Shown: positions 1 to 64,000 of the stretch, piece after piece | How the letters are laid out: each line of letters starts with the position of its first letter | How positions within the stretch are numbered: the first letter of the stretch is position 1 | Source of the DNA: a virus | Length of the DNA: 64,000 bases | Strand: one strand, 5' to 3' | Virus record (IMG/VR): IMGVR_UViG_3300043251_000023 | Coordinates: 1-64,000 of that record | Program-made: the position numbers and the translations under genes | The notes under the pieces: generated by a model | Database searches by the model: none | What the model saw: the letters and a program-made list of their open reading frames with translations, nothing else | What the model was told of the DNA's origin: nothing

Positions 1-151
1 GGAGATTGTCGAGGCCATGCGGGCGGACTGGCCGGAGGGTGCCTTGTGGCCGCTTACGCGCGCGGTAATCATCGAACGCTTTGCCCGCTGAGCCGAAAAT
101 ATCCCCACCTGTTCTTGCCCGGACTCGCCGACTCTGTTACGCCCCGCCGCC

Positions 152-367
152 ATGAGCGAGCCTGAGCAAATCGAAGACGAAGAGATCGAACTCGTCCCGG
201 TGCCGATGCGCCCGGAGACGCGCGCTGCGCTGCGCCGGTTTGCCGAACGGATCGGTGAGCCGCCCGGCATTGCGGCCGGGATGCTATTCGAAGACCTGCT
301 CGAGGATGAAGATTTTTGGGAAGCGTTCGAAGACTCGACCGAGGTCGAGCCGCAAACCCTTAACTGA
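152..367 (+). CDS. small hypothetical protein, possible ribbon-helix-helix DNA-binding protein
   Basis: 71-aa ORF with a VPVPMRPETRAALRRFAERIG strand-helix-helix-like pattern. Confidence 0.4.
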   Translation: MSEPEQIEDEEIELVPVPMRPETRAALRRFAERIGEPPGIAAGMLFEDLLEDEDFWEAFEDSTEVEPQTLN

Positions 368-378
368 GGAGAACGGCG

Positions 379-771
379 ATGGCGAAAAAAGGCGATCCGA
401 AGGAAGCAGTCCGCAAGGTTACATCGGCGCGCAAGCTGAAGGAATTGCTGGCGTCGGCCAGGTCGGTGCGCAACGATATTTCCGAACTGTCCGGCGGGTT
501 CGGCTCGGAGATCAAGCTCGCGGTGGAAAAGAACCACCTCCACCGCAAGGCGTTCCGCGCCGCCATTGCCGAAGACCGGATGGAGCCGGAAAAGCTCGCG
601 GAATATTACGAACAACTCGACTATTACCGCGACGTCTTGGGCCTTCTCGAGCGGGCACAGAACGCGCCGAAACTGCCGATGGGCGAAGCCACGGAAGGCG
701 AAGAGGAAGGCGAGACCGGCAACGGCACGGTTCATTCGTTCCCGGCGCCGAAAACCGTCGCGGCGGAATGA
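379..771 (+). CDS. GapR/DUF2312-like nucleoid-associated protein (distant)
   Basis: GAGGAG RBS; KAFRAAIAEDRMEPEKLAEYYEQLDYYRDVLGL resembles the GapR C-terminal helices as recalled. Confidence 0.5.
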   Translation: MAKKGDPKEAVRKVTSARKLKELLASARSVRNDISELSGGFGSEIKLAVEKNHLHRKAFRAAIAEDRMEPEKLAEYYEQLDYYRDVLGLLERAQNAPKLPMGEATEGEEEGETGNGTVHSFPAPKTVAAE

Positions 772-1238
772 AGGTCCTGGGCATCGATCCAGGGTTAAGC
801 GGCGGTCTCGCGGTCGTCGAAAGCGGCGACCGCCCCCGGATAATCGGGATTATCGATGTCCCGACGACCGGGGAAAAGGCAAAGCGGCGGGTCGACGTCG
901 CCAAGGTTCTCGCCTTCCTTTGGGAACATCGGCCCGACCACGCCATCATCGAGCGCGCCCAAGCCATGCCGGAACAGGGCGCCAGCTCGGGCTTCATCTA
1001 CGGCCGAGCGGTCGGGGCGCTCGAAGCGATCGTCGAAGGGATGCAGGTCCCGCTAACGGTCATCGAGTCGACGGCATGGAAAAAGGCCCACGCCCTCATC
1101 AAGCGGGGCAAGGAAGACAGCCGGCAGCGGGCGATCAAACTCTTCCCCGCCGCGGCCGGTTTTGAGCGAAAGCTCGATCACAACAGGGCTGAAGCGGCGC
1201 TGATCGCGTGGTACGGGGTGATGCTGCTGAAAGGTTGA
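768..1238 (+). CDS. RuvC-like Holliday junction resolvase
   Basis: MKVLGIDPGLSGG start, IIE motif, DHNRAEAALIA C-terminus; ATG overlaps the upstream stop (ATGA). Confidence 0.85.
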   Translation: MKVLGIDPGLSGGLAVVESGDRPRIIGIIDVPTTGEKAKRRVDVAKVLAFLWEHRPDHAIIERAQAMPEQGASSGFIYGRAVGALEAIVEGMQVPLTVIESTAWKKAHALIKRGKEDSRQRAIKLFPAAAGFERKLDHNRAEAALIAWYGVMLLKG

Positions 1239-1240
1239 CC

Positions 1241-1801
1241 ATGTCGAGACACCACAAGACGCCGCCGCCGTACCGGCCGGAACCGCCGAAGCCGAACAAC
1301 TCGGCGGTCGTCATCGGCATCCTGGCTTTGCTTCTGCTTTTCGGGATCATTTTTTGGCTTTACGAGCCGCCGGCGCCGAAGCCGGTCCCGGCATTGCCGC
1401 CGATCAGCGGGCCGGTCGAACCGCCGCCCGTTGCGGAACCGGCCCCGGTTGTTGCGCCGGAACCCCCTCCCGTTGCGCCGGAGCCGCCCGCTGTTGCGCC
1501 CGAACCGGTTTCACCTCCGCCCCAGGAACCGGTTATTCCCGAAATCACACCGGTTCCCCCCGAAACCGCCGCGCCGCCGCCGCCGGACTTGCCCAATAGC
1601 GGCGTAAGCGCCGCGCCGCCGCCGGTAGCCATCCCCACAACGCCCTTGGCGAGCCCGCCCGTTGCCCATCCGGCCGCCCCGCCCCGACACAGGGTTCATC
1701 CCCGCCCGACGCACCGCCACGCGCCCCGACGCGGACGTGGGGGGTGCCAAGCGTGCCGGGAGCCGATGCCGGCGGACGAGTATTGCTGCGGGGTCTATTG
1801 A
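1241..1801 (+). CDS. proline-rich single-pass membrane protein with Cys-rich tail
   Basis: one hydrophobic helix (AVVIGILALLLLFGIIFWLY), VAPEP repeats, CQAC...YCC end. Confidence 0.55.
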   Translation: MSRHHKTPPPYRPEPPKPNNSAVVIGILALLLLFGIIFWLYEPPAPKPVPALPPISGPVEPPPVAEPAPVVAPEPPPVAPEPPAVAPEPVSPPPQEPVIPEITPVPPETAAPPPPDLPNSGVSAAPPPVAIPTTPLASPPVAHPAAPPRHRVHPRPTHRHAPRRGRGGCQACREPMPADEYCCGVY

Positions 1802-2415
1802 TGCTGCTCGACGCGCTGCCTAAACGGCACTTTGGGGCGATCCTCGCGGATCCTCCCTGGCATTTTCGCTCCCGAACGGCGCTGCAATCATCAAACTGGA
1901 CCAGCCGCCGGGATGCCGAAAAACATTTCGCCACCATGGGGCGGGAAGATATAGCGGCGCTGCCGGTAGGCGACTACGCCGCGCCGGACGCGCATCTTTT
2001 CCTTTGGGTGACTGGTCCCTGCCTTCCCTACGCTTTCGATGTGATGAAGGCGTGGGGCTTCCGCTATTCGGCGGTTGCCTTCACTTGGGTAAAGCTGAAG
2101 CGATCACACGACGCGCTTCAACTTCGCGTCCTGCCGACCATCGAGGGCGATCTTCATGTTGGGCTCGGATTGACCACGCGGAAGAACGCCGAATTTTGCC
2201 TCCTTGGACGGCGCGGCAATGCCAAGCGCCTGTCCAAAAAGGTGCGCGAAATTATCCTTTCGCCAGTACGCGAACACTCGCGCAAGCCTGAAGAGGCCGC
2301 AACCCGCATCGAGGAATACTGCGCCGGCCCTTATCTTGAATTGTTCGCCCGTTCCGAGCGTCCCGGATGGATTTGCCGCGGCGACGAGGTCGGCAAGTTT
2401 TCCGCCGCCGCCTAG
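1801..2415 (+). CDS. MT-A70 family adenine methyltransferase
   Basis: ILADPPW, HLFLWVT, HSRKP and LELFAR motifs. Confidence 0.9.
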   Translation: MLLDALPKRHFGAILADPPWHFRSRTALQSSNWTSRRDAEKHFATMGREDIAALPVGDYAAPDAHLFLWVTGPCLPYAFDVMKAWGFRYSAVAFTWVKLKRSHDALQLRVLPTIEGDLHVGLGLTTRKNAEFCLLGRRGNAKRLSKKVREIILSPVREHSRKPEEAATRIEEYCAGPYLELFARSERPGWICRGDEVGKFSAAA

Positions 2416-2593
2416 TTTCCATCCCGGAATCGAATCGGCTATAGTCCCTGAGTCGGCAGGCCAGCCGGCTTCTACGGGCGGGATTTGAGCTTGGGTCTCC
2501 ACCCCGGCTCGGCCCGCCCGCCCAACGCCCAGTGGAGGGGCAAATGACCGTGACAATTCACGCCCGATTTTCGCCCGCGCCGACGAGGCGCTG

Positions 2594-3064
2594 ATGAGCG
2601 ATCATTTTCGATCACATTGGGAACGCCGACTCGGCCGCTGCGAAAGCCCGATCGAATCGATGCTATTGGAGCAATTCTGCGCTGCGGCGGTTGAATGGGG
2701 TTACGACGTCGGCCGCGCAGTCAAGGTCCAATCCGAAACCATAGTCGTTAAGCCGCAAGCGCATGTAGATCGCTGGCGCGTCGACTTCCTGATCACCTTC
2801 GACTTTTTCGGAAGTCTGATCGAGATCATCGTCGAGTGCGACGGCCATCAATGGCACGAACGGACGAAATCGCAAGCCACGAAAGACCGCTCGCGCGACC
2901 GCGCGCTTCAATCTCTCGGCTATGAGGTTCTGCGGTTCACCGGCTCAGAGATAAACGCGGCGCCAGCTCGATGCGCCTTCGAAGTTTTGGACCGCATCAT
3001 GGAGTTTCAAACCGCGTGCTTTGTCCACGCCGTCGAAACGGCAGAACGGAAAGACGCGCGATGA
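2594..3064 (+). CDS. DUF559/Vsr-like endonuclease
   Basis: ESPIE...RVDF...VECDGHQWH...DRSRDRALQSLGYEVLRFTGSEI. Confidence 0.85.
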   Translation: MSDHFRSHWERRLGRCESPIESMLLEQFCAAAVEWGYDVGRAVKVQSETIVVKPQAHVDRWRVDFLITFDFFGSLIEIIVECDGHQWHERTKSQATKDRSRDRALQSLGYEVLRFTGSEINAAPARCAFEVLDRIMEFQTACFVHAVETAERKDAR

Positions 3065-3753
3065 TCGATGACGATCGCCTTCCGTGGTTCCATTGCTTCC
3101 CGTCGAAGTGGCTTGATGCTCTCGGCGGTCTGCCGGCAGACCAGAAGCTCGTCTATTCGATCATGCTTTTACGCATCTACGACGCCCGCGGCGCCTGCAT
3201 GGACTCGCTCGACGCGATCGCGACCCGCTGTGGGATCAACAAGAGGCGCACGACCGACGCTTTAGACGCTCTATTCAGAGCCGGAAAATTGGTTCGAATC
3301 GAGGGCGGAATCCATAACCCAAGGGCCATCGAACATATCGAGCGCGGCAATGCCCTCCGGGCGGAGCGCCAAAGGGCCGGCGCGGGAGGCGGCAAGAGGG
3401 CGGCGGAAATTCGCAAGCAAAATCAAACAGGGCCGCCTAGCAAAGCTATAGCTAGAGGCAAGCAGAAAGAGAAAGAGGTAGAAGACTCCTTATTCCCTAA
3501 CGGGAATAAGGCGCCGGTTTTGAAAAACGGAAACACTGAAGAGGCCGATCTATTCCGCCGTGGAAAGGAAATACTCGGCCCAGAAGCGGGCGGTCTTATC
3601 AAAAAGGTTTTGAAAGCCAAAGATGGGAACGTTCCGCAGGCGCGAGCCGCAATCGAAATGGCCGTCGGAAGAAACAATCCGCGCGAATACATCGGCGGCG
3701 TGATCAGAGCCGGTAACAGAACGCACGACGACACTGTGGATGGCCGCCTATGA
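3061..3753 (+). CDS. putative replication initiator (YdaU/DUF1376-like N-terminus)
   Basis: LPWFHCFPSKWL...L...QKLVYSIMLLRIYD N-terminus; located directly before the primase-helicase. Confidence 0.6.
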   Translation: MIDDDRLPWFHCFPSKWLDALGGLPADQKLVYSIMLLRIYDARGACMDSLDAIATRCGINKRRTTDALDALFRAGKLVRIEGGIHNPRAIEHIERGNALRAERQRAGAGGGKRAAEIRKQNQTGPPSKAIARGKQKEKEVEDSLFPNGNKAPVLKNGNTEEADLFRRGKEILGPEAGGLIKKVLKAKDGNVPQARAAIEMAVGRNNPREYIGGVIRAGNRTHDDTVDGRL

Positions 3754-4061
3754 TCACCGCCGGCGAGATTCTGCGTGAGCATCGAATCGTCCTACGAGAT
3801 GAGACGATCGGCCGTCACTACGCGACCTGTCCGCAATGTTCGGCGAAACGGAAGCAGGCACACCGAAAGCTGAAATGCCTCGGCGTGACAATAAACGGCG
3901 ACGGCTTGAACTGGGGATGCAATCACTGTGGCTGGACAGGAGGGGGATTCTATGACCGGAAAAACGTTAGGCGCGCTGGGAGTGGCAGCGTTCGAGCATC
4001 GGGGCATATCTCCGGAAACGGCCGGGCGGTACGGGATATATACCGCGCGCCGGACCGATGA
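3750..4061 (+). CDS. primase zinc-binding domain encoded as a separate ORF
   Basis: CPQCS...KCL.V...WGCNHCGWTG zinc ribbon typical of T7 gp4/Twinkle N-termini. Confidence 0.75.
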   Translation: MITAGEILREHRIVLRDETIGRHYATCPQCSAKRKQAHRKLKCLGVTINGDGLNWGCNHCGWTGGGFYDRKNVRRAGSGSVRASGHISGNGRAVRDIYRAPDR

Positions 4062-5469
4062 TGGTGGTCTTGAACCGCACGAAAAAGGCAATGTCGTCGT
4101 CTTTCCGTTCTCCGACCGAGGCGCGGTCGTCAACGAAAAATATCGCGCGCCGTCGAAGAAGTTTTGGCAGCGCGCCGGCGGCAAGCGAACGTTCTGGAAC
4201 GCCGACGCTTTAGACGATCCGGCACTCGAGGACGGTCGAATGCCGCTGGTGATCACCGAGGGAGAGATCGACGCCCTGTCGGCGATCGAGTGTGGTTTTC
4301 CGCTCACCGTATCGGTTCCGGACGGGGCGCCGGGAGTGCCGGAAGGCGAAGAACCTGAGAACCTCGCGCCGCTCGACCCGAAGGCAGAGGATTCCGGAAA
4401 GTTCGAGTTTCTGTGGAACAACCGCGAGCGACTGGCGCGCGTCAAAAGGTTCGTCCTTGCCGTCGATAACGACGGACCAGGCAGACGATTGGCGGCCGAA
4501 CTCATGCGCCGGCTTTCCGCAGCCCGCTGCTCGTTTGTGATCTATCCGGACGGCTGCAAGGATCTCAACGACGTGCTGACAAAGGGCGGCGCCGAAGAGG
4601 TCGCGCGCGTCATCAATGCGGCTAAACCGTATCCGGTTCGCGGTCTTTATCGACTTTCGGAATTTCCGCAAAACGGCGCGCTGCCGACTTTTAGAACCGG
4701 ATGGTCGACGCTCAACAACAATCTTCGCTTATTCGCTGGCGAGTTCATGGTCGTCACCGGCATTCCTGGACACGGCAAATCGACATGGGTTTTGAACTTG
4801 CTTGCTGACGCCGCCGATCTTCATGGATGGCGTTCGGCGATCTTTTCACCGGAGATGCCGACTGTTCCCCAGTTGCGAGACAAGTTGCGGCGCATCACGC
4901 TTCGAGGTCCGATCGAGGGGTCGAGCCACGATATGATCGCCGAGGCCGACGAATGGATTGAGCGAAATTTCGTCTTCATTGATGTCGACCCGACCGGGAA
5001 GGACGATGAAGAGTATGATCTGGATTGGGTGCTTGATCGCGCGACCGACGCTGTTCTGCGCGATGGCGTCCGTGTGCTGGTGATCGACCCTTGGAACGAG
5101 ATCGAACACGCCAAGCGGCGAGACGAGACGATGACGGATTACATCGGTCGCGCCATCCGCGCGATGAAGCGATTTGCGCGTCTATATGAAGTTGCCGTGA
5201 TCGTGGTCGCTCATCCAACCAAAGACGTCGCCAAGGAGGGAAAAAGCCGGCCGCCGACGCTTTATGACATCGAAGGTTCGGCACACTGGTTCAACAAGTG
5301 TGATCATGGAATCGTCGTCGACTGGCCGGATTCAAACATCGCCGAAAGCGTGATCCGCGTCGCAAAGGTTCGATTCGAGGAAAGCGGCGAACGCGGTCAG
5401 GTGCGGTTAAAGTTTGACAGGTATTCGGGCCGGTATGATCTGTTGATCCGCGAGGAGACGCCGCCATGA
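3952..5469 (+). CDS. TOPRIM primase + SF4 (DnaB/T7 gp4/Twinkle-like) helicase
   Basis: ITEGEIDALS and DNDGPG TOPRIM motifs, KDLND, Walker A TGIPGHGKS, VIDPWNE, VAHP; GGAGG RBS before ATG 3952. Confidence 0.92.
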   Translation: MTGKTLGALGVAAFEHRGISPETAGRYGIYTARRTDDGGLEPHEKGNVVVFPFSDRGAVVNEKYRAPSKKFWQRAGGKRTFWNADALDDPALEDGRMPLVITEGEIDALSAIECGFPLTVSVPDGAPGVPEGEEPENLAPLDPKAEDSGKFEFLWNNRERLARVKRFVLAVDNDGPGRRLAAELMRRLSAARCSFVIYPDGCKDLNDVLTKGGAEEVARVINAAKPYPVRGLYRLSEFPQNGALPTFRTGWSTLNNNLRLFAGEFMVVTGIPGHGKSTWVLNLLADAADLHGWRSAIFSPEMPTVPQLRDKLRRITLRGPIEGSSHDMIAEADEWIERNFVFIDVDPTGKDDEEYDLDWVLDRATDAVLRDGVRVLVIDPWNEIEHAKRRDETMTDYIGRAIRAMKRFARLYEVAVIVVAHPTKDVAKEGKSRPPTLYDIEGSAHWFNKCDHGIVVDWPDSNIAESVIRVAKVRFEESGERGQVRLKFDRYSGRYDLLIREETPP

Positions 5470-5616
5470 GCGCGTGGGATGAGAACAAGAAAACATGGGT
5501 GCCGGAGCGGCCGATTATCGAGCGTTCCGACGACATCCGCGACGTGATGGAAGGGCCGATCGTCGGCGCGCTGGTATCGGTATTTCGCCAACTCGAGGAA
5601 ATGGGAGCGAAGCGCC

Positions 5617-5835
5617 ATGGTCGCGATCAATGAATCCGTGATCTACAAAAGCATGGCGGGCGAGCCTTGGGATGCGACAGTCGTCCGCGTCGGTCCTCCG
5701 GGATATGTCGACGTCACGCTTTCCGGTCCGTTCCTTCGTGAGCCGTTCGAACTTCACGCCGTTCGGTGGTACGACGATCCGGACGAGCCGAAGTCCGGAG
5801 CGCGGCCATGCGGGAAACAATATTCAGGAAAATAG
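5617..5835 (+). CDS. hypothetical protein
   Basis: 72-aa ORF with GGAG RBS, in operon order. Confidence 0.45.
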   Translation: MVAINESVIYKSMAGEPWDATVVRVGPPGYVDVTLSGPFLREPFELHAVRWYDDPDEPKSGARPCGKQYSGK

Positions 5836-5847
5836 TTTTTCTGGGTC

Positions 5848-5877
5848 TTGACGGCGTTCGCTTAAAACGCTTACATA
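5848..5877 (+). promoter_or_regulatory. putative sigma70 promoter with an inverted repeat in the spacer
   Basis: TTGACG (5848-5853), then AT-rich TTACATAAAA from 5871; GCGTT-N7-AACGC dyad at 5854-5870. Confidence 0.5.
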
Positions 5878-5883
5878 AAATTT

Positions 5884-6096
5884 ATGACCGCAGCAGACGT
5901 GCGGAGAATGTTGCAACGGGCTTGTGAAAGAGCCGGGAGCCAACGCGCATGGGCGCGTGAGCATTCGGTTTCCGTTGTTTACGTCAATGACGTTTTAAGC
6001 GGAAACCGCGAGCCTGGCCCTGCGATTTTACAAGCGTTTGGGCTGGAAGCGGAGCGGCGCACCACATATAGGAAAAAAGGGCAACCAAATGGCTGA
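5884..6096 (+). CDS. Cro/Xre-like helix-turn-helix protein
   Basis: GSQRAWAREHSVSVVYVNDVLSGNREPGPAILQAFGL HTH pattern. Confidence 0.8.
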   Translation: MTAADVRRMLQRACERAGSQRAWAREHSVSVVYVNDVLSGNREPGPAILQAFGLEAERRTTYRKKGQPNG

Positions 6097-6718
6097 GCGC
6101 ACCATCGAGATTCCTGAAATCAAACTAGACCGGATCACCGTCAAGGTCGTTGGCACGTCGCCGCTGCTCACGAATCGGTTCGGCGAAAACGCCATTACGT
6201 CCATCGAAAACAAACAACAGAAAAAGGCCAAGGGCGTGAAGGAGGCGCGCGACCCCCACGCGGAGTTTGTCGAAAAACTGCATGTCATAAAAGCAGGTAA
6301 AAGCGATCTTGATGGCACGTTCGGCTATCCGTCCATCGGCATCAAAAAGTGTCTTGTCGTTGCCGGTGGGCGGTTCGCCGACGAAAAGATGACGCATCTG
6401 CGCGGCGCGATCAACATTCTCGGCAGCCTCATCGAAATCAAATCGCCACCCCCGACCATGCGGACGGACACCGTGCGCCTGCAGGGCGGCGTGACCAGCA
6501 TCGCCTATCGGCCGTCGTTCTGGCCGTGGGAAATGGAAATTCCGGTTGTGTATAACGCAGGCATCATCGGCCCCGCGCAAATCCTCAACCTTTTCCAGAT
6601 TGCCGGTTTTGCGGTAGGATTCGGCGCATGGCGCCCCGAACTTAACGGCGTGTTCGGCCAGTTCGTTTTGAAGGATTCCGCCGAAGTCCAGACGAAAGGA
6701 CGGGCCAAGGCGGGATAA
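6089..6718 (+). CDS. stand-alone RAMP/Cas7-like RNA-binding protein (Vipr-like guide-binding effector)
   Basis: N-terminal strand ITVKVVGTSPLL, YPSIGIKKCL, YRPSF.PWEMEIPV and a C-terminal glycine-rich loop AGFAVGFGAWRPELNGVFGQF; no other cas genes; directly followed by the pentamer array. Confidence 0.8.
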   Translation: MAERTIEIPEIKLDRITVKVVGTSPLLTNRFGENAITSIENKQQKKAKGVKEARDPHAEFVEKLHVIKAGKSDLDGTFGYPSIGIKKCLVVAGGRFADEKMTHLRGAINILGSLIEIKSPPPTMRTDTVRLQGGVTSIAYRPSFWPWEMEIPVVYNAGIIGPAQILNLFQIAGFAVGFGAWRPELNGVFGQFVLKDSAEVQTKGRAKAG

Positions 6719-7251
6719 AACACAAGAGCAGACTCGATTTGCTATGCGTTGAACAGACCTTAAGACAGTCAACGAGCATCTGTAGCGAAAAGAAAACAGG
6801 CGCATAGATCGGAGCGGACTCGACAACACTACACAACAAGAGAAAAGTTTAATCCATTTGCCAATAGAGGAGATTAGCAAACTAAGGACGCGACGAGAAT
6901 CGAGAACACGCGAAATGCTTTGTCCATTTGCTATAAGAAAAGCTGAGAGCAAATTTGCGTAGCCTAGCCTTGACACGCAAAGCATCGACGTGAGAACCGC
7001 TGAAATGAAAAGTTTAATTCCTTTGCCATCTGAATGGAGCCGACACGAGGCGAGGCGCGGAGAAAACCCGTGACGACAAATGAAAAGTTTAAACAATTTG
7101 GGCATTTGATAAGAAAAGCTTAGCTGTGACGACAATGGACAACCGAACAACCGAGAAGAAATGTTTTTGTTTGGCCCTTTATCAAAAGAGCCGATTTGCG
7201 TTGCAGAGACGCGCGTAGAAATGTCGTCACGACAATCGAGATGAAATGTCT
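6715..7251 (+). repeat. array of seven tracts of 5-nt units (NG[A/C] or AC[A/C] triplet + variable NN), mostly separated by conserved NGAAA-WGYTT + ~10-nt ...TTTG linkers
   Basis: by my count 71 of 91 core pentamers have G at position 2, 15 more start AC, and none has G at position 3; phase is unbroken over 6781-7090; linkers AATCCATTTG 6851, TGTCCATTTG 6921, AATTCCTTTG 7016, AAACAATTTG 7091, degenerate at 7167. Confidence 0.92.
6715..7251 (+). ncRNA. putative multi-guide precursor RNA (gapped-code guides) for the adjacent RAMP protein
   Basis: the variable dinucleotides of six tracts decode to conserved transposase or mobile-element protein motifs; transcription and processing are not shown. 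Confidence 0.75.
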
Positions 7252-8307
7252 ATATCGATCAAAGAGTATTTTGCGCTGGCTGGAACGTCGTTCACCAACG
7301 ACGATGCGCGGGTTATCGGCCCGGTTCTCCAAGAGATTGCCACCGATGGTAGCGTGACCGCAGAGGCGGTCGTGCAGGCCGCGCATTCCGCAAATAGCCC
7401 ACTGCGCAGCTATTTCGAGTGGGACGACAAAAAGGCTGCTCACCAATATCGAGTCGGCCAAGCCAACTACATGATAAACGCTGTCCGCGTGCGCTTTGTC
7501 AGCGCCGGCAAGGAATATGCGACGCGCGCTTATCGGGTTGTCACCAAGCAGTACGAAGGCGACGCGGCCGGATGGGATGAAGACGAGCGATCCGTCGAAA
7601 TCGTGCGGTCGCCGAACGATGAAATCTTGGCCGCGCTGCGGGAGGTTGATGCGTGGCGCGTCAAATATGCTCACCTTTCCACCTTCCAGAATGCCAAATC
7701 GTTTTTGGTGCCGATCTTCAACCAGATTGCCGAGTTCCGCGCGGATTTGGCTGGCAAAGAGGCTATGCCCATAGACGGGGCGCTCGGCGAGCTTACCCAA
7801 TGGGTTCAAAAATATGGCGACGCCGATGCCGTGTCCGCCTCTGCTCTCCTTGGCGAGCACATTCACTACATGGTGGAGGCGATCAACGAGTCCTGGGAAA
7901 ACTTTGGACGCTTCAAGCATGATCCGGCATTGCGTCGGTCTCTGGTGGAGGAAGAAAACGAGGAATTGCGCGAGCGCGTCCGGATTTTGGAGGAGATGTT
8001 AAACGGGAAGGAAAGTCTGCCGCCGGAATTGAGGTTGACCGCAAGCGAGGAGCGCGTCGTGTCAGCCCTGCTGTCGCGAGACGTTATGACCAAAGAGGCC
8101 ATTTCGATGGCGCTCTATTCCGACCGCCCCGATGTTGCGCCAGAATTAAAAATTGTCGACGTATTCGTGTGCAAAATCAGAGCGAAGATTGAATCGCACG
8201 GGTTGAAAATCGAAACGCATTGGGGACGCGGCTATTCGATGCCGGCGGAGAGTAAGCAAGAGCTGCGCGGCATGATCGCCGCGCGCAAAGAGGCCGCAGC
8301 GGCATGA
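7246..8307 (+). CDS. RAMP-associated partner domain fused to an OmpR/PhoB (CtrA-like) winged-helix DNA-binding domain
   Basis: N-terminal VTAEAVVQAA...SPLRSYFEWDDKKAAHQYR motif; C-terminal LTASE...LYSDRPDVAPELKIVDVFVCKIRAKI...IETHWGRGY. Confidence 0.75.
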   Translation: MSISIKEYFALAGTSFTNDDARVIGPVLQEIATDGSVTAEAVVQAAHSANSPLRSYFEWDDKKAAHQYRVGQANYMINAVRVRFVSAGKEYATRAYRVVTKQYEGDAAGWDEDERSVEIVRSPNDEILAALREVDAWRVKYAHLSTFQNAKSFLVPIFNQIAEFRADLAGKEAMPIDGALGELTQWVQKYGDADAVSASALLGEHIHYMVEAINESWENFGRFKHDPALRRSLVEEENEELRERVRILEEMLNGKESLPPELRLTASEERVVSALLSRDVMTKEAISMALYSDRPDVAPELKIVDVFVCKIRAKIESHGLKIETHWGRGYSMPAESKQELRGMIAARKEAAAA

Positions 8308-9038
8308 AACCTTTGCGTCGATTTGCAGATCATGGCGACGCCGGCGCGCCTTACTCACTGGCCCCGTCGCATATCGCCGCGCGGCTTGGCACAAGCCTTT
8401 ATCGCGAAGGGCGCCTAGGCTTCCCCAAGGGCAAAACGCTCCTAACCAGCGGCCATAACAATCGCAAGATCGGCGCCGTCATCCAAAAGGGTAGATGGAA
8501 GGGCTACCCGGTCTTTACCTTGACCCTGGAGGAACGCGCCACCTGTCCGCGCTCATGCGCGCATTGGCTCGATTGCTACGGTAACAAGATGAACTGGCCT
8601 ACTCGATGGATGAATGACGCGGACCTGATACCGACAATCGGTAGGAACCTATCGGATTTATCGAGAAACGTCCCGAATTTCGTTATCCGGCTTCATGTCC
8701 TTGGCGACTTTTATTCAGTCGCCTACGTCGAGCAATGGGCGCGATGGCTCGATGAATTTTCCGGCTTGCACGTCTACGGCTACACGGCTTGGCAGCCGGA
8801 TACTGCGATCGGTCGCACCGTCGCCGCACTCGCGGAAGCCCGCTGGGATCGTTTTGCGGTTCGCACGTCGAACGGCGTCGTGGCCGAACGCACGACTGCC
8901 ACGATCTACGAGGCCAACGCCAGCGGCCAAATAAATGGCGGCACGGTCTGTCCGGTACAGACAGGAAAAACCGAATGTTGCGCGACGTGTGCTTTATGCT
9001 GGCAGACGCAGAAGCGCATCATCTTCCTGGCGCACTAG
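8304..9038 (+). CDS. GP88-like Cys-rich phage protein
   Basis: TCPRSCAHWLDCY, IRLHVLGDFYS, C-terminal CPVQ...CCATCALCW. Confidence 0.6.
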   Translation: MKPLRRFADHGDAGAPYSLAPSHIAARLGTSLYREGRLGFPKGKTLLTSGHNNRKIGAVIQKGRWKGYPVFTLTLEERATCPRSCAHWLDCYGNKMNWPTRWMNDADLIPTIGRNLSDLSRNVPNFVIRLHVLGDFYSVAYVEQWARWLDEFSGLHVYGYTAWQPDTAIGRTVAALAEARWDRFAVRTSNGVVAERTTATIYEANASGQINGGTVCPVQTGKTECCATCALCWQTQKRIIFLAH

Positions 9039-9398
9039 GCTGGCGTTATATTGAATCTCCTCGACCCGCCATCCCGCCCGCACCAAGGTATTCGCATAAT
9101 CCGCCAGGACGCGCCGCAGCGCGACCCTCCCCGCCTCGGTGATGACGGTGTGCGTCGGCCGGAAGACCTTGGTCGGCCTCCCGCTCGGCTTCGCCGGTCG
9201 AATGAATCCGCGGTTGACCAGTGCGGTTAGGCTTTTTTGAATTTGGCAGGCGCGATCGCGTTCGAACGGATCGACGATGGAAACCGACTGGATGATCGGG
9301 ACGAAGCGCCCGTCAACATGCTCCATCAGCAAATCCCGCATCCCCGCGGAAACGTAATCTTCCTTGTTGTAGCGGAGCCGCTTGCGCTGAAGTGCCAT
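8994..9398 (-). CDS. hypothetical protein, possible winged helix
   Basis: SLTALVNRGFI...ITEAGRVAL pattern; AAGGGAAAAG purine-rich RBS. Confidence 0.5.
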   Translation of the reverse strand: MALQRKRLRYNKEDYVSAGMRDLLMEHVDGRFVPIIQSVSIVDPFERDRACQIQKSLTALVNRGFIRPAKPSGRPTKVFRPTHTVITEAGRVALRRVLADYANTLVRAGWRVEEIQYNASLVRQEDDALLRLPA

Positions 9399-9778
9399 GG
9401 CTTTTCCCTTTTCCTATACTTATCCCCAGGGCACATTAGGCTCGTTTCGGGGCGGCCGTCCAGCGGGACGGGGGACTAGCGCGGCGTGATTTTTAGCCCT
9501 ATAGTGGGAATCGGTACGGAATGGGAAGGCAGCGACAATCGACAGGTTAACCGTCAGATGGATGACTTAGACGAACTCGAAAAAATTGCGGCCCAAACCG
9601 ATTGGCACCCTGGCCGATCAAAGGCGAATGGCGGCCCAAAACGCGGCCGGGCGCCGAAGCCGAATGTGGGGAGCGCTCGGCAGCGTTTACGGCGAGCACA
9701 GGCGGCAAGCCTTTCGATGAAGCGTCGCAGAGAAAAGTAACAACAAGTATGTCGCCAACTTAGAGGTAGGAGGACACC

Positions 9779-10075
9779 GTGAAAGCCAATCAATACTGGA
9801 CACCATATTGGTGCGGGACGCCGGACACGCTCGCCGATTACCTCAACGAACAGCCGCTCGCGCGGCTAGGACCTTACCTGCCTCAAGCGGGAAGTCTCTG
9901 TCAGGACCGGAAGCCTTTCGACGATCCTGACCTTGTGACAGGGCTATGCCAGCGGCACCTAGGAGACGCAACGCCGCCGTTCTTTCATCTGGAATACGAC
10001 GCCGGCAAGGTGATCGGCATGAACAACATCGCCTGCGGTCTCGCGCCTTACCTGCCGCCATACTCCGGGTGCTGA
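9779..10075 (+). CDS. hypothetical protein
   Basis: AGGAGG RBS before GTG. Confidence 0.5.
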   Translation: MKANQYWTPYWCGTPDTLADYLNEQPLARLGPYLPQAGSLCQDRKPFDDPDLVTGLCQRHLGDATPPFFHLEYDAGKVIGMNNIACGLAPYLPPYSGC

Positions 10076-10354
10076 CCAATGAAAGAGCCAGCACAAGTCA
10101 TCGCCGATGCAATCCGAACAAACCTGCATCAGCCTCACCGCGCCAAGGAAGCCGCTCAGGCGGTGATTGGCGCGCTGGCGTCCGCAGGCTTCGCGATTAT
10201 TCCGCGGCGCCCCGGTAGGAGCCGCCTGGTCGTAGAGCGCAATCCAGGACCGCGCCCTTTGATGACCAACGCAATAGCCGGCGACCAAGGACGGCGCGGC
10301 GTTTTTACAGATGAAGACGCCGAGTGATACGGAATTAGCAGAAAGGAAAAGAGC

Positions 10355-10567
10355 ATGACGATACAGGCAACTGAGGCGATAGATGTGGCACGCGCGCTGC
10401 ACCGTCTCTCGTATCTCGAAATGATGGACCTCGCCGAATCTCTCTGCGGCACCATCAGGCAGCGAGAAGAAGATGGCGAGAAACCAGACTGCACCGACCG
10501 AGACACTATGGCCGATATTCTCAGGTGGTGGGCCGAGTGCCGCATCGACGCCGTGGAGAGTGAGTAA
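10355..10567 (+). CDS. hypothetical protein
   Basis: purine-rich RBS; stop overlaps the next start. Confidence 0.5.
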   Translation: MTIQATEAIDVARALHRLSYLEMMDLAESLCGTIRQREEDGEKPDCTDRDTMADILRWWAECRIDAVESE

Positions 10568-10779
10568 TGAAGATCACCATCGATAAGAACATTCCACGGC
10601 CGAATTTTGGCTACGAACTACCATTTGGACAGATGGAGATTGGCGATTCGTTCCTACTGCCCAAGGGTGTCTCGCAAGCCTACGCAAGACAGCTCATTGC
10701 CCGATTTCAAAAGGGCAAAACAACACGATTCTCGTTGCTCAAAGTCGATGATGGTTATCGTTGCTGGCGCGTCGCGTAA
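10567..10779 (+). CDS. small phage DNA-binding-like protein
   Basis: IDKNIPRP...PFGQMEIGDSF...GYRCWRV, a recurrent small phage protein pattern. Confidence 0.6.
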   Translation: MKITIDKNIPRPNFGYELPFGQMEIGDSFLLPKGVSQAYARQLIARFQKGKTTRFSLLKVDDGYRCWRVA

Positions 10780-10825
10780 AACGCCGACTTATGACAGATT
10801 AGCGTCCAACTTTTCGGAACATAAA

Positions 10826-11116
10826 ATGGGAAATGTGATCCACAAAACTGTGCCGATCCAAGTGTGGGCCGAGGTTGATGAAGGCATCGCCGACATGGTG
10901 CGCTATCTCAACACCATCCCAGGCGTCCGCACACATTCAAGCTGCCAGGGCACGATTGGTGAAGGCGGTCCCGAACCTTATCCGCCCTATGTCATGGTGA
11001 CCTGGGATTCGGATGAAACACTCGCGCGGCTAAAAGCCGAGTTTGACATGAGCGACTGCGACGGCGAATGCGAAGGCCAATACGGCTGTGCTTCCCCTCG
11101 CACATCAACGAATTGA
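10826..11116 (+). CDS. hypothetical phage protein
   Basis: VDEGIADMVRYLN...TH.SCQG motif. Confidence 0.5.
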   Translation: MGNVIHKTVPIQVWAEVDEGIADMVRYLNTIPGVRTHSSCQGTIGEGGPEPYPPYVMVTWDSDETLARLKAEFDMSDCDGECEGQYGCASPRTSTN

Positions 11117-11623
11117 GGATTTGGGGATGAGTCCCGGACTGGTGAAAAATGACAGGCGGACCAGGAACGTGCGCGACGCCTCGCGCCAGCCGTCATTCGT
11201 AGTCGCTGGCTCCGTAACCCAGCCATCCCCGCCAGAAAAGAGATCGCCGGCCACGAGGCCGGCGTCCCAGGTAACTCCTACAGCGTCCCGTAGGAAGCGG
11301 ACACCCGTCGTCCGGGGCCGTATGTGGTGAGAACATAGCATGACGCCCGCCACCCTGCAACTCAGAGAAATGGCCCGTGCGATCCGGGAGGATCGGATTT
11401 CTAGAGGACTGTCCGTTGACAAATACTACGATCAGGTTCTTGGCCCTTATTTGGACGGACTTCAAGATCGAAGCGGCGGCAGATGTTCGGCAATGACCTA
11501 CTACGACGGCAGACCGTTTCGGCAATGCCTCAGAGCGGTGAAATCTGCCGGACTTTGCTACCAGCATCTGATGCTTCGACGTGAGGTTGACGGCTAACTT
11601 CTGCATAGCATGGGATTTTTTAA

Positions 11624-12109
11624 ATGGACGCGCTGGACCACAATGCCTTCGCTACTAGCCTTGCGGACTATCTCAAAACCGCAGGCCCGCGACGACGGCT
11701 CACTTGGGAGAACATCACGTTCAACTGCGGTGACGGCGCGGATGCCTATAGCTGTCGCCCTGACGTGTTTTCTATCGTGCCGGCGCTCGATCCTCAGCAC
11801 ACCCGGCCATGGACATGCGAGGTCAAGGTCTCGCGTGCTGATTTTCTCTCCGATGTGCGATCTGAAAAGTGGAAACGCTACCGGCGCTTTTCTTGTCGCA
11901 TCTGGTTTGCCGCTCCGGAACAGATGATACGCCCAAACGAATTGCCGGAAGGCGTCGGGCTTCTAGAATTTCGCAAGCCGGAATGGGTGCCGGTAGTGCG
12001 CCCAAAATTCTGCAAGGGCTGGGAGTTGTCAGGCCGCGATCTAATGCGCCTGATCCTAGGCAAGTGGGGCACCTACGCCGACCGTCTTGAAATGGAAAAG
12101 GCCGCCTGA
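11624..12109 (+). CDS. MmcB-like PD-(D/E)XK nuclease
   Basis: RPDV...EVKVSRADFLSD...KWKRY...WFAAP. Confidence 0.75.
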   Translation: MDALDHNAFATSLADYLKTAGPRRRLTWENITFNCGDGADAYSCRPDVFSIVPALDPQHTRPWTCEVKVSRADFLSDVRSEKWKRYRRFSCRIWFAAPEQMIRPNELPEGVGLLEFRKPEWVPVVRPKFCKGWELSGRDLMRLILGKWGTYADRLEMEKAA

Positions 12110-12140
12110 CAATCGGCGACATACTGAGGTTTAGCATGGA

Positions 12141-12180
12141 CCTAGGCCCACTTGACACCTAGGCCCGAATATGCAATACT
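12141..12180 (+). promoter_or_regulatory. sigma70-type promoter with a CCTAGGCCC direct repeat flanking the -35
   Basis: TTGACA 12152-12157, 17-nt spacer, AATACT 12175-12180; CCTAGGCCC at 12141 and 12158. Confidence 0.65.
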
Positions 12181-12223
12181 CCATAAATCGGAAGGGCAAT
12201 CCTGCCCGCTGATGGAGAGACAG

Positions 12224-12601
12224 ATGGAACGGTCAACAGCAATTAAGAGGCTCGGCAAACTCCTTGGTAAAAACTTTGGCTATCGCATCAATGACAAGGC
12301 ACCCACACAAGAAGAGCGCGCCGCAGCGAAAGAAGCACTCAAACCGGCTTGCGCGGAACGGGATGCTCTAAAGGAAAAGCGCGACGAACGACATCGAGCA
12401 ATCCTAGCGGCAGACGCGGAGTACCAAAATCTTCACGCCCAGCACAGAGCGGCAACCGAGCGCGTGGATAAGCTCGGGTCTGTAACTCGCCACTACAAAA
12501 TTACGGTCGGCGTCTCGACAAGCATTTTCTTCCGCATCATGGCCGAAGGCGATTCGTGGGAGGAAGTCATTGCCGTTCTGACGAAGGAAAGGGCCACCTA
12601 A
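12224..12601 (+). CDS. hypothetical coiled-coil protein
   Basis: GGAGA RBS; lies downstream of the promoter above. Confidence 0.55.
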   Translation: MERSTAIKRLGKLLGKNFGYRINDKAPTQEERAAAKEALKPACAERDALKEKRDERHRAILAADAEYQNLHAQHRAATERVDKLGSVTRHYKITVGVSTSIFFRIMAEGDSWEEVIAVLTKERAT

Positions 12602-12805
12602 ATGTCCCCTGCTCAATTTCGTTCCGCACTCGACCGCCTCAAACTCAGTCAGCTTGGGGCGGGTCGGCTGTTCGGCGCGGAAAGCGAGCGCACCCCGCGC
12701 CGGTGGGCATCGGGCGAACGGGCGGTTCCTAAGTCGGTTGCCATCCTGCTTCGCCTCATGCTCGCCGGCAAAGTCACAACGAAAGATATTGAGTCCGTAC
12801 AATGA
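12602..12805 (+). CDS. Xre-family HTH regulator
   Basis: QFRSALDRLKLSQLGAGRLFG..ERTPRRWASGER.VP. Confidence 0.8.
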   Translation: MSPAQFRSALDRLKLSQLGAGRLFGAESERTPRRWASGERAVPKSVAILLRLMLAGKVTTKDIESVQ

Positions 12806-13277
12806 ACCTCTCCGCTTTGATGGAATCCTACCGCACCGACCCGGTGTCGAACTTCGCCAAGCTCGAATACTGCACGCGGCGGGTGATGCCATGAACCTCC
12901 CCGCCGACAAAATCCCAACCGACGCCACGGCATTCAAGAAATGGGCCGATGCCGCCTGCACTGATTGGCCTGGCGGACTGCAAGTCCTCGCCTATCGCGC
13001 TTGGCAATGGCTGGACGGGATGAAGTTTAGGACAGCCGCAGACCATGAGGCGTTTATGACTAGGTACAAGCAACACATCGGGCAATCGTGAAGGATCACC
13101 GCCATGGACAGCGAAGATGCGGTTGAGAGAGACTTCAAATCTGGCGGTCTGAGTTACATCGACGCAATCGAGCGGCTTCAAGGGTTAGGTGTCGAACCTC
13201 ACAAGGCAGAAATGAAAGTATGCCAATGGGATGACGACAACGAAGCTGAGAAAGTAGGACCCTAAATGGATTGGAAC

Positions 13278-13413
13278 ATGAACTATCTGGGGCGCAGGTC
13301 CACTAGGCCAACCAAAAGGAGCGGAGCCGACAAGGGCGGCAACTTCCGCAAAGGCCAACAGCAGAGGTGTCCCGGTTCGATCCCGAGCGCGGCCTGCGTC
13401 TCAGATAGTTCAT
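13278..13413 (+). ncRNA. candidate structured non-coding RNA
   Basis: 23-bp closing stem (13278-13300/13391-13413) with three G-U pairs; inner hairpin; T-loop-like GGTTCGATCCC. Confidence 0.5.
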
Positions 13414-13726
13414 ACCGCGCCAGCCGGGAGAACACCCATACCGTGCAGCGGATGCGGATGGAAAAGAGCAGCGAGAAGGTGGCGTGATATGTACGAGCTT
13501 TGCTTGCCCGACTGGCCAGTTGGCCCTCAAATAAACCAAGCATGTTGCACAGAAGCGGGACTATGTGCAGCCCGAGCCTCGGACGGTAGCATCAGGTCAC
13601 GGCGGCAGGCCAGTGAGGATACCGAGGACGACGGCGGTCTTGTTGGAAGTGACCTTCTCGACCGTTCGTTAGCCGCCAACTTTTACCGACTGCTGCGTCG
13701 TTACTCGCCAACTTCACGAGGATGAA

Positions 13727-14332
13727 ATGATCGCCGCGCTCTTTGTCGAAACCAACGGATGCTACTTCGGCTTGCCGAACGTGGACCCGTGGGACGAGCA
13801 GAGAGACGCGCGGCACTACGCCGGCCCGCATCGCGTAGTTGCGCATCCCCCGTGCGAGCGCTGGGGACGCTATTGGGGCGGCGGCCCTAGCGCCAAGGTC
13901 AAGCGCATCAAGGGAAGCGACGGCGGCTGCTTTGGCGCAGCGCTCGCGTCTGTGCGTCGCTGGGGCGGCATCCTAGAGCATCCCGAAGCAAGCCATGCTT
14001 GGAGCCATTTTGGCCTGAATAAACCACCTCGTAAGGGCGGCTGGGTTGTTGCCGACTTCTGCGGCGGATGGACCTGCTGCGTTGAACAGGGGCACTACGG
14101 GCATCGAGCTCGCAAGGCAACATGGCTTTATGCAAATGGCATCGAATTGCCGTCGCTGCGCTGGGGATCGTGTGGACCGAAGGCGCGTCTAGATGGCGGC
14201 TGGCACCATGGCGATACCGAGCGATATGCCGGCCCGCGTTTAAAGGCCAACGAAACTGCCGCGACGCCAATCGAGTTTCGCGACTTGTTGCTTTCGATGG
14301 TTGCGCCGCTCGCAATGGCAAGAGCAGGCTAA
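13727..14332 (+). CDS. putative divergent DNA cytosine methyltransferase-like protein
   Basis: IAALFV start, VVAHPPC (PC motif), LEHP, GHRARKATWLY. Confidence 0.5.
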   Translation: MIAALFVETNGCYFGLPNVDPWDEQRDARHYAGPHRVVAHPPCERWGRYWGGGPSAKVKRIKGSDGGCFGAALASVRRWGGILEHPEASHAWSHFGLNKPPRKGGWVVADFCGGWTCCVEQGHYGHRARKATWLYANGIELPSLRWGSCGPKARLDGGWHHGDTERYAGPRLKANETAATPIEFRDLLLSMVAPLAMARAG

Positions 14333-14350
14333 CACGGGGTTAACAGGCAC

Positions 14351-14629
14351 ATGACCGACATCCGACCACCCAATTACATTCCGACGCTCGATGAGGCGGT
14401 GCGCTACATTCGCAGCAATCCGGCTGTAGCATGGGAGATTTTGCGCGAGCAAATAGGTCTAGCCACAGAGGCCGAAGCCGTTTCCGATGGCCGCCTTCGT
14501 GAATTGTGGAAGCTCAACGGCGGCGCGGTTGGCAAAGGAAACCGCGCATGGATTGAGGTTGACCTGCTCCCGCGCCTTCTGCGCGAGGTTGTAAGCGCCG
14601 TCGTCCGGGCGGCAAGGCATGAGATTTAG
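14351..14629 (+). CDS. hypothetical protein
   Basis: 92-aa ORF in operon order. Confidence 0.45.
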   Translation: MTDIRPPNYIPTLDEAVRYIRSNPAVAWEILREQIGLATEAEAVSDGRLRELWKLNGGAVGKGNRAWIEVDLLPRLLREVVSAVVRAARHEI

Positions 14630-15090
14630 GCACAGTAAGGACGCTAGCATGGAAAAGAAACCCCACAAAGTTATGACCCGCGAAGAATACGCGGCAATGC
14701 CAATCCTCGGCTGGCATGAAGTCTGCCGCGACGTGGATGGATTTGGGGGTATAGGCGTTCGTTTCTTAGAACAAAAACGGTCGCGCGGCGGCTCCAAGGT
14801 TTCGATTATCGGCAAAGGATGGTCGACTCGCAGGCGTTCAAAATATTTGCAGCCCGTAAAATCACGGGGTTAACGCTTATGCGCTGCAAGATTGACGGTT
14901 GGCTTAACAATGACAACTGCACCGTCGCGTGCGAGTGCCACCTTGACCCACGCAACAATGGTCGGCAGGCAGGCCCCCTGATGGTCCGACACATCATCGA
15001 CGGCCACGAGGTTCTGTTGCCGGCAGACGCGCAATTCGACCGCGATGATCTTGGCGGCACGTATTGAAAACAGGCACAGTCAGGACGTTA

Positions 15091-15885
15091 ATGCCCAGAA
15101 TCGAGACCATAGGCGCCGCGACACTCTATCTCGGAGACTGCGGCGAGATATTGCCGACGCTCGACGGTATAGACATCGCCGTCACTAGCCCGCCCTACAA
15201 TCTCGGCAGCGCGCCTTGGGCTCACCTGGGGCACTGGAAGCCCGGCAATGCGGCCGGCGCAGGGGGACGAGCAAAATGGAAATCGGGCGCCAGCAGCGAC
15301 GGCGTCGCCTACGGCGAGCATGACGACACAATCCCATGGGCGGAATACGTCGCATGGCAGCAATCCATCGTGTCTCTGATCTGGGATGCGCTTGCCGATA
15401 ACGGCGCGCTGTTTTTCAACCACAAGCCTCGCGTGATAGGCACGAAACTGTGGACCCCTTTAGAGCTGATCCTGCCGCCGGCGGAGTTGCGCCAGATCAT
15501 AGTGTGGTCGCGGCCGGGAGGAATGAACTACAGCCCAGCCTCGTTCGTACCCACGCATGAATGGATTTTATTGCTGGCAAAGCCTGCATTCCGCCTCAAG
15601 TCGAAGGGCGTTTCAGGCCTCGGCGACGTGTGGCCCATGCGCCCGGAAAAGAACGAGCATCCGGCGCCGTTCCCGATCGATCTTCCGGCGCGCGTGCTCG
15701 AAGCAACCGCGGGTAAGACCGTCCTTGATCCGTTCATGGGTTCTGGCACGACGGGCGTTGCCTGCGCCCGCACCGGCCGAAGGTTTATCGGCATCGAGAA
15801 AGACCGCCGCTGGTTTGATCTTGCCTGCGAGCGAATTGATCTGGCGTCACGTCAGCCCGACATGATTGCTGAAAACAGGCACTAA
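15091..15885 (+). CDS. beta-class N4-cytosine/N6-adenine DNA methyltransferase
   Basis: LYLGDC, VTSPPYN, HPAPFP, VLDPFMGSGTTGVAC, FIGIE. Confidence 0.92.
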   Translation: MPRIETIGAATLYLGDCGEILPTLDGIDIAVTSPPYNLGSAPWAHLGHWKPGNAAGAGGRAKWKSGASSDGVAYGEHDDTIPWAEYVAWQQSIVSLIWDALADNGALFFNHKPRVIGTKLWTPLELILPPAELRQIIVWSRPGGMNYSPASFVPTHEWILLLAKPAFRLKSKGVSGLGDVWPMRPEKNEHPAPFPIDLPARVLEATAGKTVLDPFMGSGTTGVACARTGRRFIGIEKDRRWFDLACERIDLASRQPDMIAENRH

Positions 15886-16060
15886 CCGCCGATGCAGCGA
15901 GATTTGAAATGGCACTTCTGGAAGTTCGTGCACAACGCTCTAATCCACCCGTGGCTTGCGCTACCGTGGGAACCGCGGTGGGCACAACGAGCGCACGACT
16001 GGACCGCGAAGCGGTGTGAAGGCGGCGGTTAACCGCCGAACAGCATGGAGACCAAATAAA

Positions 16061-16351
16061 ATGGCGCTCAGCAAGCGAGATAAAGCCAACGCCGCTCAAC
16101 TCAGGCTATTGGTTTCGATGGTCGCTGACATCAAGGCACTCGTGGTTGCCAAAAAGCCACTGCCGGAAATCAGTCTCAAGGTAGTGCCGGAATGGTGTCG
16201 CAACAACCCAGGACGGGCGGCAAAGACCATCACGCTATTGCGCGACGCGCTTATGAGAACCATCGGGCACTGTGACCGAGCAAAGCATAAGGACAGCAAA
16301 TATCGCGATGAGCGTGATGCCATTGTGGATGCCCTTGGTGGCCCGCGCTGA
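16061..16351 (+). CDS. hypothetical protein
   Basis: GGAG upstream of ATG 16061. Confidence 0.45.
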   Translation: MALSKRDKANAAQLRLLVSMVADIKALVVAKKPLPEISLKVVPEWCRNNPGRAAKTITLLRDALMRTIGHCDRAKHKDSKYRDERDAIVDALGGPR

Positions 16352-16392
16352 GAAAAACAGACACATACCCGTCCAAAGCAGGGAGATTGAAA

Positions 16393-16764
16393 ATGCCGCG
16401 GAATATCTCTTTCGCCATGACGACCGAGCAGGTCCGCAAGCGCACCAAGACAGTGACTCGGCGCATGGGCTGGAAAAACCTTAGGCAGGGCGAAGTCCTC
16501 ACGGCTGTCGTCAAGTGCCAGGGCCTCAAGAAGGGTGAGAGGGTCGAGACATTGGCGACGATCCGAGTGAAGGACGCGCGCCGGGAATTTCTCGACCGCA
16601 TGGAGGCCGATCCGGTCTACGGCTTGCAGGAGTGCGCTCGCGAAGGTTTCGATTTTTCTCATCCGATGGGTACGCCAGCCAGTTTCATCGACGGTTTCTG
16701 CGCATCACATAAGGGCTGCAGGTCGGACAGCATAGTGACGCGGATCGAATTCGAATACGTCTAG
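16393..16764 (+). CDS. ASCH/PUA-like domain protein
   Basis: MPRNISF...KTVTRR.GW...AREGF...VTRIEFEY. Confidence 0.7.
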   Translation: MPRNISFAMTTEQVRKRTKTVTRRMGWKNLRQGEVLTAVVKCQGLKKGERVETLATIRVKDARREFLDRMEADPVYGLQECAREGFDFSHPMGTPASFIDGFCASHKGCRSDSIVTRIEFEYV

Positions 16765-17008
16765 CGACATATCAGTAGCAGGGAGATTAAAATGACGGAT
16801 GCCGAACTTTCGGAGTTGAGATACGCAGAACGCAACCACGGTAGAAATTTTGTGACTGCACTCGAAAACGAACCGCACAACATCATTATCAACAGCCTTA
16901 CCGAACGCGGCTTCTTTCGTGACGGCGGCCCATCGGCATCTGGCCGCTGGCGTGAACTCACACCGCTCGGACGTTCGGCACTTGGCCGTTAATCAGTAGT
17001 TTTCCGCC

Positions 17009-17473
17009 ATGACCGACTGGCAGATCAGATCGATGGAATTGGGGGATGTTCCGGCTGCGATCGCGGTTGGTCAAATGTCATATGGAGACGAAGTTGTTCC
17101 GCTATTCAACACCAACATCGAGAGTGACTTGCTGGATGCCTTCTCTACCGCGGCCAAGCGCCCGACCTATTTTGTTGCGGAACATGACGGGGCGCCAATT
17201 GGCTTTGCCGGATGGTGCAGGAGTTACCTGACATGGAAGGTTGCCGTTTTTAGTTACTGCCACATTCTTCCTACATGGCAGCGTCTAGGCTTAGGGCGGG
17301 CGTTCGTCGAAACTCGTCTAATGGACATTCACAATCGCGCCCCGGAAATCACAATGATACTCGTCAATACATGGGCTACAGACATCTATAGACGCTACGG
17401 CTTTAAGTCTCTCGTTTTCGACGACGAGGCGTTCGACGAGGGGCACTTGATGAAGATGATGTTGGCGCAATAA
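17009..17473 (+). CDS. GNAT acetyltransferase
   Basis: ILPTWQRLGLGRA acetyl-CoA motif; YRRYGF. Confidence 0.8.
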   Translation: MTDWQIRSMELGDVPAAIAVGQMSYGDEVVPLFNTNIESDLLDAFSTAAKRPTYFVAEHDGAPIGFAGWCRSYLTWKVAVFSYCHILPTWQRLGLGRAFVETRLMDIHNRAPEITMILVNTWATDIYRRYGFKSLVFDDEAFDEGHLMKMMLAQ

Positions 17474-18122
17474 CATCACATAAGCAGGCAGACGCCATGA
17501 ACGATCTTACCGACGAATGGAAAATCCCGGAGCAGCATCCCATTTTCAAGATCGGGCCGCTGTCCTACTACTGGCTTTGGATTAATGAAGGGACCGAACA
17601 CCAGCACAGAGGCTTTGTGCTCAACTGGCACACGCGCAAGCGAATGATCTACTTGACCGACTGGACATGGTGGCGACCGTTCAAACTATTTCCCCTCGCC
17701 ATGATTGCGAGCCTCGACATAACGAACAGGCGCTAAACCCCCAACAGCAGGCAACTCCAATGGCAACGCCAAATGTAACGATGGAAACAAGGGCTGCCGC
17801 CGAAGCGGTCTATTTTTTGTGGCAGACGTTTTCGCCCAGCGACGCCCCGCGGTCGCTTCAACAATGGGTCGATGCGCTAGAGAAAAAATGGCCCGATCTT
17901 TCCGCATCGCTTTTCACCGCAGCTCGGGACGAGTAACGATGACAATATTGGGAATCAATTGTGCTGTGTGTGGCAAGCCCTGCAAGTGGGTAAGTGCCGA
18001 CTCGAACGGCATGGCGCCAAACAAATTCGGCGGCTGGTATTGTGAGCCATGCGATACCTATTCCGAAACCGATGTGGGAGTGGAAGAATAACGCCGAGTT
18101 AACGCCCAAATGAAAGCCGTCG

Positions 18123-18536
18123 ATGTCTAGGCACCACATGAAAGCGAGCGCCAAAAAGAGGGTCAATATCTTCGACGCCTGCGAGCGCGCGGGCAAGGTG
18201 ATACTCGATGCCGGCTTTGAGTTTCGGTATCAGTCCAAGATCACCGAGACCAAATACTACGGCCTGCCCGGTCGTCCGCATAATATCCGCGTGTCGTGCC
18301 ACAAGTCGAAACGCGGGCCGATAGGGATGCCGGAGACAGTCGCCAAGATCACGTTTCACGCTGGCGGTTGCGAGACGCCGAACTGCATCGCTATCTCGGA
18401 CGAGGCATTCGAACACATGGTTGCTGTCGCGATTGGCTTCTACGTCATGAAATCGAACGGACCAATGCGGTCAAGTTGGAACGGTAAGAAGGGCACATGG
18501 GAAGCATCTCATGGCGCTGCTACAATTTCCGTCTAA
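18123..18536 (+). CDS. hypothetical protein
   Basis: YY...IRVSCH motif; one of a run of short tandem ORFs (16792-16992, 17497-17736, 17760-17936, 17939-18091, 18559-18840, 18830-19111, 19132-19392). Confidence 0.5.
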   Translation: MSRHHMKASAKKRVNIFDACERAGKVILDAGFEFRYQSKITETKYYGLPGRPHNIRVSCHKSKRGPIGMPETVAKITFHAGGCETPNCIAISDEAFEHMVAVAIGFYVMKSNGPMRSSWNGKKGTWEASHGAATISV

Positions 18537-19583
18537 TCCCTGAACAGCAGGAAGAACCATGAGAACCGATGAGGCAATGAAGGTCGAGACCATTGCGCAG
18601 CTTCACGATACGGCCTGCCATGAGGTCGCGCGCCTCACTGAGCTCCGCGAATCAGACGCGAAGGTGATCGCGGCGTTGAGGGCAACAATTCTGAACATCG
18701 GCGATCTTGCGGACAAGGCCACTCATGGCGGCGGTACTACTTTCTTGTATGGCGTCACACTGCGGGATATTATTTTCCGATGCGCTACGGCGTTATCGCC
18801 GACAGGTGAGCAGACAGCAGGGAGAAGCAATGATGTTTAAGGACGTGCTCTTTATCGACAATCCTCGTTCGTGGCCGCCGTGTGAGCCAGCGTCCGATCC
18901 GGACTGGATCAAGCACGTTCATTGTGACAGCGCTCGATGGCATACGCCGTCATGGGGCTTGTATCATAGCTGGCGCGGTGAGCGCGCGATTGAGCGATGT
19001 TCGCAGGCTTGTTGTATCGTCAACAAAATAGCCGCTGAACAACTTGCTGAAATCGGCATAAAGGCCACCTTTGTCACACACAAAGACGGCAAGATACTTC
19101 CGCGTTCATAAGCGATTAGCCGGGAGAACCCATGAGCACAGCAGAACAGATTGTTAATCGAGCGCTCCAAAAAGTCGGTCGCGATCCTCGCATCGATCCC
19201 AAGCCAGGTGATATCGTGCGCTCGGATTATCCGTCGATTGGCGAGCGCCATGTAATCCATGCGAACGAATGTGGCGTTTCCTATTGGCGCATTCGGCCTA
19301 ACGGTAGGCGATATGATGGGTACTGCCTCCCCGGCATTTGGCAAAAATGGTGCCGAGGCCATAGGGCCGCTATCATCCAAACAGGCGGTTAATGGCCAAT
19401 AAGCACGGAGAAAATCATGGGCTACAAAATGTCGCTCTATTCTTGCACCTGCCGGATGAACTCGGTCAATTCGGCGTCGCTCGATCCGCCCGAGCCGATC
19501 CTTGATCCGTGGTGCCCGATCCACGGCAAAGACCCTGATGTGGAATACGAAAAACGACGCGACGACGCGCTGTGGGATCGGAA

Positions 19584-19886
19584 ATGAGCGATCTTGCTCT
19601 CGCCCTCGACTACAATCCCTTTGACGGGGATTTTGGTGATGTCGGTGATCGCGAACTACGCGACAAGATCGTGCAATTCAGGAAGCCACGCCGATGCCAT
19701 TGCTGCGGTCATAACGTCAAGCCGGGCACGACCGGGAGAAGCCTTACCATGCTGTGGATGAGCGACGGGATTATGTCCTACGCCTACTGTCACGAATGCA
19801 CCGAAGCGCAAGCCAAGTCGTGGACCGATGAAGGAAGGGCGCTCGACAAACGCTTCGCTCTGCGCGGCCGAGCAAAAGCCGGTTAA
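19584..19886 (+). CDS. zinc-finger hypothetical protein
   Basis: RKPRRCHCC...YCHEC. Confidence 0.55.
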   Translation: MSDLALALDYNPFDGDFGDVGDRELRDKIVQFRKPRRCHCCGHNVKPGTTGRSLTMLWMSDGIMSYAYCHECTEAQAKSWTDEGRALDKRFALRGRAKAG

Positions 19887-19975
19887 CAAGAGATCAGCCT
19901 CTTGCCTCCAGCCCCTGTTCCCACTAAAAGCCCGGCTAGTGGCGTAACGCAGTGATGCGTGAGTCCCTTTTCCCC

Positions 19976-20015
19976 GAGGCGGTCCGGAATAAACCCCGGG
20001 CCGCCTTTCCTTTTT
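19976..20015 (+). terminator. putative intrinsic terminator ending the accessory region
   Basis: AGGCGGTCCGG/CCGGGCCGCCT hairpin followed by TTCCTTTTT. Confidence 0.5.
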
Positions 20016-20486
20016 CAGGGATCCGCCGCTAAGATCGTTCGCATGGGAATCACCATAACCGCCGACGAATCCATGGTGCCCCCGCGCCCGACTGCGCTCG
20101 TCCTGACCTGCGACGGGGACCATGGCGACCTCTTCGGTACGATCACCGGAACGTTCATGCACGCCGACGGCTTTGCCGCCGAGCACGCCCTTGCCATGCG
20201 CGCCGGCTGGAAAGAGCGGGACGGCAAAGGCCGGGGGCGTCCATGGCTATGCCCGCTCTGCTCAGGAAAGTAGCGCCCCGATCGTCACCGCCCAGACCGC
20301 GACCGTCGCCAAGAACGCCGACAGGGCGACCAACTCCTCCGGGCCCAGCAATATCCAGATCATCCACAGTTTACGCATGGCTATCCTCGTTAAGTGAACG
20401 AGAATCACCGTAGCCCCGAAGGGTTTAAGCTTTCCTAATCAGGAGCCCTCGCCAAACCTATCCGAACCTATATGCTCGGAGACGCT

Positions 20487-21134
20487 ATGGATGAGACCCT
20501 TAAATCCCCGCCAGAGGCCCCGGGACGGCCCACAGAGGCCCTGCCCGTTGCGCCAAAGCTGACCAAGGCAGGTCGGCCGCGCAAAAAAACGGGCCCACCC
20601 AAGGGCGTCCGGCCTGGCGGCAAACAGAAGGGGTCGAAGAACAAGGCCACGCTCGCCCGGGAAAAGCAGGTGCGGGAGGAACTTGAGCGGCTGAAGGCGC
20701 AAGAGGCGGCCGCGCAGGCCGCTATCGCGGCGGAGGTTGAGAAGGCAACGGGCAAGCCGCCGGTATCGGGCAAGGACGTGCTGATCCAGCTTGTGAGCGT
20801 CTACATGGGGCTGACGGCGCTTTACCAACCGTGGGCGCAGTGGAGCGTGGTCAACGGGGTGCGCACGAACTCGAACCCAAATTATGACGAGGCCATGTTC
20901 CGGCACTATTCAGCGATGGCGAAGGAAACCGCGGCGGTCCTTACGCCGTTCCAGCACCCGCGCTATTCGGCGATGGTCGTCGGGGCATCGGTCGTCACCA
21001 AGGTCGAAATCGACGGCGGCTTCCCGTCCGATTTCAGGGCGCCGGTCGGGCTCGGGACCGTGTTGCCAGCCCTCACCGTGATTTCAGCAGAGGATGAGGA
21101 ACCGCCGGCGTTGCCGAAGGTCGTGAACGAATGA
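20487..21134 (+). CDS. terminase small subunit (probable)
   Basis: GGKQKGSKNK motif and LTPFQHPR; directly upstream of TerL. Confidence 0.65.
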   Translation: MDETLKSPPEAPGRPTEALPVAPKLTKAGRPRKKTGPPKGVRPGGKQKGSKNKATLAREKQVREELERLKAQEAAAQAAIAAEVEKATGKPPVSGKDVLIQLVSVYMGLTALYQPWAQWSVVNGVRTNSNPNYDEAMFRHYSAMAKETAAVLTPFQHPRYSAMVVGASVVTKVEIDGGFPSDFRAPVGLGTVLPALTVISAEDEEPPALPKVVNE

Positions 21135-21198
21135 GGGCTTTCGTGCGAATGCTGGTCGAAGGGTGTCGTCTCCGCCGTGCACAGCGGAGATGGCGCCG

Positions 21199-22545
21199 AT
21201 GAGCGACGTCGGCATGGTGCCGTTCGAGGCGCAGACCGCCCGCGTGACGCTCCCCACGTTCCACCCCGCCCAGGCGAAGCTCCGCTGGCTCATGTCCCAA
21301 GCGCCCTACGTCGTGGCCCGCTGCGGTCGCCGGTGGGGCAAGAACGTGATCGGCGAATCGGTGGCGATCGATGACGCCGCGAAAGGCCGCTACGTCGGCT
21401 GGTTCGCCCCGGAGCGGAATCGGCTTCTCGAATCCTACAACGTGATCGTCGAGGCGCTCGACCCGATCAAGAAAAGCTCGGACAAGACGCACGGCATCAT
21501 CCGGACGATTACTGGCGGCCGCGTTGATTTCTGGTCGCTCGAGGACGAGAACGCTGGGCGCTCCCGAAAGTATCACCGTGTCATCGGCGACGAGATCGCT
21601 TTCACCAAGCCCAACACGATCGATATCTGGACCAAGTCGATCAAGCCGACGCTTCTCGACTACGGCGGCCGGGCATTGATGATGTCGAATACAAACGGGA
21701 TCGACAGCACCAATTTCCTATATGCGCTGTGCCATGACGCCGCCTACGGGTTTGTCCAGTTTCATGCGCCGACCCAATCAAATCCGTTCCTGCCTAGAGA
21801 GGCCGTGGAGGCGTTGCAAAGGGACAATCTGCCGCTGGTTTATCAGCAAGAGTTCCTCGCAGAATTTGTCGACTGGTCAGGATCCGCCTTTTTCTCGCGG
21901 GATAAGCTGTTGGTGAATGGCGAGCCGATGGATATGCCGATCCGCTGCGAAGCGGTCTATGCGGTCATTGATTCTGCCACGAAAACCGGCAAGACGAACG
22001 ATGGCACCGGCGTGGTGTTTTTCGCCCTAATCCGCAATCACATCCGGCCAGTCGGTGTGGACGGCCAAGTCGGCCCTGCCTATCGGCTAGTCATCGTCGA
22101 CTGGGATCTGGTCCAGATCGAAGGCGCGCTGCTCGAGACGTGGTTGCCGACGGTCTTTCAAATCCTCGGCGACCTTGCGGCAAAATGCCAAGCCAACCGC
22201 GGAAGCCTCGGCGTTTTCATCGAGGACAAATCGTCGGGCATGATCCTGCTGCAGCAGGCGCGACGTCGCGGCTGGCCCGCGTTCCCGATCGAATCGCCGC
22301 TGACAAAGGTGGGCAAGGACGAGCGTTGTATTTCGGTTTCTGGCTACGTTTACCAGGAGCTTTGCAAGATAGCGCGCCCGGCCTACGACAAGGTCACAAA
22401 TTACAAGGGGACCGTGCGGAATCATCTTCTCGGCCAGGTCGTCGGTTTTCGGGTCGGGGACAAGGATTCCACACGCGAAGATGACCTGACCGACTGTTTC
22501 GCGTATGGTCTGGCGATCGCGCTTGGAAACGCAGAGGGATTCTGA
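21199..22545 (+). CDS. terL: terminase large subunit
   Basis: Walker A RCGRRWGK, Walker B VIGDE, QQEFLAEF, nuclease IDSA...D and DDLTD. Confidence 0.92.
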   Translation: MSDVGMVPFEAQTARVTLPTFHPAQAKLRWLMSQAPYVVARCGRRWGKNVIGESVAIDDAAKGRYVGWFAPERNRLLESYNVIVEALDPIKKSSDKTHGIIRTITGGRVDFWSLEDENAGRSRKYHRVIGDEIAFTKPNTIDIWTKSIKPTLLDYGGRALMMSNTNGIDSTNFLYALCHDAAYGFVQFHAPTQSNPFLPREAVEALQRDNLPLVYQQEFLAEFVDWSGSAFFSRDKLLVNGEPMDMPIRCEAVYAVIDSATKTGKTNDGTGVVFFALIRNHIRPVGVDGQVGPAYRLVIVDWDLVQIEGALLETWLPTVFQILGDLAAKCQANRGSLGVFIEDKSSGMILLQQARRRGWPAFPIESPLTKVGKDERCISVSGYVYQELCKIARPAYDKVTNYKGTVRNHLLGQVVGFRVGDKDSTREDDLTDCFAYGLAIALGNAEGF

Positions 22546-22908
22546 TGTGGACGACGGCTTTCGTCATCGCTTTCCTCGCCGCGCTGTGGGTCGTGTGGGC
22601 GCTGATCTTCTGGGGCAAGGCGCCGAACGCGACGGAGGTCGCTGGGCGGCGCCTCGTCAACCAGGCCCGGCGCCGACGGCCGTTCTGATTCAACAGGGAG
22701 AGACTACGATGGACGACAGGGAAATTCGCGTTCGATGTATCGAAGCTGCGGTGAAGATGGCGGAATCAGTTAGGGCGAGCGGATATATCGCTTTTGACCC
22801 GCTCGACAAGGCCAAGCAGTTCTATGCCTGGGCCACCGAACCGGCACCGAGAATTATCGATCTAATGGGCGTGAAGTCGCCCACAGATGCCGCAGAGAGG
22901 AGCGCGCA

Positions 22909-23268
22909 GTGACCGAATCTCCAATGAACGGCGCTGCTACCGAGGAGCAAGTCCTCCCCGCGCTCCCCGATGCCCAGGCCGCGCCGAAGGTCGACCCGAA
23001 CGCCGCGATCGACGCGCAGCTCGGGCCCATCGTCGGCGTCATGGTCCGCGGCATCATGTCGGGCGCAACCGGGATTTCCCCGGCCATCATCCTCAATGCC
23101 ATCGCCCGGCAGACCGGCAAGATGCTGGCGCTGAGCGTGGCCGGAAATCCGGTCGACCAGGTCGCCAAGGCGCGGCGCGATTTTGCGGACTCATTCCGCG
23201 ACGGCCTCGCCAAGGTCTCGATTCTGCAGGCGGGGAACCTGCCGCAGCAGCCACCGCCCCGAGGATAG
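22909..23268 (+). CDS. hypothetical protein
   Basis: GAGGAG RBS before GTG; lies between TerL and portal (as does 22709-22912). Confidence 0.5.
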   Translation: MTESPMNGAATEEQVLPALPDAQAAPKVDPNAAIDAQLGPIVGVMVRGIMSGATGISPAIILNAIARQTGKMLALSVAGNPVDQVAKARRDFADSFRDGLAKVSILQAGNLPQQPPPRG

Positions 23269-23271
23269 CGA

Positions 23272-24837
23272 ATGTTCGGCCAGATCGACGTCAACGGCTC
23301 ATCGCTCGGCAACGCTCTTTCCGAGATGCTCACCTTCCCCGATATTGAACCGGGTGACCTCCCATCTTATGAAATATGTAAAACCATCTGGTTATTCCAC
23401 GTACTCGGGAAAAAATTAGTTGAAGGCCCGATCACGCTCGCGCAGTCGCAACCGCGCGAAATCGCTATTCCAGATTCACCAGAGGACCACGTCCGCGATC
23501 AGTTCGTACGGCAATGGGAAGCTGACCGTTGTGATGAAGTAATTTACAACGTGGTGTCAGTCTCGCGGGCCTATGGCATTGGTACGCTGGCAGTCGTGGC
23601 TGAAGGCGTCGACCCAAGTGAGCCAATTGAATCTGACAAGCTCGCCGACCTGCAAATCGCATTCTCCGTCTTCGACCCGCTGAACACCGCGGGTAGCCTC
23701 GTGCTGAACCAGAACCCGAACTCGATCGATTTCATGAAAGTGACGGCGATCTCGGTATCGGGCAAGCCTTATCACCGCTCTCGTACCGTTACGATCATGA
23801 ACGAGCGGCCGGTCTATATCGCCTACACGCCGTCGGCGTTCGGTTTCGTGGGGCGGTCGGTATTCCAGCGTGCGCTGTTCCCGCTAAAATCCTTTATCCA
23901 GACGATGCTGACCGATGACCTTGTGACCAAGAAGGCTGGGGTGTTCATCCTCAAGCTGTCGACGGCCGGGGCAATTATCGATCAGATCATGCAGGCGTCC
24001 GCTTCGCTTAAGAGGTTCTTCATCAAGATCGCGACTATCGGCAACGTGATCTCCGTCGGGAAGGACGAGGAAGTCGAGACGCTGAACATGCAGAACATCG
24101 ACAAGGCGTTTGGCATGGCGCGGACGAACATTTTGGAGAACATCGCGACGGCGGCGGACATGCCGGCGATCATTTTGAAGCAGGAGACCTTCGCGGAAGG
24201 CTTTGGAGAAGGCACCGAGGACGCGAAGATGGTCGCGGGCTTCATCGATTCGTTCCGCCGCCACGTCGCCCCGGTCTATTCGTTCATGGACCGGATCACG
24301 ATGCGGCGGGCTTGGAACAAGGATTTTTACAAGACGATCCAGAAGAAATTCCCCGAGGCTTACGGGGATATGCGCTACGAGGATGCGTTTTATCAGTGGT
24401 CGCAGTCGTTCACGGCGAAGTGGCCGAACCTGCTGACCGAGCCGGATTCGGAAAAGGTCAAGACCGATGACGTCAAGCTGAAGGCGATCATCGCGACGGT
24501 CGAGGTCTTCGGCCCGATGCTCGACCCGGAGAACAAGGCGACACTGATCGGGTGGGCGCAGGACAACATCAACCAGAACAAGCTAATGTTCCAGGAGCCG
24601 ATGATCCTCGACCTGGAGGCGCTGAAGAACTACGAGCCGCCTGTCCCGGCTACGGAGCCCAACGAGCCGAAGCCGTTCGCGGCGACCGATTCGGCTACCG
24701 CCCGCTCCGTCCGCCGCCGCGTCATGCGCAAGCTCGACGACGCCGAACTCGACGACCTTGTGACGATGATGAGCCAGAACCCGGCTGGTCTTCCAAAGCC
24801 AAACGGCCACATCAAAGCCCTGGCGCCGCCGAACTAG
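23272..24837 (+). CDS. portal protein (DUF1073-like)
   Basis: 521 aa after TerL; SRAYG, IATAADMP...GFGEGTED motifs. Confidence 0.85.
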   Translation: MFGQIDVNGSSLGNALSEMLTFPDIEPGDLPSYEICKTIWLFHVLGKKLVEGPITLAQSQPREIAIPDSPEDHVRDQFVRQWEADRCDEVIYNVVSVSRAYGIGTLAVVAEGVDPSEPIESDKLADLQIAFSVFDPLNTAGSLVLNQNPNSIDFMKVTAISVSGKPYHRSRTVTIMNERPVYIAYTPSAFGFVGRSVFQRALFPLKSFIQTMLTDDLVTKKAGVFILKLSTAGAIIDQIMQASASLKRFFIKIATIGNVISVGKDEEVETLNMQNIDKAFGMARTNILENIATAADMPAIILKQETFAEGFGEGTEDAKMVAGFIDSFRRHVAPVYSFMDRITMRRAWNKDFYKTIQKKFPEAYGDMRYEDAFYQWSQSFTAKWPNLLTEPDSEKVKTDDVKLKAIIATVEVFGPMLDPENKATLIGWAQDNINQNKLMFQEPMILDLEALKNYEPPVPATEPNEPKPFAATDSATARSVRRRVMRKLDDAELDDLVTMMSQNPAGLPKPNGHIKALAPPN

Positions 24838-24889
24838 ACTTAGGCCCTCGAATGGGCTAAAAATCCCATGTTCAACAGGGAGAGGCGCC

Positions 24890-25267
24890 ATGATCCACGA
24901 AAATATGATGTTTGCCGATTTCAGCGAAGCTAATCGGCTACGCTGCGAATCGTCGGAAGGCTTTAACCACAAACTTTCCGATTGGAGCACATCCGATTGG
25001 ATGACGGCTATCATGGGAGAACTTGGTGAGGCGGCGAATGTCGCCAAAAAACTTAACCGTATCCGCGACGGAATCCCCGGCAACAAAGAAACCGAGAAAG
25101 AATTACGCGGTAAACTCTTCAGTGAACTCGGCGACACATTTGTCTATCTCGACCTGCTTTGCCAGTCGCTCGGCTTCACCATTGGGGAAGCTGCTTGCAT
25201 GGTATTTGAACGCAAATCGCTTGAGATCGGCTATCCTCGATCCTTGCAAAAGGTTCGCAGAGAATGA
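24890..25267 (+). CDS. MazG-like nucleotide pyrophosphohydrolase
   Basis: GELGEAANVAKK...ELGDTFVYLDLL. Confidence 0.85.
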   Translation: MIHENMMFADFSEANRLRCESSEGFNHKLSDWSTSDWMTAIMGELGEAANVAKKLNRIRDGIPGNKETEKELRGKLFSELGDTFVYLDLLCQSLGFTIGEAACMVFERKSLEIGYPRSLQKVRRE

Positions 25268-26489
25268 GCGCGCCCGGCAGCGGGGACGACGCGATCACGC
25301 TCAAGATGGCGGATCGCATCCGCAAGCTGGCGGTAGACGGCTACGTGCGAATCGAGGGCAACCGCTGGATTTTGACGCCGAAGGGCTGGGCGGTCCTCTT
25401 CGCCGAGGCGGAGCCGCCGATGTACAAGCCGAAGGGGAAGTCGCCGTGAGCAGTGCTCTGATCGTTGGCCTTTTTATCGGCGGTATTTTTTCCGCTGTGG
25501 TTCTATGGATTGACCATCAAGAGGCCATCCGTCACGAAAAATGGCATCGAGATTTTGGGGTGGGGAAGTTGCCATGACTGAAGCAGCGTGGATGACAGAA
25601 TTGATAAATGAGGCCCGAGCGATCAGCGCCCGGACAGACGCGACGATACGCGACCGGCGGAGTTTTGATCAGCGATGGCTGCGTTATAAAGCGCGGCTGG
25701 CTGAGAAAGAACGCGCAGAAAAAGAACAAAGAACTCGGATAAAATGGCCAGCGCCTAGAGAATTGGCTGCGTCTCGGCAGGTAATTTCCGAGTGGCGCGT
25801 GGACGATTCCGGTAATAGCTTTCGCTTCAATCGAGGGATTTGATGAATCTGGGCTGGCTACAGACACCACTCTCGAAAATCCGTTTTGTGCGGCGCCAAA
25901 ACCACCACAAAGCGGACCGCCCGCCCGGACCTAAACTACCAATTCCGGCACAAGCCGGAGTCCGTACCGGCCCGGAAGACCGGAAAATAGGGGTGTTCTG
26001 ATCGAGAAACCGATCTAACACAACCGCGCGAGCGGCGCATTCGCAGGATGAGGCCCTAGTTCTGGCAGGCCCATACCAGTGGGTTCCTTGATAGAAATAT
26101 CCAGGAGGCTGGGGCCTCATTTGCGAAGGAGTTAAGTATAGAAATCATGACCGCCAAGATCGTCCGCTACCCCGACCCGGACCGAAAGAGCCGCCACGCG
26201 GACTCGGTCGACCGCGACCTCGCCGACTCGGCGATAATCATCGTCCTGCCGATCATCCGGATCGAGCGGTACGCGGAGCCGAAGCCGCGCGTGAGGCGCA
26301 AGGCGCGAAGGAGGGAAACGTGAGCGAACGACCCCATTGCTGCAAAATCGGCTGCGATAAGCGCGCCGAATACGAAGTTCGATATGGTGTCAAACCGGAC
26401 GACTATGTTCACGCCTGTCTCGAACATATACCGGATTTGATGACGGACGCAGCGCGCCACTACATTGATAGAATCGAGCCGCCACGCTG

Positions 26490-27482
26490 ATGCCGAAGCA
26501 GCAGACCTTCCAGGACGTCCTCGCGGCCGCGATCAGCGATCTCGTAACGCACGGCTACGATTCGGCGGAGCGCGTCGAGAAGTGGGTCCGCGAACTCCGC
26601 ATGGCGGCCGAGCGGTCGCTGATCTCCGCGGCCTCACTCGAACAGCAACTCCGCGACGGCCTAGCCGCCGTCTACCGCCGGATGGTCGATCAAGGCGGCG
26701 CGCTCCGCTACAACCCCGGCGTCGAGCGGTTCACGCTGGAGAAACTCCGGCCGGCGCTGCGGGGGGAGTTGGACCGGCGGATTCTCGCGTCCGCGAATCT
26801 CATCAAGCTCAACCGTGCGCAGGCAATCGACAAGACGCTGCAACGCTTTCAGGGCTGGTCGACATCGATCCCGAAGGGCGGCGTGTCCGGCGAATCGCGC
26901 GCAGAGGTCAAGGCGAACGTCCGCAAGTCGCTCGCGTCGCTGACGTGGGAAGAGCGCCGAGTTGCCATCGATCAGGGCGCAAAACTCGTTGCGGCAATCA
27001 ACGATATTATCGCCGTCGATGGCGGAGCCATCGCAGGTTTCTGGGTGAGTCATTACAAACAGCAAGGCTACAATTTTAGGCCTGACCATGCCGAACGAGA
27101 TTCGCGAGAGAACGGCGGCCAGCCTTTCCTCATCCGAGACAGTTGGGCCGCGCGCGCCGGGTTCGTGAAAAAGGGAAAGTTGGGATATGCCGACGAGGTC
27201 ACCGCGCCAGCGCAAGAACCCTTCTGCCGGTGCTATTTTCGATTCGCGTACGCATTAAGAGATTTGCCGCCCGAGATGCTGACAGCCAAAGGCAAAGCCG
27301 CGCTCGCCTCCGTCCGTGGCGGCGAGGAAGTCCGTTCCGCCCGGCAGGCCCGCGCCGATTCGGCAGGTCCAGAGGTGGCCCCGAAGATCGGTCCCGAGGC
27401 GGAGCGGTATCGGCTGCAGAAAATGGTGGACGGCCTGAAGCGGGATTATGCGAGGATTTACGGGGGGCTACCGCCCGTCTAA
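26490..27482 (+). CDS. head morphogenesis (Mu gpF/SPP1 gp7-like) protein
   Basis: W...RPDHAERD...PAQEPFCRC; located after the portal. Confidence 0.8.
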   Translation: MPKQQTFQDVLAAAISDLVTHGYDSAERVEKWVRELRMAAERSLISAASLEQQLRDGLAAVYRRMVDQGGALRYNPGVERFTLEKLRPALRGELDRRILASANLIKLNRAQAIDKTLQRFQGWSTSIPKGGVSGESRAEVKANVRKSLASLTWEERRVAIDQGAKLVAAINDIIAVDGGAIAGFWVSHYKQQGYNFRPDHAERDSRENGGQPFLIRDSWAARAGFVKKGKLGYADEVTAPAQEPFCRCYFRFAYALRDLPPEMLTAKGKAALASVRGGEEVRSARQARADSAGPEVAPKIGPEAERYRLQKMVDGLKRDYARIYGGLPPV

Positions 27483-27684
27483 AATCGGCGAATCAACAGG
27501 GAAAATTTCCAATGCAATCTCTACTAGATGCGATATGGCAGGAAAGGCACCTTGTCGGGGTGGCCGCTGGCTATACGATATGCAATGCCTTTCACGGCAA
27601 CCTTGATCTTGTGCCGCTCAATATCGCCATTTCAATCGGTTATATTTGGGCCGTTCATCGCTGGCGCCCCTACAAGTTACTGCA

Positions 27685-28260
27685 ATGAGGCTCCGCGACA
27701 CGAACAAGCACCAAGACCTCGGCGAACTAAAGACGTTCGTCAATCTCGCGGTCGAACTCGACGTCCGGCGCTATCTCGAAATCGGAAGCCGCAACGGCGA
27801 CTCGTTCTTCGCGGTGATGGCGAACCTCCGGCCGGGCGCGTTCGGCATGTCGATTGACCTGCCGGAGAACGCGGAGACGATGGGGCGCATGGCTGCGACG
27901 CTTATCGAACTGCGCAACATGGGCCAGCGGACGGCCTTGCTCTATGAATCATCGCGGGAAACGTCCGCGTTGTGGGCGGCGAAGGCGAACGCGCCGTTCG
28001 ATCTTGTCCTGATCGACGGCGACCATACCTACGGCGGCGTAATCTCGGACTGGACCGATTATCAGGCGTTCGGGAAGGTCGTGGCCGTGCACGACATCGA
28101 CGCGCCGGCGGGATGGAAGTCGAGCGGCTTGCCGAACGAGGTCGGGCGGTTCTGGCGAGAACTCAAATCCGGCCTTCACACGCCGCCGCGCGCCGCGCAC
28201 GAGGCCCGCGAGTTCATCACGCCCGGCTCGAAGATGGGCTATGGGGTTGTTTTCCGATGA
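27685..28260 (+). CDS. class I SAM-dependent methyltransferase (Methyltransf_24-like)
   Basis: YLEIGSRNGDS, FDLVLIDGDHTY, VAVHD. Confidence 0.85.
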   Translation: MRLRDTNKHQDLGELKTFVNLAVELDVRRYLEIGSRNGDSFFAVMANLRPGAFGMSIDLPENAETMGRMAATLIELRNMGQRTALLYESSRETSALWAAKANAPFDLVLIDGDHTYGGVISDWTDYQAFGKVVAVHDIDAPAGWKSSGLPNEVGRFWRELKSGLHTPPRAAHEAREFITPGSKMGYGVVFR

Positions 28261-28727
28261 GCCGCAAATTCACCGTGGAGCGGATCGACCTCGGCGAAGC
28301 CAATGTTTTCGTGGTTGCCTATCATCGGCATCACAAGCCCGTAGTCGGGCATCTTTTCTCGATTGCGGCAGCAACCGCAGATTCGCTCGATGGTGGCGCC
28401 AGGAAGATCGTTGGCGTAGCGATTATCGGCCGCCCAGTAAGCAGACACCGCGACGACGGTGTGACGGCCGAAGTAACCCGGCTCTGCACTGACGGCACCA
28501 AGGACGCCTGCTCGTTCCTCTACGGGGCCAGCGCCAAGGCTTGCTTCGCCCTCGGCTTCAAGAAGGTCGGAACCTACATCCTCGCCAGCGAGCCGGGCAC
28601 GTCGTTGATGGCGGCGGGCTGGCGCATGATCGCGGAAACGCCGGGGCGAAGCTGGTCAGTACCGTCGCGCCCGCGCATCGATAAGCATCCGCTGCAAAAA
28701 CGGCTGCTGTTCGAAGCGCAAGTCTGA
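28257..28727 (+). CDS. XF1762-like (Mom/GNAT-related) phage protein
   Basis: HRHHKP, GVAIIGRPVSR, EVTRLCTDGT.ACSFLY, E.GTSL.AAGW. Confidence 0.75.
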   Translation: MSRKFTVERIDLGEANVFVVAYHRHHKPVVGHLFSIAAATADSLDGGARKIVGVAIIGRPVSRHRDDGVTAEVTRLCTDGTKDACSFLYGASAKACFALGFKKVGTYILASEPGTSLMAAGWRMIAETPGRSWSVPSRPRIDKHPLQKRLLFEAQV

Positions 28728-28740
28728 CTGGGGAATTAGG

Positions 28741-29691
28741 ATGCGCGAGGTCTTCATTTCGATCCCGGCGTGGGGCCGCCACTACGTCGAGATGGCGACC
28801 CGCTACACGCTGCCGGCGATATGGGCGTCGCTACTGGCTTGGGATCGTGATGTCCGGGCAACGTTCATCGTCCACACCGACGAGCGCACGCTGTTTCGAA
28901 GGTCGGTCCCCGGCCTGCGGATAGACTTCCGGCCGGTCCAGCGAGGCATAGGGGCGGGCAATCTCGGGGACTGGGTCGCGTTCGAGCGCGCGCACCGGGA
29001 AGCAATCGAGCGAACGCCGGCCGGCGCGCTCCTCGTTCTCCTGAACTCCGACACCGTCGTGTCGATCGAGACCATGCGGGTCGTCAATGCCGCGCTGCGC
29101 GGGAACGTCAAGGTCGGCGTTTCGGTCGGCATCCGAACGCTGATCGACGGCAACGTCTGCCCTATAGGCGTGACCGCGGACGTCCTGGCGCGGTGGTGCT
29201 GGTCGCACCGGCACCACCTGACCGACGACATGCTGTGGGGAACCGGAGCCGCGCAGCAGCCGACGCAGATGTTCTTCCAGCACGACGACCATGACCGGGA
29301 CGTCTCGATGCACTGCTTCCACCTGACGCCGATGTTCATCGTCAAGGACCGGGAATTGAAGTTCGGCGGGACCATCGACGACGGGATGCTAGCGAACTAC
29401 GACGACCACGAGATCGCCTATTTCCGAGACCGGCCGTTCGTGATCGCGGAGCTTTCGCCGTTCGACAAGCATCACCCGCACGGCAAGCCCTTGACCAGCG
29501 TCGAGGCAGTGACGATGGACGGAACGCGCCAGGTCCATCCTGCACACTTGCGGAATTTCAAGCAGCAGTTCACCGTGTTCGGGAAGCCGCCGCTGCATCC
29601 CGCCGCGCAGGCGATCATCGGGGCGTTGGAGAAGCTCAATGCGCGAAATGCGTCTGACCGACCAAGAACTCCAGGCGCTCGTCGCGCCTAG
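28741..29691 (+). CDS. hypothetical protein, glycosyltransferase-like; paralog of 38841-39785
   Basis: IPAWG..Y, VHTD, LLNSD, GTIDD motifs shared with the paralog. Confidence 0.5.
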   Translation: MREVFISIPAWGRHYVEMATRYTLPAIWASLLAWDRDVRATFIVHTDERTLFRRSVPGLRIDFRPVQRGIGAGNLGDWVAFERAHREAIERTPAGALLVLLNSDTVVSIETMRVVNAALRGNVKVGVSVGIRTLIDGNVCPIGVTADVLARWCWSHRHHLTDDMLWGTGAAQQPTQMFFQHDDHDRDVSMHCFHLTPMFIVKDRELKFGGTIDDGMLANYDDHEIAYFRDRPFVIAELSPFDKHHPHGKPLTSVEAVTMDGTRQVHPAHLRNFKQQFTVFGKPPLHPAAQAIIGALEKLNARNASDRPRTPGARRA

Positions 29692-29965
29692 GCTCGTCGC
29701 GCGGCTGCGCAAGGCCGGCTTCAAAATGGGGCGGATGGAGGCCGAGTTTCCGTCGGCGATGTTTGTCCCGATCAGTCTCGATCTCGTCGGATGGTGCAGT
29801 TTCACACGGGACGCCGACGGATTCTGGACGATTCAGCAGGACGAGGCGCGGATCGCGGAGGTCGTCGCGGACGCGCACGAGATGCACTACGAGGCGATCA
29901 CCGGGCGGGAAGCGCCGCGGGCGTCTTAACGTTCCGGCGCGATGATCGACGGCGGCGGGTCGGTA

Positions 29966-30448
29966 TCAGGCGGCGGCCCAGCCGGCATTCCCCGACAGCG
30001 CGCTGTGTCGCTCCCCGAGGCCGCGAAAGGGCAGATTGGCGCCCCCTCCGATGAGCGCGTCACCGGCGACCAAGATCAGGGCGATCAGGGCGATGACGGT
30101 AATTACGAAACTCACCGCCTGAACGATTGGCGGGCTGAGTCCCATGTTGGCGGCGAGCCATGTCAAGAACAGGTCGATCAGGAACAGGACGACGATCAGC
30201 ACCAAGACGGCGACCGCGAAGATAACGATCGACTGCGGGGTCGCGGAGACGCCGCCTCCTCCGAAGCCAAGCACGCCAGCGATGGCGATGATGAACGCGA
30301 TCAGGATCAAGCACCCGACCACGATCTTCGCGATCTTGGCGAGGAACGGGTCCTTGGCGACTCGGTCGATGGTGAGGAAGAAGATAGCGCCGACCGCAAA
30401 CAAAACGATGATGGTGATCAGGAAGCCGAGCAACCCAGAGCCGTTCAT
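29966..30448 (-). CDS. four-helix integral membrane protein (internal duplication)
   Basis: two similar hydrophobic hairpins; GGAGG RBS on the minus strand. Confidence 0.7.
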   Translation of the reverse strand: MNGSGLLGFLITIIVLFAVGAIFFLTIDRVAKDPFLAKIAKIVVGCLILIAFIIAIAGVLGFGGGGVSATPQSIVIFAVAVLVLIVVLFLIDLFLTWLAANMGLSPPIVQAVSFVITVIALIALILVAGDALIGGGANLPFRGLGERHSALSGNAGWAAA

Positions 30449-30546
30449 GGCGCATCCTCCAGCGGGACACGCATAATTTTGTCGCTCCCGCGAACTTGTG
30501 GTAGGAACCATCATACCACCTTTTAAGTTCCAGAGGGTTGGGGACC

Positions 30547-30822
30547 ATGCCGCTGACCGCCAAGGGCGAAGAGATCAAATCCGCGCTCACCAAGGAGTAC
30601 GGCAAGGAAAAGGGCGAGCAGGTCCTCTACGCGGGCAAGAACAAAGGCACGTTCACTGGGATCGATTCCACCCCCGCCGGCCTAAATACCGTCATCGACG
30701 CAGTCTGCTCGATGTGCGACAGCATCGACAAGATGACCGCGCGGCTCGGAGCGCACTGCGACGACCGGCGGGTGATCGGCGGCGTCGGGCATGACGCGAC
30801 GAACATCAAGGTCGTCTCGTGA
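30547..30822 (+). CDS. small head-module protein
   Basis: MPLTAKGEEI...YGKEKGEQVLYA.KNKG motif. Confidence 0.6.
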   Translation: MPLTAKGEEIKSALTKEYGKEKGEQVLYAGKNKGTFTGIDSTPAGLNTVIDAVCSMCDSIDKMTARLGAHCDDRRVIGGVGHDATNIKVVS

Positions 30823-32744
30823 AAGCTGCCGGGATTTTGCTCGTATCGATGAATGGAAACGCTTTGTTTCTCCGGCGGACCGCGAGCGCGCCCGATTGCC
30901 CCGCGTGTTGGGATTTTCCCGGTGGCGGCCAAGAAGGCGACGAGACCGCCGAGCAGACCGCGATCCGCGAGACCCGCGAGGAGATCGGCCACGTCCCCGA
31001 CGGCATCAGAATCCTCCACACCCGAACCCGATCCGGCTCCGCGCTGCAAGGCGTGGCTGGTCCCGGCGCGTCGCCGCTTGGCAACCCTGTTGACGGCGGC
31101 GCGCCGACGGCCCCTTCGATTGTCCCAGCGATGCCGGTCGATGTGGACTACACGACGTTCCTGCAAAAAGTGACGAACGAGTTCGTGCCGGAGCTCAACG
31201 ACGAGCACGACGGCTACGCCTGGTCGCCGATCACGGCGCCGCCCGAACCGCTGCATCCCGGTTGCCGGATCGCGCTCGAGCGTCTGTCGATGGACGAACT
31301 CGACGTCGCGCGGGCGATGGTCGACGGTCGCCTCGTCTCGCCGCAACGCTATGAAAACGTGACTTTGTGGGCGATTCGCATAACCGGGACGGGTGGTTCG
31401 TTCCGGCCCAAGGTCGAGGAATTTGTCTACCGCGATGCCGACATCCACCTGACCGAACGGATGCTGGCCCGCTGCAACGGCCTCCCGGTGATCTTCAAAC
31501 ACCCCGCCAAGGCGCTCCTGAACAGCGAGGAGTTCGCTAATCGTATTGTGGGGACCATTTTTTTGCCGTATGTTGCCGGCGATGAGGTCTGGGGCATCGC
31601 CAAAATCTACGACGATGAAACCAACCGGCTCTTAGACGAGGAGAACCTTTCCACCTCACCCGGCGTGAACTTCAAGGACTTCAAGGTCAATCGAAGTCTG
31701 CGCATGGAGGATGGTTCGAAGGTTCTCATCGAAGGCAAACCGAGTCTCGTCGACCACGTCGCGATTTGCGAGTTGGGCGTCTGGGACAAGGGCGGCGACC
31801 CGAGCGGCATTCGTTCCGAATCACGAGAGGACACAGCGATGGCTGACGAAGCGAAAAAGGAAGAGGCCAAGGACGATGCCGCGAAGAAGGATGCGGTCGC
31901 AGAGCAGCCCAAGATGGACGCCAAGAAAGACGCTGCCAAGGACGACGCCGCCCGCAAGGACGCGGACGCCGGCAAGTCCTTAGACGAAAAGCTCTCCCAC
32001 GTTCTCGATGCCGTCACCGGGTGCATGGACGCCGTGAAACGGGTCGACGCCCGGATGGACGCGATGGACGAGGAGAAGAAGAAAGCCGACGCGGCCAAGA
32101 AGGACGAGTTCCCGGACAAGAAGGAAGAAGCCGAAAAGACCGCCGCCGACAAGGCGAAGAAGGACGCGGCCGACAAGGAGGAGGAAGAAAAAAAGAAGGC
32201 CGACGCCGCCAAGAAAGACGAGGAAGACAAGGCGAAAGCCGATACCGCCGGTCTGGGCGACCGGATCGCCGCCGTCGAGCGCGCCGTCAAGGCGACCGAC
32301 GCGAAGATCATGCCGATCCCGGACGACGATCATTCCCGCCTCGCCGACGCTTGGGCAATCGCTGACGATGCCTGCCGGGCGCTGGGGATGAACGGCCCGC
32401 GCGCGATGCCGGGCGAGACCTCCGCGCAGTTCCGGCGCCGGGTGGTCAAGCTCCTCAAGCCGCACAGCGCGACCTGGAAGGACGTCGACATCGCCACGGC
32501 CGCCTATGCCGACGAAGCGATGTTCGCCGTCGTCGAGAAGCAGGTCCTCACCGACGCTGCGAAGGCGGCGCGCGACCCGGCCAATGTCGCCGGCGACCAG
32601 CTCCGCATGATCGAGCGCAAGGCGGACGGCCACACGATTCGCGAGTTCGTCGGTCGGCCGGCTGCCTGGATGAACCAGTTTGCCGGGCCGGTTCAGCTCC
32701 GCGGCGAGGGCAAGTTCCTTACCGACAATCTCGGCAAGAACTGA
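30819..32744 (+). CDS. NUDIX domain + DUF2213-like prohead protease + scaffold fusion
   Basis: Nudix box PGGGQEGDETAEQTAIRETREEIG; HP...STSP...DHVAIC.GVWD; D/A/K-rich scaffold tail. Confidence 0.85.
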   Translation: MKAAGILLVSMNGNALFLRRTASAPDCPACWDFPGGGQEGDETAEQTAIRETREEIGHVPDGIRILHTRTRSGSALQGVAGPGASPLGNPVDGGAPTAPSIVPAMPVDVDYTTFLQKVTNEFVPELNDEHDGYAWSPITAPPEPLHPGCRIALERLSMDELDVARAMVDGRLVSPQRYENVTLWAIRITGTGGSFRPKVEEFVYRDADIHLTERMLARCNGLPVIFKHPAKALLNSEEFANRIVGTIFLPYVAGDEVWGIAKIYDDETNRLLDEENLSTSPGVNFKDFKVNRSLRMEDGSKVLIEGKPSLVDHVAICELGVWDKGGDPSGIRSESREDTAMADEAKKEEAKDDAAKKDAVAEQPKMDAKKDAAKDDAARKDADAGKSLDEKLSHVLDAVTGCMDAVKRVDARMDAMDEEKKKADAAKKDEFPDKKEEAEKTAADKAKKDAADKEEEEKKKADAAKKDEEDKAKADTAGLGDRIAAVERAVKATDAKIMPIPDDDHSRLADAWAIADDACRALGMNGPRAMPGETSAQFRRRVVKLLKPHSATWKDVDIATAAYADEAMFAVVEKQVLTDAAKAARDPANVAGDQLRMIERKADGHTIREFVGRPAAWMNQFAGPVQLRGEGKFLTDNLGKN

Positions 32745-32797
32745 TCGCGCTTTTCAACAGGGTCGAAGGCTAGAGAACTGAAACTCAGGAGAACCAG

Positions 32798-33700
32798 ATG
32801 GTCGCGTCCGTCACCTTCCAGCCCTACCTGCAGAGCGGCGGCAACGCTGGTCTCTTCAACGTTCAGTCCAGCGGCTATCGGCAGGGCACGGCGATGCCCG
32901 ATCCCTCGACCCGCTATCGCTTGCGGGGTGGCATCTTGGCGACGACCGAGACGCTACCGATGTGGGGAGGGGTCGGCGTCTACGCGAACGTCCCTGGCGG
33001 CGGCTATCCCGGAACGCAGGGCGTTCCTGGTTCCCCGAGCGGTTCTCTCGGTCCGATCCTCGGCCGCGCTACGGCGCTGACCGGTACCACAAAGCTCGCC
33101 GGCTTCTCAGTCTTCGACGAAGCCTACGGCATGATCACGTCGCCGCAATCTCCGGTCCCGCTGGCTGGCTCCGGAATGCAGGTCAACTACTACCCGCTCG
33201 GCTCGCTGGCGCGCATCGTGGTCGCCTGCGATCCGTCCCTGACGTCGCTCCGCGGTGGCACGACCTACCAGCCGGCGGTCGCGTGGGACTTCACGAACCA
33301 GCTTCTCATCCCCGAACTCGGTACGCTCGTGATCTCGTCCGGCACCTACGTCTCCGCCACCGGCGTGATCACGCTGACGATGGCGGTCGCTCCCACCTTC
33401 AGCCCCGGCGACTCGCTCACTCTTGCATCGCTCACCGGCACCGGCGCCTTTGCCACGCTCGACGGCACCTGGACGGTTCTGACCGTTGTTGGTTCCGTGG
33501 TCACTTTGCAGGGTCCGGTCGCGGCTGGCGCGGCGACGATCACCGGCGGCAACGCCACGGTCGGCGGCTCGGCCAGCCAGGCGCTCCCGGTCAACGTACT
33601 CGACATCAATCCGTCGAACTCCGAGACCGTCGTCTACAACTCGACGACCGGCTTCGCGACGTACAACTATTCCGGCGCCGCAGCCCTTATCCAGATTTGA
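32798..33700 (+). CDS. capsid decoration/minor capsid protein
   Basis: between scaffold and major capsid; LPMWGGVG, PQSPVP, WDFTNQ. Confidence 0.7.
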   Translation: MVASVTFQPYLQSGGNAGLFNVQSSGYRQGTAMPDPSTRYRLRGGILATTETLPMWGGVGVYANVPGGGYPGTQGVPGSPSGSLGPILGRATALTGTTKLAGFSVFDEAYGMITSPQSPVPLAGSGMQVNYYPLGSLARIVVACDPSLTSLRGGTTYQPAVAWDFTNQLLIPELGTLVISSGTYVSATGVITLTMAVAPTFSPGDSLTLASLTGTGAFATLDGTWTVLTVVGSVVTLQGPVAAGAATITGGNATVGGSASQALPVNVLDINPSNSETVVYNSTTGFATYNYSGAAALIQI

Positions 33701-33752
33701 GGACAGCAGAACGTCAGGCGTCAATCGTTTAACGGAACGAGGAAAATAGACC

Positions 33753-34775
33753 ATGTCGATTCAGGCGCACGCTTACACCACGTTGAACCCCTCGTTCATC
33801 GAGCCGGAGTTTCTCATCCAGTACAGCCAAGCGTCGGGCTTCATCGACGTCTTGGCCGAAGGGCAGATGCGGGTTCGTCTCTCCGAGGACGACCTCATCG
33901 TCTACATGAAGCAGATGAACTTCCGGGCGAAGATCGCGGCGAACACGGCGGGTTCTCAGGAACTCCCCGGCGTCGACATCTTGGCGACCATGATCTCGGC
34001 GCCGACCTACCTCCTCCAGGTCCGCAACCAGTACAATCACCACGACGTTGCCGCCGGTTCCCGGTGGGGCTTCGCGGTGCCGGAGGCCTACCGCCTCGGC
34101 GGCCGGCAGGCGAACTACCAGCTCGCCCGCGACGCTTGCCTCTTCGGCATGAACCCGCAGAACGGCGAGGGCCTCATCAACGCGACCGGAGCGACGGCGA
34201 TCAATCTGCCGCCGGACACATTCGGCAACTCGACGGTCGTGACCTACGACAACGGCCAGATGGCGTTCTTCATCGCGCAGCAGGTCCTCAACATCAAAAC
34301 GCGGACCTATCAGCTCGGTCTCGGCAAGAAGATCACCATCCTCGGCCCGCAGCGGACGCTCGGCTTGTTCGAGTACAACATCGTCCAACTCGTCCAGTAT
34401 CAGCGGCCGGGCGCCGGCACGACCTCGACTGCGGGGACCGTCAAGGAAATTTTGATGGCGAACGGCGACACGCTTATCTGGGCCTACGACGACACGCTGA
34501 TCGGCGCGGGCGCGGGCGGGACGGACGCGATCATCATCTGTATGCCCGAGGTCGACAAGCCGAAGGGCGACCAGCCCGTGAACACGAACATCTTCGCCAG
34601 CTTGCTTCCCGGTTCGAAGGTCTGCCTGACGCAATACTGCGACATGGCGGCCCCGCGCGAGATTGTCTCGCCGATGGCCGGCGGCGCTACGGATTTCCTG
34701 CAGGAATGGAGGATCTCAAGCGGCTGGGCAGCGCGAGCGCAGGCTTTGACCGTGCTCAGCGCGCAATATCAATAG
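33753..34775 (+). CDS. major capsid protein
   Basis: 340 aa in the canonical position; LFG...GLIN motif; strongly biased codon usage. Confidence 0.8.
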   Translation: MSIQAHAYTTLNPSFIEPEFLIQYSQASGFIDVLAEGQMRVRLSEDDLIVYMKQMNFRAKIAANTAGSQELPGVDILATMISAPTYLLQVRNQYNHHDVAAGSRWGFAVPEAYRLGGRQANYQLARDACLFGMNPQNGEGLINATGATAINLPPDTFGNSTVVTYDNGQMAFFIAQQVLNIKTRTYQLGLGKKITILGPQRTLGLFEYNIVQLVQYQRPGAGTTSTAGTVKEILMANGDTLIWAYDDTLIGAGAGGTDAIIICMPEVDKPKGDQPVNTNIFASLLPGSKVCLTQYCDMAAPREIVSPMAGGATDFLQEWRISSGWAARAQALTVLSAQYQ

Positions 34776-34875
34776 GCCCAGTGAGGGTCTCCGAGGGAGC
34801 CTAGTGACTTCCGAGGCGGTGGGTAGCTAGGCACCCGCAGGCCGCCTCACTATTCAACAGGGGAACGAAAGCGTC

Positions 34876-35454
34876 ATGGCAAAGCTCTATATCGCAAATG
34901 TCAGCCGCCAGAATCAGATCGTCTGCTTCCGCCTGGACTACGGGCCGGACGGCGAATTGAAGGATACCAATCGGCGTTTTGAGCCCGCGCGCCAGCAAGA
35001 GATTCCGCCCGGTCGGCAAGTCATGATCGGCGGCGACATGCACATGCGCCAGATCGAGGACATCGTTAAGCAGCTTCAGCCTTACGGGCTGGTCGGCGCG
35101 CTTGACGCTCCGCGGCAGCGCGCGATCGCTCCTTTGGTCTTCAACGTGGTCAACCCGGTCACGGCGAAAGTCATGGAAAGCGTCCGCGACACGAACGCGG
35201 AGCTTCTGACCGCCGACGGCCACGAGCGGCGCCAGAAGGCCGCCGTCGCGACGAACGACATCGTCCAGACCACGGTGGCGCAGCAGTTCGCCGAGGTCGG
35301 CATCGAGGATAAGCCCGCCGACCGGACGGACGTGACGTTCGAGCAGCAAGAGCAGAGCGAGGCCGGGGAGAAGACCATCGCGGAGGGCTACCGCGTTGAG
35401 GCCGGCGCCGCTGCCCCGCCGAAGAACAAGGGCGGGCGTCCCCGCAAGAAGTAG
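34876..35454 (+). CDS. hypothetical head-associated protein
   Basis: follows the capsid gene; basic GRPRKK tail. Confidence 0.55.
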   Translation: MAKLYIANVSRQNQIVCFRLDYGPDGELKDTNRRFEPARQQEIPPGRQVMIGGDMHMRQIEDIVKQLQPYGLVGALDAPRQRAIAPLVFNVVNPVTAKVMESVRDTNAELLTADGHERRQKAAVATNDIVQTTVAQQFAEVGIEDKPADRTDVTFEQQEQSEAGEKTIAEGYRVEAGAAAPPKNKGGRPRKK

Positions 35455-35457
35455 CGC

Positions 35458-35988
35458 ATGACGGCCCCACAGCCCACGCTTGCGGGGTTCCAGGATTTCA
35501 TCGTCAACACGATGCAGATCAGCACGACGGTCCTACCGTCGAGCTCGCCTGTTATTCCATTCGCGTTTTCGGTCGCGCTCGCCATCGTCAACCAGGCGCT
35601 CCAGTGCGTTCCGGTTCCCTCGACAGACGCCGCCGGCGTTTCGCTCAATTCCGGCGGCTACACGATCTACGCCCTCGCGGTTTACAATCTCGCCGGATCA
35701 AACCTCCTGGCCTACGCGCAAGACCTTCCCGATGCTCCGGTCGTCAAGGGCAGCGGCGATCCTGGCCTGCCGTTCTTTGCTTGGACGCGCCAGCAATGGC
35801 AGATCAACGCTTTCGTGTCCGGCGTCGTGCAGTCGACCGCCGATGAATCAACGTCGATGTCGCTGGTCGTGCAAGATGCTGCTAAGATGTTCACGCTTGC
35901 CAACCTTCAGCAGTTGAAGGACCCATATGGTCGGCAATTTCTTGCGCTATCGCAAAGTTACGGGCCATCGACGTTCGGCATCAGTTAA
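35458..35988 (+). CDS. head-tail adaptor (DUF4054-like)
   Basis: GVVQSTADES.S...PYGRQFL motif. Confidence 0.65.
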   Translation: MTAPQPTLAGFQDFIVNTMQISTTVLPSSSPVIPFAFSVALAIVNQALQCVPVPSTDAAGVSLNSGGYTIYALAVYNLAGSNLLAYAQDLPDAPVVKGSGDPGLPFFAWTRQQWQINAFVSGVVQSTADESTSMSLVVQDAAKMFTLANLQQLKDPYGRQFLALSQSYGPSTFGIS

Positions 35989-35997
35989 GGAACCGCT

Positions 35998-36288
35998 ATG
36001 ACCGCGACATCATTCGGCAACGCCGGACTCGTCAATACGCAGCTCAACATCAACCAGCCCATGGTCCTAAAGGCATCGGCTGGGGGAGTGCTGACGGTGA
36101 ACGTCACGGTCGCCGGATCGACCGCCGGTGCCATCTACGACTCGCCAACCACAGGCGGAAACGGGACCGGAAGTCTCATCGCGACGCTGCCGAATACGGT
36201 CGGTCCGATCAACATCGCGTTCCCCTGCCAGACCGGCATCACGGTCGTCCCGGGCTCGGGGCAATGCGTTTCGGTTGTTTACCAATAG
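35998..36288 (+). CDS. small beta-rich virion protein; paralog of 39804-40103
   Basis: NINQP...GAIYDS...GITVVPG.GQ...V.Y shared with the paralog. Confidence 0.55.
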   Translation: MTATSFGNAGLVNTQLNINQPMVLKASAGGVLTVNVTVAGSTAGAIYDSPTTGGNGTGSLIATLPNTVGPINIAFPCQTGITVVPGSGQCVSVVYQ

Positions 36289-36298
36289 GCGGGTAGTG

Positions 36299-36808
36299 AT
36301 GCCCATACTTCATCTCGGCGTGATCGACATTGCGTACATTGCGCCGCAGCCTACTGGCCCGCAGCGGAAAGCGCCGAAGCGTGTCCCGAAGAAGCCGCGG
36401 GCAAAAATCCACGCGAGATGGCGGGCAAAGTACGCAAACCTGACGACTGGCGACGTGGCTGAGATACTCGAGGCCAAATATCATATCTTTCAAAATTTCT
36501 ACCAGATCCACGAGCAGGACGTAGCGAACGACGTGACCGATTCAATGCAGGGCGCGGTCGAGAGTTATCTCATGGGCGCGCCGCTGAACCTCAATCCGTT
36601 CGGCTCGGCAACGTCGTCGATTGAGAACCGGATGAAGCAGTTCTTGGCGAACAGCGAGATGGAAAAGATCGGCTTCCCCGGCGTGCCGACGCAGGCGGCG
36701 CTCGAAGGTTTTAATCCGCGGTTCAAGAATCCGCGCACCGGCGTTCGCAGACCGTCGTTCATAGCGACAGGCTTGCTACAGGCGTCGATGACGGCGTGGG
36801 TGGACTGA
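36299..36808 (+). CDS. neck/tail completion protein
   Basis: VAEILE..Y; RPSFIATGLLQAS C-terminal motif. Confidence 0.65.
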   Translation: MPILHLGVIDIAYIAPQPTGPQRKAPKRVPKKPRAKIHARWRAKYANLTTGDVAEILEAKYHIFQNFYQIHEQDVANDVTDSMQGAVESYLMGAPLNLNPFGSATSSIENRMKQFLANSEMEKIGFPGVPTQAALEGFNPRFKNPRTGVRRPSFIATGLLQASMTAWVD

Positions 36809-36809
36809 C

Positions 36810-37841
36810 ATGGCCGGCGCACAGGAGGCCCTCACCGCGAAGAACCCGATGGCCGCCGATCTGGCGGCCGGGGTCGAAGCCTTATCGCGCGTCCAGGAGA
36901 TCACGTTCACGCGGTACATCCGGCTCGTGTTGCCTATCGATGGATTCGTATTTTGGGTGAACGCTTCAATCGTCAGCCGGTCGGCGCTGGTAAATGCAGC
37001 CCTCGTGAACAAGGTAGAGCCGAATCAGTCTCCCGAAACGGTCGTCGATGCGCCGACGTTCAATGCCAAAGGATCGCTGCACTACGCGACGGACCTGCGG
37101 CAGGAGGCCGGCGAGTATTACGGCGCGGAGCGGATGGTCTTCACGGCCGAAGAGCCGGTGAACGATCTTTCGGCCATTGCGCCGGGGACGCTGTGGATTG
37201 GCGAGTTTGAGGGCAAGCGGTTTGCGTTCTCGAGCCGGTCGTCGTTCTACATGCAGTCCGATCTTTTTCACTACGTCGGGTTTGCGGTTTATCCGGACAT
37301 GGAGACGCAGATTATCGACGACCTCTCGGGCTTCGACTCGACGAACGTGATCGTCTCCAACAGCCTCCCGGCGTGGCTGGCGCTCAACGGCCGCAACCCG
37401 GTCTATGGCTTCAACACGCTCGGGATCACGCTTTTCCCGTCGTTCCTGTCCCCGCAGAACGAGCCGCCGCCGTTCGGAACGGTCGACATCCCGCCGGAGT
37501 CCACTGAGGCTTTGGCGTCGGCGCCGACGATTGACCCGGCAACCTCGACGCATGTCCAGCTTTGCGCGGAGACGGTCAAGATCACGCTATGGGGCACGCG
37601 GAATTTCAGGGCGCTCGATTTTGTCGATGCCGTCTATCAGTACAGTTCCGACTTTGAGCCGTTCGGGATTATGAACATGCCGGTGGTGCAGGACGAGAAA
37701 CGGACGCAAGCCGAGCTCGGGACCATTGCGATGAAGAAGTCCGTGACTTTCAAGGTGAGCTATTTGCAGAACCGCATAAACGACATCGCGCGGCAGTACA
37801 TCGCCAGCGCGATCCCTTCGTTCTACATCGGCAAAGCCTAG
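36810..37841 (+). CDS. head-closure/tail-terminator-like protein
   Basis: 343 aa in the neck region; LPIDGFVFWV. Confidence 0.55.
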   Translation: MAGAQEALTAKNPMAADLAAGVEALSRVQEITFTRYIRLVLPIDGFVFWVNASIVSRSALVNAALVNKVEPNQSPETVVDAPTFNAKGSLHYATDLRQEAGEYYGAERMVFTAEEPVNDLSAIAPGTLWIGEFEGKRFAFSSRSSFYMQSDLFHYVGFAVYPDMETQIIDDLSGFDSTNVIVSNSLPAWLALNGRNPVYGFNTLGITLFPSFLSPQNEPPPFGTVDIPPESTEALASAPTIDPATSTHVQLCAETVKITLWGTRNFRALDFVDAVYQYSSDFEPFGIMNMPVVQDEKRTQAELGTIAMKKSVTFKVSYLQNRINDIARQYIASAIPSFYIGKA

Positions 37842-37891
37842 CTTGTGGTTTCCCCGGCCGGCGCGGTATCCTTGCCGAAGGGGTTGCCGTC

Positions 37892-38692
37892 ATGGACATT
37901 GCTGATCCGACGAACGTCGTCGCGCCCGCCTATCTCGGGGCGATGTGGTTTGATTCCGCTTCCAACGTTTTTTATCAGGCGCGCGGACTCACTGCGGCTG
38001 ACTGGGTCTTCGTCCCGCCGGCGGACATGGTCGGGTCGTTCGTTAAGATTTACGACCAGTTCTACGGGCTTCCCGAAGACGACCCCAAGAACGCCGATGC
38101 CGCAACCAGATACGGCGACGCCAAACTCGTTCGGGATACGATGGCGCTGTCCGGTGTCGAGGTCCTTGGGCTTGGGGGTCTGCGCTGGCGCGCGGCGAGC
38201 GGGACCGAGGTCTTCCAGGTCCGGCTTCACTTTCACAAGGTCGATGGGTTTATGCTGTTCGCCGGCTTTGCCAAGGAGGCGCGGGCCTATGCGATGCCAT
38301 CCGGTGTCGGGTTCGAAATGTCGAACGGATTCCTGCGGTTCAATGGCAACAGCAAGGAAATCGCGCCGGGCGAGATCGTCATCTTACGAATCGAGGGGGC
38401 AGTCCATTCTGCCAAGGCGTTCGTCAACGACGAGCCGCTCGGAAAGGTCACGGTCACGGAGGTCCCGCCGATCCCCATCGTCGCACTTTTCGACGTCGGC
38501 CCCGGCCCGCGGCCTGTGGCGCCGGGATATGAACACGCGCTAAAGCGGAATGTGGAGCGATCACGAGATTCAGCGGTCAATGTTGGCGCGCCGCTGGACG
38601 GACAATCAAAGCGCCGACCTTTTTCGGAGATAGAACCCGATGAGCGACCAAGAAGTGAAGGCCATGATCACCAAGGCGGCCAAGGCCGATAA
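37892..38692 (+). CDS. hypothetical protein
   Basis: 266-aa ORF; its 3' end overlaps a short ORF at 38640-38789. Confidence 0.45.
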   Translation: MDIADPTNVVAPAYLGAMWFDSASNVFYQARGLTAADWVFVPPADMVGSFVKIYDQFYGLPEDDPKNADAATRYGDAKLVRDTMALSGVEVLGLGGLRWRAASGTEVFQVRLHFHKVDGFMLFAGFAKEARAYAMPSGVGFEMSNGFLRFNGNSKEIAPGEIVILRIEGAVHSAKAFVNDEPLGKVTVTEVPPIPIVALFDVGPGPRPVAPGYEHALKRNVERSRDSAVNVGAPLDGQSKRRPFSEIEPDERPRSEGHDHQGGQGR

Positions 38693-38840
38693 GTCGGATG
38701 ACGCCTTGCGATTCTCTCAGGCGGCCTGCAATGCCGCAAATGCGATGTGTTCGCTGGCGAGCGCGAGCAAAATCAAAACCGAAAAGTGAAACGAAGGGGC
38801 CGCTCTCCGTTGGGGCGGCCCCGCCCAATCGGTGCAGGGA

Positions 38841-39785
38841 ATGATCCAGCACGGCATCAAGCGGCGGATGGTGATCGCCGTCCCGGCCTGGGGCGACTAC
38901 GTCAAGGTCTTCCTCGGTCCCGTTTTGCGCAGCCATAGGGCGGCCATAGCCGAGCTTCAGCGCGAGACAGGCGGGACGGTCGATATTCGGTACGTCGTCA
39001 TGACGGACGCACCGGAGGCCGTTGCTAGGGCACTAGGGGGCTATCCGCTGACCCTCGTTCCGCTGCCGGCGTCGTCGGGGTTGGTGTTCCAAACTCTGTG
39101 CGACGGCCACCGGGAAGCCATAGAGGCGGCCCGGGAGGGCGACCGGGTCGTTTTACTGAACGCCGACATCATGGTTTCGACCGGCGCCTTCGCGGCTATC
39201 GAGCGCGCCTTTCGCCGCGGCAAGCGGGCGGTCGTCTGCGGCGGCACCCGGACGCTGCTCCGGCCTTGGCATCGCTACCCGCCACCGCTGCCCGGCCGCG
39301 CGTTGGCCTGGTGGGCGTACCAGCACGCGCACCCGATCACGAAGCTCATGTTCTGGGGCACCGGAACAACCGGCTATCCGTGCACGGTCTATTTCAGGAA
39401 GGGCGACAACGTCGTCCTGAGAGGATTCCACATTCACCCGATCGCCATCGTCAAGGACCGCGATCTTCCGTTCTCAGGCTCGATCGACCTGAACCTGATG
39501 GACAACTATCGCTTCGAGGAGACGCATCTCGTCACTGATTCGGCCGAACTGGCGATCGCGGAAATCTCGGCGGAGTGGAAGAAGCACGACGATTCCGGGC
39601 GGCCTTTCGACGTCGCGACAATCACGGAGTGGGCGATCAGGGGAGCACGATCATCGCACTGGTGGAATTTCCGCCATCGTATTATGATCGCCGGCGACGC
39701 GGAGGCCGACGCAGGGGACACAGCGGTCGCCGAGGAAGTTCTAAGGCTCTGTCCCTATACCGCTGCCCTCAAGGCGGCGCTCTGA
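38841..39785 (+). CDS. hypothetical protein, glycosyltransferase-like; paralog of 28741-29691
   Basis: VPAWG.Y, VMTD, LLNAD, FHIHP..IVKDR.L.F.GSID. Confidence 0.5.
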   Translation: MIQHGIKRRMVIAVPAWGDYVKVFLGPVLRSHRAAIAELQRETGGTVDIRYVVMTDAPEAVARALGGYPLTLVPLPASSGLVFQTLCDGHREAIEAAREGDRVVLLNADIMVSTGAFAAIERAFRRGKRAVVCGGTRTLLRPWHRYPPPLPGRALAWWAYQHAHPITKLMFWGTGTTGYPCTVYFRKGDNVVLRGFHIHPIAIVKDRDLPFSGSIDLNLMDNYRFEETHLVTDSAELAIAEISAEWKKHDDSGRPFDVATITEWAIRGARSSHWWNFRHRIMIAGDAEADAGDTAVAEEVLRLCPYTAALKAAL

Positions 39786-39803
39786 CACAGAGGAACTGCC
39801 GCC

Positions 39804-40103
39804 ATGCCGCAAGGCCCCATTCAAACCTTCGATTTCACGGATGGCAACAAGGTTGCCTTCAACGTCAACCAGCCGATTGCGCTGTCCGGCAGAATGCTCG
39901 CCAGCATCAACGTGGTCACGGCCGGGACCGGCGTCGGCACGATCTACGACTCGGCGTCGACGGCGAACTGCACCACGGCGAACGCGGTCTGCCCGATCCC
40001 TGACACTGCCGGCGGTGTCTCCGTGGCCCTCGGTATTCCGGTGCAGAACGGCATCACGATTCAGCCCGGCGCGGGGCAGATGCTCACGGTGGTCTACCGC
40101 TAA
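39804..40103 (+). CDS. small beta-rich virion protein
   Basis: GAGGA RBS; paralog of 35998-36288. Confidence 0.55.
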   Translation: MPQGPIQTFDFTDGNKVAFNVNQPIALSGRMLASINVVTAGTGVGTIYDSASTANCTTANAVCPIPDTAGGVSVALGIPVQNGITIQPGAGQMLTVVYR

Positions 40104-40142
40104 CGCGGCTTCTGATTCGCCCTCGAAGGGAAGGCCGCCGAT

Positions 40143-41789
40143 ATGTCGAATCCCATAGTTTCCGTAGCGGTGAGCGTACAGATTGCGCCGTCGCCGTCGA
40201 CGCTGCAAAAGCAAGGCGCCTTCATCTCGCAGGGGTCTACGAACACGTCCCCGGGAACGATGTCGCTGCTGACGCAGTATTCGGGGCTCGCATCTTTGCT
40301 CAAGGGCGCGCTGGCGATCTCATCGCTGACCTATGCGGGAGGGACGATCACGGCGATCACGGCGACCCCGCACGGCTTCGCTATCGGCGACACGATCGAA
40401 CTGACCATCGCGGCCGCGGCCCCGTCCGGCTACAACGGCACGTTCCTCTGCCAGATCACCGGCACGTCGTCCTTCGCCTACGTCGTCCCGTCGAACCCCG
40501 GCGCCAACACCGCGCCCGGCACGTACACCGAGGAGGACGTCGCCGAGCTCGTCGCGATGGCGACCACGTTCTTCGCGCAGGGTTCCGCGCAGGCAGTCTC
40601 CGTCCTTGAACTTGGGCCCGGCAACGCCTCCGACGGCGTGACCTTCCTGACGGCCTGGATCGCCGCGAACCCCGGGACGTTCTATTCCTTCCTCGTTCCC
40701 CGCTACTGGGACGGGAACGCCTCGTTCCTGACGATGCTCGGCAACTTCAACGCCACGACGGCGAAGGTCTACTTCTTCGTCACGACGACGCTTGCCACCT
40801 ACGGGCTCTACACGTCGCTCCAGAAGTGCTGCGTGCCCCTGATCGAGGCGCCGGCCTACGGCGCGTGGGCGGCGAACGCTCTGACCGCACTGTCCTTCAG
40901 CGCCGGCTCCGGGGCGGGCAACGTCACCGCGACGACCACGACGGCCCATGGCGTCCTGCCGGGGCAGTATTTCACGATCTCGGGCTGCGTCCCTGCGGGC
41001 TACAACGGGACCTTCCTGGCGCTGCCCGGCACGACCGGAAGCACGCTGGTCTACGCGGTCGCCGCGAACCCCGGACCGGAGACGACGCTCGGCACGCTCG
41101 TCGCGAGCCAGTACACGTCGGGCGGCATCCCGGTCACCGAGTTCAGCCTCGCCTCGGTCTTCTGGGTGACGCTCAACTACAGCCCGTCGTCGACGAACAA
41201 GGTGACGCAGCTCAACCAGGCCTTCGTGGTCGGGGTGACGCCGTTCCCGCTGCAGGGCAACGCGGCGCTTCTGACGACGCTCAATGTCGCCGCGATCAAC
41301 GTGATCGGCACCGGCGCGCAGGGCGGCATCTCGAACACGCTCGTCCAGGGCGGTTTCACCAAAGACGGCAATCCGTTCAAGTATTGGTATTCGATCGACT
41401 GGGTGCAGATAAACCTCGCGCAGGCGGTCACCGCAGCGATCATCAACGGCGCGAACAACCCGCAAAATCCGGTCGACTACAACCAAGCCGGCGTGAACGT
41501 CCTCCAGCAGGCGGCGGTGACGACGATGACCACCGGCGTCGGCGACGGTCTCGTGCTTTACCCGATCAAGGGAACGACGCTCAACGCGGCCTCCTTCCAA
41601 GCGGCGCTCGACGCCGGGACCTACAACACAAACACGCTGGTCAATGCCGATCCTTTCGCGAGCTACGTGGTCGAAAACCCGAACGACTACGGGCTCGGGC
41701 GCTATAACGGCATCTCCGTCGTTTACACGCCGCTGCGAGGGTTCCAGACCGTGCAGATCAACGTGACCGTCAGCAACTTCGCGGGATGA
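40143..41789 (+). CDS. contractile tail sheath protein with two inserted beta domains
   Basis: WYSIDWVQIN...YNQAGV sheath C-terminus; two HG..G...TI.G..P.GYNGTF inserts. Confidence 0.8.
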   Translation: MSNPIVSVAVSVQIAPSPSTLQKQGAFISQGSTNTSPGTMSLLTQYSGLASLLKGALAISSLTYAGGTITAITATPHGFAIGDTIELTIAAAAPSGYNGTFLCQITGTSSFAYVVPSNPGANTAPGTYTEEDVAELVAMATTFFAQGSAQAVSVLELGPGNASDGVTFLTAWIAANPGTFYSFLVPRYWDGNASFLTMLGNFNATTAKVYFFVTTTLATYGLYTSLQKCCVPLIEAPAYGAWAANALTALSFSAGSGAGNVTATTTTAHGVLPGQYFTISGCVPAGYNGTFLALPGTTGSTLVYAVAANPGPETTLGTLVASQYTSGGIPVTEFSLASVFWVTLNYSPSSTNKVTQLNQAFVVGVTPFPLQGNAALLTTLNVAAINVIGTGAQGGISNTLVQGGFTKDGNPFKYWYSIDWVQINLAQAVTAAIINGANNPQNPVDYNQAGVNVLQQAAVTTMTTGVGDGLVLYPIKGTTLNAASFQAALDAGTYNTNTLVNADPFASYVVENPNDYGLGRYNGISVVYTPLRGFQTVQINVTVSNFAG

Positions 41790-41800
41790 GGAACTGAAAC

Positions 41801-42250
41801 ATGGCTGGCAGCGGCAATCCCCTCATTGCGCAGGGCTTCCTCAACAGGGTTCGAGGTTCCACGGTTTGGGCGAATTTTCCCGCGCTGAACGTCACCGCTC
41901 CCTATCTCGATAAAGAGGGCATCAACCTTCGGCTCGAAGGCGAGATGTCGATGCAGCACGGCACGATGTCCGGACTCGTTCAGTCGCCGGAACCATACGT
42001 CCCGGTGTCCGTCGTCATCGCGCTGTTGAAGACGCAATCCTTGTCCGACTCATACAAGGCGCAGTTTGAGACAAACTCCGTGCTAGGACCGGGCACCGTG
42101 TGGCCGGACGTGTCGAGCGGCCTATCGCAATTCAACCTTCACAACATGTCGATCCAGAGTGTCGGGGATCTTCTCTTCAACGGCACCACGCCAATCTTCG
42201 CGATTACTTGTCGCGGATTTTACGTAGTCAATAATTCCCTGTGGAATTAA
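41801..42250 (+). CDS. tail tube protein
   Basis: 149 aa directly after the sheath gene. Confidence 0.7.
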   Translation: MAGSGNPLIAQGFLNRVRGSTVWANFPALNVTAPYLDKEGINLRLEGEMSMQHGTMSGLVQSPEPYVPVSVVIALLKTQSLSDSYKAQFETNSVLGPGTVWPDVSSGLSQFNLHNMSIQSVGDLLFNGTTPIFAITCRGFYVVNNSLWN

Positions 42251-42284
42251 AGGCTTACGCGACTAAATCAACAGGGGTCTTCCT

Positions 42285-42989
42285 TTGCGCATTGATCGCC
42301 GCTTGAACCTCGTCGTGCCGGTTTACGGCGAGGAAGTCCCAAAGCTCGACGCCGACGGCAAGCCGGTGATGGAAAACGGCGAGCCAGTGATGGATCGGCC
42401 AGTGATCGCGCAGGTTCACTCGACGCCGCTACCGGCCGAAGTCGTCGACCGCTATTTCATGATCCTGGCGCAGACGTTCTCCGCGATCTTCTCGAATGGC
42501 CTTGGAGTCCTCGGCGGCCCAGCGGTGGCGATGAAGCTGCTGCGATCGCTCTCGCGGGATCAGAAGATATGGGACGACGACCCGCGCACCGGTCTGGTGG
42601 GCGTCAAGAAGGGCGTCGTCGACGAGATCGAACGCCTGACGACGGTGAACGTCCCGGACGGTTCTGGATGGACGCCGGTCCCCTTGGCGATCGCGGTGGA
42701 GCGAAACTTCATCTCCGAGGAGGACAAGGCGGAGGTCGAGAACGCCATCGTTTTTTTTATTGTCGGTTCGGCCACGCTCGCGCGCGCGCAGCGCAAGGAG
42801 ATGCTGACGGCGGCTGCGGGTCTGTGGGGTGCGCGAACGTCGCCGTTGAGCTCTACGGAGTTCACGGATTCCTTGAAGACGTCGACCGGGACCGTCAGTT
42901 CTGGCGAGAAGTCCCCTGCTCCTGCGCCAAGCGCGCCCGGACCTGCGAATGCGATGGTGGACGGGAAACCTGCGTCGCTGCCAGTCTGA
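42285..42989 (+). CDS. tail assembly chaperone (candidate -1 frameshift extension to 43111)
   Basis: between tube and tape measure; in-frame T TTT TTT slippery site at 42752-42758. Confidence 0.65.
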   Translation: MRIDRRLNLVVPVYGEEVPKLDADGKPVMENGEPVMDRPVIAQVHSTPLPAEVVDRYFMILAQTFSAIFSNGLGVLGGPAVAMKLLRSLSRDQKIWDDDPRTGLVGVKKGVVDEIERLTTVNVPDGSGWTPVPLAIAVERNFISEEDKAEVENAIVFFIVGSATLARAQRKEMLTAAAGLWGARTSPLSSTEFTDSLKTSTGTVSSGEKSPAPAPSAPGPANAMVDGKPASLPV

Positions 42990-43112
42990 CCTTCGCCGCC
43001 GGGGAAGGCTTCGCGGAGTTTGTGAGCGAGGTCGAGGGCTTCCGGTACGCGACCGCGGCGGAATGGCGTGATAGGCTGCTCCTCGCTCTCCTGATGAAGA
43101 AGGGGACGTGAC

Positions 43113-43394
43113 GTGGGAAGCCGCCTGCCATTCATCGGCGCGCGCTACGAACGCAACTGGCCGACAAAATGGCCGGCGCCGGTTGAAGGTTTACCCGTCC
43201 GCGTGACGATCTTGAACAACGCCGCCCCGCTCTATTTTGGCTGCGAGCCGTGCGTCTTGGTTCTGATGCCCTGGGATTTTCCTTGGCCCGAGCCGGAGTG
43301 GCGAACGACGGATAAAGTGCGCCTTCCTCTTGATCGTTTTCTAAGCGAATATCACCCGATAGAAAACGTCGTGGCGCTGCGCGAGGAGGCTTAA
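43113..43394 (+). CDS. hypothetical protein inserted before the tape measure gene
   Basis: 93-aa ORF, GTG start. Confidence 0.4.
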   Translation: MGSRLPFIGARYERNWPTKWPAPVEGLPVRVTILNNAAPLYFGCEPCVLVLMPWDFPWPEPEWRTTDKVRLPLDRFLSEYHPIENVVALREEA

Positions 43395-45068
43395 ATTCCT
43401 GTAAAATCGCTGATCGACATCGACTTGAACGATCAGAAGTTCGTCGCTTTCAAAAAGCTGCACGATCAATACACGGCCGCACTCGCGAAGGCCCCGGCCC
43501 AATGGTCTATGGTCAATGCTGCAATCGGAAAGACCACAGAATCGACGCGCAAGCAGTTGACGGTCACCCGCCAACTCGCGGCGGAAGCGGCCAAGGTCCC
43601 GGCGTCGCTCGAAGCCGCGGTCGTGAAGTGGACGGCAATCGACCGAATCACCCGGAACGTCGCGGGGACGGTCGGCTCGATCGCGCAGTCGATCTTCCGC
43701 ATCGGGGCGGTGACCGGCGTGGTTGGGGGTCTGTTGGGGCTGGGAGGCCTCTTCGGCATCGATCGGATGGCCTATGGCGTCGCGGCGGGGCGGCGCTCAT
43801 CGCTCGGCCTAGGCCTCGGCTACGGCCCGCAGCAGTCCTTTGGCGCGAACTTCGGCCGGCTGGTCGATCCCGAGTCGTTCCTGTCCGCCGTCGCCGGGGC
43901 GAAGTTCGACGTTAACCAAAGGGTCGGCCTCCTCGGCGCCGGGCTGACGCAGGCTCAAATTAACGGCGATACCGCGCAGACCGCCGTCGCGTTGCTCGAC
44001 AACCTTAAACGGATCGCCGACACCACCAATCCGGCTCTTTACGGTCAAGTCATCCAAGCCCGCAGGATGGGAAATTTCGTTTCCACCGAAGACTTGAACC
44101 GCCTCCACCAGACATCGGCGGCTGAATATCAGCAGGTGCGCGCAGGGTTTTACGCGAACGTCGGGAAGAACAACGTTCCCGGAGACGTACTCAAGGGCTG
44201 GCAGGACTTCACGACGCAGTTACAGAACGCCGGCAACTCGATCTTCAACACGTTCGTTCGGGGATTGGCCCCGCTCGCTCCGGGTCTGACGCGGCTGTCG
44301 GACGCGGCCGAAAAGACAATCCACAGCTTCATGGCGTCGCCCGCGCTCGGGGATTGGATCAAGAAGGTCGACGTCGGGCTCGAGAAGTTCGCCGGCTACG
44401 TCGGCACGCCGGAATTTCAGAAGAGCGTCGAATCGTTCGTCGAGGGACTTTCGAAACTCGCCTCAACGGTATGGCGGTTCGTCCAATGGTTCGGCGGCGG
44501 GACGGGCGGTGCGCACGTCGCGGACCGTGCCAAATGGGCGCGGCTTCACGGTATGGGCCTCGAAACGTCAGGGGAGATGCGCGCGCGCCGGGCGGCCGGA
44601 ACGGAAACCGCGCTCGGGCAACTCGGCCGCATCTTCGGGATCGGCGGCGGCACGATGACGATGGATCAGCTCATGGGCGTCGTCCGCAAGTCCGAGGCGA
44701 GCGGCGACCAAGCGGTGAGCCCAGCGGGCGCAATCGGCCGCTACCAGATCATGCCGGGGACCGGGGCGATGTACGGCGCGAGCCCGCAGCAACTCATGGA
44801 CCCGGCGACGAACGAGGCGGTGGCGCGGAAGTATCTCGCGTCGCTGGTCCAGAAGTACCACGGCGACACGCAGAAGGTCTTGGCCGCTTACAACTCCGGG
44901 CCGGGACGGGAGGACGCCGTTCTCGCCGGCAAGTCACAGATGCCGGCGGAGACCGCGCGCTACGTCGACCGCGCAAAGGGGCTTGACGGCTACGCGCCGA
45001 CGGTGGTGACCATCGAGACCAAGGCCGGGGCCGATGTGGCGGTCAGTATCAACGGATTGAAAAACTAG
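43395..45068 (+). CDS. tape measure protein with C-terminal lytic transglycosylase (SLT) domain
   Basis: Ala/Gly-rich helical body; SE.SG...SPAGAIGRYQIMP...LAAYNSGPG; start placed at ATT 43395 behind GAGGAGG. Confidence 0.8.
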   Translation: MPVKSLIDIDLNDQKFVAFKKLHDQYTAALAKAPAQWSMVNAAIGKTTESTRKQLTVTRQLAAEAAKVPASLEAAVVKWTAIDRITRNVAGTVGSIAQSIFRIGAVTGVVGGLLGLGGLFGIDRMAYGVAAGRRSSLGLGLGYGPQQSFGANFGRLVDPESFLSAVAGAKFDVNQRVGLLGAGLTQAQINGDTAQTAVALLDNLKRIADTTNPALYGQVIQARRMGNFVSTEDLNRLHQTSAAEYQQVRAGFYANVGKNNVPGDVLKGWQDFTTQLQNAGNSIFNTFVRGLAPLAPGLTRLSDAAEKTIHSFMASPALGDWIKKVDVGLEKFAGYVGTPEFQKSVESFVEGLSKLASTVWRFVQWFGGGTGGAHVADRAKWARLHGMGLETSGEMRARRAAGTETALGQLGRIFGIGGGTMTMDQLMGVVRKSEASGDQAVSPAGAIGRYQIMPGTGAMYGASPQQLMDPATNEAVARKYLASLVQKYHGDTQKVLAAYNSGPGREDAVLAGKSQMPAETARYVDRAKGLDGYAPTVVTIETKAGADVAVSINGLKN

Positions 45069-45346
45069 CCGTTTGGGTGTCTCATCTGGTGGATCGCCTC
45101 GCTCCGCTCTTTCAGCCACTTGTCTTTGGCGCGATCCAGCATCATCGGATCAAGCGCAAACGCGATGCCTTCGCGTGTGAGCCAGTTCCAGCCGAACTCG
45201 GCGTGACAATAGCCAAGTTGGCAAAGCTCACCACGGCCCTGCTTTGAGGGAATGTCGCCGTCCTCAGTGGGGCCGAATAGGAACAGCTTTTCGAATACTT
45301 CCTGCGCGGCGCTCGACATTCCAAAAATAGTTTCACGAACGGTCAT
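45065..45346 (-). CDS. hypothetical protein (moron-like)
   Basis: GPTEDGDIPSKQGR.EL motif; CAACAGGGAGA leader on the minus strand. Confidence 0.6.
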   Translation of the reverse strand: MTVRETIFGMSSAAQEVFEKLFLFGPTEDGDIPSKQGRGELCQLGYCHAEFGWNWLTREGIAFALDPMMLDRAKDKWLKERSEAIHQMRHPNG

Positions 45347-45402
45347 GTGCGATTCTCCCTGTTGCGTGCTAAGGATAGCGCGACCGTTCCGAGGACGCCA
45401 CC

Positions 45403-46143
45403 GTGGGAATCTCCGCCGGCTACGATGCCTTCCGTCTCAGCTTCGAGATCAGCCCGATCATCCTGACCGGCGGCATCGCGACGCTGATTCCCGGCGGCGC
45501 TCTTCCAATAATTTCCGTCACGGAGAGCCTAAACTTCGTCGACGGCCTTCTGTCTGGTGGCGAAGACCTCGACCTCGACGACTTCTTCGCGCACTTCGTT
45601 CCGATTCCCGGTTCGTCCCTCATCGACCAGCAGGTCGCGAAATACCCGCTGGCGAATCAGACCGTCGCAGCGAACGCGGTGATCACGCAGCCGCTCACGA
45701 TCTCTATGAGAATGATTTGCCCGGCCAAGGGTCCGGGCGGCTACGCGACGAAGCTCGCGACGATCATGGCGCTGCAGGCGGTCTTGAAGCAGCACAATGC
45801 TTCTGGGGGAACCTACATCGTCGCGACGCCGTCCTATTTTTACACGAACTGCCTCATGGTCGGGATGAAGGACACGTCGAACAGCGGCAGCGCGCAGGCG
45901 CAGAACACATATCAACTCGACTTTGAGCAGCCGCTTTTGACGCTCGCCGCCGCGCAAGCCGCGCAAAATAATCTGATGTCGCAGATCACGTCGGGCGTGC
46001 CGATTAACGGCGTGCCTTCTTGGAGCGGCCTCGGACCACCGACCGGAAATCCACAAAGCATCGCGGCAGTTGGAACCATCCCCGCCGCATCAAACACGGC
46101 TGGGACCGGCATCGGCGTGCCGCTCATCGGAGGTCCGTCTTGA
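45403..46143 (+). CDS. tail tube initiator/baseplate hub-associated protein
   Basis: follows the tape measure; YP.ANQ.VAANA.I.QP. Confidence 0.6.
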   Translation: MGISAGYDAFRLSFEISPIILTGGIATLIPGGALPIISVTESLNFVDGLLSGGEDLDLDDFFAHFVPIPGSSLIDQQVAKYPLANQTVAANAVITQPLTISMRMICPAKGPGGYATKLATIMALQAVLKQHNASGGTYIVATPSYFYTNCLMVGMKDTSNSGSAQAQNTYQLDFEQPLLTLAAAQAAQNNLMSQITSGVPINGVPSWSGLGPPTGNPQSIAAVGTIPAASNTAGTGIGVPLIGGPS

Positions 46144-46649
46144 CCACCTTCATCAACTTCACGCCGTCGGCCGTCCAGCCGTTCCAGTTCAGCCCAACGC
46201 TCGACGGGCAGCAGTACAACGCCATCATCACCTGGAACATCTTTCGCGGGCCGAACAACGCGACTTTCGGATTTTATCTGAATTTGTACGATTTGAGCGG
46301 CAATCTGATTGTCGCGCGCGCGCTGTCTGGAAGCGCCATCGGCCTAAACCTTCAAGCGTTATCGTGGGCGAACGGCATCGTGACCGGCACGACAGTCACT
46401 CCGCATAACTTCAAAATCGGCAAGTCCATTCCGCTCGCGATAACCGGTGCAGTACCCGATGGCTTCAATGGCGTCGCGCAGTGCTACATCATCAGTCCGA
46501 CGAGTTTCACCTTCCCGCTCGCAACAAATCCGGGCGCGGCGACTGCGTTCGGATCGGCATCATACGATGTCGACTTAACAGGCGGATATTTTGTCACATC
46601 GCGGATCGTTTACCGCGCGCCAAACAGACAATTTGAAATCTCACCTTAA
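46140..46649 (+). CDS. baseplate protein with an inserted beta domain
   Basis: FQFSPTLDGQQY...TWN; TTVTPH...ITGAVPDGFNG insert. Confidence 0.6.
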   Translation: MTTFINFTPSAVQPFQFSPTLDGQQYNAIITWNIFRGPNNATFGFYLNLYDLSGNLIVARALSGSAIGLNLQALSWANGIVTGTTVTPHNFKIGKSIPLAITGAVPDGFNGVAQCYIISPTSFTFPLATNPGAATAFGSASYDVDLTGGYFVTSRIVYRAPNRQFEISP

Positions 46650-46919
46650 TGTCTGCTCCGCTTGCAATCTCTGCAGGAAACGCCAGATCGCCTTATAGCT
46701 TCCGATTCCTGTCAGTGCGATCTGGTGGGCGTTGAGTCCGCTTCGGTGAAGTTCGATGATCCGATCGTACCAACCGGGCGCTTTCTTTCGATAGCGACGG
46801 GATACCTCCCGCGTTGTTCCGTAATCGTATTTGCACGATGTGCATCGGCGCTGATTGCGCCTGATCCGATAGACCTTGGAACACCCGCATCTCGGGCAGC
46901 ACTCATTCTCCAGACCCAT
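46641..46919 (-). CDS. IS1595-transposase-like zinc ribbon + HTH, without DDE domain
   Basis: CPRCG...C..C zinc ribbon; GLNAHQI...SYKAIWRFLQRL resembles the IS1595 N-terminal region. Confidence 0.6.
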   Translation of the reverse strand: MGLENECCPRCGCSKVYRIRRNQRRCTSCKYDYGTTREVSRRYRKKAPGWYDRIIELHRSGLNAHQIALTGIGSYKAIWRFLQRLQAEQTLR

Positions 46920-47857
46920 GTTCGCCTCTGATGTTCGGTCATCCCTGTGGCTGCGCTGAGAAGATCAAGAAGTTGGCGCATAGTAGCATCGACGTTTTGC
47001 CCGCGGCATTTGAACATAAACGTTAATTCACTGCGTCCTCGATCTACATCTAAACAGGCATCAAGCATCAATAGAGCGGCGTTCCCCATCGACTTCTGAA
47101 AATCGCGCCTCCGCATCATTGATGTGTATTGGCGTTCGGTAAGATCACCGCGTTTCTGATAGTGCAGACCACCGCGCGGTTCCGACCAATCAATGCTGAC
47201 GTTTGGCTGGATCGCCGCCGCCTCCATATCCCACTGCCAAGACCGGCCGGCGCGGAGTTGAAGCGCGGTGATCTTTTTTTCTGCATAAAGCTGCATGAGA
47301 ATGTCGCGTTCGGATGGCGCGACAAGCTTACCGCCATCTTCGGATTGATAATGCTCTACATTGAATTGCTGCCGCTCTGCCACATCAGCCATTGGGAAAG
47401 GCTGGTCTGCAAAGTCAGGTTTGTTGTCCCTCGGACGGTTTGCTAGATATTGCGCAACACTCTCAGCCAACGCCGACTCCATCGGGGTCCGTGGCGACTG
47501 CGGCTTCTGTGTGCGCTTCTGCCTCTTCCACCATCCGGGATGATCGGCCATGAACTGCTCCCATTGGGCGGGGAGCATGTCGCCCTTCAGATTATTGCAC
47601 TCTCTGCAGCACGGCACTAGCTGCGTGCCGCCAGCGGACGCGGGTACATAATGATCGCGCGTCGCGGCGACGCGCGAATGCGACGAAGTCCTCTCCATGA
47701 GTCGTTTGCAATAAGTGCACGGAAGCCCCTCGCCTTTGCGACCGCGAAGATTGAGCGGCGGCTCAACAAAGAAAAATGTTTTTGCTCCGGTGTTGCGGTC
47801 GATCTCTTTATAAAGAGGCTTGCGACCGTGTCCGTGCCGCGACGTTCTAGTGCCCAT
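46712..47857 (-). CDS. HNH-domain protein with an unknown C-terminal domain
   Basis: CTYC...TRDHYVP.S.GG...CCRECNNLKGD; the last ~70 codons overlap the next ORF. Confidence 0.7.
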   Translation of the reverse strand: MGTRTSRHGHGRKPLYKEIDRNTGAKTFFFVEPPLNLRGRKGEGLPCTYCKRLMERTSSHSRVAATRDHYVPASAGGTQLVPCCRECNNLKGDMLPAQWEQFMADHPGWWKRQKRTQKPQSPRTPMESALAESVAQYLANRPRDNKPDFADQPFPMADVAERQQFNVEHYQSEDGGKLVAPSERDILMQLYAEKKITALQLRAGRSWQWDMEAAAIQPNVSIDWSEPRGGLHYQKRGDLTERQYTSMMRRRDFQKSMGNAALLMLDACLDVDRGRSELTFMFKCRGQNVDATMRQLLDLLSAATGMTEHQRRTWVWRMSAARDAGVPRSIGSGAISADAHRANTITEQRGRYPVAIERKRPVGTIGSSNFTEADSTPTRSH

Positions 47858-47953
47858 AGAGAATCCTCACCATCGCCAGTTCCAAGAAACTCGCCGCCAT
47901 CGATGGCCGGCGATAACAAAGCGCCGCAAGCAGGAAACAGCAGGCGGTAGCCA

Positions 47954-48985
47954 TCAGACACTCTCTGTCCAAGGACGATCTTCCGTGCCGAGCATCGGCT
48001 GATCAAAAGATATGCGAGGCCCGGCGCCATCGTATTTTAGGGGCAGCGTTTTGAAATGCTTGGTGATGTACCTCCCAACAGCATCGTTTAGGTCGCCGAC
48101 TGCAATATCGCCGGACAGCAGACCCACAATCATGTCCTGACAGACATCCGCGCGGATGTGCTCGGGCCAGCTATCAGGAACGGCACCATTGACCAGCAGC
48201 ACGAGATCGCGAGCACCGTCCGGCTTTTCGGGATCGTGCGCCATGAACGGATAAAATAATTGCTTGCTGCGAGCGATACCGCGTTCACGGTCGCGATAGT
48301 CTTGGCCCGCATTTTCGTGAGTCGATATGCGCCATTCGGCGCAGTCAATGCGGTCGCTAAATCGGTCAACGCGCTGCAACTCCCAACAATGTTGGCCACC
48401 GACCATCTTCACATATTCGGTTAGTCCCTCGATATTTTTGGTGACCGACGGATTGTCGTACAGGCGCCACAGAAAACTCCAAAGATGAGGCTTACTCGGC
48501 GGTCTCAGCGGCCCGCAGAGCTGCGAAAAGGCGGCGTTATTTACGAGCTTGAGACCATCGCTCATAGTCTCCGCTTCCGCCGCCATCATCAGTAATATAA
48601 AATTCCACATGCGATGAGCGCGCCCGCGGTTCATGGCGCCGCGATAAAGCAACAGCGGCGCAAATGTTTTTTCGATGCCCGGTCGGATGATCAGGTCCGA
48701 CAGATAGTTCATTCCGGGATTTGTTGCCGTTCCCGTAGAATACCAATGGTAAGGGCCCTTGCTCGAATTGAGCGCGCGAATCTGCTCCGGGCTCCGCTCG
48801 ATGCGCGGCTTGCTTTGACCCCCAGGGACTCCGAAGTGAAGTCGAAACCAGCCGCGCGTTCCGGTTTGGCGACCAATGCGATTGTGGATAGCCTCAACGC
48901 GCCCGCTTTCCGTTAGCGGGCCTGGCGCGATCCAGATGCCGCGAGCAATCTCGCGTTCCTGTGGCGTTATTTCTATGCTCGGCAT
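47954..48985 (-). CDS. hypothetical protein, sigma-region-2-like C-terminus
   Basis: 343 aa with GGGAG RBS; RADVCQDMIVGLL...ISFDQPM. Confidence 0.55.
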   Translation of the reverse strand: MPSIEITPQEREIARGIWIAPGPLTESGRVEAIHNRIGRQTGTRGWFRLHFGVPGGQSKPRIERSPEQIRALNSSKGPYHWYSTGTATNPGMNYLSDLIIRPGIEKTFAPLLLYRGAMNRGRAHRMWNFILLMMAAEAETMSDGLKLVNNAAFSQLCGPLRPPSKPHLWSFLWRLYDNPSVTKNIEGLTEYVKMVGGQHCWELQRVDRFSDRIDCAEWRISTHENAGQDYRDRERGIARSKQLFYPFMAHDPEKPDGARDLVLLVNGAVPDSWPEHIRADVCQDMIVGLLSGDIAVGDLNDAVGRYITKHFKTLPLKYDGAGPRISFDQPMLGTEDRPWTESV

Positions 48986-48998
48986 GGTCTTAAGTCTC

Positions 48999-49153
48999 CC
49001 TTGCGCTCCGGCCGATCAAGCCTGGAACGCGGTTCAAGGGTCACATCGCTGCGACACCGGGCGCAAGGAAGCAGGGGAAGTGGTGCCGCGTTCTGGGTCG
49101 CGTTGATCGCCGCGATGTCAGTTATGGTATAGAAGGACAGAATAGAAGTCCAG
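48999..49153 (-). promoter_or_regulatory. promoter and structured leader of the minus-strand insert
   Basis: minus-strand TGGACT-N17-TACCAT; two crossing helices, one reaching the RBS. Confidence 0.55.
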
Positions 49154-49163
49154 CGGGGCTGAT

Positions 49164-50192
49164 TTGCGCTACTACAGGATCGTCATTACTTCGGCCTCGG
49201 GAGACGTAATTTCCCCACCCGGATTCGCCGGTCTTCTGGGCGGGGCGACCTACACGAGTTTCGTAAATAATCAAACACTTCCAGAGGCTTGGGACATTGA
49301 ATTAGATATTCCCGTCATCGACGCGGCGACCAGTCAAGGCTTCGCGAACGCGCGCGTTTGGGGGATTTCCAATCAAGAAATCGGGCAGGCGAACAACCTC
49401 AACGGCAAGAACATCGCGATCTATGGCGGGATGCAAAAGGGGCTTCCGCTTGCGAACCCGGCGCAGTCCGGCCTGCTCGTCCAGGGGAACATCTTCCAGT
49501 GCTTCGGCAACAACATCGGGGTCGACCGGACGCTCGACTTCGTCATCCAGCCCGGAACGGCGACCGCGAGTGCGCCCGGCGGGACGGGATCGCTGAAGAC
49601 GCCGAAGAACATCGTCCTCCTTTGGAAGGCCGGGCAGACGCTCGCGACCGCGCTCGCCACGGCCTTATCGACGGCCTTCCCGGGCGTGCAGCAGCAAATC
49701 TCGATTTCCGCGAACCTCGTGCGCCAGGCCGACGACGTTCACGTCGTGCCGACGCTCGAACTTTTGGCGCAATACTGCCGACAGGCCAGTTTTGACATCG
49801 TCAAGACGTCCGGCTACGCGGGCGTCAGCATCACCTATTCCGGGAACACGATCTCGGTCTCGGACGGCACGTCGGGGACCGCGGTGGCGGGGACGACGCA
49901 GATCGCGTTTCAAGACCTCATCGGACAACCGACCTGGATCGAGGCGCCGAACATCCAACTTAAAACGGTGATGCGCGCCGATCTCGCGGTGGGGAACCAG
50001 ATCATGCTGCCGCCGACGCAGATTATCAACACGCAGCAGGCTAGTTCGGCGCTCGTGAACCAGCAGGTTTCCTTCCAGGGCGGCTTCAGCATCGTCAGCC
50101 TTCGGCACGTCGGCCACTTCCGGCAACCGTCCGCTGATGCGTGGGTGACCGTCATTGAAGCGGCGCCGAATCAGGTCGCGGCGGCCGCATGA
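49164..50192 (+). CDS. baseplate hub protein
   Basis: MRYYRIVI start; DLIGQPTWI; HVGHFR...W.T. Confidence 0.7.
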   Translation: MRYYRIVITSASGDVISPPGFAGLLGGATYTSFVNNQTLPEAWDIELDIPVIDAATSQGFANARVWGISNQEIGQANNLNGKNIAIYGGMQKGLPLANPAQSGLLVQGNIFQCFGNNIGVDRTLDFVIQPGTATASAPGGTGSLKTPKNIVLLWKAGQTLATALATALSTAFPGVQQQISISANLVRQADDVHVVPTLELLAQYCRQASFDIVKTSGYAGVSITYSGNTISVSDGTSGTAVAGTTQIAFQDLIGQPTWIEAPNIQLKTVMRADLAVGNQIMLPPTQIINTQQASSALVNQQVSFQGGFSIVSLRHVGHFRQPSADAWVTVIEAAPNQVAAAA

Positions 50193-50761
50193 GCAGTTCG
50201 CAGAAAGTCCCTGTCGCGCGGTCGCTCGAACTCTTCGCGAACCGCAAGGTCCGCGGCGCGCTGGCAACCTTGGGCCAATCGCTCCCGGCGACGGTGGTGT
50301 CGATTACCGGGGGGATCGTCACGGTCAAGTTCGCGCTGACGTCGCCTTACACGCTACCGAACGTGACGGTCCCGATTGTTGGGTCGGAGTACGTCCGCCT
50401 CCCGATCCAGGCAGGGTGCCCCGGCTTCGTCATGTCGGCCGACGCTTATCTCGGCGGCATGTCCGGCCTCGGGGGAGGAACCGCGGACCTTTCCCCGCGC
50501 GGCAACCTCTCGATGCTGGTCTGGACGCCGATCGGCAACAAGGCGTGGCAGGCGGTGATCGACGCCAACGCGATCGAGCTTTACGGACCGGACGGCGGCA
50601 TCATCCGAACCGCGGACAAGACGAGCATCGTGAGAGTTTCGTCCGCCGGCACTACGGTGACGCTCCCCGTCGGCGGCAATTTCGTGGTAAGCACGTTGCC
50701 GGTTGCCCCGGGACCGCCGGGGACGCTTTGGAACGATGGTGGCCAAGTGATGGTATCGTGA
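50189..50761 (+). CDS. baseplate spike (gpV/Gp138-like)
   Basis: LPATVV...LPNVTVP...RLPIQ.G. Confidence 0.7.
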   Translation: MSSSQKVPVARSLELFANRKVRGALATLGQSLPATVVSITGGIVTVKFALTSPYTLPNVTVPIVGSEYVRLPIQAGCPGFVMSADAYLGGMSGLGGGTADLSPRGNLSMLVWTPIGNKAWQAVIDANAIELYGPDGGIIRTADKTSIVRVSSAGTTVTLPVGGNFVVSTLPVAPGPPGTLWNDGGQVMVS

Positions 50762-50762
50762 A

Positions 50763-51110
50763 ATGCGAACTTTTGGCCGCGTGGTCAATCCAGACGGAAG
50801 CAAGTCGTGGGTGGAAGTCACCACCGATGCTAACGGTTTTGATGACGCCGTGTGGATCACCACGCTTTGCCAAAACTTCCTATTGAATCTCAACGAGTCT
50901 CCGTTCGACGCCAACTGGGGATTGCCAGCGCAGCAATCCGTCCTTCAGCAGGTCCAGCCTGACTATTACGTCGCGCAGATTCAGCGGCAGTTTGCGCAAT
51001 ACTTCGCGAGCCTGATCATCTCCAAGGTGCCCGATGTGACAACGCCGACCTATAACGTGGCAGTGACCACAAATCAGGGCTCAAAAATTATCGTCCAGGT
51101 GCCGACATGA
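50763..51110 (+). CDS. baseplate wedge/sheath initiator (gp25-like)
   Basis: LNLNESPF..WG.P; directly precedes baseplate J. Confidence 0.65.
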   Translation: MRTFGRVVNPDGSKSWVEVTTDANGFDDAVWITTLCQNFLLNLNESPFDANWGLPAQQSVLQQVQPDYYVAQIQRQFAQYFASLIISKVPDVTTPTYNVAVTTNQGSKIIVQVPT

Positions 51111-52561
51111 GCAACACGGACTTCGAGTTTCCGGTCGTCATCACGTCGGCTGGGGTCCAACCGACGCCGCCAGCGACAATTCTCGCCGAACTTATCGCAA
51201 ACGTCAGCGCAACGAATCCTGGATATACGGCAGTTTTGCCCGGATCATTGATTCGCGATGTGTCGACTACGGAGGTCGGCGGCATCGCCCTGATCGACGC
51301 GGCGCGGGTCGAGACGCTGAACTCGATCTCACCCTACGCGGCGAACGACTTCCTGCTCTTGGAGCTCGGGCAAATCTATATCGGGCCGGGGGCGGCTCCG
51401 GGCGTCCCCACGAACACGTCGGTCTCGGTCGTCTTCACCGCCATAGACCCAAATACCAGCGCGCCGCTCGGCGGCCAAGTGATCGCGGTCGGTTTCACGG
51501 TTTCCGACGGGACCTACCAGTACATCGTCCAGGACGGCGGGGTCACGTCCTCGAACGGTCAAAGCCTGCCGCTGTTCTGCATCGCGACGGTCTCCGGTTC
51601 GTGGGCGGTCCCGTCGGGAAGCGTGACGCAACTCGTCACGGCAGAACCGCCGGACGTCAACCTGACGTGCTCCAACCCGCAGCCGGGCTTCGCCGGTCTC
51701 GCCGCGGAGACGACGGAGCAATTCCGCGCGCGCGTCCTGATGGCGGGCCAAGCGATCGGGACCGGGACCGAATCGCTCCTCAAGACGCAGTTGTTCCAGG
51801 TTTCCGGCGTCCAGCAGCGGCTCGTCTCCGTGCGCCAGCAGGGGGCGGCTTGGGAGGTGATCGTCGGCGGCGGCGACCCGTATCAGGTTGCCGGGGCTAT
51901 CTACGCCTCGGGGGTAAACATCGCCGGGCTGGTCGGATCGACGCTTTCGGTGACGAACATCACCAATGCGAACCCCGGGGTGGTGACGACGAACCTCAAC
52001 CATGGCTTCGCGACCGGGCAAGTCATAACGATGGCCGGCATCGTCGGGATGACGCCGCTCAACGGGATACCGCTCACGATCACGGTTCTGACGGAGAAGA
52101 CCTTCAGCATCGGCGTCGACACGACGGGTTATCCGCTCTACGTCAGCGGCGGCGTGGTTTCCCCGAACCTGCGCAATGCCACGCCGAACATCCGGGACGC
52201 GCCGGACCTTTACACGGTCCCCTTCGTCATCCCGCCGCAGCAGACGGTGACGATCGCGGTGACCTGGAACACGACGCTGCCGAACTTCGTCTCGCAGGCG
52301 GCGGTCGCGCAACTCGCCGCCACGGCAATCGCGGCCTACATCAATGGGATCGAGGTAGGGGCCCCGATCAGCCTGCTCGAGCTTGGGACGACGTTCGCCG
52401 CCGCGGTGATTTCCGTCATCGACCCGTCGACGATCTCGGTCCTGACGTTCGTCGTTTCGATCAACGGGGTCTCGACGGCGCCGACCGGACAGTTAGTCCA
52501 GGGCGATCCGGAGAGCTATATGTTTTCAACGGTCGCCGGCATCGCCGTAACGCAGGTCTAG
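51107..52561 (+). CDS. baseplate J-like protein
   Basis: G...ETTEQFRARV, WEVIV.GGD...VA.AI; contains an FCCH-like insert (ITNANPGVVT...HGF.TG). Confidence 0.85.
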   Translation: MSNTDFEFPVVITSAGVQPTPPATILAELIANVSATNPGYTAVLPGSLIRDVSTTEVGGIALIDAARVETLNSISPYAANDFLLLELGQIYIGPGAAPGVPTNTSVSVVFTAIDPNTSAPLGGQVIAVGFTVSDGTYQYIVQDGGVTSSNGQSLPLFCIATVSGSWAVPSGSVTQLVTAEPPDVNLTCSNPQPGFAGLAAETTEQFRARVLMAGQAIGTGTESLLKTQLFQVSGVQQRLVSVRQQGAAWEVIVGGGDPYQVAGAIYASGVNIAGLVGSTLSVTNITNANPGVVTTNLNHGFATGQVITMAGIVGMTPLNGIPLTITVLTEKTFSIGVDTTGYPLYVSGGVVSPNLRNATPNIRDAPDLYTVPFVIPPQQTVTIAVTWNTTLPNFVSQAAVAQLAATAIAAYINGIEVGAPISLLELGTTFAAAVISVIDPSTISVLTFVVSINGVSTAPTGQLVQGDPESYMFSTVAGIAVTQV

Positions 52562-52562
52562 C

Positions 52563-53636
52563 ATGGCGAGCCCGGTCTCCCTTTACGCGCCAGCGGCGAC
52601 CGTCGTCACGGTGGGCGGCCAGCCGATCACGGCGGCCTATGGGCCTTTGCTCGGCGGCTTCATCCAGAATCCGTATAGCAACATCGACCAGGGGACGATC
52701 TTCGCGGAGCCGCTGTTCGTCAGCATCGATGGCCCTGCGGCGCTCTCCGACACCGGAACGACGACACGCCTCGAGGCCGGGGGCATTTTTCAGATCCCGC
52801 CGGGGCTAACCGGGAACGTCAGCGTCAACGCGGAAACCTCCGGGCACAAGTTCTCTGGGGTGGTCTTCCAATCTTCGACCCCGTTCCCGCCGACGCCGCA
52901 ACCCGGCACTTTCCCGCCGTCCGAGCCGACGGTGGTGACGACCGTCATCCCGTCCTACCTCTACCAGCAATACCAGGACGACGACGATCTCCAGGCTTTC
53001 GTCGAGGCTTACAACGCCCTGGCACAGGGTTACGTCGACTGGTTCGTGAACACGCCGCTTCCGGTCTACACGAACGCCCTGATCGCCGGGCCGCTTCTGG
53101 ATTGGGTTGCCGGCGGCGTCTACGGCATGATTCGGCCAGCGCTTTCCTCCGGGCGCAACCGGGACATCGGCCCAGTGAACACCTACGGGCCGAACACGCT
53201 GGAGCCCAACCGGCGGAAGGAAATCGGCCCACGGAACGTCGTCGCGACCTCCGACGATGTTTTCAAGCGGATAATGACGTGGAATTTTTACAAGGGGGAC
53301 GGCAACGTCTTCGACATCCGGTGGCTGAAGCGGCGGATCAAGAGGTTCCTGATCGGCCCCAACGGAACGGCGCCGAACGTCGATGAGACCTACGAAATTA
53401 GCGTGACCTACGGCAACGGAGTCATCGCGATTCGCATCAGCGTCGGAACGCGGACGGTCACCGGCGGCGCGCTGCCAAATCGTTTCGGCTGCAATAGGCT
53501 GACGCCGAACGCGCTGAAAACCTTGTTCGTCCCGTCGCCGACGGTTCCTTTTCCGCTCGCGCCGGTACTGCAACAAGCACTACAGTCAGGCGTGCTACAA
53601 ACTCCATTCCAATATGCTATAACGATTGCGGTCTAG
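52563..53636 (+). CDS. baseplate wedge protein (DUF2612-like) with an extra N-terminal domain
   Basis: YLYQQY.D, LLDWVA..VYG..R, DDVFKRI. Confidence 0.7.
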   Translation: MASPVSLYAPAATVVTVGGQPITAAYGPLLGGFIQNPYSNIDQGTIFAEPLFVSIDGPAALSDTGTTTRLEAGGIFQIPPGLTGNVSVNAETSGHKFSGVVFQSSTPFPPTPQPGTFPPSEPTVVTTVIPSYLYQQYQDDDDLQAFVEAYNALAQGYVDWFVNTPLPVYTNALIAGPLLDWVAGGVYGMIRPALSSGRNRDIGPVNTYGPNTLEPNRRKEIGPRNVVATSDDVFKRIMTWNFYKGDGNVFDIRWLKRRIKRFLIGPNGTAPNVDETYEISVTYGNGVIAIRISVGTRTVTGGALPNRFGCNRLTPNALKTLFVPSPTVPFPLAPVLQQALQSGVLQTPFQYAITIAV

Positions 53637-53647
53637 GAGGGCAGGCA

Positions 53648-54280
53648 GTGTCCATATTTTTGATGGCGAATAATGCGTCGAGCACGCTCGCCGCGCCCAT
53701 ATCGAACTCCGCGACGACGGTCTCGCTCGCGGTCGGAACGGGAGCGCTGTTTCCCAACCCTAGCGCCGGCCAGCAATTCCCCCTCACCTTCAACGATGCC
53801 GCGACCGGGCTTTTGACGGAGATCGTCTATTGCACCTCGAGGGCCGGGGACACGCTCACCATCGTCCGGGCGCAGGAAGGAACGACTGCGCAGGCGTGGC
53901 TGGCGGGAGACCTCGCGGCGAACCTCATCACGGCAGGATTGCTCGCGGCCTACCAGCAGAGCGCGGCGCTCAGCCCGGCGCGGACGGTCACGGCCTCCGG
54001 GGCCTTCGCGATGAGCACGGCCGATGCCGGCGGAGGCGTCGGTCTTGACAGGATTGTCGGCCCTGCGGTTTCCTCGACCACGCTCCCGGTCTCGACCGAT
54101 GGGCAAACCTACTGGATCGAGGACCTCGCCAGGAACTTCAACGCCTATCCGGTGACGGTGACATTTCCCGGGGGAACGACTGGACCGAACGGCGCCGCGA
54201 CGGTCACGCTCAATGTCAACGGTCAGTGCGCGCAGTTCCGCTTCTACGCCGACAGCAACATTTGGAGTTTCCGACCATGA
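53648..54280 (+). CDS. proximal tail fibre protein
   Basis: ANNASSTLA...EIVYCT.R.GDTLTIVRAQEGT. Confidence 0.7.
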   Translation: MSIFLMANNASSTLAAPISNSATTVSLAVGTGALFPNPSAGQQFPLTFNDAATGLLTEIVYCTSRAGDTLTIVRAQEGTTAQAWLAGDLAANLITAGLLAAYQQSAALSPARTVTASGAFAMSTADAGGGVGLDRIVGPAVSSTTLPVSTDGQTYWIEDLARNFNAYPVTVTFPGGTTGPNGAATVTLNVNGQCAQFRFYADSNIWSFRP

Positions 54281-55674
54281 CGAAGAGAATCGCCGCCTTT
54301 GCGGCCGGTCTTTTCCTTCTCCTCGCCTTCGCCTTCCCGGCGGCGGCGCAGTTCGACCAGGCGTCCTACGCCGGGACCGGAGCGGGCTCCGCGAACGCGC
54401 AGACCATCACCTTGCCGAACGCCACGCAATACAGCGATCTTCTCGGCGTTCTGATCAAGTACATTCCCGGCGTGACGAACACGGCCGCGGCCACGCTCGC
54501 CGTATCCGGTAACGGCGGTGCGCTGACCGGCGGTCCCATCTCTTTCCGCAAGCCGTCCATCGGCGGTCTGGTCGCCCTGACCGGCACCGAACTGATCGTC
54601 GGGCAACCCGTTTGGATCATGTACGACGGGACCTATTTCGACGTTCTGAGTGTGACCAGCAGCACGGTGACGGCCGCGAATCTCGCAAACTCGGCGCTCG
54701 GTTTTATGCCAGTCAATTCTCAGCTCAATGCTGCGGTGTCGGCTAACGCGCTGACGATCTCACTGTGTTCGGCCAACTCCGGCAGCAATACGTGCATCAA
54801 TCCAAGCGCGACGAGTCCGGTCCTGATCCCGTTCCGTGATTCCACGATTGCCTTTGGTGATCCGACTATCGTTCCGGTCACTGGCGCGCTCAGCTTCACC
54901 ATCGCGTCTGGGCAAACGATGGGCTGCGTCAATAACCAGATGTGCCGGCTCTGGATTCTCGCCTTCAACAATGCCGGGACGGTCCAGCTTTGCGCGTTCA
55001 ACGCGCTCAGCGGAACGTCGGTGGCGCCGATCAACGAGGGCGTCCTGCAGACGAGCCAGTCCGGCACTTCAGGCGGCTCGTCGGCGCAGCTTTATTACTG
55101 CAACGCCTCGGCGGTGACGAACAAGGCGGTCCGCATCCTCGGCTACGTCGAGATCAGCGAGTCCACGGCGGGGACTTGGGCGACCGGGCCGACCTACGTT
55201 CAGTTGTTCGGCCCGGGCGTGAAGAAGCCCGGTGACGTAGTCCAGCGCATTTTCTCGACTAATAGCACTTCGTATTCGTCGACGACGTCCTACGCGGCGG
55301 CGACGAATTTCAACCAAGCCATCACGCCGACGTCGGCGGCAAACCCTGTGTTTGTTCATGCAGAAGCCAATTACCAGACGACCGCGAACGACGGCAGCAA
55401 CGCTCAGATCGGCCGAACGAGTTGCTCGAATCTGGTGGGGAATAATGCGGTGCTCAGTGGAAGCACCGCCGTGATTGGCATGGCGCCAGTATCGGCCATC
55501 GACTCCCCAAACACCACCTCGTCCGTCACTTACGTTCTGTGCCTGAAATCGTCGGTTAATGGCGCGACCGCGTTCAACAATAATACCGGCAACATCAGTT
55601 CGATGTCGGTCGAGGAGATTATGGGCGCGCTAGAACCGGCGAACGACGACCAACCGCTCCGCATGGTGGGCTGA
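54277..55674 (+). CDS. tail fibre-like beta protein with a signal-peptide-like N-terminus
   Basis: MTKRIAAFAAGLFLLLAFAFPAAA-Q; Ser/Thr/Gly-rich. Confidence 0.6.
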   Translation: MTKRIAAFAAGLFLLLAFAFPAAAQFDQASYAGTGAGSANAQTITLPNATQYSDLLGVLIKYIPGVTNTAAATLAVSGNGGALTGGPISFRKPSIGGLVALTGTELIVGQPVWIMYDGTYFDVLSVTSSTVTAANLANSALGFMPVNSQLNAAVSANALTISLCSANSGSNTCINPSATSPVLIPFRDSTIAFGDPTIVPVTGALSFTIASGQTMGCVNNQMCRLWILAFNNAGTVQLCAFNALSGTSVAPINEGVLQTSQSGTSGGSSAQLYYCNASAVTNKAVRILGYVEISESTAGTWATGPTYVQLFGPGVKKPGDVVQRIFSTNSTSYSSTTSYAAATNFNQAITPTSAANPVFVHAEANYQTTANDGSNAQIGRTSCSNLVGNNAVLSGSTAVIGMAPVSAIDSPNTTSSVTYVLCLKSSVNGATAFNNNTGNISSMSVEEIMGALEPANDDQPLRMVG

Positions 55675-55675
55675 C

Positions 55676-56002
55676 ATGGCAGCGACTCCCGTCACGCCGC
55701 AACCGGCGCTCAACTCTCAGGTCGCCGTCGGCGGAACCGCGGTGAATGTCTTCGGGCCGGCGCCGAATGGCGGCTATCTCCAGAACCCGGCGTCGGCAAA
55801 CGATCAGGGCATCGGCGCTGCGGAAGACTTGATCGTCAATCCAGTCACCGCGGCAGTCGCGCCCGGCGTCGCCGGCGGCGTCAATGGAACGAACTTCCGC
55901 ATCCCCCCCGGCGGGGGATGGAATCTCATCGCTGGACAGACGACTCCTACTTCGATGAACGCGGCAACGTCGGGCCACAAGATAAGCGGCGTGTCTTATT
56001 GA
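55676..56002 (+). CDS. small virion protein, paralog of the N-terminus of 52563-53636
   Basis: VGG...GG..QNP...DQG...NA.TSGHK.SGV present in both. Confidence 0.6.
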   Translation: MAATPVTPQPALNSQVAVGGTAVNVFGPAPNGGYLQNPASANDQGIGAAEDLIVNPVTAAVAPGVAGGVNGTNFRIPPGGGWNLIAGQTTPTSMNAATSGHKISGVSY

Positions 56003-56012
56003 GGAACGAAAA

Positions 56013-59000
56013 ATGCTGAATATCGCGCGCGCATTTGCGTTCCTTGCCGTCGTTGCATTCGGCGGTTCCGCCGTTGCACAACCTGGTCCGGGACAAAATA
56101 GCGGCCCGGTCCCACCGCCGTCGCCTTGGCTCTATGCGGCGCCGCAGATTTATCCCCCGACTGGATCTTGCGTGACGATGCCGCAGACCGTGCCAGGCGG
56201 CTGCCCGGGCGCAGGCAACGCGATCAACGTCTCTGGCGGCTATTATCTTAACGGCGTTGCCCTTGATAGCATAAGCAGCGTCACGCCTCCTCTAAGTGTC
56301 AGCTCTGGAGTTCTCAGCATTCTCAATGGGACCTCCATTGCCAATCCCGGTACGGGAACGCTTGAAGATTTAGTGCCATCGCAGACGATCACCGGAACCA
56401 GCAAAGTTTACGCCACGGTCGATCTCTGGAAGCGGACACGACGTTCCAATTCCGGAACGGCGATGACCGACACGCTACCGGCTTCTTCGGCAACGGGCAT
56501 GGTCAATGGCGCCCGCATTGAGATCAAGAACGTGGATGCTTCGGCGACGGACACGGTCAGTGCCGGCGCCGGGACGACAATCATTGGCGGGGCATCCTTC
56601 TCGCTCCAGGCAGGCCGCGACCTAGAGTTGACCTATGACCTCGCAAACACGACGTGGCGAGCGGAGGCCAATACCGATACCGCGGCGCTCATCAATCAGC
56701 CGAACTTCTACAGCGCGGACAACTATTTTGGTTCGGGCCGTCCAGTGTGCGACCCGCGTGCAAAAGGGGCAGTTGGCAACGGGAGCACAGACGACAGCGC
56801 GGCGTTCAAGGCTTGCCGCGTGGCACTTGATGCTATTGGCGGCGGCGTTATCTATGTGCCGCCAGGGAATTACTGTCTAAAGACCGCCGACGCGAACAAC
56901 GCGGTCATCGCAATTTCGGCAACGCCGATCACGGTCATCGGCGCCGGCATCAACGTCTCAAATCTATGGACCTGCGGTACCGACGTTACAATCGGTTACG
57001 CGAATATCGTTGGCGCCGGCTTCTTGAATTTGAGCTACCTGGGCAAAGGGGGTCAAGGTAACCCTAACGACACCACCTTTGGTGCTACGTCGCCAGCTTT
57101 CAAATTTGATACGTCATGCGGTATTTGTCGGATCAGTTACGTGCGCGGCTTTGGCGGCCTCTATGCTCTGCAAAACCTTGGCTTTGATAGCTGGGTATCG
57201 GACTTCTCATTCGGCTACACTTACGGCAACGCGATCATGTATGAGGCTGGCAACGGCCATCGGGTGGAACATGGCGCGCTGGATCAAAATTGGCCGGTCG
57301 TTCTGCCGAACCAAAATTCAGTCACGATCAGCGCGTGGCAAGCGACGCATTCCTACAGCGGCAACGGCGCTTCGAACACGAATGTCGTTTCGACGCAAGG
57401 CTACAATATTCAGCTTGTGAGTGCGAGTTGCACTAGCGGCGGTACCGCGCCGCCCTTGAATAATTACGGAACTGTGATTGTGGATGGGTCCTGTTCCTGG
57501 CAACTCGTCGGCAACACGACCTATTACGGGGAGGATTGCGACGGGAATTGCGCCGAACTTATCCTGCATGGCGAGGTCGATCTGAATTGCGGCGGCTGCA
57601 CATACGACTTCGCCATGACGAACAACAATGCTGGAACCGCCCCCAACGTTGTGACCGTCGACGGATCAAGCATCGGGCAGGCCATAATCGCACCTATCGG
57701 GCTGCTCGCCGGGTCAGGGTTTACGCTGTCGAACAGCCATATCGCGACCTCCGTACAGGGTGGGGCGTTGGGCCTATACGTCCCGGCAAGCGGCTTCACC
57801 GGGGACGCGTCCATTGTCGGCAATAGATTTAGCGGGGGCGGCGCGTGCATCGGAATTGGCACTGCGCCGTCTGGACAGGCCGGATATACGATAACCGCTA
57901 ACCGGTTTTTAAGCTGTTCCCAGGCTATCGATTATTTCAATACCGGGGCGGCGCTGCACATTACGGCCGGTCACAATACGATGGTCGGCGTCAGCAATGC
58001 GTGGGTGTCGCCCGCCGGCTCAAGCTATTACGAATTCACCAATAACGATGTGGGTGGAGCGGCAGTCACCTTCACGAGTGGGGACGCCAACAAGAAGATC
58101 GCCGGCAACGACGGTTCGGCAACGCCTGTTAGTAACGGTGGCACTGGTTTAGCTACATTGACAGCGCACGCGGTTCTGCTCGGCGAGGGCGCCGGTAACG
58201 TCGCCTTTGCCACCATCGGCACCGGTGGCAGGCTGTTGATCGACCAGGGCGCGGTCGATCCCGTCTTCACCGCGATGAGCGGCGACGCCGCGCTGGCAGC
58301 GAGCGGCGCGCTAACGCTGGCGACAGTGAACGGCAACGTCGGCACCTTCGGCGGCGCCAACGCCATCCCGAGCATCACCGTCAACGGCAAGGGCCTCGTC
58401 ACCGCCGTCTCGACCGTGGCGCCGAACCCGACCCAGGTTAACGGCGTCTCCTTCGGCGCCGCACCGATCGGCACCAACACCGTCTGCGTTGCGACCAGCA
58501 CCACTGCTTGCGCTTGGAGTTCGGTGCCGAACGCGGCGCTCGCCAACTCGACGATCTCGGGCGTCTCGCTCGGCGGCAGCCTCGCGGTGCTGAGCTACGG
58601 AACGCACCTGACCAACGGGGCCGGGGCCGGCTCCTACAACGGCTCCGCCGCGTCAACGCTCGCGACTGACGCGACCAACACCAACACGGCGTCGACCATC
58701 GTCGCCCGCGACGGCTCCGGCAACTTCTCCGCCGGGACAGTCACGGCCAGCCTGACGGGGCACGCGTCACTGGACCTCGCGCTGACCGGGGGGGCGATGT
58801 CGGGCAACATCGCGATGGCCGGCAACTCGCTCACTGGAGCGATGGGGCTGAACGGCGTCGAGACGATTCTCAGCGGCGGCAACATCGGCTTCGGCACCGA
58901 GACCAACCCGCAGGCGGCGTTCGTCTTCAGCGCGAACACCACGACCGGCATCACGTTTCCGGTCAACACGAGCGGGCTCTGGTCGATCAGCGCCAACTCC

Positions 59001-59702
59001 GGCAACGTGCCGGGGTTCAACGCCCTGGCGTTTGCCACGAACGGCAGCAACTTCTTCTTTCGCGCCGACGGCACCGCGGCGAGCCCCACGGCGCTCGCGC
59101 TCAACGACAACATCGGCGCCATCACCTGGGGCGGCTACGCCGGGTCCACCGCCGGCTACGTCTCCAGCAAGGCCCGCATCGCGGGCATCGTGATCGACGC
59201 CTCGGGCTACGGCACCTCGACGCAGGGCACCGGCATCGAGTTCGACGCCACGCCGTCCGGCAGCACCACCCGCGCCCAGGCCGGTCGCTTCATGGCGGGC
59301 TTCATCGTGGGCACCGGCACGACCGACCCCGGCGCCGGTAATGAACTTGTCGGTGGTCATATCCTAGCAACCGGAACGGCGCCGACGATTTCTGCCTGCG
59401 GCACCGGAACGCCGACGATCTCCGGCGGCGACAACTTCGGGACCGTGGTGGCTGGCACTGTCGCCACGTCGTGCGTCGTCAACTTCGGAGCGACCTGGGG
59501 TGCCGCCCCGCGTTGTGCCGTCTCGTCGGGAACAGCCATTGCTTCTTTGACTGTCAGCGCCACGACGACGCAACTGACGATCACCGGGACCGCGCTCGGC
59601 GGCGACACGATCAACTGGGTCTGCGGGAGCACCGCCAGCCTGGAACCGAATGGTTCGCCGGCCAACGACAATGCGCCACCGTGGCTATCCAAAGCCGCTT
59701 GA
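56013..59702 (+). CDS. tailspike/fibre with pectate-lyase-like beta-helix (putative depolymerase)
   Basis: GAVGNGSTDDSAAF...GGVIYVPPGNY beta-helix start; signal-peptide-like N-terminus. Confidence 0.8.
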   Translation: MLNIARAFAFLAVVAFGGSAVAQPGPGQNSGPVPPPSPWLYAAPQIYPPTGSCVTMPQTVPGGCPGAGNAINVSGGYYLNGVALDSISSVTPPLSVSSGVLSILNGTSIANPGTGTLEDLVPSQTITGTSKVYATVDLWKRTRRSNSGTAMTDTLPASSATGMVNGARIEIKNVDASATDTVSAGAGTTIIGGASFSLQAGRDLELTYDLANTTWRAEANTDTAALINQPNFYSADNYFGSGRPVCDPRAKGAVGNGSTDDSAAFKACRVALDAIGGGVIYVPPGNYCLKTADANNAVIAISATPITVIGAGINVSNLWTCGTDVTIGYANIVGAGFLNLSYLGKGGQGNPNDTTFGATSPAFKFDTSCGICRISYVRGFGGLYALQNLGFDSWVSDFSFGYTYGNAIMYEAGNGHRVEHGALDQNWPVVLPNQNSVTISAWQATHSYSGNGASNTNVVSTQGYNIQLVSASCTSGGTAPPLNNYGTVIVDGSCSWQLVGNTTYYGEDCDGNCAELILHGEVDLNCGGCTYDFAMTNNNAGTAPNVVTVDGSSIGQAIIAPIGLLAGSGFTLSNSHIATSVQGGALGLYVPASGFTGDASIVGNRFSGGGACIGIGTAPSGQAGYTITANRFLSCSQAIDYFNTGAALHITAGHNTMVGVSNAWVSPAGSSYYEFTNNDVGGAAVTFTSGDANKKIAGNDGSATPVSNGGTGLATLTAHAVLLGEGAGNVAFATIGTGGRLLIDQGAVDPVFTAMSGDAALAASGALTLATVNGNVGTFGGANAIPSITVNGKGLVTAVSTVAPNPTQVNGVSFGAAPIGTNTVCVATSTTACAWSSVPNAALANSTISGVSLGGSLAVLSYGTHLTNGAGAGSYNGSAASTLATDATNTNTASTIVARDGSGNFSAGTVTASLTGHASLDLALTGGAMSGNIAMAGNSLTGAMGLNGVETILSGGNIGFGTETNPQAAFVFSANTTTGITFPVNTSGLWSISANSGNVPGFNALAFATNGSNFFFRADGTAASPTALALNDNIGAITWGGYAGSTAGYVSSKARIAGIVIDASGYGTSTQGTGIEFDATPSGSTTRAQAGRFMAGFIVGTGTTDPGAGNELVGGHILATGTAPTISACGTGTPTISGGDNFGTVVAGTVATSCVVNFGATWGAAPRCAVSSGTAIASLTVSATTTQLTITGTALGGDTINWVCGSTASLEPNGSPANDNAPPWLSKAA

Positions 59703-59740
59703 CCGCGCTATTCTTGAGTTCGTCAACAGGGAAAACCACC

Positions 59741-60223
59741 ATGCGAATCATCGCCATTGCTCTTGCCGCCATCGCCATTGTGACGCCAGCCGCCGCTCAA
59801 TCTCCAAAGCCACTCACCGTCCTGCAATGCCTCACCGTTCTTAAAGGCCTCTCCGCTCTCGGCTGCGTCGGCGAACAACTCGACGGGACGTGCACGCCCG
59901 ACGCCAAGCAGTACAAACTCGGCGCGCTCCGGCTGACCACCGGCCTGAATATCTCGCGCCTTCAGGACTTGGCGAACACGGTCCAGCGCGCGCAGAACGG
60001 CTTCAACTCAGAACTGCCGCCGCTCGATCCGAAGGCCTTCGATGCCGACAAGGTCGCGCGCGGCAACCAGATTCAAGCGAACTGGAACAAGATTATCGAC
60101 GCGGAGTGCCCGGTCCAGCCCGGCCACATCAAGGCGTCCGACTTGAAGCTCGGCGATGGTCCGGACGAGAACGCGGTCCCGCCGTCCGTACTTGGGGCGC
60201 TGGCGCCGATCATTGACCCCTGA
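59741..60223 (+). CDS. secreted-type hypothetical protein (possible fibre chaperone)
   Basis: signal peptide MRIIAIALAAIAIVTPAAA; VLGALAPII end. Confidence 0.55.
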   Translation: MRIIAIALAAIAIVTPAAAQSPKPLTVLQCLTVLKGLSALGCVGEQLDGTCTPDAKQYKLGALRLTTGLNISRLQDLANTVQRAQNGFNSELPPLDPKAFDADKVARGNQIQANWNKIIDAECPVQPGHIKASDLKLGDGPDENAVPPSVLGALAPIIDP

Positions 60224-60236
60224 CCGGGAGGCAAAA

Positions 60237-61067
60237 GTGCAGCATCCTTTTCAAGTTCTCAGCCCGGAATACACGCATCTGCTCGCGCAGATGAAGATCA
60301 CGCGAGTCGCTGACGTCGACGCGACGGCGGAGAGGTTGCTGAAGTATGTCGACGCCGGACATTACGATGCTGGGTGTAAGGCAACCGGAGTCCCGATCAT
60401 CGTCGCCGCCGCTTCCTTCGAGCGGGAGGCGTCGTCAAACTTCAACCTCAACCCGGCGCAGGGATGGCCGCTGCACGAAAAGTCGAAATGGACTCCCTAC
60501 AATGGCCCATTTGACGATTGGACGACGGCGCAGATCGCGGCCTACAAGATCGACGGCCTTGACAAGATCGGAGCCGCAAACTGGTCATGGGAATACGGTT
60601 GCTATGAGGAGGAGGGATTCAACGGGTGGGGTTACCGCGCGCACGGCATCCCGTCGCCGTACCTCTTCGGTGGGACCAATATCCAGAAGCCTGGAAAGTA
60701 CACCTCAGACGGCCGCTTCGATGCGTCCGTGATGGACACGCAGCTTGGGGTGATCCCGATCATGCTTCGGATGGTCCAGATCAGGCCGTCTCTCGCGCTG
60801 CCGTTTCCTTTCCCCGCCGCCACAGCGAGCCCGGTTGTCGTCCCGGTCCCGACGCCGGCGCCCGTCGGGCTGCAGAACGCGGAGATGCTCCAGAACGCCT
60901 TGAATGAACTCGGCGCCGACCCGAAACTCGCCGTGGACGGCAACTTCGGAAGACAGACGCGGCGCGCGCTGATCGCTTTCCAGGCCGCGAACGGTCTCGA
61001 ACCTGATGGCTTGGCAGGCCCGCTCACCTGGAAAATTATCAACTCCAAGATCGCGATGCCGAAGTAA
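60237..61067 (+). CDS. endolysin (lysozyme-like domain + PG-binding domain)
   Basis: REAS, E.FNGWGY...SPYL.GGT...GKY.SDG; VDGNFG.QT.RAL..FQ..NGL.PDG.AGP.TW. Confidence 0.85.
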   Translation: MQHPFQVLSPEYTHLLAQMKITRVADVDATAERLLKYVDAGHYDAGCKATGVPIIVAAASFEREASSNFNLNPAQGWPLHEKSKWTPYNGPFDDWTTAQIAAYKIDGLDKIGAANWSWEYGCYEEEGFNGWGYRAHGIPSPYLFGGTNIQKPGKYTSDGRFDASVMDTQLGVIPIMLRMVQIRPSLALPFPFPAATASPVVVPVPTPAPVGLQNAEMLQNALNELGADPKLAVDGNFGRQTRRALIAFQAANGLEPDGLAGPLTWKIINSKIAMPK

Positions 61068-61083
61068 TCAACAGGGGAAGCCG

Positions 61084-61452
61084 ATGCAGAACAGCGAATC
61101 CTGGAGCAACACGCAGAAGATTCTCGCGTTCGTCATCGTCGACGCGCTGATCGTCGTCATCCTGATTTGGATATTTCACCCGCCAACCGGAGACGCCGCG
61201 TCGAACTCCGTTCTCAATGTCCTCGTCGGCGCGCTGGTTGGGATGGCCGGCATGGTCGCCACCTTTTATTTTGGTTCGTCTCAGGGCTCGAAGGACAAGG
61301 ACCAGGCGTTGATCGGCGTCGCGACTCAGTCCGGAACAGGGAACGGCGGCGGTTCGACCTCGACCGCGACGGTGACGGCCCCGAGCGCGACAAGTCCTGG
61401 CTCCGCCACCGTGACCTCCACCGACCCCGCAACCCCAGCAAAGGCAGTCTGA
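61084..61452 (+). CDS. holin-like membrane protein
   Basis: two TM helices and FYFGSSQGSKDKD; follows the endolysin. Confidence 0.75.
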   Translation: MQNSESWSNTQKILAFVIVDALIVVILIWIFHPPTGDAASNSVLNVLVGALVGMAGMVATFYFGSSQGSKDKDQALIGVATQSGTGNGGGSTSTATVTAPSATSPGSATVTSTDPATPAKAV

Positions 61453-61455
61453 CTC

Positions 61456-61611
61456 ATGAACCCCGCACTCACCGCCGTCCTCGCCAACAACAAGGCCGAT
61501 GTTCTTGCTATCGTCCAGAAGATCGGCCTAGAAACCATTATCGAACTGGCCCCACACTTTGCGGCCATCTTGGCCACTGCGCAGGCGGCGTCAGTTCCGA
61601 AGACCGCCTGA
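61456..61611 (+). CDS. small hypothetical protein
   Basis: 51-aa ORF directly after the holin. Confidence 0.4.
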   Translation: MNPALTAVLANNKADVLAIVQKIGLETIIELAPHFAAILATAQAASVPKTA

Positions 61612-61707
61612 CGATTTCTGTTAGGTGTTGTGCCGAAGACACAGCCTCGGCGCGACTCGGCGTGTAGGATGCCCCCGTAAATTTTCAACAACAGGGGAGT
61701 CATCCCA

Positions 61708-62514
61708 ATGACGCGCAAGTTTCTCCTGGCGACGACCGCGCTCGTCGCTCTGAGCGCCTCCGCTTTCGCCGCCGATCTTCCGTTGAAAGCACCGCCTGCC
61801 GCTCCTGCTGCTGCCGGTTCCGGCTGGTACGTTGGCATTCTCACCGAAGCCGACGTTGCTCAATCGAACGTGAGTGGCACGAACGTATTCGCGACCAGCC
61901 TCGCCAGCGGTAATCTGACCGCAACCGGCGGCGCCGTGGGTGGCGAGTTCGGCTATATCGGGAATGGTCCCATCGGGTGGTATCGACTTCAGGCCACTGG
62001 CGAATGGAGCGACATTTCTGGCGCCGAGACCGTTCAATCGACGGCAACGACCAGCGCGGCGAGTGCAGCCGTTGCGAGCCGATGGTCCGCGACCCAAGAG
62101 TTCGACATCGGCTTCGAGTGGATTCAAAAAATCTACGCGGCGCTACCGACTCTCGGCGTCATCAACTTCCCGACGTTTACTCCGATCACGCCGACAGTCC
62201 CCGTCGGGGCACCGCGCCAGTACGTTGGCGTCGGCATCAAGGAAGCCGGCCTAACCGGCACCTTTGGCGCCGCTCAGGGTACCTCTGTCGGCGTCTACCC
62301 GATGATCACCGGCGGCTTCATCTGGCCAACGCTCAACGCGGCCGGCAAGCCGAACGGTGGCGCGATCGACGCCTCCGCCGGCGTGGCGTTTCCGGTCAAG
62401 GGATTCACCGTGGGGAACGCCTTCGCGACGGATGGTGCCCCTCTGACGCTCGGCGCTGGCGCTAGCCTCGGCACGCAGTACTGGACCCGGCTGAGCTACC
62501 AGTTCGGCCTGTGA
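61708..62514 (+). CDS. outer-membrane beta-barrel (rhizobial porin/Omp-like)
   Basis: signal peptide + AADLPLKAPP...GWYVG; C-terminal RLSYQF. Confidence 0.8.
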   Translation: MTRKFLLATTALVALSASAFAADLPLKAPPAAPAAAGSGWYVGILTEADVAQSNVSGTNVFATSLASGNLTATGGAVGGEFGYIGNGPIGWYRLQATGEWSDISGAETVQSTATTSAASAAVASRWSATQEFDIGFEWIQKIYAALPTLGVINFPTFTPITPTVPVGAPRQYVGVGIKEAGLTGTFGAAQGTSVGVYPMITGGFIWPTLNAAGKPNGGAIDASAGVAFPVKGFTVGNAFATDGAPLTLGAGASLGTQYWTRLSYQFGL

Positions 62515-62548
62515 GACTGGAACTCTTCGGCCTAGTCGCCTAATCTTG

Positions 62549-62578
62549 AGCCGTCGCGAATCCCTCGCGGCGGCTTTT
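62549..62578 (+). terminator. putative intrinsic terminator
   Basis: AGCCGTCGCGA/TCGCGGCGGCT hairpin followed by TTT. Confidence 0.45.
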
Positions 62579-62601
62579 CAACAGGGAAAGGGAGAAATCC
62601 G

Positions 62602-63111
62602 ATGTCAGAGTTCACCGATCAGAGGCGCAAGATTTACGACGCGGCAGCGGCGTTCATTAGTCAGTTCGGCGAGGGCGCCAACAGTATCTGCGATCAGATG
62701 GCGGACGCGGAGGCCAAGTTCGAGGAGCAGACCGTCGTCATCGCGTCGCAGAACGAAACGATCAAGTCGCTGCAGGAAGAGAACGAACGCATCACGGCCG
62801 ATTTTCAAGTCAGGATTGACCTGCAGGAGCAGGAGATAACAGCCCTGCGGAGCCAACTCGGGCAGAAGAGTAAGGAGTTCTCCGGGCTCTCGCGGACGGT
62901 CCATTCAATGATCATCAGCGCCAGGAACATCGTCTCCCTCGGCGCGCACGGTATGAACCTCGTGGCCCGCGACGCGGTGGGAGACAAAATCGTCACGCAG
63001 CTCCGCGGCCACCCGCAGCGGCAGACGACGGCAGAAGGCGCGTCGCTGAGTTCGGTCCTCAACGCCGCCGGGGAACGCCTTCCGACGGAGCGCGAGCGGG
63101 CGACCGGCTAA
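62602..63111 (+). CDS. coiled-coil hypothetical protein
   Basis: heptad-rich central region; GGGAG RBS. Confidence 0.55.
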   Translation: MSEFTDQRRKIYDAAAAFISQFGEGANSICDQMADAEAKFEEQTVVIASQNETIKSLQEENERITADFQVRIDLQEQEITALRSQLGQKSKEFSGLSRTVHSMIISARNIVSLGAHGMNLVARDAVGDKIVTQLRGHPQRQTTAEGASLSSVLNAAGERLPTERERATG

Positions 63112-63584
63112 TGCCGATCATTGTCCGATTCGTTCGCAGTATCGGGCTAGCCTCAGACGGCATCGTCGCCCTTGAAAAGACGGCGATGCCGTTTACGCCT
63201 TCGCACGTCGAGGCGCTCACGCCTGACGGGTTTCTCCTCGGCGCCCATCTATCCGGCGGGACGCAGAAGCGGCCGAGAGACTACGACGCGGGACAATTCA
63301 GCCACGAGTTATTCCTGACGCTAGAGGCGACCGATGACCAGGCGGCCGCCTTCTACGCCTTCCTCGATAAACACGTTGGCGAACCCTACGACTGGAAGGC
63401 AATCCTCGGCTTCATTTTGCCGGAACACGAACACACCCTTGATCACGCCATTTGCTCGGCCCTGATCGCGCTCGCGCTCCGGGCCTGCAATTACTTCCGG
63501 TGGCCGCTGGCTGCGCCGGCGCATTTGGTCGATCCCCGCGATCTCCTGCTCATCCTCAGCGCCCGCATGGCTGTGCCGATGTGA
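63111..63584 (+). CDS. permuted papain-like (YiiX/NlpC-P60-type) peptidase
   Basis: SHVE...G.PYDW...ICSALI (His before Cys). Confidence 0.65.
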   Translation: MPIIVRFVRSIGLASDGIVALEKTAMPFTPSHVEALTPDGFLLGAHLSGGTQKRPRDYDAGQFSHELFLTLEATDDQAAAFYAFLDKHVGEPYDWKAILGFILPEHEHTLDHAICSALIALALRACNYFRWPLAAPAHLVDPRDLLLILSARMAVPM

Positions 63585-63609
63585 AACCGGCCGATTCGTG
63601 GTAAACAGC

Positions 63610-63639
63610 GCCTCGGCCTTCACTGGCCGGGGCTTTTTT
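63610..63639 (+). terminator. intrinsic terminator
   Basis: GCCTCGGCC-TTCACT-GGCCGGGGC-TTTTTT. Confidence 0.7.
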
Positions 63640-63652
63640 ATGGGGCAGGTCG

Positions 63653-64000
63653 ATGGCGGACGATAAACCGGAGGACAACAGCATCAGAGAGTTGCGGGAA
63701 GCTGCCCGCGAACTCAAGGACGCCGTCGCTTTCGTTCGAACGCATCGCCGGGATTGGGCACCACAGGAAGGTTCGATCACGTTGCCACCAGAGGCGACGG
63801 GCTGGAATTTCACGACGTTCGAGAAATACATCAACCAGCGGTTCGGCGATCTTTCGCTTCAACTTCGGGAACGGTATGAGGCGCAGCAGACCGGCGTCAC
63901 CGCCGCGCTCGCCGCCGCCGAGAAGGCGGTCAACGCCGCGCTGATCGCTGCTGAGAAAGCGGTGGATAAGGCCGAAGGCGCGCAGCAACTCCGCAATGAG
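63653..64000 (+). CDS. hypothetical protein, truncated by the window end
   Basis: open frame to the end; ALAAAEKAV repeats. Confidence 0.5.
   Translation, partial: MADDKPEDNSIRELREAARELKDAVAFVRTHRRDWAPQEGSITLPPEATGWNFTTFEKYINQRFGDLSLQLRERYEAQQTGVTAALAAAEKAVNAALIAAEKAVDKAEGAQQLRNE

What the first reader, a model, noticed from the sequence alone, without database searches (positions are those of the whole stretch)
5848..8307. Phage RAMP/Cas7-like protein + pentamer-coded guide array: a gapped-code RNA-guided system with a non-GGY scaffold, aimed mostly at insertion sequences
Seen: operon-like order of promoter, HTH, lone RAMP-like gene (G-rich loop GFGAWRPELNGVFGQF), ~535-nt array and partner gene. 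The array has 7 tracts of 5-nt units; positions 1-3 are constrained (NG[A/C] or AC[A/C]; 86/91 start NG or AC, position 3 is never G) and positions 4-5 are free. Most tracts end in NGAAA-WGYTT followed by a ~10-nt TTTG linker. Concatenating the free dinucleotides as NNxNNx gives 9-14-residue matches to conserved protein motifs in 6 of 7 tracts, always with the skipped base on the codon wobble position. Established (recalled, not verified here): RAMP folds bind guide RNAs, and VIPR systems were reported as a RAMP protein plus GGY/NN RNAs reading gapped DNA targets. Inference: this is a related system with a different scaffold triplet whose guides act mainly against IS transposases. No nuclease is evident, so it may repress or block its targets.
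Basis: partly seen in the sequence, partly recalled or inferred. Interest (0 to 1): 0.97.

Follow-up and report, generated by a model that had tools for sequence, protein, structure and literature searches.

The report
Phage VIPR array aimed at transposases
A soil phage carries a recently described kind of RNA-guided DNA-binding system (VIPR) with an unusual repeat, and most of its guides spell out conserved motifs of two families of jumping-gene enzymes, a target class not yet reported for such systems.

Summary
Window 6715-7246 is a period-5 array: lag-5 identity is 0.387 against 0.265±0.019 in shuffles. Its units are H-G-[A/C]-N-N. The gene at 6089-6718 is a Vipr homologue. Its only PDB sequence hit is the SUSP1 Vipr protein (profile E 4.9e-6), and its fold matches Csm3/Cas7. 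VIPR was published in 2026, so this is a member of a known family. Non-GGY repeats are also already reported, so the scaffold is a variant and not a first.

Reading unit positions 4-5 with a 1-nt skip, five of seven tracts hit transposase genes. Three hit IS1595 and two hit an IS1-like family. One guide matches 24/24 in 16 of 41 fetched loci, and all 41 sites lie in frame in the same motif. Only this register and skip give these scores. Guides of three related phages hit the same two families.

The SUSP1 residues that read G1 are replaced here but kept in a GGC-repeat relative.

Tracts B and D have no target. The HTH gene and the promoter are not supported as parts of the system.

The scan's own first-reader notes had proposed these targets on this same window.

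The parts
6089..6718 (+). vipr: 209-aa RAMP-fold protein with the G-loop GFGAWRPELNGVFGQF
   Evidence: Its only PDB sequence hit is 36pp_D 'SUSP1 Vipr protein' (E 7.3e-4; profile E 4.9e-6). AF2 model pLDDT 75.7. The Foldseek top hits are Csm3/Cmr4/Cas7 chains, best E 1.4e-5. It matches phrog_4652.
6715..6779 (+). Tract A1, 13 units. It starts inside the vipr stop codon. Read antisense it spells HRNLGVTYKTAWF of IS1595 transposases.
   Evidence: Best match 22/26 in L054, with 0 of 100 shuffles reaching it (control maximum 20). The tract is conserved in L003 and L004, which each score 22/24.
6786..6845 (+). Tract A2, 12 units. Read sense it spells KKGISALQL(Q/H)(R)N of IS1595 transposases. The tail is at 6846-6865.
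   Evidence: 24/24 in 16 of 41 fetched loci, and all 41 sites are in frame in the same motif. In the order sample it scores 22/24 against a shuffle maximum of 19, 0 of 200.
6866..6915 (+). Tract B, 10 units, target unknown. The tail is at 6916-6935.
   Evidence: No exact match in viral contigs. With up to 2 mismatches in 201 genomes it gives 4 hits against 6 control hits.
6936..7010 (+). Tract C, 15 units. Read sense it lies over K-T-A-[WF]-[VF]-L-x-H-K-I-R-E-A of IS1595 transposases, 51-54 nt downstream of the A2 site. The tail is at 7011-7030.
   Evidence: Best match 22/30 in L030 (1 of 200 shuffles; 0 of 100). The hits sit at the same gene position in many loci. Score alone does not single out the register.
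7031..7085 (+). Tract D, 11 units, target unresolved. The tail is at 7086-7106.
   Evidence: Hits are scattered over unrelated genes, mostly with the skipped base off the wobble position.
7107..7161 (+). Tract E, 11 units. Read sense it spells Y-N-F-C-R-I-H-E-T of IS1-like transposases. The tail is at 7162-7186.
   Evidence: 17/22. The five best-scoring rows fall on the same motif and represent four distinct places. 6 of 200 shuffles reach the score. In the four-locus sample, 0 of 100 shuffles reach it. The NN bases are identical in L003.
7187..7246 (+). Tract F, 12 units. Read antisense it spells M-x-M-R-R-F-T-R-L-T-N-A of IS1-like transposases. Its tail overlaps the vap start codon.
   Evidence: 23/24 in L097 and 21/24 in five other loci. 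0 of 200 shuffles reach it (control maximum 18).
7246..8307 (+). vap-like accessory gene, 353 aa, with a C-terminal OmpR/CtrA-type winged helix at residues 261-331
   Evidence: Pfam Trans_reg_C E 2.1e-8, 34.5 bits, above the cut-off. It matches phrog_15946 and phrog_31800. It is syntenic downstream of the array in L001-L006.
5884..6096 (+). Small HTH gene upstream. It is not part of the conserved module.
   Evidence: It gives only weak HTH hits. tblastn finds no homologue in L001-L007. Homology with L003 and L004 starts at 6088-6090.

Best explanation
This is a VIPR (Viral Interference Programmable Repeat) module of a 73.5-kb soil phage: vipr (6089-6718), an array of seven vrRNA tracts (6715-7246) and a winged-helix accessory gene (7246-8307).

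The proposed mechanism is inferred by homology with SUSP1 VIPR. Vipr protomers would polymerise along each transcript, one per pentamer. Each would hold the scaffold bases H-G-[A/C] and present bases 4-5, which pair with double-stranded DNA while skipping every third target base.

Shown here:
- the register and the 1-nt skip;
- five of seven tracts spell invariant amino-acid motifs of IS1595 (A1, A2, C) and IS1-like (E, F) transposase genes, on either strand, with the skipped base on the wobble position.

Inferred: binding blocks transcription of these transposase genes in the infected cell, because the module has no nuclease. The likely benefit is keeping insertion sequences quiet or out of phage DNA.

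The loss of G at scaffold position 1 fits the replacement of the two SUSP1 residues that read G1.
For: Family:
- Sequence and profile hits to the solved SUSP1 Vipr.
- A Cas7/Csm3-like fold.
- The same vipr-array-vap order in L001-L006.
- A 37%-identical relative, L007, has a canonical GGC/NN array directly downstream of its gene.

Code:
- Only positions 4-5 with a 1-nt skip give 22/26, 24/24 and 23/24. Every other register or skip stays at or below 20/26, 20/24 and 19/24.

Targets:
- The relaxed A2 pattern found 1 viral and 40 metagenome loci. All 41 sites are in frame in KKG[IM]SA[LH]QL[QH]R[NK] of ~320-aa ORFs, and 16 are perfect. One such ORF scores 212.5 bits on the NCBIfam IS1595 model, cut-off 75.
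- A1 and Fext: 0 of 100 and 0 of 200 shuffles reach the observed scores.
- The A2, A1 and C sites tile one ~35-codon stretch of the gene. The F and E sites lie 89 nt apart in one gene.
- In relatives, L003 (3 guides), L004 (2) and L006 (1) hit other motifs of the same two families.
- No self-target above shuffles in the phage's own genome.

Covariation:
- SUSP1 H17 and D177 read G1 (bioRxiv 10.64898/2026.04.26.720927, section 5).
- The equivalent residues are N and A/S in the window and L001-L006, but H and E in L007.
- The equivalents of R138, W178 and R179 are invariant.
Against: - No RNA data: no RNA run holds the locus. Transcription, processing and Vipr binding are therefore untested.
- No promoter-like site in 5700-8400.
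- Tracts B and D have no target.
- C (22/30) and E (17/22) are not separated from other registers by score.
- C found nothing with up to 3 mismatches in 301 genomes. Its 9-unit core found nothing in viral contigs.
- E found nothing exact in viral contigs. Its 3 approximate hits in 151 genomes were not in transposases.
- The IS1-like family scores below NCBIfam's IS1 cut-off: 68.5 bits against 100.
- The phage has terminal repeats and no tyrosine integrase. 'Protecting a prophage' is therefore not an obvious benefit, and the purpose of silencing IS remains inference.
- The tails are not predicted to fold, unlike the SUSP1 pseudoknot tail.
- Substitutions between homologous tracts only trend towards scaffold positions: 28 scaffold against 11 guide, p 0.088.
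Confidence: 0.8

Rival explanations
1. The system is a VIPR module, but the transposase genes are not the biological end-point. The guides might mark competing mobile elements that carry these IS (plasmids, prophages, satellites). Or they might use multi-copy IS as landing sites on the host chromosome, for example for host shut-off or for titration, as with the REP-directed solo vrRNAs described for SUSP1 satellites.
For: - Published VIPR targets are satellites, prophages, other VIPR loci and REP repeats (bioRxiv 10.64898/2026.04.26.720920, Results; bioRxiv 10.64898/2026.10.15.759431, passages).
- One A2 match lies on a viral contig, L038.
- IS are multi-copy: 29 PF12762 matches in one genome, G008.
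- The phage looks non-integrating, which weakens a prophage-protection motive.
Against: - Most A2 targets are on short contigs or in cellular contigs, with complete ~320-350-aa transposase ORFs.
- No other guide hits the neighbourhood of the IS in the longer loci L066, L071 and L073.
- Guides sit on the most conserved coding motifs. This fits recognition of the gene family itself rather than of one carrier.
Confidence: 0.15
2. The pentamer region is not a guide array. It could be a DNA-level feature, such as binding sites for the winged-helix protein or an origin-like iteron field, and the transposase matches could be a by-product of composition.
For: - No expression data.
- No Rfam family.
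- The tails do not fold.
- A recurring TGACGACAA[A/T] word is seen by eye in the sequence at 7071-7082, 7125-7136 and 7226-7237. It could be a protein site.
Against: - Shuffled-order controls never reach the scores of A1, A2 and F.
- Only one register and one skip work.
- The matches are in frame with the wobble base skipped in 41 of 41 loci.
- The adjacent protein is a Vipr homologue.
- A relative carries a canonical GGC/NN array at the same place.
Confidence: 0.03

Closest known systems
Type II VIPR of Escherichia phage SUSP1 (Vipr + vrRNAs + Vap1; bioRxiv 10.64898/2026.04.26.720920 and 10.64898/2026.04.26.720927)
   Same: - Phage-encoded.
- One small RAMP protein with a G-loop. The G2 contacts (equivalents of R138, W178) and R179 are conserved.
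- A pentamer array in which bases 4-5 are free.
- 1-nt skip with the skipped base on the wobble position, and targets on both strands.
- A DNA-binding accessory gene and no nuclease.
- No self-targeting.
   Different: - The scaffold is H-G-[A/C] with G depleted at position 1 and mostly A at position 3, instead of G-G-Y.
- The G1-reading residues are replaced: H17 by N, D177 by A.
- The tail is ~15-25 nt, A/U-rich and not predicted to fold, instead of a ~40-nt pseudoknot.
- The array lies between vipr and vap, and its last tail overlaps the vap start.
- Targets are IS transposase genes, not a satellite.
- Only about 22-29 bits of sequence similarity.
Non-canonical VIPR repeats already reported: NNNGG, YNNNG and NNNNG (10.64898/2026.04.26.720920, Methods); GAC/NN, CAC/NN, WGT/NN and TGH/NN in 21 clusters (10.64898/2026.10.21.760802, passages)
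   Same: Period 5, a fixed or half-fixed trinucleotide plus a free NN, next to a Vipr-like fold. A central G with degenerate neighbours (TGH, WGT, YNNNG) is the same idea as H-G-[A/C].
   Different: The exact consensus here, with A preferred at position 3 and AC[A/C] as an alternative unit, is not among the examples named in the text I could read. The logos are in figures and supplements that I could not see, so this clade may already be included there. Those papers' main text names no targets for such arrays.
Class 1 CRISPR Cas7/Csm3 backbone filaments
   Same: RRM/RAMP fold with thumb and G-loop. These are the best structural matches: 53 chains at E<=0.001.
   Different: No CRISPR repeats, no other cas genes, a 5-nt instead of a 6-nt periodicity, and a gapped pairing code.

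Membership tests
VIPR system | Vipr protein: a minimal RAMP (RRM core, thumb, glycine-rich loop) related to described Vipr proteins | tested here: met
   phmmer and profile hits to PDB 36pp 'SUSP1 Vipr protein' (E 7.3e-4 and 4.9e-6). The AF2 model matches Csm3/Cas7 chains. The G-loop GxGxWRP aligns to SUSP1 G-V-G-D-W-R-P.
VIPR system | An adjacent tandem pentamer array with a conserved trinucleotide and a hypervariable dinucleotide | tested here: met
   Period-5 statistics. Position counts. The same architecture with different NN content in L003 and L004.
VIPR system | The canonical GGY scaffold | tested here: not met
   Position 1 is G in 5 of 70 units. Position 3 is A in 51 of 70. The family's describers accept 'a related consensus', so this does not exclude membership.
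VIPR system | Targets recognised by NN with a 1-nt skip, mostly in coding sequence with the skip on the wobble position | tested here: met
   Register-by-skip grid. 41 of 41 A2 sites are in frame. A1 and F beat all shuffles. This was tested on natural sequence matches only, not by binding.
VIPR system | An accessory vap gene with a DNA-interacting domain | tested here: met
   Trans_reg_C winged helix at residues 261-331. The gene is conserved after the array in L001-L006. Homology to a named vap1-6 could not be tested, because no sequences are available.
VIPR system | vrRNAs are expressed, processed and bound by Vipr | not testable with these tools
   No RNA run holds the locus.
VIPR type I-VII assignment | Place in the Vipr phylogeny plus the vap class | not testable with these tools
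A DNA-binding vap points to types II, VI or VII.
CRISPR-Cas class 1 | A CRISPR repeat-spacer array and further cas genes | tested here: not met
   No Rfam match in 5700-7400. The neighbouring genes are a primase-helicase, an HTH gene and a GP88-like gene.

The most novel reading that the evidence does not exclude
A virulent-looking phage uses a VIPR array as a family-level anti-transposon silencer. Its guides are written against invariant amino-acid motifs of whole IS families (IS1595, IS1-like), on both strands. Wobble skipping lets one guide cover thousands of diverged copies. This would make phage-versus-insertion-sequence conflict a new arena for RNA-guided silencing. It also implies some process that writes or selects guides from protein-coding targets. 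The protein-RNA covariation (loss of the G1 readers with loss of G1) shows how the scaffold code itself evolves.
Probability: 0.45. Interest if true: 0.8.

Novelty: new variant of a known kind. Interest (0 to 1): 0.62.

Why it matters
VIPR was described only in 2026. So far it has been tied to phage-satellite and phage-prophage conflict and to GGY scaffolds.

This locus adds three things:
- A natural clade in which the scaffold has drifted to H-G-[A/C], together with replacement of the two residues that read G1 in the solved SUSP1 complex. That gives a testable rule for re-engineering scaffold specificity.
- Guides whose natural targets can be read directly, including a perfect 24/24 match. 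This is an independent check of the 1-nt-skip code outside E. coli and Pseudomonas.
- Insertion-sequence transposases as the main recognisable targets in four related phages. This suggests that phages police transposons with RNA guides and that wobble skipping is used for family-wide recognition.

Tried and rejected
- Self-targeting: the best scores of tracts A2-F in the phage's own 73.5-kb genome do not exceed shuffled-order controls.
- Tract C: 0 of 301 genomes of G001's order with up to 3 mismatches. The 9-unit core has 0 exact matches in viral contigs.
- Tract E: 0 exact in viral contigs. It gave 3 hits in 151 genomes against 1 control hit, and none lies in a transposase.
- Tract B: 0 exact in viral contigs with 11 or 10 units. 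It gave 4 hits in 201 genomes against 6 control hits. There is no signal in the IS loci.
- Tract D: 0 exact in viral contigs. With 11 units and up to 3 mismatches it matched in 6 of 121 genomes against 0 controls. With 10 units (from 7026) and up to 2 mismatches it matched in 15 of 251 genomes against 4 control hits. The sites lie in unrelated genes, mostly with the skipped base off the wobble position. One 20/20 match lies in a ProV-like ABC ATPase gene with the skip on codon position 2. I leave it unexplained.
- Expression: no RNA holder is listed for 5800-8400.
- Promoter scan: 0 sites.
- Rfam: 0 matches in 5700-7400, so no hammerhead between guides.
- Tail folding: not better than shuffles for 5 tails.
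- Substitution pattern between homologous tracts: a trend only, p 0.088.
- PDB sequence search with the partner protein: 0 hits.
- Supplements of the VIPR papers (target tables, type logos) were closed. They may already list this clade or transposase targets.
- 'Not in print' rests on two searches and on passage look-ups.
Full report
**What is there.** The window is the first 64 kb of a 73,543-bp virus record. The record has direct terminal repeats, is estimated complete, and has no tyrosine integrase. Between a 209-aa gene (6089-6718) and a 353-aa gene (7246-8307) lies a 530-nt stretch with period 5. Identity at lag 5 is 0.387. In 1000 shuffles the mean is 0.265, sd 0.0185, maximum 0.337.

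- position 1: A35 C16 T14 G5
- position 2: G56 C13 A1
- position 3: A51 C18 T1 G0
- positions 4-5: nearly random, 1.91 and 1.86 bits

Seven runs of at least 6 conforming units lie in 6720-7221. The rest of the genome has six such runs on both strands. A shuffled genome gives about 1.8. Nearly the whole stretch stays in one 5-nt phase, with two +1 shifts. Five tracts end NGAAA-WGYTT followed by a short TTTG-containing linker.

**The protein.** Pfam and NCBIfam find nothing for it, and PHROGs places it in phrog_4652, of unknown function. Its only PDB sequence match at E<=10 is 36pp, 'SUSP1 Vipr protein' (E 7.3e-4). A profile of 24 homologues raises this to E 4.9e-6. The AlphaFold model (pLDDT 75.7, pTM 0.70) matches 53 PDB chains at E<=0.001. 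All of those listed are CRISPR RAMP backbone subunits (Csm3, Cmr4, Cas7, Cas7-11), best E 1.4e-5.

VIPR is a real, recently described system. I read the following:
- bioRxiv 10.64898/2026.04.26.720920: Results and three Methods sections.
- 10.64898/2026.04.26.720927: two Results sections.
- 10.64898/2026.10.15.759431: passages.

In VIPR, Vipr protomers coat a vrRNA made of GGY/NN pentamers. The NN bases pair with DNA while every third target base is skipped. The result is transcriptional silencing of competing mobile elements.

**Relatives.** 156 homologues were found, all unnamed. There are two loci in Lichenihabitans MAGs and five in IMG/VR contigs. There are also 32-33%-identical 'hypothetical proteins' in 27 Mycobacterium and 5 Gordonia phage records, among 39 phage records in all.

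L001-L006 share the order vipr, pentamer region, vap homologue.

Homology of the window with L003 and L004 starts exactly at the vipr start and ends at the vap stop (6088-6766 and 7078-8300). The flanks, including the upstream HTH gene, are unrelated. The unit is therefore vipr-array-vap. The HTH gene is not shown to belong, and no promoter-like site was found.

The middle of the array (tracts A2-D) is replaced by other guides in L003. The first and last tracts are shared.

L007 is 37% identical and has a textbook GGC/NN array directly after its gene.

**The scaffold.**
- Window, L003 and L004: position 1 is poor in G (5/88, 3/69, 6/60) and position 3 is mostly A (54/88, 48/69, 37/60).
- L006, L002, L001 and L005: position 3 is mostly C.

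In SUSP1, G1 is read by H17 and D177. G2 is read by R138 and W178. Y3 sits in a pocket that includes R179. In my alignment the equivalents of R138, W178 and R179 are invariant. H17 and D177 become N and A/S in the window and L001-L006, but are H and E in the GGC-repeat relative L007. This is a small sample, but it gives a concrete reason why only the middle G stayed fixed.

Non-GGY repeats are not new as such. The first paper's Methods mention NNNGG, YNNNG and NNNNG. A later preprint reports 21 clusters with GAC/NN, CAC/NN, WGT/NN or TGH/NN next to Vipr-like folds. I could not see the logos.

**Targets.** I took positions 4-5 of each unit, joined them with one free base, and scanned both strands. 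There is no self-target.

Guide A2:
- In 30 IS1595 transposase loci taken from 61 genomes of the order of one MAG, A2 matched 22/24. 0 of 200 shuffled-order controls reached this (maximum 19).
- A pattern relaxed at two bases found 1 viral and 40 metagenome loci.
- 16 of the 41 match 24/24, 17 match 23/24 and 8 match 22/24.
- All 41 sites lie in frame in KKG[IM]SA[LH]QL[QH]R[NK] of transposase ORFs.
- One such ORF is a bona fide IS1595 transposase by NCBIfam: 212.5 bits against a cut-off of 75.

Guide A1: I had first taken this tract for a leader. Following a first-reader note, I found that it reads antisense as HRNLGVTYKTAWF, immediately next to the A2 site. It scores 22/26, and 0 of 100 controls reach this.

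Guide C: it lies 51-54 nt downstream of the A2 site in the same genes, at 22/30.

Guides F and E: another note led to an IS1-like family. Its best NCBIfam model is IS1, at 68.5 bits, below the cut-off of 100.
- In 15 such loci, F, extended to 12 units, matches 23/24 antisense on M-x-M-R-R-F-T-R-L-T-N-A. 0 of 200 controls reach this (maximum 18).
- E matches 17/22 on Y-N-[FW]-C-R-V-H-E-T, 89 nt downstream of the F site.
- The five best E rows all fall on that motif and represent four distinct places. 6 of 200 controls reach the score.

Register and skip: a grid of five registers by four skip lengths shows that only positions 4-5 with a 1-nt skip give the high scores for A1, A2 and F. C and E are not separated by score.

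Relatives:
- L003 has three guides that beat all controls: 22/24 and 27/34 on IS1595, and 22/26 on IS1-like.
- L004 has two: 22/24 on IS1595 and 22/26 on IS1-like.
- L006 has one: 21/26 on IS1595.
- Several of these fall on other motifs of the same genes.

Tracts B and D stayed without a target.

**How it most likely works.**

Shown:
- family membership of the protein;
- the array architecture;
- the register and the skip;
- the identity of five targets.

Inferred from SUSP1:
- filament assembly on the RNA;
- an R-loop or triplex on double-stranded DNA;
- silencing by binding. The module has no nuclease, and its partner is a winged-helix protein.

Why a phage with terminal repeats and no integrase would silence transposases is open. 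Keeping IS out of replicating phage DNA is my preferred reading. Marking IS-bearing competitors, or using IS as multi-copy landing sites, are alternatives.

The tails are short and not predicted to fold. There is no ribozyme or other Rfam family. There are no RNA data. Processing is therefore unknown.

**Verdict.** This is a genuine VIPR module, so it is not a new kind of system. It is a variant clade in three respects: the scaffold, the lost G1 readers and the short tails. Its target class, IS transposases, appears in no text I could search or read. The supplements were closed and may hold more.

Noticed in passing
window 7071-7082, 7125-7136, 7226-7237: The word TGACGACAA[A/T] recurs inside tracts D, E and F, and in the homologous tracts of L003. 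It may be a protein site or a relic of tract duplication. Seen by eye.
   Followed up: no
window 31034-31083 (- strand) and 19113-19152 (+ strand): There are isolated runs of 10 and 8 scaffold-conforming pentamers outside the array. This is near the chance level for the genome, and I did not check them as solo guides.
   Followed up: no
L115 1501-1529: A perfect 20/20 match of the 10-unit version of tract D lies in a ProV-like ABC-transporter ATPase gene (motif FALFPWLTVEEN), with the skipped base on codon position 2. It could be chance or a real host target.
   Followed up: partly
window 6088-8300 against L003 and L004: The vipr-array-vap cassette is mosaic. Its flanks are unrelated in phages whose Vipr is 91-98% identical. 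The middle four guides are exchanged, while the first and the last two are kept.
   Followed up: partly
phage records H1-H32: 27 Mycobacterium and 5 Gordonia phage records encode 32-34%-identical homologues annotated 'hypothetical protein'. These are likely VIPR loci in actinophages. I did not inspect their arrays.
   Followed up: no
L007 4328-4490: A viral contig whose Vipr is 37% identical has a long canonical GGC/NN array straight after the gene and keeps the G1-reading H and acidic residue.
   Followed up: partly
window 7242-7262: The tail of the last guide overlaps the start codon and first codons of the partner gene (MSISIKEYFA). This N-terminus is conserved in relatives.
   Followed up: no

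Follow-up and report, generated by a model that had tools for sequence, protein, structure and literature searches.

Between a small RAMP gene and a gene for a DNA-binding protein, a soil phage carries a spacer built on a 5-nt period, and the question is what such a spacer could be for. The source record is a complete 73.5-kb phage genome with direct terminal repeats; its first 64,000 nt are the stretch that we analyzed (the window). VIPR (Viral Interference Programmable Repeat) was described in 2026 preprints (10.64898/2026.04.26.720920, 10.64898/2026.04.26.720927): NN dinucleotides of a guide RNA pair with double-stranded DNA while skipping the wobble base, a mechanism worked out in the systems of SUSP1 and P. 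fulva (same preprints). We conclude that 6089–8307 is very probably a VIPR locus, made up of a Vipr RAMP gene, a vrRNA array and a candidate winged-helix accessory gene, and that the tract flagged in an earlier note on this DNA is its first guide. The identification follows from the combination of a gapped guide, its match to an IS1595 target and an upstream RAMP related to SUSP1 Vipr, and it is based on the anatomy of the sequence, on the fold and homology of the protein, on controlled target matching and on conservation among relatives.

The features of the locus are as follows.

6089–6718, plus strand: vipr gene (Cas7-like RAMP), 209 aa from the ATG at 6089
6715–6779, plus strand: candidate vrRNA guide 1, 13 pentamers N-G-A-N-N; NN pairs complementary to the IS1595 coding strand, codons [IM]RTLGVTYKSAWF
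6776–6840, plus strand: candidate vrRNA guide 2, 13 pentamers, offset from guide 1 by 1 nt; sense NN reading S[SR][KN][KN]G[IM]SAL[HQ]L[HQ][SR]
6822–6860, plus strand: first copy of a conserved post-tract repeat, core about GAAAAGTTTAATCCATTTGCC; candidate vrRNA 3′ tail
6861–6920, plus strand: tract 3, about 10–11 pentamers in the same phase; NN series AT GG TT AA AA CG CG AT GA CG AA
6931–7010, plus strand: tract 4, 14–16 pentamers; sense NN reading YK[CW]AFVLLHK[IM]REA, helix-turn-helix of a second IS1595 subfamily
7026–7085, plus strand: tract 5, 12 pentamers; NN series TC AT GC CA GG GG GG AA CG CG AA AA
7103–7245, plus strand: two more pentamer runs in phase, separated by a degenerate motif that resembles the tail; almost identical in the related locus L001
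7246–8307, plus strand: candidate vipr-accessory (vap-like) gene, conserved N-terminal domain and C-terminal winged helix

This layout agrees with the published description of VIPR loci (10.64898/2026.04.26.720920), and the gene order vipr, array, DNA-binding accessory is conserved in related loci. The array spacer sits in the replication module, where a primase/helicase adjoins it. A blastn search of 6000–8400 against a phage collection gave no match, and Rfam over the locus returned nothing near its thresholds (4 matches, all E>3). A search for sequencing runs that contain this DNA listed none of RNA. Scans of 5800–7400 found no promoter-like sites; the single terminator-like site that they flagged is on the minus strand and falls within the gene region. 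Neither further cas genes nor CRISPR repeats nor genes for adaptation turned up among the neighboring ORFs that we examined. A stop-free minus-strand frame over 6125–7150 was rejected; it is not conserved in L001.

The flanking genes

The ORF listing starts the vipr ORF at a TTG (6038–6718), and the relatives begin at MAERT. The protein matches no Pfam family and belongs to phrog_4652 (function unknown). A profile built from 33 homologs, on the other hand, matches PDB entry 36pp_D, "SUSP1 Vipr protein", with E=3e-10, and even the single sequence reaches SUSP1 Vipr at E=7e-4, aligned over YRP...G.G.WRP, in which YRP holds the thumb arginine and G.G.WRP is the G-loop; the similarity is limited to the C-terminal 60 residues. 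The AF2 model (pLDDT 84) places Csm3, Cmr4 and Cas7-11 at the top of a Foldseek search, with probability 1.00 and TM scores of about 0.4–0.54. Sequence and model together thus describe a probable minimal RAMP of the Vipr kind, with RRM core, G-loop and thumb, and the RAMP assignment proposed earlier for the upstream gene is upheld by the Foldseek and profile matches. The Cas7 backbone of Class 1 CRISPR systems (Csm3, Cmr4, Cas7-11) shares the fold, the periodic guide binding and the thumb-induced base flipping, but works with a period of 6 and 5 pairing bases, whereas VIPR has a period of 5 and 2 pairing bases.

The downstream gene product matches Trans_reg_C (E=2e-8) and phrog_15946; a comparison with solved structures in the PDB found no relative. 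It travels with vipr: of 12 loci fetched through Vipr, 10 encode a homolog of its N-terminal portion downstream of vipr, and of 8 loci fetched through the accessory protein, 6 have a homolog of vipr on the upstream side.

A pentamer array with an N-G-A repeat

Base identity at lag 5 is 0.38 across the spacer, against about 0.21–0.30 at neighboring lags, and reaches 0.35–0.39 in four related phage loci. The only strong period-5 signal in the 73.5-kb genome lies at about 6600–7100; weaker peaks near 100, 20430 and 72930 proved not to be pentamer arrays. Of 66 pentamers in the window, 47 have G in slot 2 and 49 have A in slot 3; the information contents of these slots are 0.82 and 1.04 bits, respectively, as compared with 0.05–0.06 bits in the NN slots. 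Long in-phase pentamer runs occur in the window and in all relatives examined. Before the Vipr homology came to light, we had considered and dropped small ORFs starting at the repeated GAAATG, iterons for replication and periodic sites for a TRAP-like or Hfq-like protein.

The first tract reads ATAAA ACACA AGAGC AGACT CGATT TGCTA TGCGT TGAAC AGACC TTAAG ACAGT CAACG AGCAT. Bases 4–5 of its pentamers are AA CA GC CT TT TA GT AC CC AG GT CG AT, which reverse-complement to AT CG AC CT GG GT AC TA AA AG GC TG TT and, taken as codon positions 1–2, specify [IM]RTLGVT[Y*][KN][SR]A[CW*][FL]. The earlier note had derived [IM]RTLGVTY[KN][SR]A[WC][FL] from the gapped antisense of 6715–6779, and we reproduced both series and reading exactly; its description of the tract as a gapped guide also holds as to form, the 13 pentamers being N-G-A-N-N. 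They fall within the published vrRNA range of 9–16 and make up a repeat tract with an N-G-A consensus, and "related consensus" repeat forms besides G-G-Y are mentioned in the preprint (10.64898/2026.04.26.720920). The vipr stop codon is the TAA at 6716–6718, so that the first pentamer of guide 1 overlaps it, as had been noted for the RAMP stop. An exotic translation in 5-nt steps is excluded because the third base of the pentamers would put TAA, TGA and TAG at codons that should specify Y, W and K.

Guide 1 matches IS1595-family transposase genes

The 10-codon core of guide 1, CTNGGNGTNACNTANAANASNGCNTGNTT, occurs in at least 120 bacterial genome stretches, against an expectation of about 2 if all bases were equally frequent, and in 57 stretches of viral contigs. 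Among the matches listed, all 122 genome matches (in at least 120 stretches) are in frame and read ...LGVTYK[TS]AW[FL]..., one of them being cut by the end of the locus; the wider context in the targets is ...HR[MT]LGVTYK[TS]AWFMAHRIREAM, and the base skipped in the genome matches is the wobble position. The same core read backwards gave 0 matches in viral contigs, versus 57 forward; two further gapped patterns of 20 bases from the spacer likewise had 0 matches in these contigs, and off-phase dinucleotide series gave no such matches. An off-phase match of L010 to "IFHDEDAA" arises from the constant slots (GA/CA/GC), and we took it as a composition effect.

All five target ORFs tested (from L014, L015, L076, L032 and L156) contain both PF12760 (Zn_ribbon_IS1595) and PF12762 (DDE_Tnp_IS1595) above the cut-offs, the remaining target ORFs being judged by motif context only. 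The best guide 1 matches among those listed agree at 25 of 26 bases (96%; L099) and at 24 of 26 (L093, L128 and L057), and three exact 12-codon matches are found in metagenome contigs. Mismatches number 5 or fewer at 177 of 179 sites listed, a count that is partly circular because guide 1 itself supplied the pattern used to fetch the loci. The proposal that the antisense reading matches the helix-turn-helix of IS1595 transposases thus gains the two domains to go with it, and the near-perfect matches are those whose lack, by the earlier note's own reckoning, would have counted against it.

In the preprint, a natural target is one matched at ≥80% of NN bases, with no self-target at that level (10.64898/2026.04.26.720920). 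By sequence matching, the guide reaches that level in its targets and not in its own genome: the closest site in the phage has 9–10 mismatches in 26, and the phage genome has no IS1595 DDE domain. These matches suggest that NN recognition skips 1 nt, the wobble base, and point to IS1595-family transposase genes as the target of guide 1. The DNA shared between target genomes extends mostly over about 1.0–1.2 kb around the ORF; no terminal inverted repeats were found around it in L027 or L156 (seed 8, length 14).

A first guide without a tail

Guide 1 lacks a structured 3′ tail: it has none of its own and runs directly into guide 2, the two NN series overlapping by 1 nt (T6779). In published type II systems, by contrast, every vrRNA has an invariable 3′ tail that caps the filament (10.64898/2026.04.26.720920, 10.64898/2026.04.26.720927). 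The missing tail does not exclude membership in VIPR, because tail-less "staggered arrays" with a 1-nt overlap are described for some VIPR types (legend of fig. S18 in 10.64898/2026.04.26.720920); judged by that description, guides 1 and 2 abut and overlap in the same way. In the relatives L001 and L010, too, a second tract follows guide 1 directly, with a phase shift and without a tail, and the tail-less junction is therefore common to the clade. The earlier note had taken the missing linker before guide 2 as linker loss or a distinct insertion event; as stated, this finds no support. The second tract itself differs between the window and L001/L010, and must therefore have been exchanged or have diverged.

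The absence of a tail motif between the guides could also mean that guide 1 is a nonfunctional or degenerating remnant at the 5′ edge of the array, one that can be neither processed nor capped, and that only guide 2 and the tailed units are active, as the invariable filament-capping tail of the type II vrRNAs would lead one to expect. When the window, L001 and L010 are compared, however, guide 1 emerges as the best-conserved segment of the spacer. Where it does change, it reads [Y]R[DE]LGVTYKTAWF in L001 and [HQ]RALGVTYKTAWF in L010, and actual transposases have such variants (LHRELGVTYKTAWF and IHRALGVTYKTAWF, for instance), which points to selection on the guide 1 reading. Given, in addition, that abutting tail-less vrRNAs are described in other VIPR types (10.64898/2026.04.26.720920), we consider a remnant unlikely.

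Guide 2 matches the opposite strand of the target, and later tracts extend the array

The NN series of guide 2 is read in the sense direction, in short as SSKKG[IM]SALQL[HQ][RS], and is therefore complementary to the template strand. Its 13-codon site lies 33 nt upstream of the guide 1 site, on the opposite strand. Guide 2 is independent of the pattern with which the target loci were fetched, and it finds 67 matches at ≥80% of NN bases with a 1-nt skip but 0 with skips of 0, 2 or 3; 0 of 200 permutations gave a match. Of its sites with 8 or fewer mismatches, 142 of 143 are exactly 33 nt upstream of the guide 1 site, and the best match listed, among loci fetched with the guide 1 pattern, agrees at 24 of 26 bases. 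Together, the two guides span 24 contiguous codons of the helix-turn-helix, and disagree with each other in the two overlapping codons. No gene among the loci examined matches both perfectly; the best joint case, in L156 and in L198, is 23/26 and 24/26.

The polarity of guide 2 bears on whether the guides might act on RNA, with guide 1 as an antisense to the transposase mRNA that blocks its translation or affects its stability. Being complementary to the coding strand, guide 1 is complementary to the mRNA as well, and Vipr–vrRNA can pair with ssRNA in vitro (10.64898/2026.04.26.720927). Guide 2 and tract 4, however, are sense-oriented and therefore unable to pair with the mRNA; moreover, ssRNA targets mostly gave incomplete filaments without a triplex (10.64898/2026.04.26.720927), and silencing worked on either DNA strand (10.64898/2026.04.26.720920, 10.64898/2026.04.26.720927). 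Action on RNA therefore seems to us highly unlikely, and we keep to double-stranded DNA as the probable target.

The candidate tail after guide 2 is the first of 4 copies of a 39-nt repeat family, D1 (at 6822, 6892, 6987 and 7062; 64–74% identity to the reference copy), and folding of these candidate tails gave no significant structure (z from −1.6 to +0.7). Tract 4, like guide 2, is read in sense: 1 of 401 sampled genomes matched it, at 26 of 28 bases (YKSAFVLLHKLREA), the backwards control gave 0, and the target ORF, in L145, reads as an IS1595-type transposase as judged from its sequence. Among five genomes known to hold the first IS1595 subfamily, none matched tract 4. Scans for exact patterns, which miss mismatched targets, gave 0 matches for tracts 3 and 5 (10 codons each, viral contigs) and for the first of the two last runs (7103–7160; 11 codons, metagenome contigs).

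One might instead take the spacer for a regulatory or replication element of an ordinary kind, for instance iterons or the leader of the winged-helix gene. That would suit its place in the replication module next to the primase/helicase, its four 39-nt repeats and the DNA-binding protein gene that follows, but it would reduce to coincidence the 24–25 of 26 bases matched in exact NN phase, the second tract matching adjoining codons at a fixed 33-nt offset, the third matching another subfamily, the controls all at 0 matches and the Vipr homolog next door, and we regard it as vanishingly improbable.

The repeat and the residues that read it

In SUSP1 Vipr, H17 and D177 recognize G1 of the repeat, and R138 and W178 recognize G2 (10.64898/2026.04.26.720927). 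The clade of the window keeps the equivalents of R138 and W178, the G2 contacts, but at the G1 contacts its residues are N30 and A181, as numbered on a 210-aa query. Its repeats have lost G1, whereas the repeat is GG in relatives in which H and D/E are retained. This sequence comparison suggests that the N-G-A repeat co-varies with loss of the G1-reading residues, the two clades amounting to one independent contrast. The solved structure has a repeat pocket that sterically excludes purines (10.64898/2026.04.26.720927); the consensus here has a purine at that position (A, 74%), and the details of RNA binding must therefore differ.

Discussion

As the preprints describe it, type II VIPR (Escherichia phage SUSP1, Pseudomonas fulva prophage) resembles the present locus in several ways: both have a small RAMP gene and intergenic pentamer arrays, NN matching with a 1-nt wobble skip on either strand and without a self-target, a phage-borne location with a gene for a DNA-binding protein beside vipr, here a candidate accessory, and conserved G2-contact residues. 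They differ in the repeat, G-G-Y with G1 contacts H and D in type II but N-G-A with N and A here; in the tail, where our candidate has a different sequence and no demonstrable fold, and guide 1 is tail-less; and in the targets, which are a satellite, a prophage regulator or another VIPR in type II and a transposase gene here. The survey of 664–667 representative VIPR loci also describes repeat variants NNNGG, YNNNG and NNNNG (Methods, "VIPR type classification"; 10.64898/2026.04.26.720920), and our locus, in which only the second constant G is well conserved, corresponds to NNNNG. The solo vrRNAs of SUSP1 satellites, which point VIPR at multi-copy REP elements (10.64898/2026.10.15.759431), are likewise aimed at a multi-copy element of the host genome; those are orphan guides carried by satellites as decoys against a phage's VIPR, whereas the guides here sit in the vipr locus of the phage itself. 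Supplements aside, the text of neither preprint (10.64898/2026.04.26.720920, 10.64898/2026.10.15.759431) names a transposase or IS1595 as a VIPR target, and we found no literature joining IS1595, guide RNA and phage. Three features look new: a transposase as the target, NGA instead of GGY as the repeat, and corresponding changes in the G1-contact residues.

By analogy with the published systems, each pentamer would be bound by one Vipr protomer, which would hide the constant triplet, N-G-A here instead of G-G-Y, and present the two variable bases. The 13 NN pairs would bind double-stranded DNA with every third target base skipped, and the complex would form an R-loop triplex that blocks transcription. 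Guide 1 would take the coding strand over the RTLGVTYKSAWF codons and guide 2 the template strand just upstream, and the tract 4 guide would cover the equivalent region of the second IS1595 subfamily. Since the skipped base is the wobble position, synonymous variation among IS copies would not escape recognition. We infer guide transcription and processing, Vipr loading, DNA binding, silencing and a benefit to the phage; the likely outcome would be that IS1595 transposases of the host or of rival (pro)phages are silenced.

The locus offers a clean natural example of VIPR from a distant clade of soil phages, whereas VIPR has been characterized experimentally in enterobacterial and Pseudomonas systems (10.64898/2026.04.26.720920, 10.64898/2026.04.26.720927). 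The published 1-nt-skip code predicts the target unambiguously, and the locus therefore gives independent support for the generality of that code. It also presents a transposable-element gene as a predicted natural target, matched by three guides of which two are paired on opposite strands, and the covariation of N-G-A with the G1 residues provides a handle on how Vipr specifies its repeat. Tentatively, we suggest that this clade may use VIPR against transposons, with abutting guides of opposite polarity clamping 24 contiguous codons where IS1595 transposases are most conserved, a third covering a second subfamily and a re-tuned protein–RNA code. If the code has been re-tuned, G1 recognition would have been lost through the H-to-N and D-to-A changes, and a purine would be accepted at position 3. 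If the anti-transposon reading is true, a whole IS family would be silenced regardless of synonymous drift, and the phage may benefit because ISs are kept out of its genome or because IS-bearing rival prophages are disarmed.

Setting of the pentamer array

The virus record is a single contig of 73,543 bases, rated 100% complete and with direct terminal repeats, and the window covers its first 64 kb. The features of the locus are as follows.

Upstream of the locus: genes for a DUF1376 primosomal protein, a primase/helicase and an MT-A70 methylase
Ending at 6718: vipr gene, 209/226 aa; no Pfam family; phrog_4652, "unknown function"
6719-7245: spacer holding the flagged tract, 527 bases
6715-6779 (+): guide 1, the flagged tract
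6776-6840 (+): guide 2
6931-7010: tract 4
Other side of the spacer: gene for a 353-aa protein whose C-terminal part is a Trans_reg_C winged helix

Beyond the window, the phage encodes an Erf-family annealing protein and a YqaJ-like exonuclease (L206, genome positions 68573-70346); no integrase was seen among the few phage ORFs tested.

In a genome-wide comparison, a strong period-5 signal is restricted to the 6719-7245 spacer, where lag-5 base identity reaches 0.38, against 0.35-0.39 in four related loci. The spacer also has more AT and more purines than the DNA around it (GC 0.44-0.50, AT skew up to +0.33). Of 66 pentamers in the window, 47 have G in slot 2 and 49 have A in slot 3, and the two variable bases that end each pentamer (NN) carry 0.05-0.06 bits; the pentamer frame is not arbitrary. 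One antisense frame, a 341-aa minus-strand ORF at 6125-7150, has no stops across the whole spacer, over which the remaining two minus frames have 7-8. As it is closed in L001, a related IMG/VR contig, we judge that this open frame probably results from the high purine content of the pentamers.

Guide 1 matches IS1595-family transposases

Guide 1 consists of 13 pentamers from 6715, the first of which overlaps the TAA stop codon of the upstream gene at 6716-6718; the earlier note had placed the start of the tract inside this stop. The final two bases of its pentamers (AA CA GC CT TT TA GT AC CC AG GT CG AT), reverse-complemented and taken as codon positions 1-2, read [IM]RTLGVT[Y*][KN][SR]A[CW*][FL], so that the antisense motif reported there was exact on recomputation.

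In bacterial contigs sampled at one genome per species, a 10-codon gapped pattern taken from this series had matches in at least 120 stretches, with about two expected by calculation; 57 viral contigs also matched. Among the matches listed (122, in 120 genome stretches), all 122 were in frame, in ORFs of up to about 350 aa and in the context KKG.S..Q..R.LGVTYK[TS]AW[FL]M.HRIREAM. All four ORFs tested, plus a fifth from a viral contig, contained both Zn_ribbon_IS1595 and DDE_Tnp_IS1595 domains, bearing out the proposed match to the helix-turn-helix (HTH) of IS1595-family transposases. The reversed pattern had 0 matches in viral contigs, two further 20-base gapped patterns from the same spacer had 0, and out-of-phase dinucleotide series gave no comparable matches. 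When all 13 codons were compared, the closest sites among the target transposase loci agreed at 25/26 bases in L099 (MRSLGVTYKSAWF) and 24/26 in L093, L128 and L057. Guide-1 mismatch tallies are partly circular, because the loci used for them were fetched by a pattern derived from guide 1. A near-perfect IS1595 match, the absence of which had been set beforehand as the refuting test, is therefore present in L099. Twelve exact codons, RTLGVTYKSAWF, occur within IS1595-type ORFs in three metagenome contigs. The flagged observation is confirmed, and its IS1595 interpretation is supported.

Target loci from different genomes mostly share no more than about 1.0-1.2 kb of DNA around the ORF, the extent a compact IS should have; in the two target loci tested, no flanking inverted repeats were detected. 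Two Hoeflea genomes (L017, L068) each carry two target transposase copies, head to head, within about 1 kb. The phage genome itself has no IS1595 domain, and the closest potential self-target in it differs at 9-10 of 26 bases.

Neighbouring tracts

Guide 2, the next 13 pentamers, is shifted by one base from guide 1 and in the sense direction reads S[SR][KN][KN]G[IM]SAL[HQ]L[HQ][SR], which corresponds to SSKKGMSA.QL.R, directly before LGVTYK in the same transposases. Of its sites with at most 8 mismatches, 142/143 lie exactly 33 nt upstream of a guide-1 site, and its best match is 24/26. At 80% or more of NN bases, a 1-nt skip gave 67 matches and skips of 0, 2 or 3 gave none; across 200 permutations of the dinucleotide order, no match appeared. 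The NN bases of the two guides overlap by one base, T6779, and in the two overlapping codons the guides disagree with each other; in effect, the pair would span 12 + 12 contiguous codons, with one guide on each strand. Their best joint targets (23/26 and 24/26) are in two viral contigs. In one of these, L156, a gene for the large subunit of terminase is found about 1.2 kb away from the transposase gene, indicating that such elements do sit in (pro)phage DNA.

Tract 4 (NN pairs 6934-7000) has the sense reading YK[CW]AFVLLHK[IM]REA; one of 401 sampled genomes matched it, at 26/28 bases (YKSAFVLLHKLREA), the built-in control had no match, and the target ORF reads as an IS1595-type transposase of what appears to be a second subfamily. 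The neighbouring tracts give independent support for the IS1595 reading.

A homologous spacer was found in IMG/VR contigs L001, L010, L011 and L012. Guide 1 is [Y]R[DE]LGVTYKTAWF in L001 and [HQ]RALGVTYKTAWF in L010; both variants occur in real transposases (e.g. LHRELGVTYKTAWF, IHRALGVTYKTAWF), so the guides differ at a residue that is variable in the target family. The second tract of L001 (2621-2670) and L010 (3695-3750) is another guide, K[GT]KP[CW][FL]KRGT, with its NN bases kept and its constant slots drifting; its target was not found among the fetched loci. At 7103-7160, the window and L001 agree at 12/12 NN dinucleotides and differ at 4/36 constant-slot bases; the exact pattern had no match in metagenome contigs. 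One unit of about 75 nt, made up of a tract and a tail motif, is present in the window at 7026-7100 but absent from L001, so unit number varies between close relatives.

A probable VIPR locus

The earlier note's RAMP label for the upstream gene is right, because a profile of its protein matched one solved structure, the SUSP1 Vipr protein (36pp_D, E=3e-10; E=7e-4 with a single sequence, spanning the thumb YRP and the G-loop G.G.WRP), and its AlphaFold model (pLDDT 84) matched Csm3, Cmr4 and Cas7-11 at probability 1.00. VIPR (Viral Interference Programmable Repeat) systems are described as combining a Vipr RAMP, carried by phages, with vrRNAs that have 9-16 pentamers (GGY/NN) and a 3′ tail and whose NN dinucleotides pair with dsDNA by a "1 nt skip rule" that usually leaves out the wobble base; targets lie on either strand, and the outcome is transcriptional silencing of rival elements (10.64898/2026.04.26.720920). 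The same text describes seven types, alternative repeats (NNNGG, YNNNG, NNNNG), staggered arrays and DNA-binding vap (vipr-accessory) genes. One Vipr protomer binds each repeat, with the target in an R-loop triplex; G1 is read by H17 and D177 and G2 by R138 and W178, and the Y3 pocket excludes purines (10.64898/2026.04.26.720927).

Judged from sequence and modelled fold, the present locus appears to fit this description feature by feature, which supports reading the flagged tract as a putative vrRNA guide directed at the HTH coding region of IS1595 transposases. The 353-aa winged-helix gene is likely an accessory gene: its homolog lies downstream of vipr in 10/12 loci fetched through Vipr, and a vipr homolog lies upstream in 6/8 loci fetched through the 353-aa protein. 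More distant Vipr homologs (37-41% identity) have strong period-5 arrays nearby in 8/8 cases. In one, L140, a vap-like gene is flanked on both sides by arrays of plain GGC-NN pentamers (3078-3400 and 3964-4370), whose units contain about 12-14 pentamers, mostly end in AG and are linked by 3-4 bases.

Differences from published systems

In contrast to the published GGY, the window repeat reads N-G-A, with G1 not conserved (G in 5/66) and position 3 occupied by A (49/66) or C. Relative to SUSP1 Vipr, the window clade retains the G2 contacts (R142 and W182, 210-aa numbering), whereas in 5/5 of its loci the H17 position is N (N30) and the D177 position is A (A181). Distant relatives have H at the former in 10/10 and D or E at the latter in 8/8 readable cases, and those with H and D/E have GG repeats. 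The N/A substitutions parallel the loss of G1 from the repeat, a suggestive protein/RNA covariation that amounts to one independent contrast.

Guide 1 lacks a tail, unlike the vrRNAs of the published type II systems, and its one-base overlap with guide 2 resembles the "staggered arrays" of the fig. S18 legend (10.64898/2026.04.26.720920). The tail-less junction is common to L001 and L010, so the missing linker before guide 2 is not a recent loss; the earlier note had suggested linker loss or a distinct insertion event. The candidate tail (4 copies) showed no significant fold.

Finally, the target is a transposase gene, whereas the published text describes satellites, prophage regulators, other VIPRs and REP decoys; transposases are not named as targets in the main texts of 10.64898/2026.04.26.720920 and 10.64898/2026.10.15.759431. 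VIPR is already known from the 2026 preprints, and the present locus adds a member, notable for its target class, convergent guide pair, N-G-A repeat and matching Vipr substitutions.

Follow-up and report, generated by a model that had tools for sequence, protein, structure and literature searches.

The window analyzed here, that is, the whole stretch of 64,000 nt covering positions 1 to 64,000 of IMG/VR virus record IMGVR_UViG_3300043251_000023, contains at 6089..6718 (+ strand) a vipr gene encoding a 209-aa Cas7-like RAMP protein. It lies just upstream of a 527-bp gap (6719-7245), which is enclosed by two + strand genes and proved to be a real array with a five-base rhythm; the second of these genes (7246..8307, + strand) is a candidate vap (vipr-accessory) gene of 353 aa. 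The array is located downstream of a primase/helicase and a primosomal-type gene, and its GC content (0.425-0.46) is lower than that of the flanks (0.525-0.625). The order of vipr, gap and a homologue of the 353-aa gene was found in all six related loci that we read by eye. The true start of vipr is likely the ATG at 6089, where the list of open reading frames gives 6038-6718.

We computed the family and fold of the upstream protein. A profile of 70 homologues matched PDB 36pp_D (‘SUSP1 Vipr protein’) with an E-value of 6.7e-15 over residues 4-188, and a library of 1.84 billion proteins contained 2661 homologues with E <= 0.001. The best Foldseek matches of the AlphaFold2 model (pLDDT 94.8, pTM 0.88) were Csm3/Cmr4-type Cas7 chains (E about 4e-7, TM about 0.5). 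The protein belongs to PHROG 4652 (function unknown), and it keeps the G-loop motif G-x-G-x-W-R-P and the YRP arginine. According to the available text of the VIPR preprints, the YRP arginine and the G-loop WR hold the second scaffold G in SUSP1 (bioRxiv 10.64898/2026.04.26.720920, 10.64898/2026.04.26.720927); among the 70 family members, the YRP arginine is present in 70/70 and the G-loop W in 61/70. In contrast, SUSP1 reads the first G through H17 and D177, which are replaced by N and A in the present protein and in all five close relatives. These two pocket residues co-vary in the family of 70, in which H occurs with D or E in 33/35 cases and N with A, S or C in 20/28.

The 353-aa protein has a phage domain (PHROG 15946) at its N-terminus and a winged-helix DNA-binding domain of the CtrA type at its C-terminus. 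It matched Pfam Trans_reg_C (E 2.1e-8) and, below that model's cutoff, the NCBIfam CtrA model (E 4.2e-10), and it has no receiver domain. Its relatives are labelled CtrA by their sources. DNA-binding vap genes and the families vap1-6 are described in the available text of the VIPR preprints (bioRxiv 10.64898/2026.04.26.720920, 10.64898/2026.04.26.720927), and the present protein may have a comparable accessory role.

The gap consists of a leader (6719..6776, + strand) followed by six tracts of 10-15 pentamers directly downstream of vipr, with unit starts GAAAWG[T/C]TT at 6842, 6912, 7007, 7082, 7158 and 7243. In a strict 5-nt register over 6842-7242 (80 pentamers), position 1 is occupied by G in 53 pentamers and by C in 14 (67/80 G/C), position 2 is A in 46/80 and G in only 2/80, and positions 3-4 are free; at the pentamer position that corresponds to G1, G occurs in 5/80. 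In other words, each pentamer is composed of a scaffold triplet [A/C/T]-[G/C]-A and two remaining bases that are read. All tracts have one polarity, as a previous sequence-only reading of the window had stated, and our own decoding agrees with its description of pentamers in which scaffold triplets and read dinucleotides are interleaved. The leader is kept in the two closest relatives when the window is aligned with L010 and L011, and short repeats within it recur in the 7187-7210 unit.

Five of the six tracts are followed by a conserved element of 20-26 nt, and the last tract is followed by the start of the accessory gene. An alignment of 13 such elements from three phages gave the consensus GAAAWG-TTT-(2-8 nt)-CCATTTGCC, and all five elements of the window (6842..6861, 6912..6931, 7007..7026, 7082..7107 and 7158..7182, + strand) are conserved in this alignment. 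Element 4 (7082..7107) has one extra base, and therefore the register shifts by 1 at this point. Neither a stable fold (z 0.25) nor a pseudoknot was predicted for the inter-guide element. Of the public sequencing runs listed for the locus, seven are DNA runs, two of which may be its source, and none is an RNA run. There was no sigma-70-like promoter in 5800-8400, and an Rfam search of 6000-8000 at the gathering score gave only three weak matches (E 7-9), all far below the cutoffs. The array has no identical direct repeats with spacers between them, five neighbouring proteins had no match in PADLOC, and no DNA relative of the locus was found among the INPHARED phages. A genome-wide scan for a period of 5 had its top peak at 61.7-62.1 kb, which is inside a coding region and unrelated to the array. 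A scan of viral contigs with the anchor motif returned 75 loci, of which real arrays were only those in two known relatives.

To decode the tracts, two free bases per pentamer were read and one target base was skipped, and external targets were searched with this 1-nt skip. In this way, four of the six guides (1, 3, 5 and 6) were decoded. Guide 6 (7183..7242, + strand, 12 pentamers) reads the antisense of the codons (S)-M-R-R-F-T-R-L-T-N-A-F in an IS1-like transposase homologue. It has 66 exact 10-dinucleotide matches in viral contigs, all at one homologous site, and a further dinucleotide beyond the search pattern matches in 62 of them. All 66 matches are on the template strand and in the wobble phase, so that the skipped base is codon position 3. 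Shuffled guides reached at most 7/11 in the 66 3-kb target loci. The 66 sites comprise 57 distinct 29-mers, with two to four different bases at each of the nine skipped positions, and the median identity between pairs of the proteins hit is 55% (range 36-100%). In the order of the presumed host, the exact guide-6 target occurs in 10/301 genomes and the reversed pattern in 0/301. The sequence-only reading had divided this tract into two guides, numbered 6 and 7; the target match, however, continues across the GAAAT taken there as their boundary, and we therefore treat the tract as one continuous guide of 12 pentamers.

Guide 5 (7108..7157, + strand, 10 pentamers) reads Y-N-F-C-R-I-H-x-T-x on the coding strand of the same IS1-like transposase homologue. 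It matches the coding strand in 66/66 loci, the skipped base is codon position 3 in 60/66, and at least 7 of its 10 dinucleotides match in 37/66 loci, compared with a maximum of 6 in two shuffles. The IS1-like gene is absent from the phage and from four relatives, as determined using tblastn.

Guides 1 and 3 read two nearby motifs of IS1595-family transposases, both in the sense orientation. Guide 3 (6932..7006, + strand, 15 pentamers) corresponds to Y-K-C-A-F-V-L-L-H-K-I-R-E-A-x on the coding strand and has 17 exact 10-dinucleotide matches in metagenome contigs. Sixteen of these are at one site of an open frame of 192-384 aa with the same motif, and up to 14/15 dinucleotides match; three of three target frames tested contain Pfam DDE_Tnp_IS1595 and Zn_ribbon_IS1595. 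An exact search with nine dinucleotides of guide 3 found no match in viral contigs, and all 15 dinucleotides with <=3 mismatches found none in 121 genomes of the presumed host order. Guide 1 (6777..6841, + strand, 13 pentamers) reads S-x-K-K-G-I-S-A-L-Q-L-Q-R on the coding strand and was decoded from one exact locus, a 10-dinucleotide match in viral contigs at which 12/13 dinucleotides match in frame; the target frame contains DDE_Tnp_IS1595 (Pfam, E 1.3e-40). In 16/17 guide-3 target loci the best guide-1 match is in frame and 63 nt upstream, but only 4-7 of 13 dinucleotides match there. The in-frame sites of both guides also have the wobble position as the skipped base. The sequence-only reading had left guide 3 undecoded.

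For guides 2 (6862..6911, + strand, 10 pentamers) and 4 (7027..7081, + strand, 11 pentamers), the bounds of which are set by analogy, no target was found, although that reading had decoded both. Neither matched the two target sets better than shuffles, and an exact 9-dinucleotide scan with guide 4 gave three unrelated matches, which is the chance level. Searches with guides 1-4 in the 10 kb on each side of the IS1-like gene in 66 contigs gave nothing. When <=3 mismatches were allowed, guide 4 had hundreds of matches in a GC-rich genome and the reversed control about half as many, and this search was set aside as uninformative. Five consecutive dinucleotides of guide 2 (AA CG CG AT GA) are identical to the last five of guide 6, and only CG follows them.

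We also calculated whether the array targets its own genome. No self-target above chance was found in the window or in the whole phage, where the best matches equalled those of shuffled controls, and the same was true for all offsets of the read bases combined with skips of 0-3. A contiguous blastn comparison between the array and the phage was at chance level. So were the 16 guides from three phages when all were compared with five phage genomes, in which shuffles reach at most 8/11. Perfect 5-dinucleotide sub-matches in the phage numbered 8, compared with 7.5 per shuffle, and in six of the seven within called genes it was codon position 1 that was skipped and not position 3. The absence of any target in the window or phage means that in-window matches are not a valid basis for the guide assignments of the sequence-only reading. 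Of the four guides whose strand was called in both analyses (1, 5, 6 and 7 in its numbering), only guide 7 agrees.

Could the gap be an element that acts at the DNA level, such as a replication origin with iterons, or a set of sites for host CtrA or the phage CtrA-like protein? It is AT-richer than its surroundings, it lies in the replication module between the primase/helicase and primosomal-type genes and the winged-helix gene, and it contains five copies of a roughly 20-nt conserved box with TTTAATCCAT, which we take to resemble the half-site TTAACCAT. Intergenic clusters of CtrA sites are known in phages of Alphaproteobacteria, according to the available part of a published study (PMC9437464). 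However, TTAA-N7-TTAA occurs neither in the gap nor anywhere in the 73.5-kb genome, only four TTAA are present in the 527 bp, and the boxes are spaced by 70-95 bp, unlike iterons. Moreover, DNA sites leave unexplained the 5-nt rhythm, the conservation of positions 3-4 and the exact gapped matches to foreign coding motifs. We consider this explanation very unlikely, and return to an array of guides.

The strand and codon phase of the natural targets were computed for all four decoded guides. Guide 6 is identical to the template strand and the other three (1, 3 and 5) to the coding strand, so the mixed strandedness noted in the sequence-only reading holds even though its list of strands does not. 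Its proposal that the skipped base is the wobble position is confirmed when the gap phase is tabulated across homologous loci (guide 6, 66/66; guide 5, 60/66), and guides 1 and 3 agree at their in-frame sites. Because the skipped base is the wobble position of the codon, a synonymous change cannot escape the guide, and one guide covers a diverged gene family, as that reading had also expected and as the 66 guide-6 sites illustrate. Both strands are used, and therefore the target appears to be DNA rather than mRNA, again in agreement with that reading; to judge from sequence, three of the four decoded guides have the sense of the mRNA.

The possibility that the array encodes antisense small RNAs acting on mRNA rather than DNA fits guide 6, which is antisense to its target mRNA, and the available text on SUSP1 VIPR reports that it forms a guide duplex with single-stranded RNA in vitro. 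However, guides 1, 3 and 5 are of the same sense as their target mRNAs and therefore cannot pair with them, and a gapped pairing of two bases in every three would be unstable without protein. In addition, the same text states that RNA targets of SUSP1 gave mostly incomplete filaments and that silencing was obtained from either strand. An antisense array thus seems slightly less probable again than a DNA-level element, and RNA-guided recognition of DNA accounts better for guides of both senses.

Next, we consider related arrays. The same five-base rhythm with other content is found in the related phages L010, L011 and L013. The guide 4 unit (7027..7081) has no counterpart in the alignment with L010. 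The read dinucleotides of guide 5 are identical in L010, and the last guide of L011 reads D-E-I-W-S-F-V of the IS1-like gene in 62/66 loci. Among 31 orthologous pentamer pairs there are 19 differences (3, 8, 1, 1 and 6 at positions 1-5), only two of which are in read bases. Thus, the read bases are conserved while the scaffold bases drift. The least probable explanation of all is a non-functional relic, either a decayed pentanucleotide microsatellite or tiny open frames (ATG-AAA-AGT-TT..., MKSLI.LP) that arose as copies of a translation start. In its favour, the units measure 70, 95, 75, 60 and 25 nt, all multiples of 5, and several units start with ATG in a GAAATG context, as the next gene does. 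However, decay would erode all five positions alike, whereas here position 1 has been retained and positions 3-4 vary freely. The ATG frame varies between units, tracts in multiples of 5 nt cannot hold a frame, and under neither idea would exact gapped matches to conserved codons of other sequences, 66 and 17 in number, be expected.

VIPR (Viral Interference Programmable Repeat) was first described in 2026 as a CRISPR-related RNA-guided DNA silencer, in which, as far as the available text of the preprints describes it, a protein filament carries a pentamer guide with two read bases per pentamer and one target base is skipped (bioRxiv 10.64898/2026.04.26.720920, 10.64898/2026.04.26.720927). A Vipr protein is a small stand-alone RAMP in which an RRM core is combined with a glycine-rich loop and a thumb, and the two read bases of the pentamers are hypervariable. 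For target searches, the preprint employed nhmmer and required at least 80% of the read dinucleotides. The same text reports the 1-nt skip, wobble alignment, the use of both strands, the lack of self-hits, and alternative NNNNG repeats. Seven types are distinguished, ‘a related consensus’ is also allowed as scaffold, and the rules were bench-tested on GGY-type guides of two systems. Exemplars of type II are Escherichia phage SUSP1 and a Pseudomonas fulva prophage (these two preprints and bioRxiv 10.64898/2026.10.15.759431, in their available text).

Given that the upstream Cas7-like protein matches SUSP1 Vipr, we are highly confident that the locus is a VIPR system composed of a vipr gene, an array of six predicted guide RNAs (vrRNAs) and a putative DNA-binding accessory gene. 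It has in common with VIPR a small stand-alone, phage-borne RAMP homologous to SUSP1 Vipr, an adjoining guide array in which each of the tandem pentamers has two read bases, a skip of 1 nt that falls on the wobble position, targets on both strands and none in its own genome, a neighbouring candidate for the DNA-binding accessory gene, and targets in rival mobile elements, including recombination enzymes. The target of SUSP1 VIPR in the available text is the excision recombinase of a satellite, which parallels the transposase targets found here.

There are also clear differences from the SUSP1 system. The scaffold is [A/C/T]-[G/C]-A here and G-G-Y there, so that only the second G is kept, as G or C; it fits the ‘NNNNG’ class, which the methods of the VIPR paper, in the part available, name without detail. 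A purine (A) is found at position Y3, a position at which purines are reportedly kept out by the pocket of SUSP1 Vipr. The element between guides has a length of 20-26 nt and no predicted pseudoknot, whereas the available text gives the SUSP1 array a pseudoknot tail of roughly 40 nt after the tract. In addition, the candidate accessory protein here has a CtrA-type winged helix, and the targets are DDE transposase homologues.

The backbones of Class 1 CRISPR-Cas systems (Cas7, Csm3, Cmr4) have the same fold, with one protomer per guide segment and a flipped, unread base at a fixed period. However, the period is 5 with three sequestered guide bases here and 6 with one there, and instead of a repeat-spacer array with separate blocks, guide and scaffold are interleaved. 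A Pfam scan of 62 ORFs found no Cas1, Cas2, Cas6 or large subunit, and also, as the sequence-only reading had noted, no reverse transcriptase or integrase. TRAP (trp RNA-binding attenuation protein) sites consist of (G/U)AG triplets separated by spacers without information. They are likewise single-stranded RNA with a conserved triplet every 5-6 nt that is read by a protein oligomer, and a TRAP-like RNA site was our first lead. It was dropped: the ‘spacers’ here encode foreign codons, and the phage has no TRAP-like gene.

By analogy with the solved SUSP1 complex, the array would be transcribed and processed into guides, and one Vipr protomer would bind each pentamer to form a helical filament whose pockets would accommodate the flipped scaffold bases. 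The read dinucleotides would then pair with a target DNA strand, with every third target base skipped, and the resulting R-loop triplex would block transcription. At least four guides would be aimed at two families of DDE transposase homologues, guides 5 and 6 at an IS1-like gene among the genes of other phages and guides 1 and 3 at IS1595-type transposases. The likely function of the system is the silencing of rival phages or mobile elements that share its host. This mechanism is the one already published as VIPR (bioRxiv 10.64898/2026.04.26.720920, 10.64898/2026.04.26.720927); therefore it is not new, and the locus opens no new kind of system.

We tentatively propose, while giving it somewhat less than an even chance, that this clade forms a VIPR sub-type of its own with concerted changes in protein and RNA, in which the CtrA-type domain might tie silencing to the cell-cycle regulon of the host, and in which the IS1-like target gene may be domesticated. 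The proposed co-change is that H became N and D became A in step with a scaffold that has one fixed base, avoids G1 and carries a purine where SUSP1 excludes it. If this is true, then the scaffold code itself is evolvable, and different VIPR types could be mutually orthogonal. The paired change of scaffold letter and G-reading residue would be a handle on how the protein sets the scaffold code, which could help to build mutually orthogonal programmable DNA binders.

The locus is a natural, decodable example of VIPR with a different scaffold in a lineage of soil alphaproteobacterial phages. It suggests that the loosely described ‘NNNNG’ class also follows the wobble-aligned code with its one-base skip, that one guide can cover gene copies as diverged as those hit by guide 6, and that the transposase-type genes of rivals are targeted by such phages with several guides and on both strands. 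Two metagenome-assembled genomes carry relatives, and only on this basis, the host is probably an alphaproteobacterium of the order that holds Lichenihabitans. Among INPHARED phages, only one distant homologue of the IS1-like gene was found. In four of four rival phages examined, genes for head, connector or packaging functions lie within the same 13 kb as this ‘transposase’ gene, which may therefore have been domesticated and be essential to the phage, and not be an insertion sequence.

The array fills the 527-bp gap at 6719-7245, between two plus-strand genes of the phage, whose genome is complete (73,543 bp, with direct terminal repeats). The GC content of this gap is 0.425-0.46, against 0.525-0.625 in the flanks, and A is far above T on its plus strand. 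A conserved anchor, GAAAWG[T/C]TT, marks a unit start at 6842, 6912, 7007, 7082, 7158 and 7243, the last of which contains the start codon of the downstream gene. When five-base steps were counted from each anchor, the resulting 80 pentamers (6842-7242) carried G (53/80) or C (14/80) at position 1 and mainly A (46/80) at position 2, where G occurred just twice; positions 3 and 4 were unconstrained, with all bases used, and G was found at position 5 in just five pentamers. Because only one or two letters are fixed per pentamer, Tandem Repeats Finder is nearly blind to the array and gave next to no signal. An Rfam search of the array region returned no match, and folding of either strand was no better than that of shuffles (z 0.25 and -0.47). 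Within 5800-8400, no promoter-like site was found and three terminator-like ones were, all of them on the minus strand and outside the gap. No RNA run among the public sequencing runs listed contains the locus. A fixed pair every five bases was initially read as tiny ORFs, an origin or a TRAP-like protein-binding RNA; these readings were rejected.

The upstream gene (6089..6718, plus strand) provides the identification. Its translation most likely starts at 6089, since this is where five aligned relatives begin. A 70-member profile of its product matched one solved structure, chain D of PDB 36pp, 'SUSP1 Vipr protein' (E 6.7e-15), from the Escherichia phage whose VIPR system has been studied. 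The family is large: 2661 proteins in the library match at E <= 0.001. The AlphaFold2 model was confident (pLDDT 94.8, pTM 0.88), and its closest structural matches were Csm3 and Cmr4, the Cas7-type subunits of type III CRISPR complexes, in a fold library that runs to April 2026 and seemingly holds no VIPR entries. In the 2026 preprints that describe VIPR, a phage-borne Vipr protein polymerises with one protomer per pentamer of a guide RNA (vrRNA) made of 9-16 YNNGG repeats followed by a 3' tail. The protein buries GGY, NN pairs with double-stranded DNA, and every third target base, mostly the wobble position, is skipped (10.64898/2026.04.26.720920, 10.64898/2026.04.26.720927). Both strands are targeted, the guides are described as not matching their own contig, and the accessory (vap) genes are frequently DNA-binding (same two preprints). 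The mechanism proposed in the sequence-only reading is already published as VIPR, in near point-for-point agreement, and the locus is a clear and well-decoded VIPR system with a variant scaffold.

Loci that depart from YNNGG are described as having 'NNNGG, YNNNG, and NNNNG repeats' (10.64898/2026.04.26.720920). In our register, the conserved G/C corresponds to the second G of that scheme, the following A to Y and the preceding base to the first G, so that pentamer positions 3-4 form the read pair. In SUSP1, H17 and D177 read the first G, while R138 and W178 read the second (10.64898/2026.04.26.720927); these four residues align with N, A, R and W in the window protein. The N and A recur in all five close relatives. 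Across the 70 family members, H was paired with D or E in 33/35 cases and N with A, S or C in 20/28, while the R138 equivalent was invariant and W was present in 61/70. The loss of both first-G contacts, as inferred from the alignment, fits guides that retain the second G only. When orthologous pentamers of different phages were compared (31 pairs), 19 differences were counted, distributed as 3, 8, 1, 1 and 6 over positions 1-5; the read bases are conserved and the loosely fixed scaffold bases drift.

To find targets of guide 6, the first ten read dinucleotides of its tract, with N at the skips, were searched against IMG/VR contigs. All 66 exact matches were at one homologous site, antisense to the codons M-R-R-F-T-R-L-T-N-A, in an open frame with a median length of 300 aa. 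Pfam DDE_Tnp_IS1 was found on four of these ORFs (281-312 aa), one of which adds a weak helix-turn-helix match; the NCBIfam IS1 model matched below its cutoff. The 66 sites comprised 57 distinct 29-mers, all nine skipped positions showed two to four different bases, and pairwise identity among the target proteins ranged from 36 to 100%, with a median of 55%. Wobble skipping and the coverage of a gene family by a single guide, both claimed from the sequence, hold true. Outside the search pattern, an extra upstream dinucleotide matched at 62/66 sites and the last dinucleotide at 14/66. Guide 6 is therefore a tract of 12 pentamers (7183-7242), continuous through a GAAAT that the sequence-only reading had taken for the boundary between its guides 6 and 7.

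When windows were slid over every unit of three arrays, the unit that ends at 7158 (guide 5, 7108..7157) proved to match the guide 6 target loci as well. It spells Y-N-F-C-R-I-H-x-T in the coding-strand sense, some 24 codons further downstream than the guide 6 site. The coding strand was matched in 66/66 loci, and the skip was in wobble phase in 60/66. At least 7 of 10 dinucleotides matched in 37/66 loci, whereas two shuffles reached no more than 6. The last guide of L011, one of the two closest relatives, reads D-E-I-W-S-F-V of this gene and matches its coding strand in 62/66 loci. In the 66 target loci (3 kb each), shuffled guides reached at most 7/11 dinucleotides, and shuffled eight-dinucleotide windows matched 0.10 of 66 loci on average.

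Neither the phage nor four of its relatives has the IS1-like gene. In four of four rival contigs examined (L196, L199, L216 and L246), the surrounding 13-kb stretch also contains head, connector or packaging genes, either terminase with portal or head protease with head-tail adaptor. Given these surroundings, the target of guides 5 and 6 looks like a gene of rival phages and not a free insertion sequence, and may have been domesticated by phages instead of being an active element. Of 301 genomes drawn from the order to which the Lichenihabitans genome belongs, 10 contained the guide 6 pattern exactly (11 sites), among them the one that carries a Vipr relative; the reversed control pattern was in none. 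Where found, the IS1-like gene, with HTH and DDE regions, is present in one or two copies per bacterial genome.

As codons, guide 1 (6777..6841) reads S-x-K-K-G-I-S-A-L-Q-L-Q-R and guide 3 (6932..7006) Y-K-C-A-F-V-L-L-H-K-I-R-E-A, which we take to be the helix-turn-helix region of IS1595-type transposases. Guide 1 had one exact ten-dinucleotide match in viral contigs, with 12/13 dinucleotides matching in frame. Guide 3 had 17 exact matches in metagenome contigs; 16 were at one site in open frames that span 192-384 aa (11-14 of 15 dinucleotides), and the seventeenth lay within a 47-aa frame. In those 16 loci the best match of guide 1 was 63 nt upstream and in frame, with only 4-7 of 13 dinucleotides. 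All four tested target ORFs of guides 1 and 3 carried Pfam DDE_Tnp_IS1595 (E 1e-34 to 1e-40) and Zn_ribbon_IS1595. No target was found for guide 4 (7027..7081) by exact scan, or for guides 2 (6862..6911) and 4 in both known target sets. The inter-guide element, with the consensus GAAAWG-TTT-N(2-8)-CCATTTGCC and a length of only 20-26 nt, could be either a 3' tail or a 5' handle; it is missing upstream of guide 1 and downstream of guide 6, both of which have real targets.

Three of the four decoded guides match the coding strand and one the template strand. This bears out the mixed strandedness proposed earlier, although, of the four guides called in both analyses, just one was assigned to the same strand. 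Since sense guides cannot pair with mRNA, DNA is supported as the target, as it is by the published VIPR work. The transposase-type targets parallel the SUSP1 system, which targets the excision recombinase of a satellite and thereby immobilises it (10.64898/2026.10.15.759431). The main text of that report does not use the word 'transposase', and the text of the discovery preprint has it once, about Cas1 (10.64898/2026.04.26.720920).

We also considered the in-window targets of the sequence-only reading. At all read-base offsets, with skips of 0-3 bases on both strands, no tract beat shuffled tracts against the whole phage, and contiguous blastn of the array against the phage was at chance level. 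Perfect five-dinucleotide sub-matches within the phage numbered 8, against 7.5 per shuffle, and in the seven inside called genes the skipped base was at codon position 1 in six and position 3 in one. The in-window matches behind that reading were therefore not real targets.

Synteny of the two flanking genes extends to four viral contigs and to two metagenome-assembled genomes that bear the label Lichenihabitans. In an alignment of one flanking protein, identity is 98% with L010 and 91% with L011. The arrays of these two closest relatives share the anchor and rhythm of the window array, with mostly different tract content; the leader and last two units are common to the window and L010, and the window array has one unit more in this comparison. 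In four more distant relatives (L012, L013, L089 and L090), the gap between vipr and the accessory gene is far shorter (about 180-300 nt), with one or two units and a GCAAAG-type anchor. In L013, position 1 is G/C, and position 2 has C more often than A, so there is drift of the scaffold letters inside this clade. In guide 2, five successive read dinucleotides equal the last five of guide 6, which points to duplication within the array. The 3' end of guide 4 (7069-7078) and the middle of guide 6 (7222-7231) form a perfect 10-nt inverted repeat, with a direct copy in guide 5 (7126-7142), which suggests that guide pieces are copied among units in both orientations. The array comparison showed whole-unit replacement, unit gain or loss and partial duplication; for existing guides, as distinct from their first origin, these changes are compatible with recombination and point change under selection. 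None of the 62 ORFs scanned was a Cas1, Cas2, reverse transcriptase or integrase, as had been noted from the sequence.

The accessory candidate (7246-8307) has an unknown N-terminal phage domain fused to a CtrA-type winged helix without a receiver domain, and adjoins a GP88/DUF7227-like gene (8304-9038); some relatives (P0018-P0020, 519-524 aa) combine GP88, DUF7227 and the CtrA-type domain in a single protein. A 341-aa minus-strand open frame (6125-7150) lies antisense to vipr and to the greater part of the array; the most likely explanation is an artefact, because the T-poor plus strand leaves few stop codons on the opposite strand. The peak period-5 spectral power of the genome is at 61700-62100, inside a 268-aa ORF (61708-62514) with a signal-peptide-like start; this stretch is not a guide array. 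The phage has three methyltransferase genes, at 1744-2415 (MT-A70), 15064-15885 (N6_N4_Mtase) and 27646-28260 (Methyltransf_24), and 220 GANTC sites, which together hint at a host of the CcrM type.
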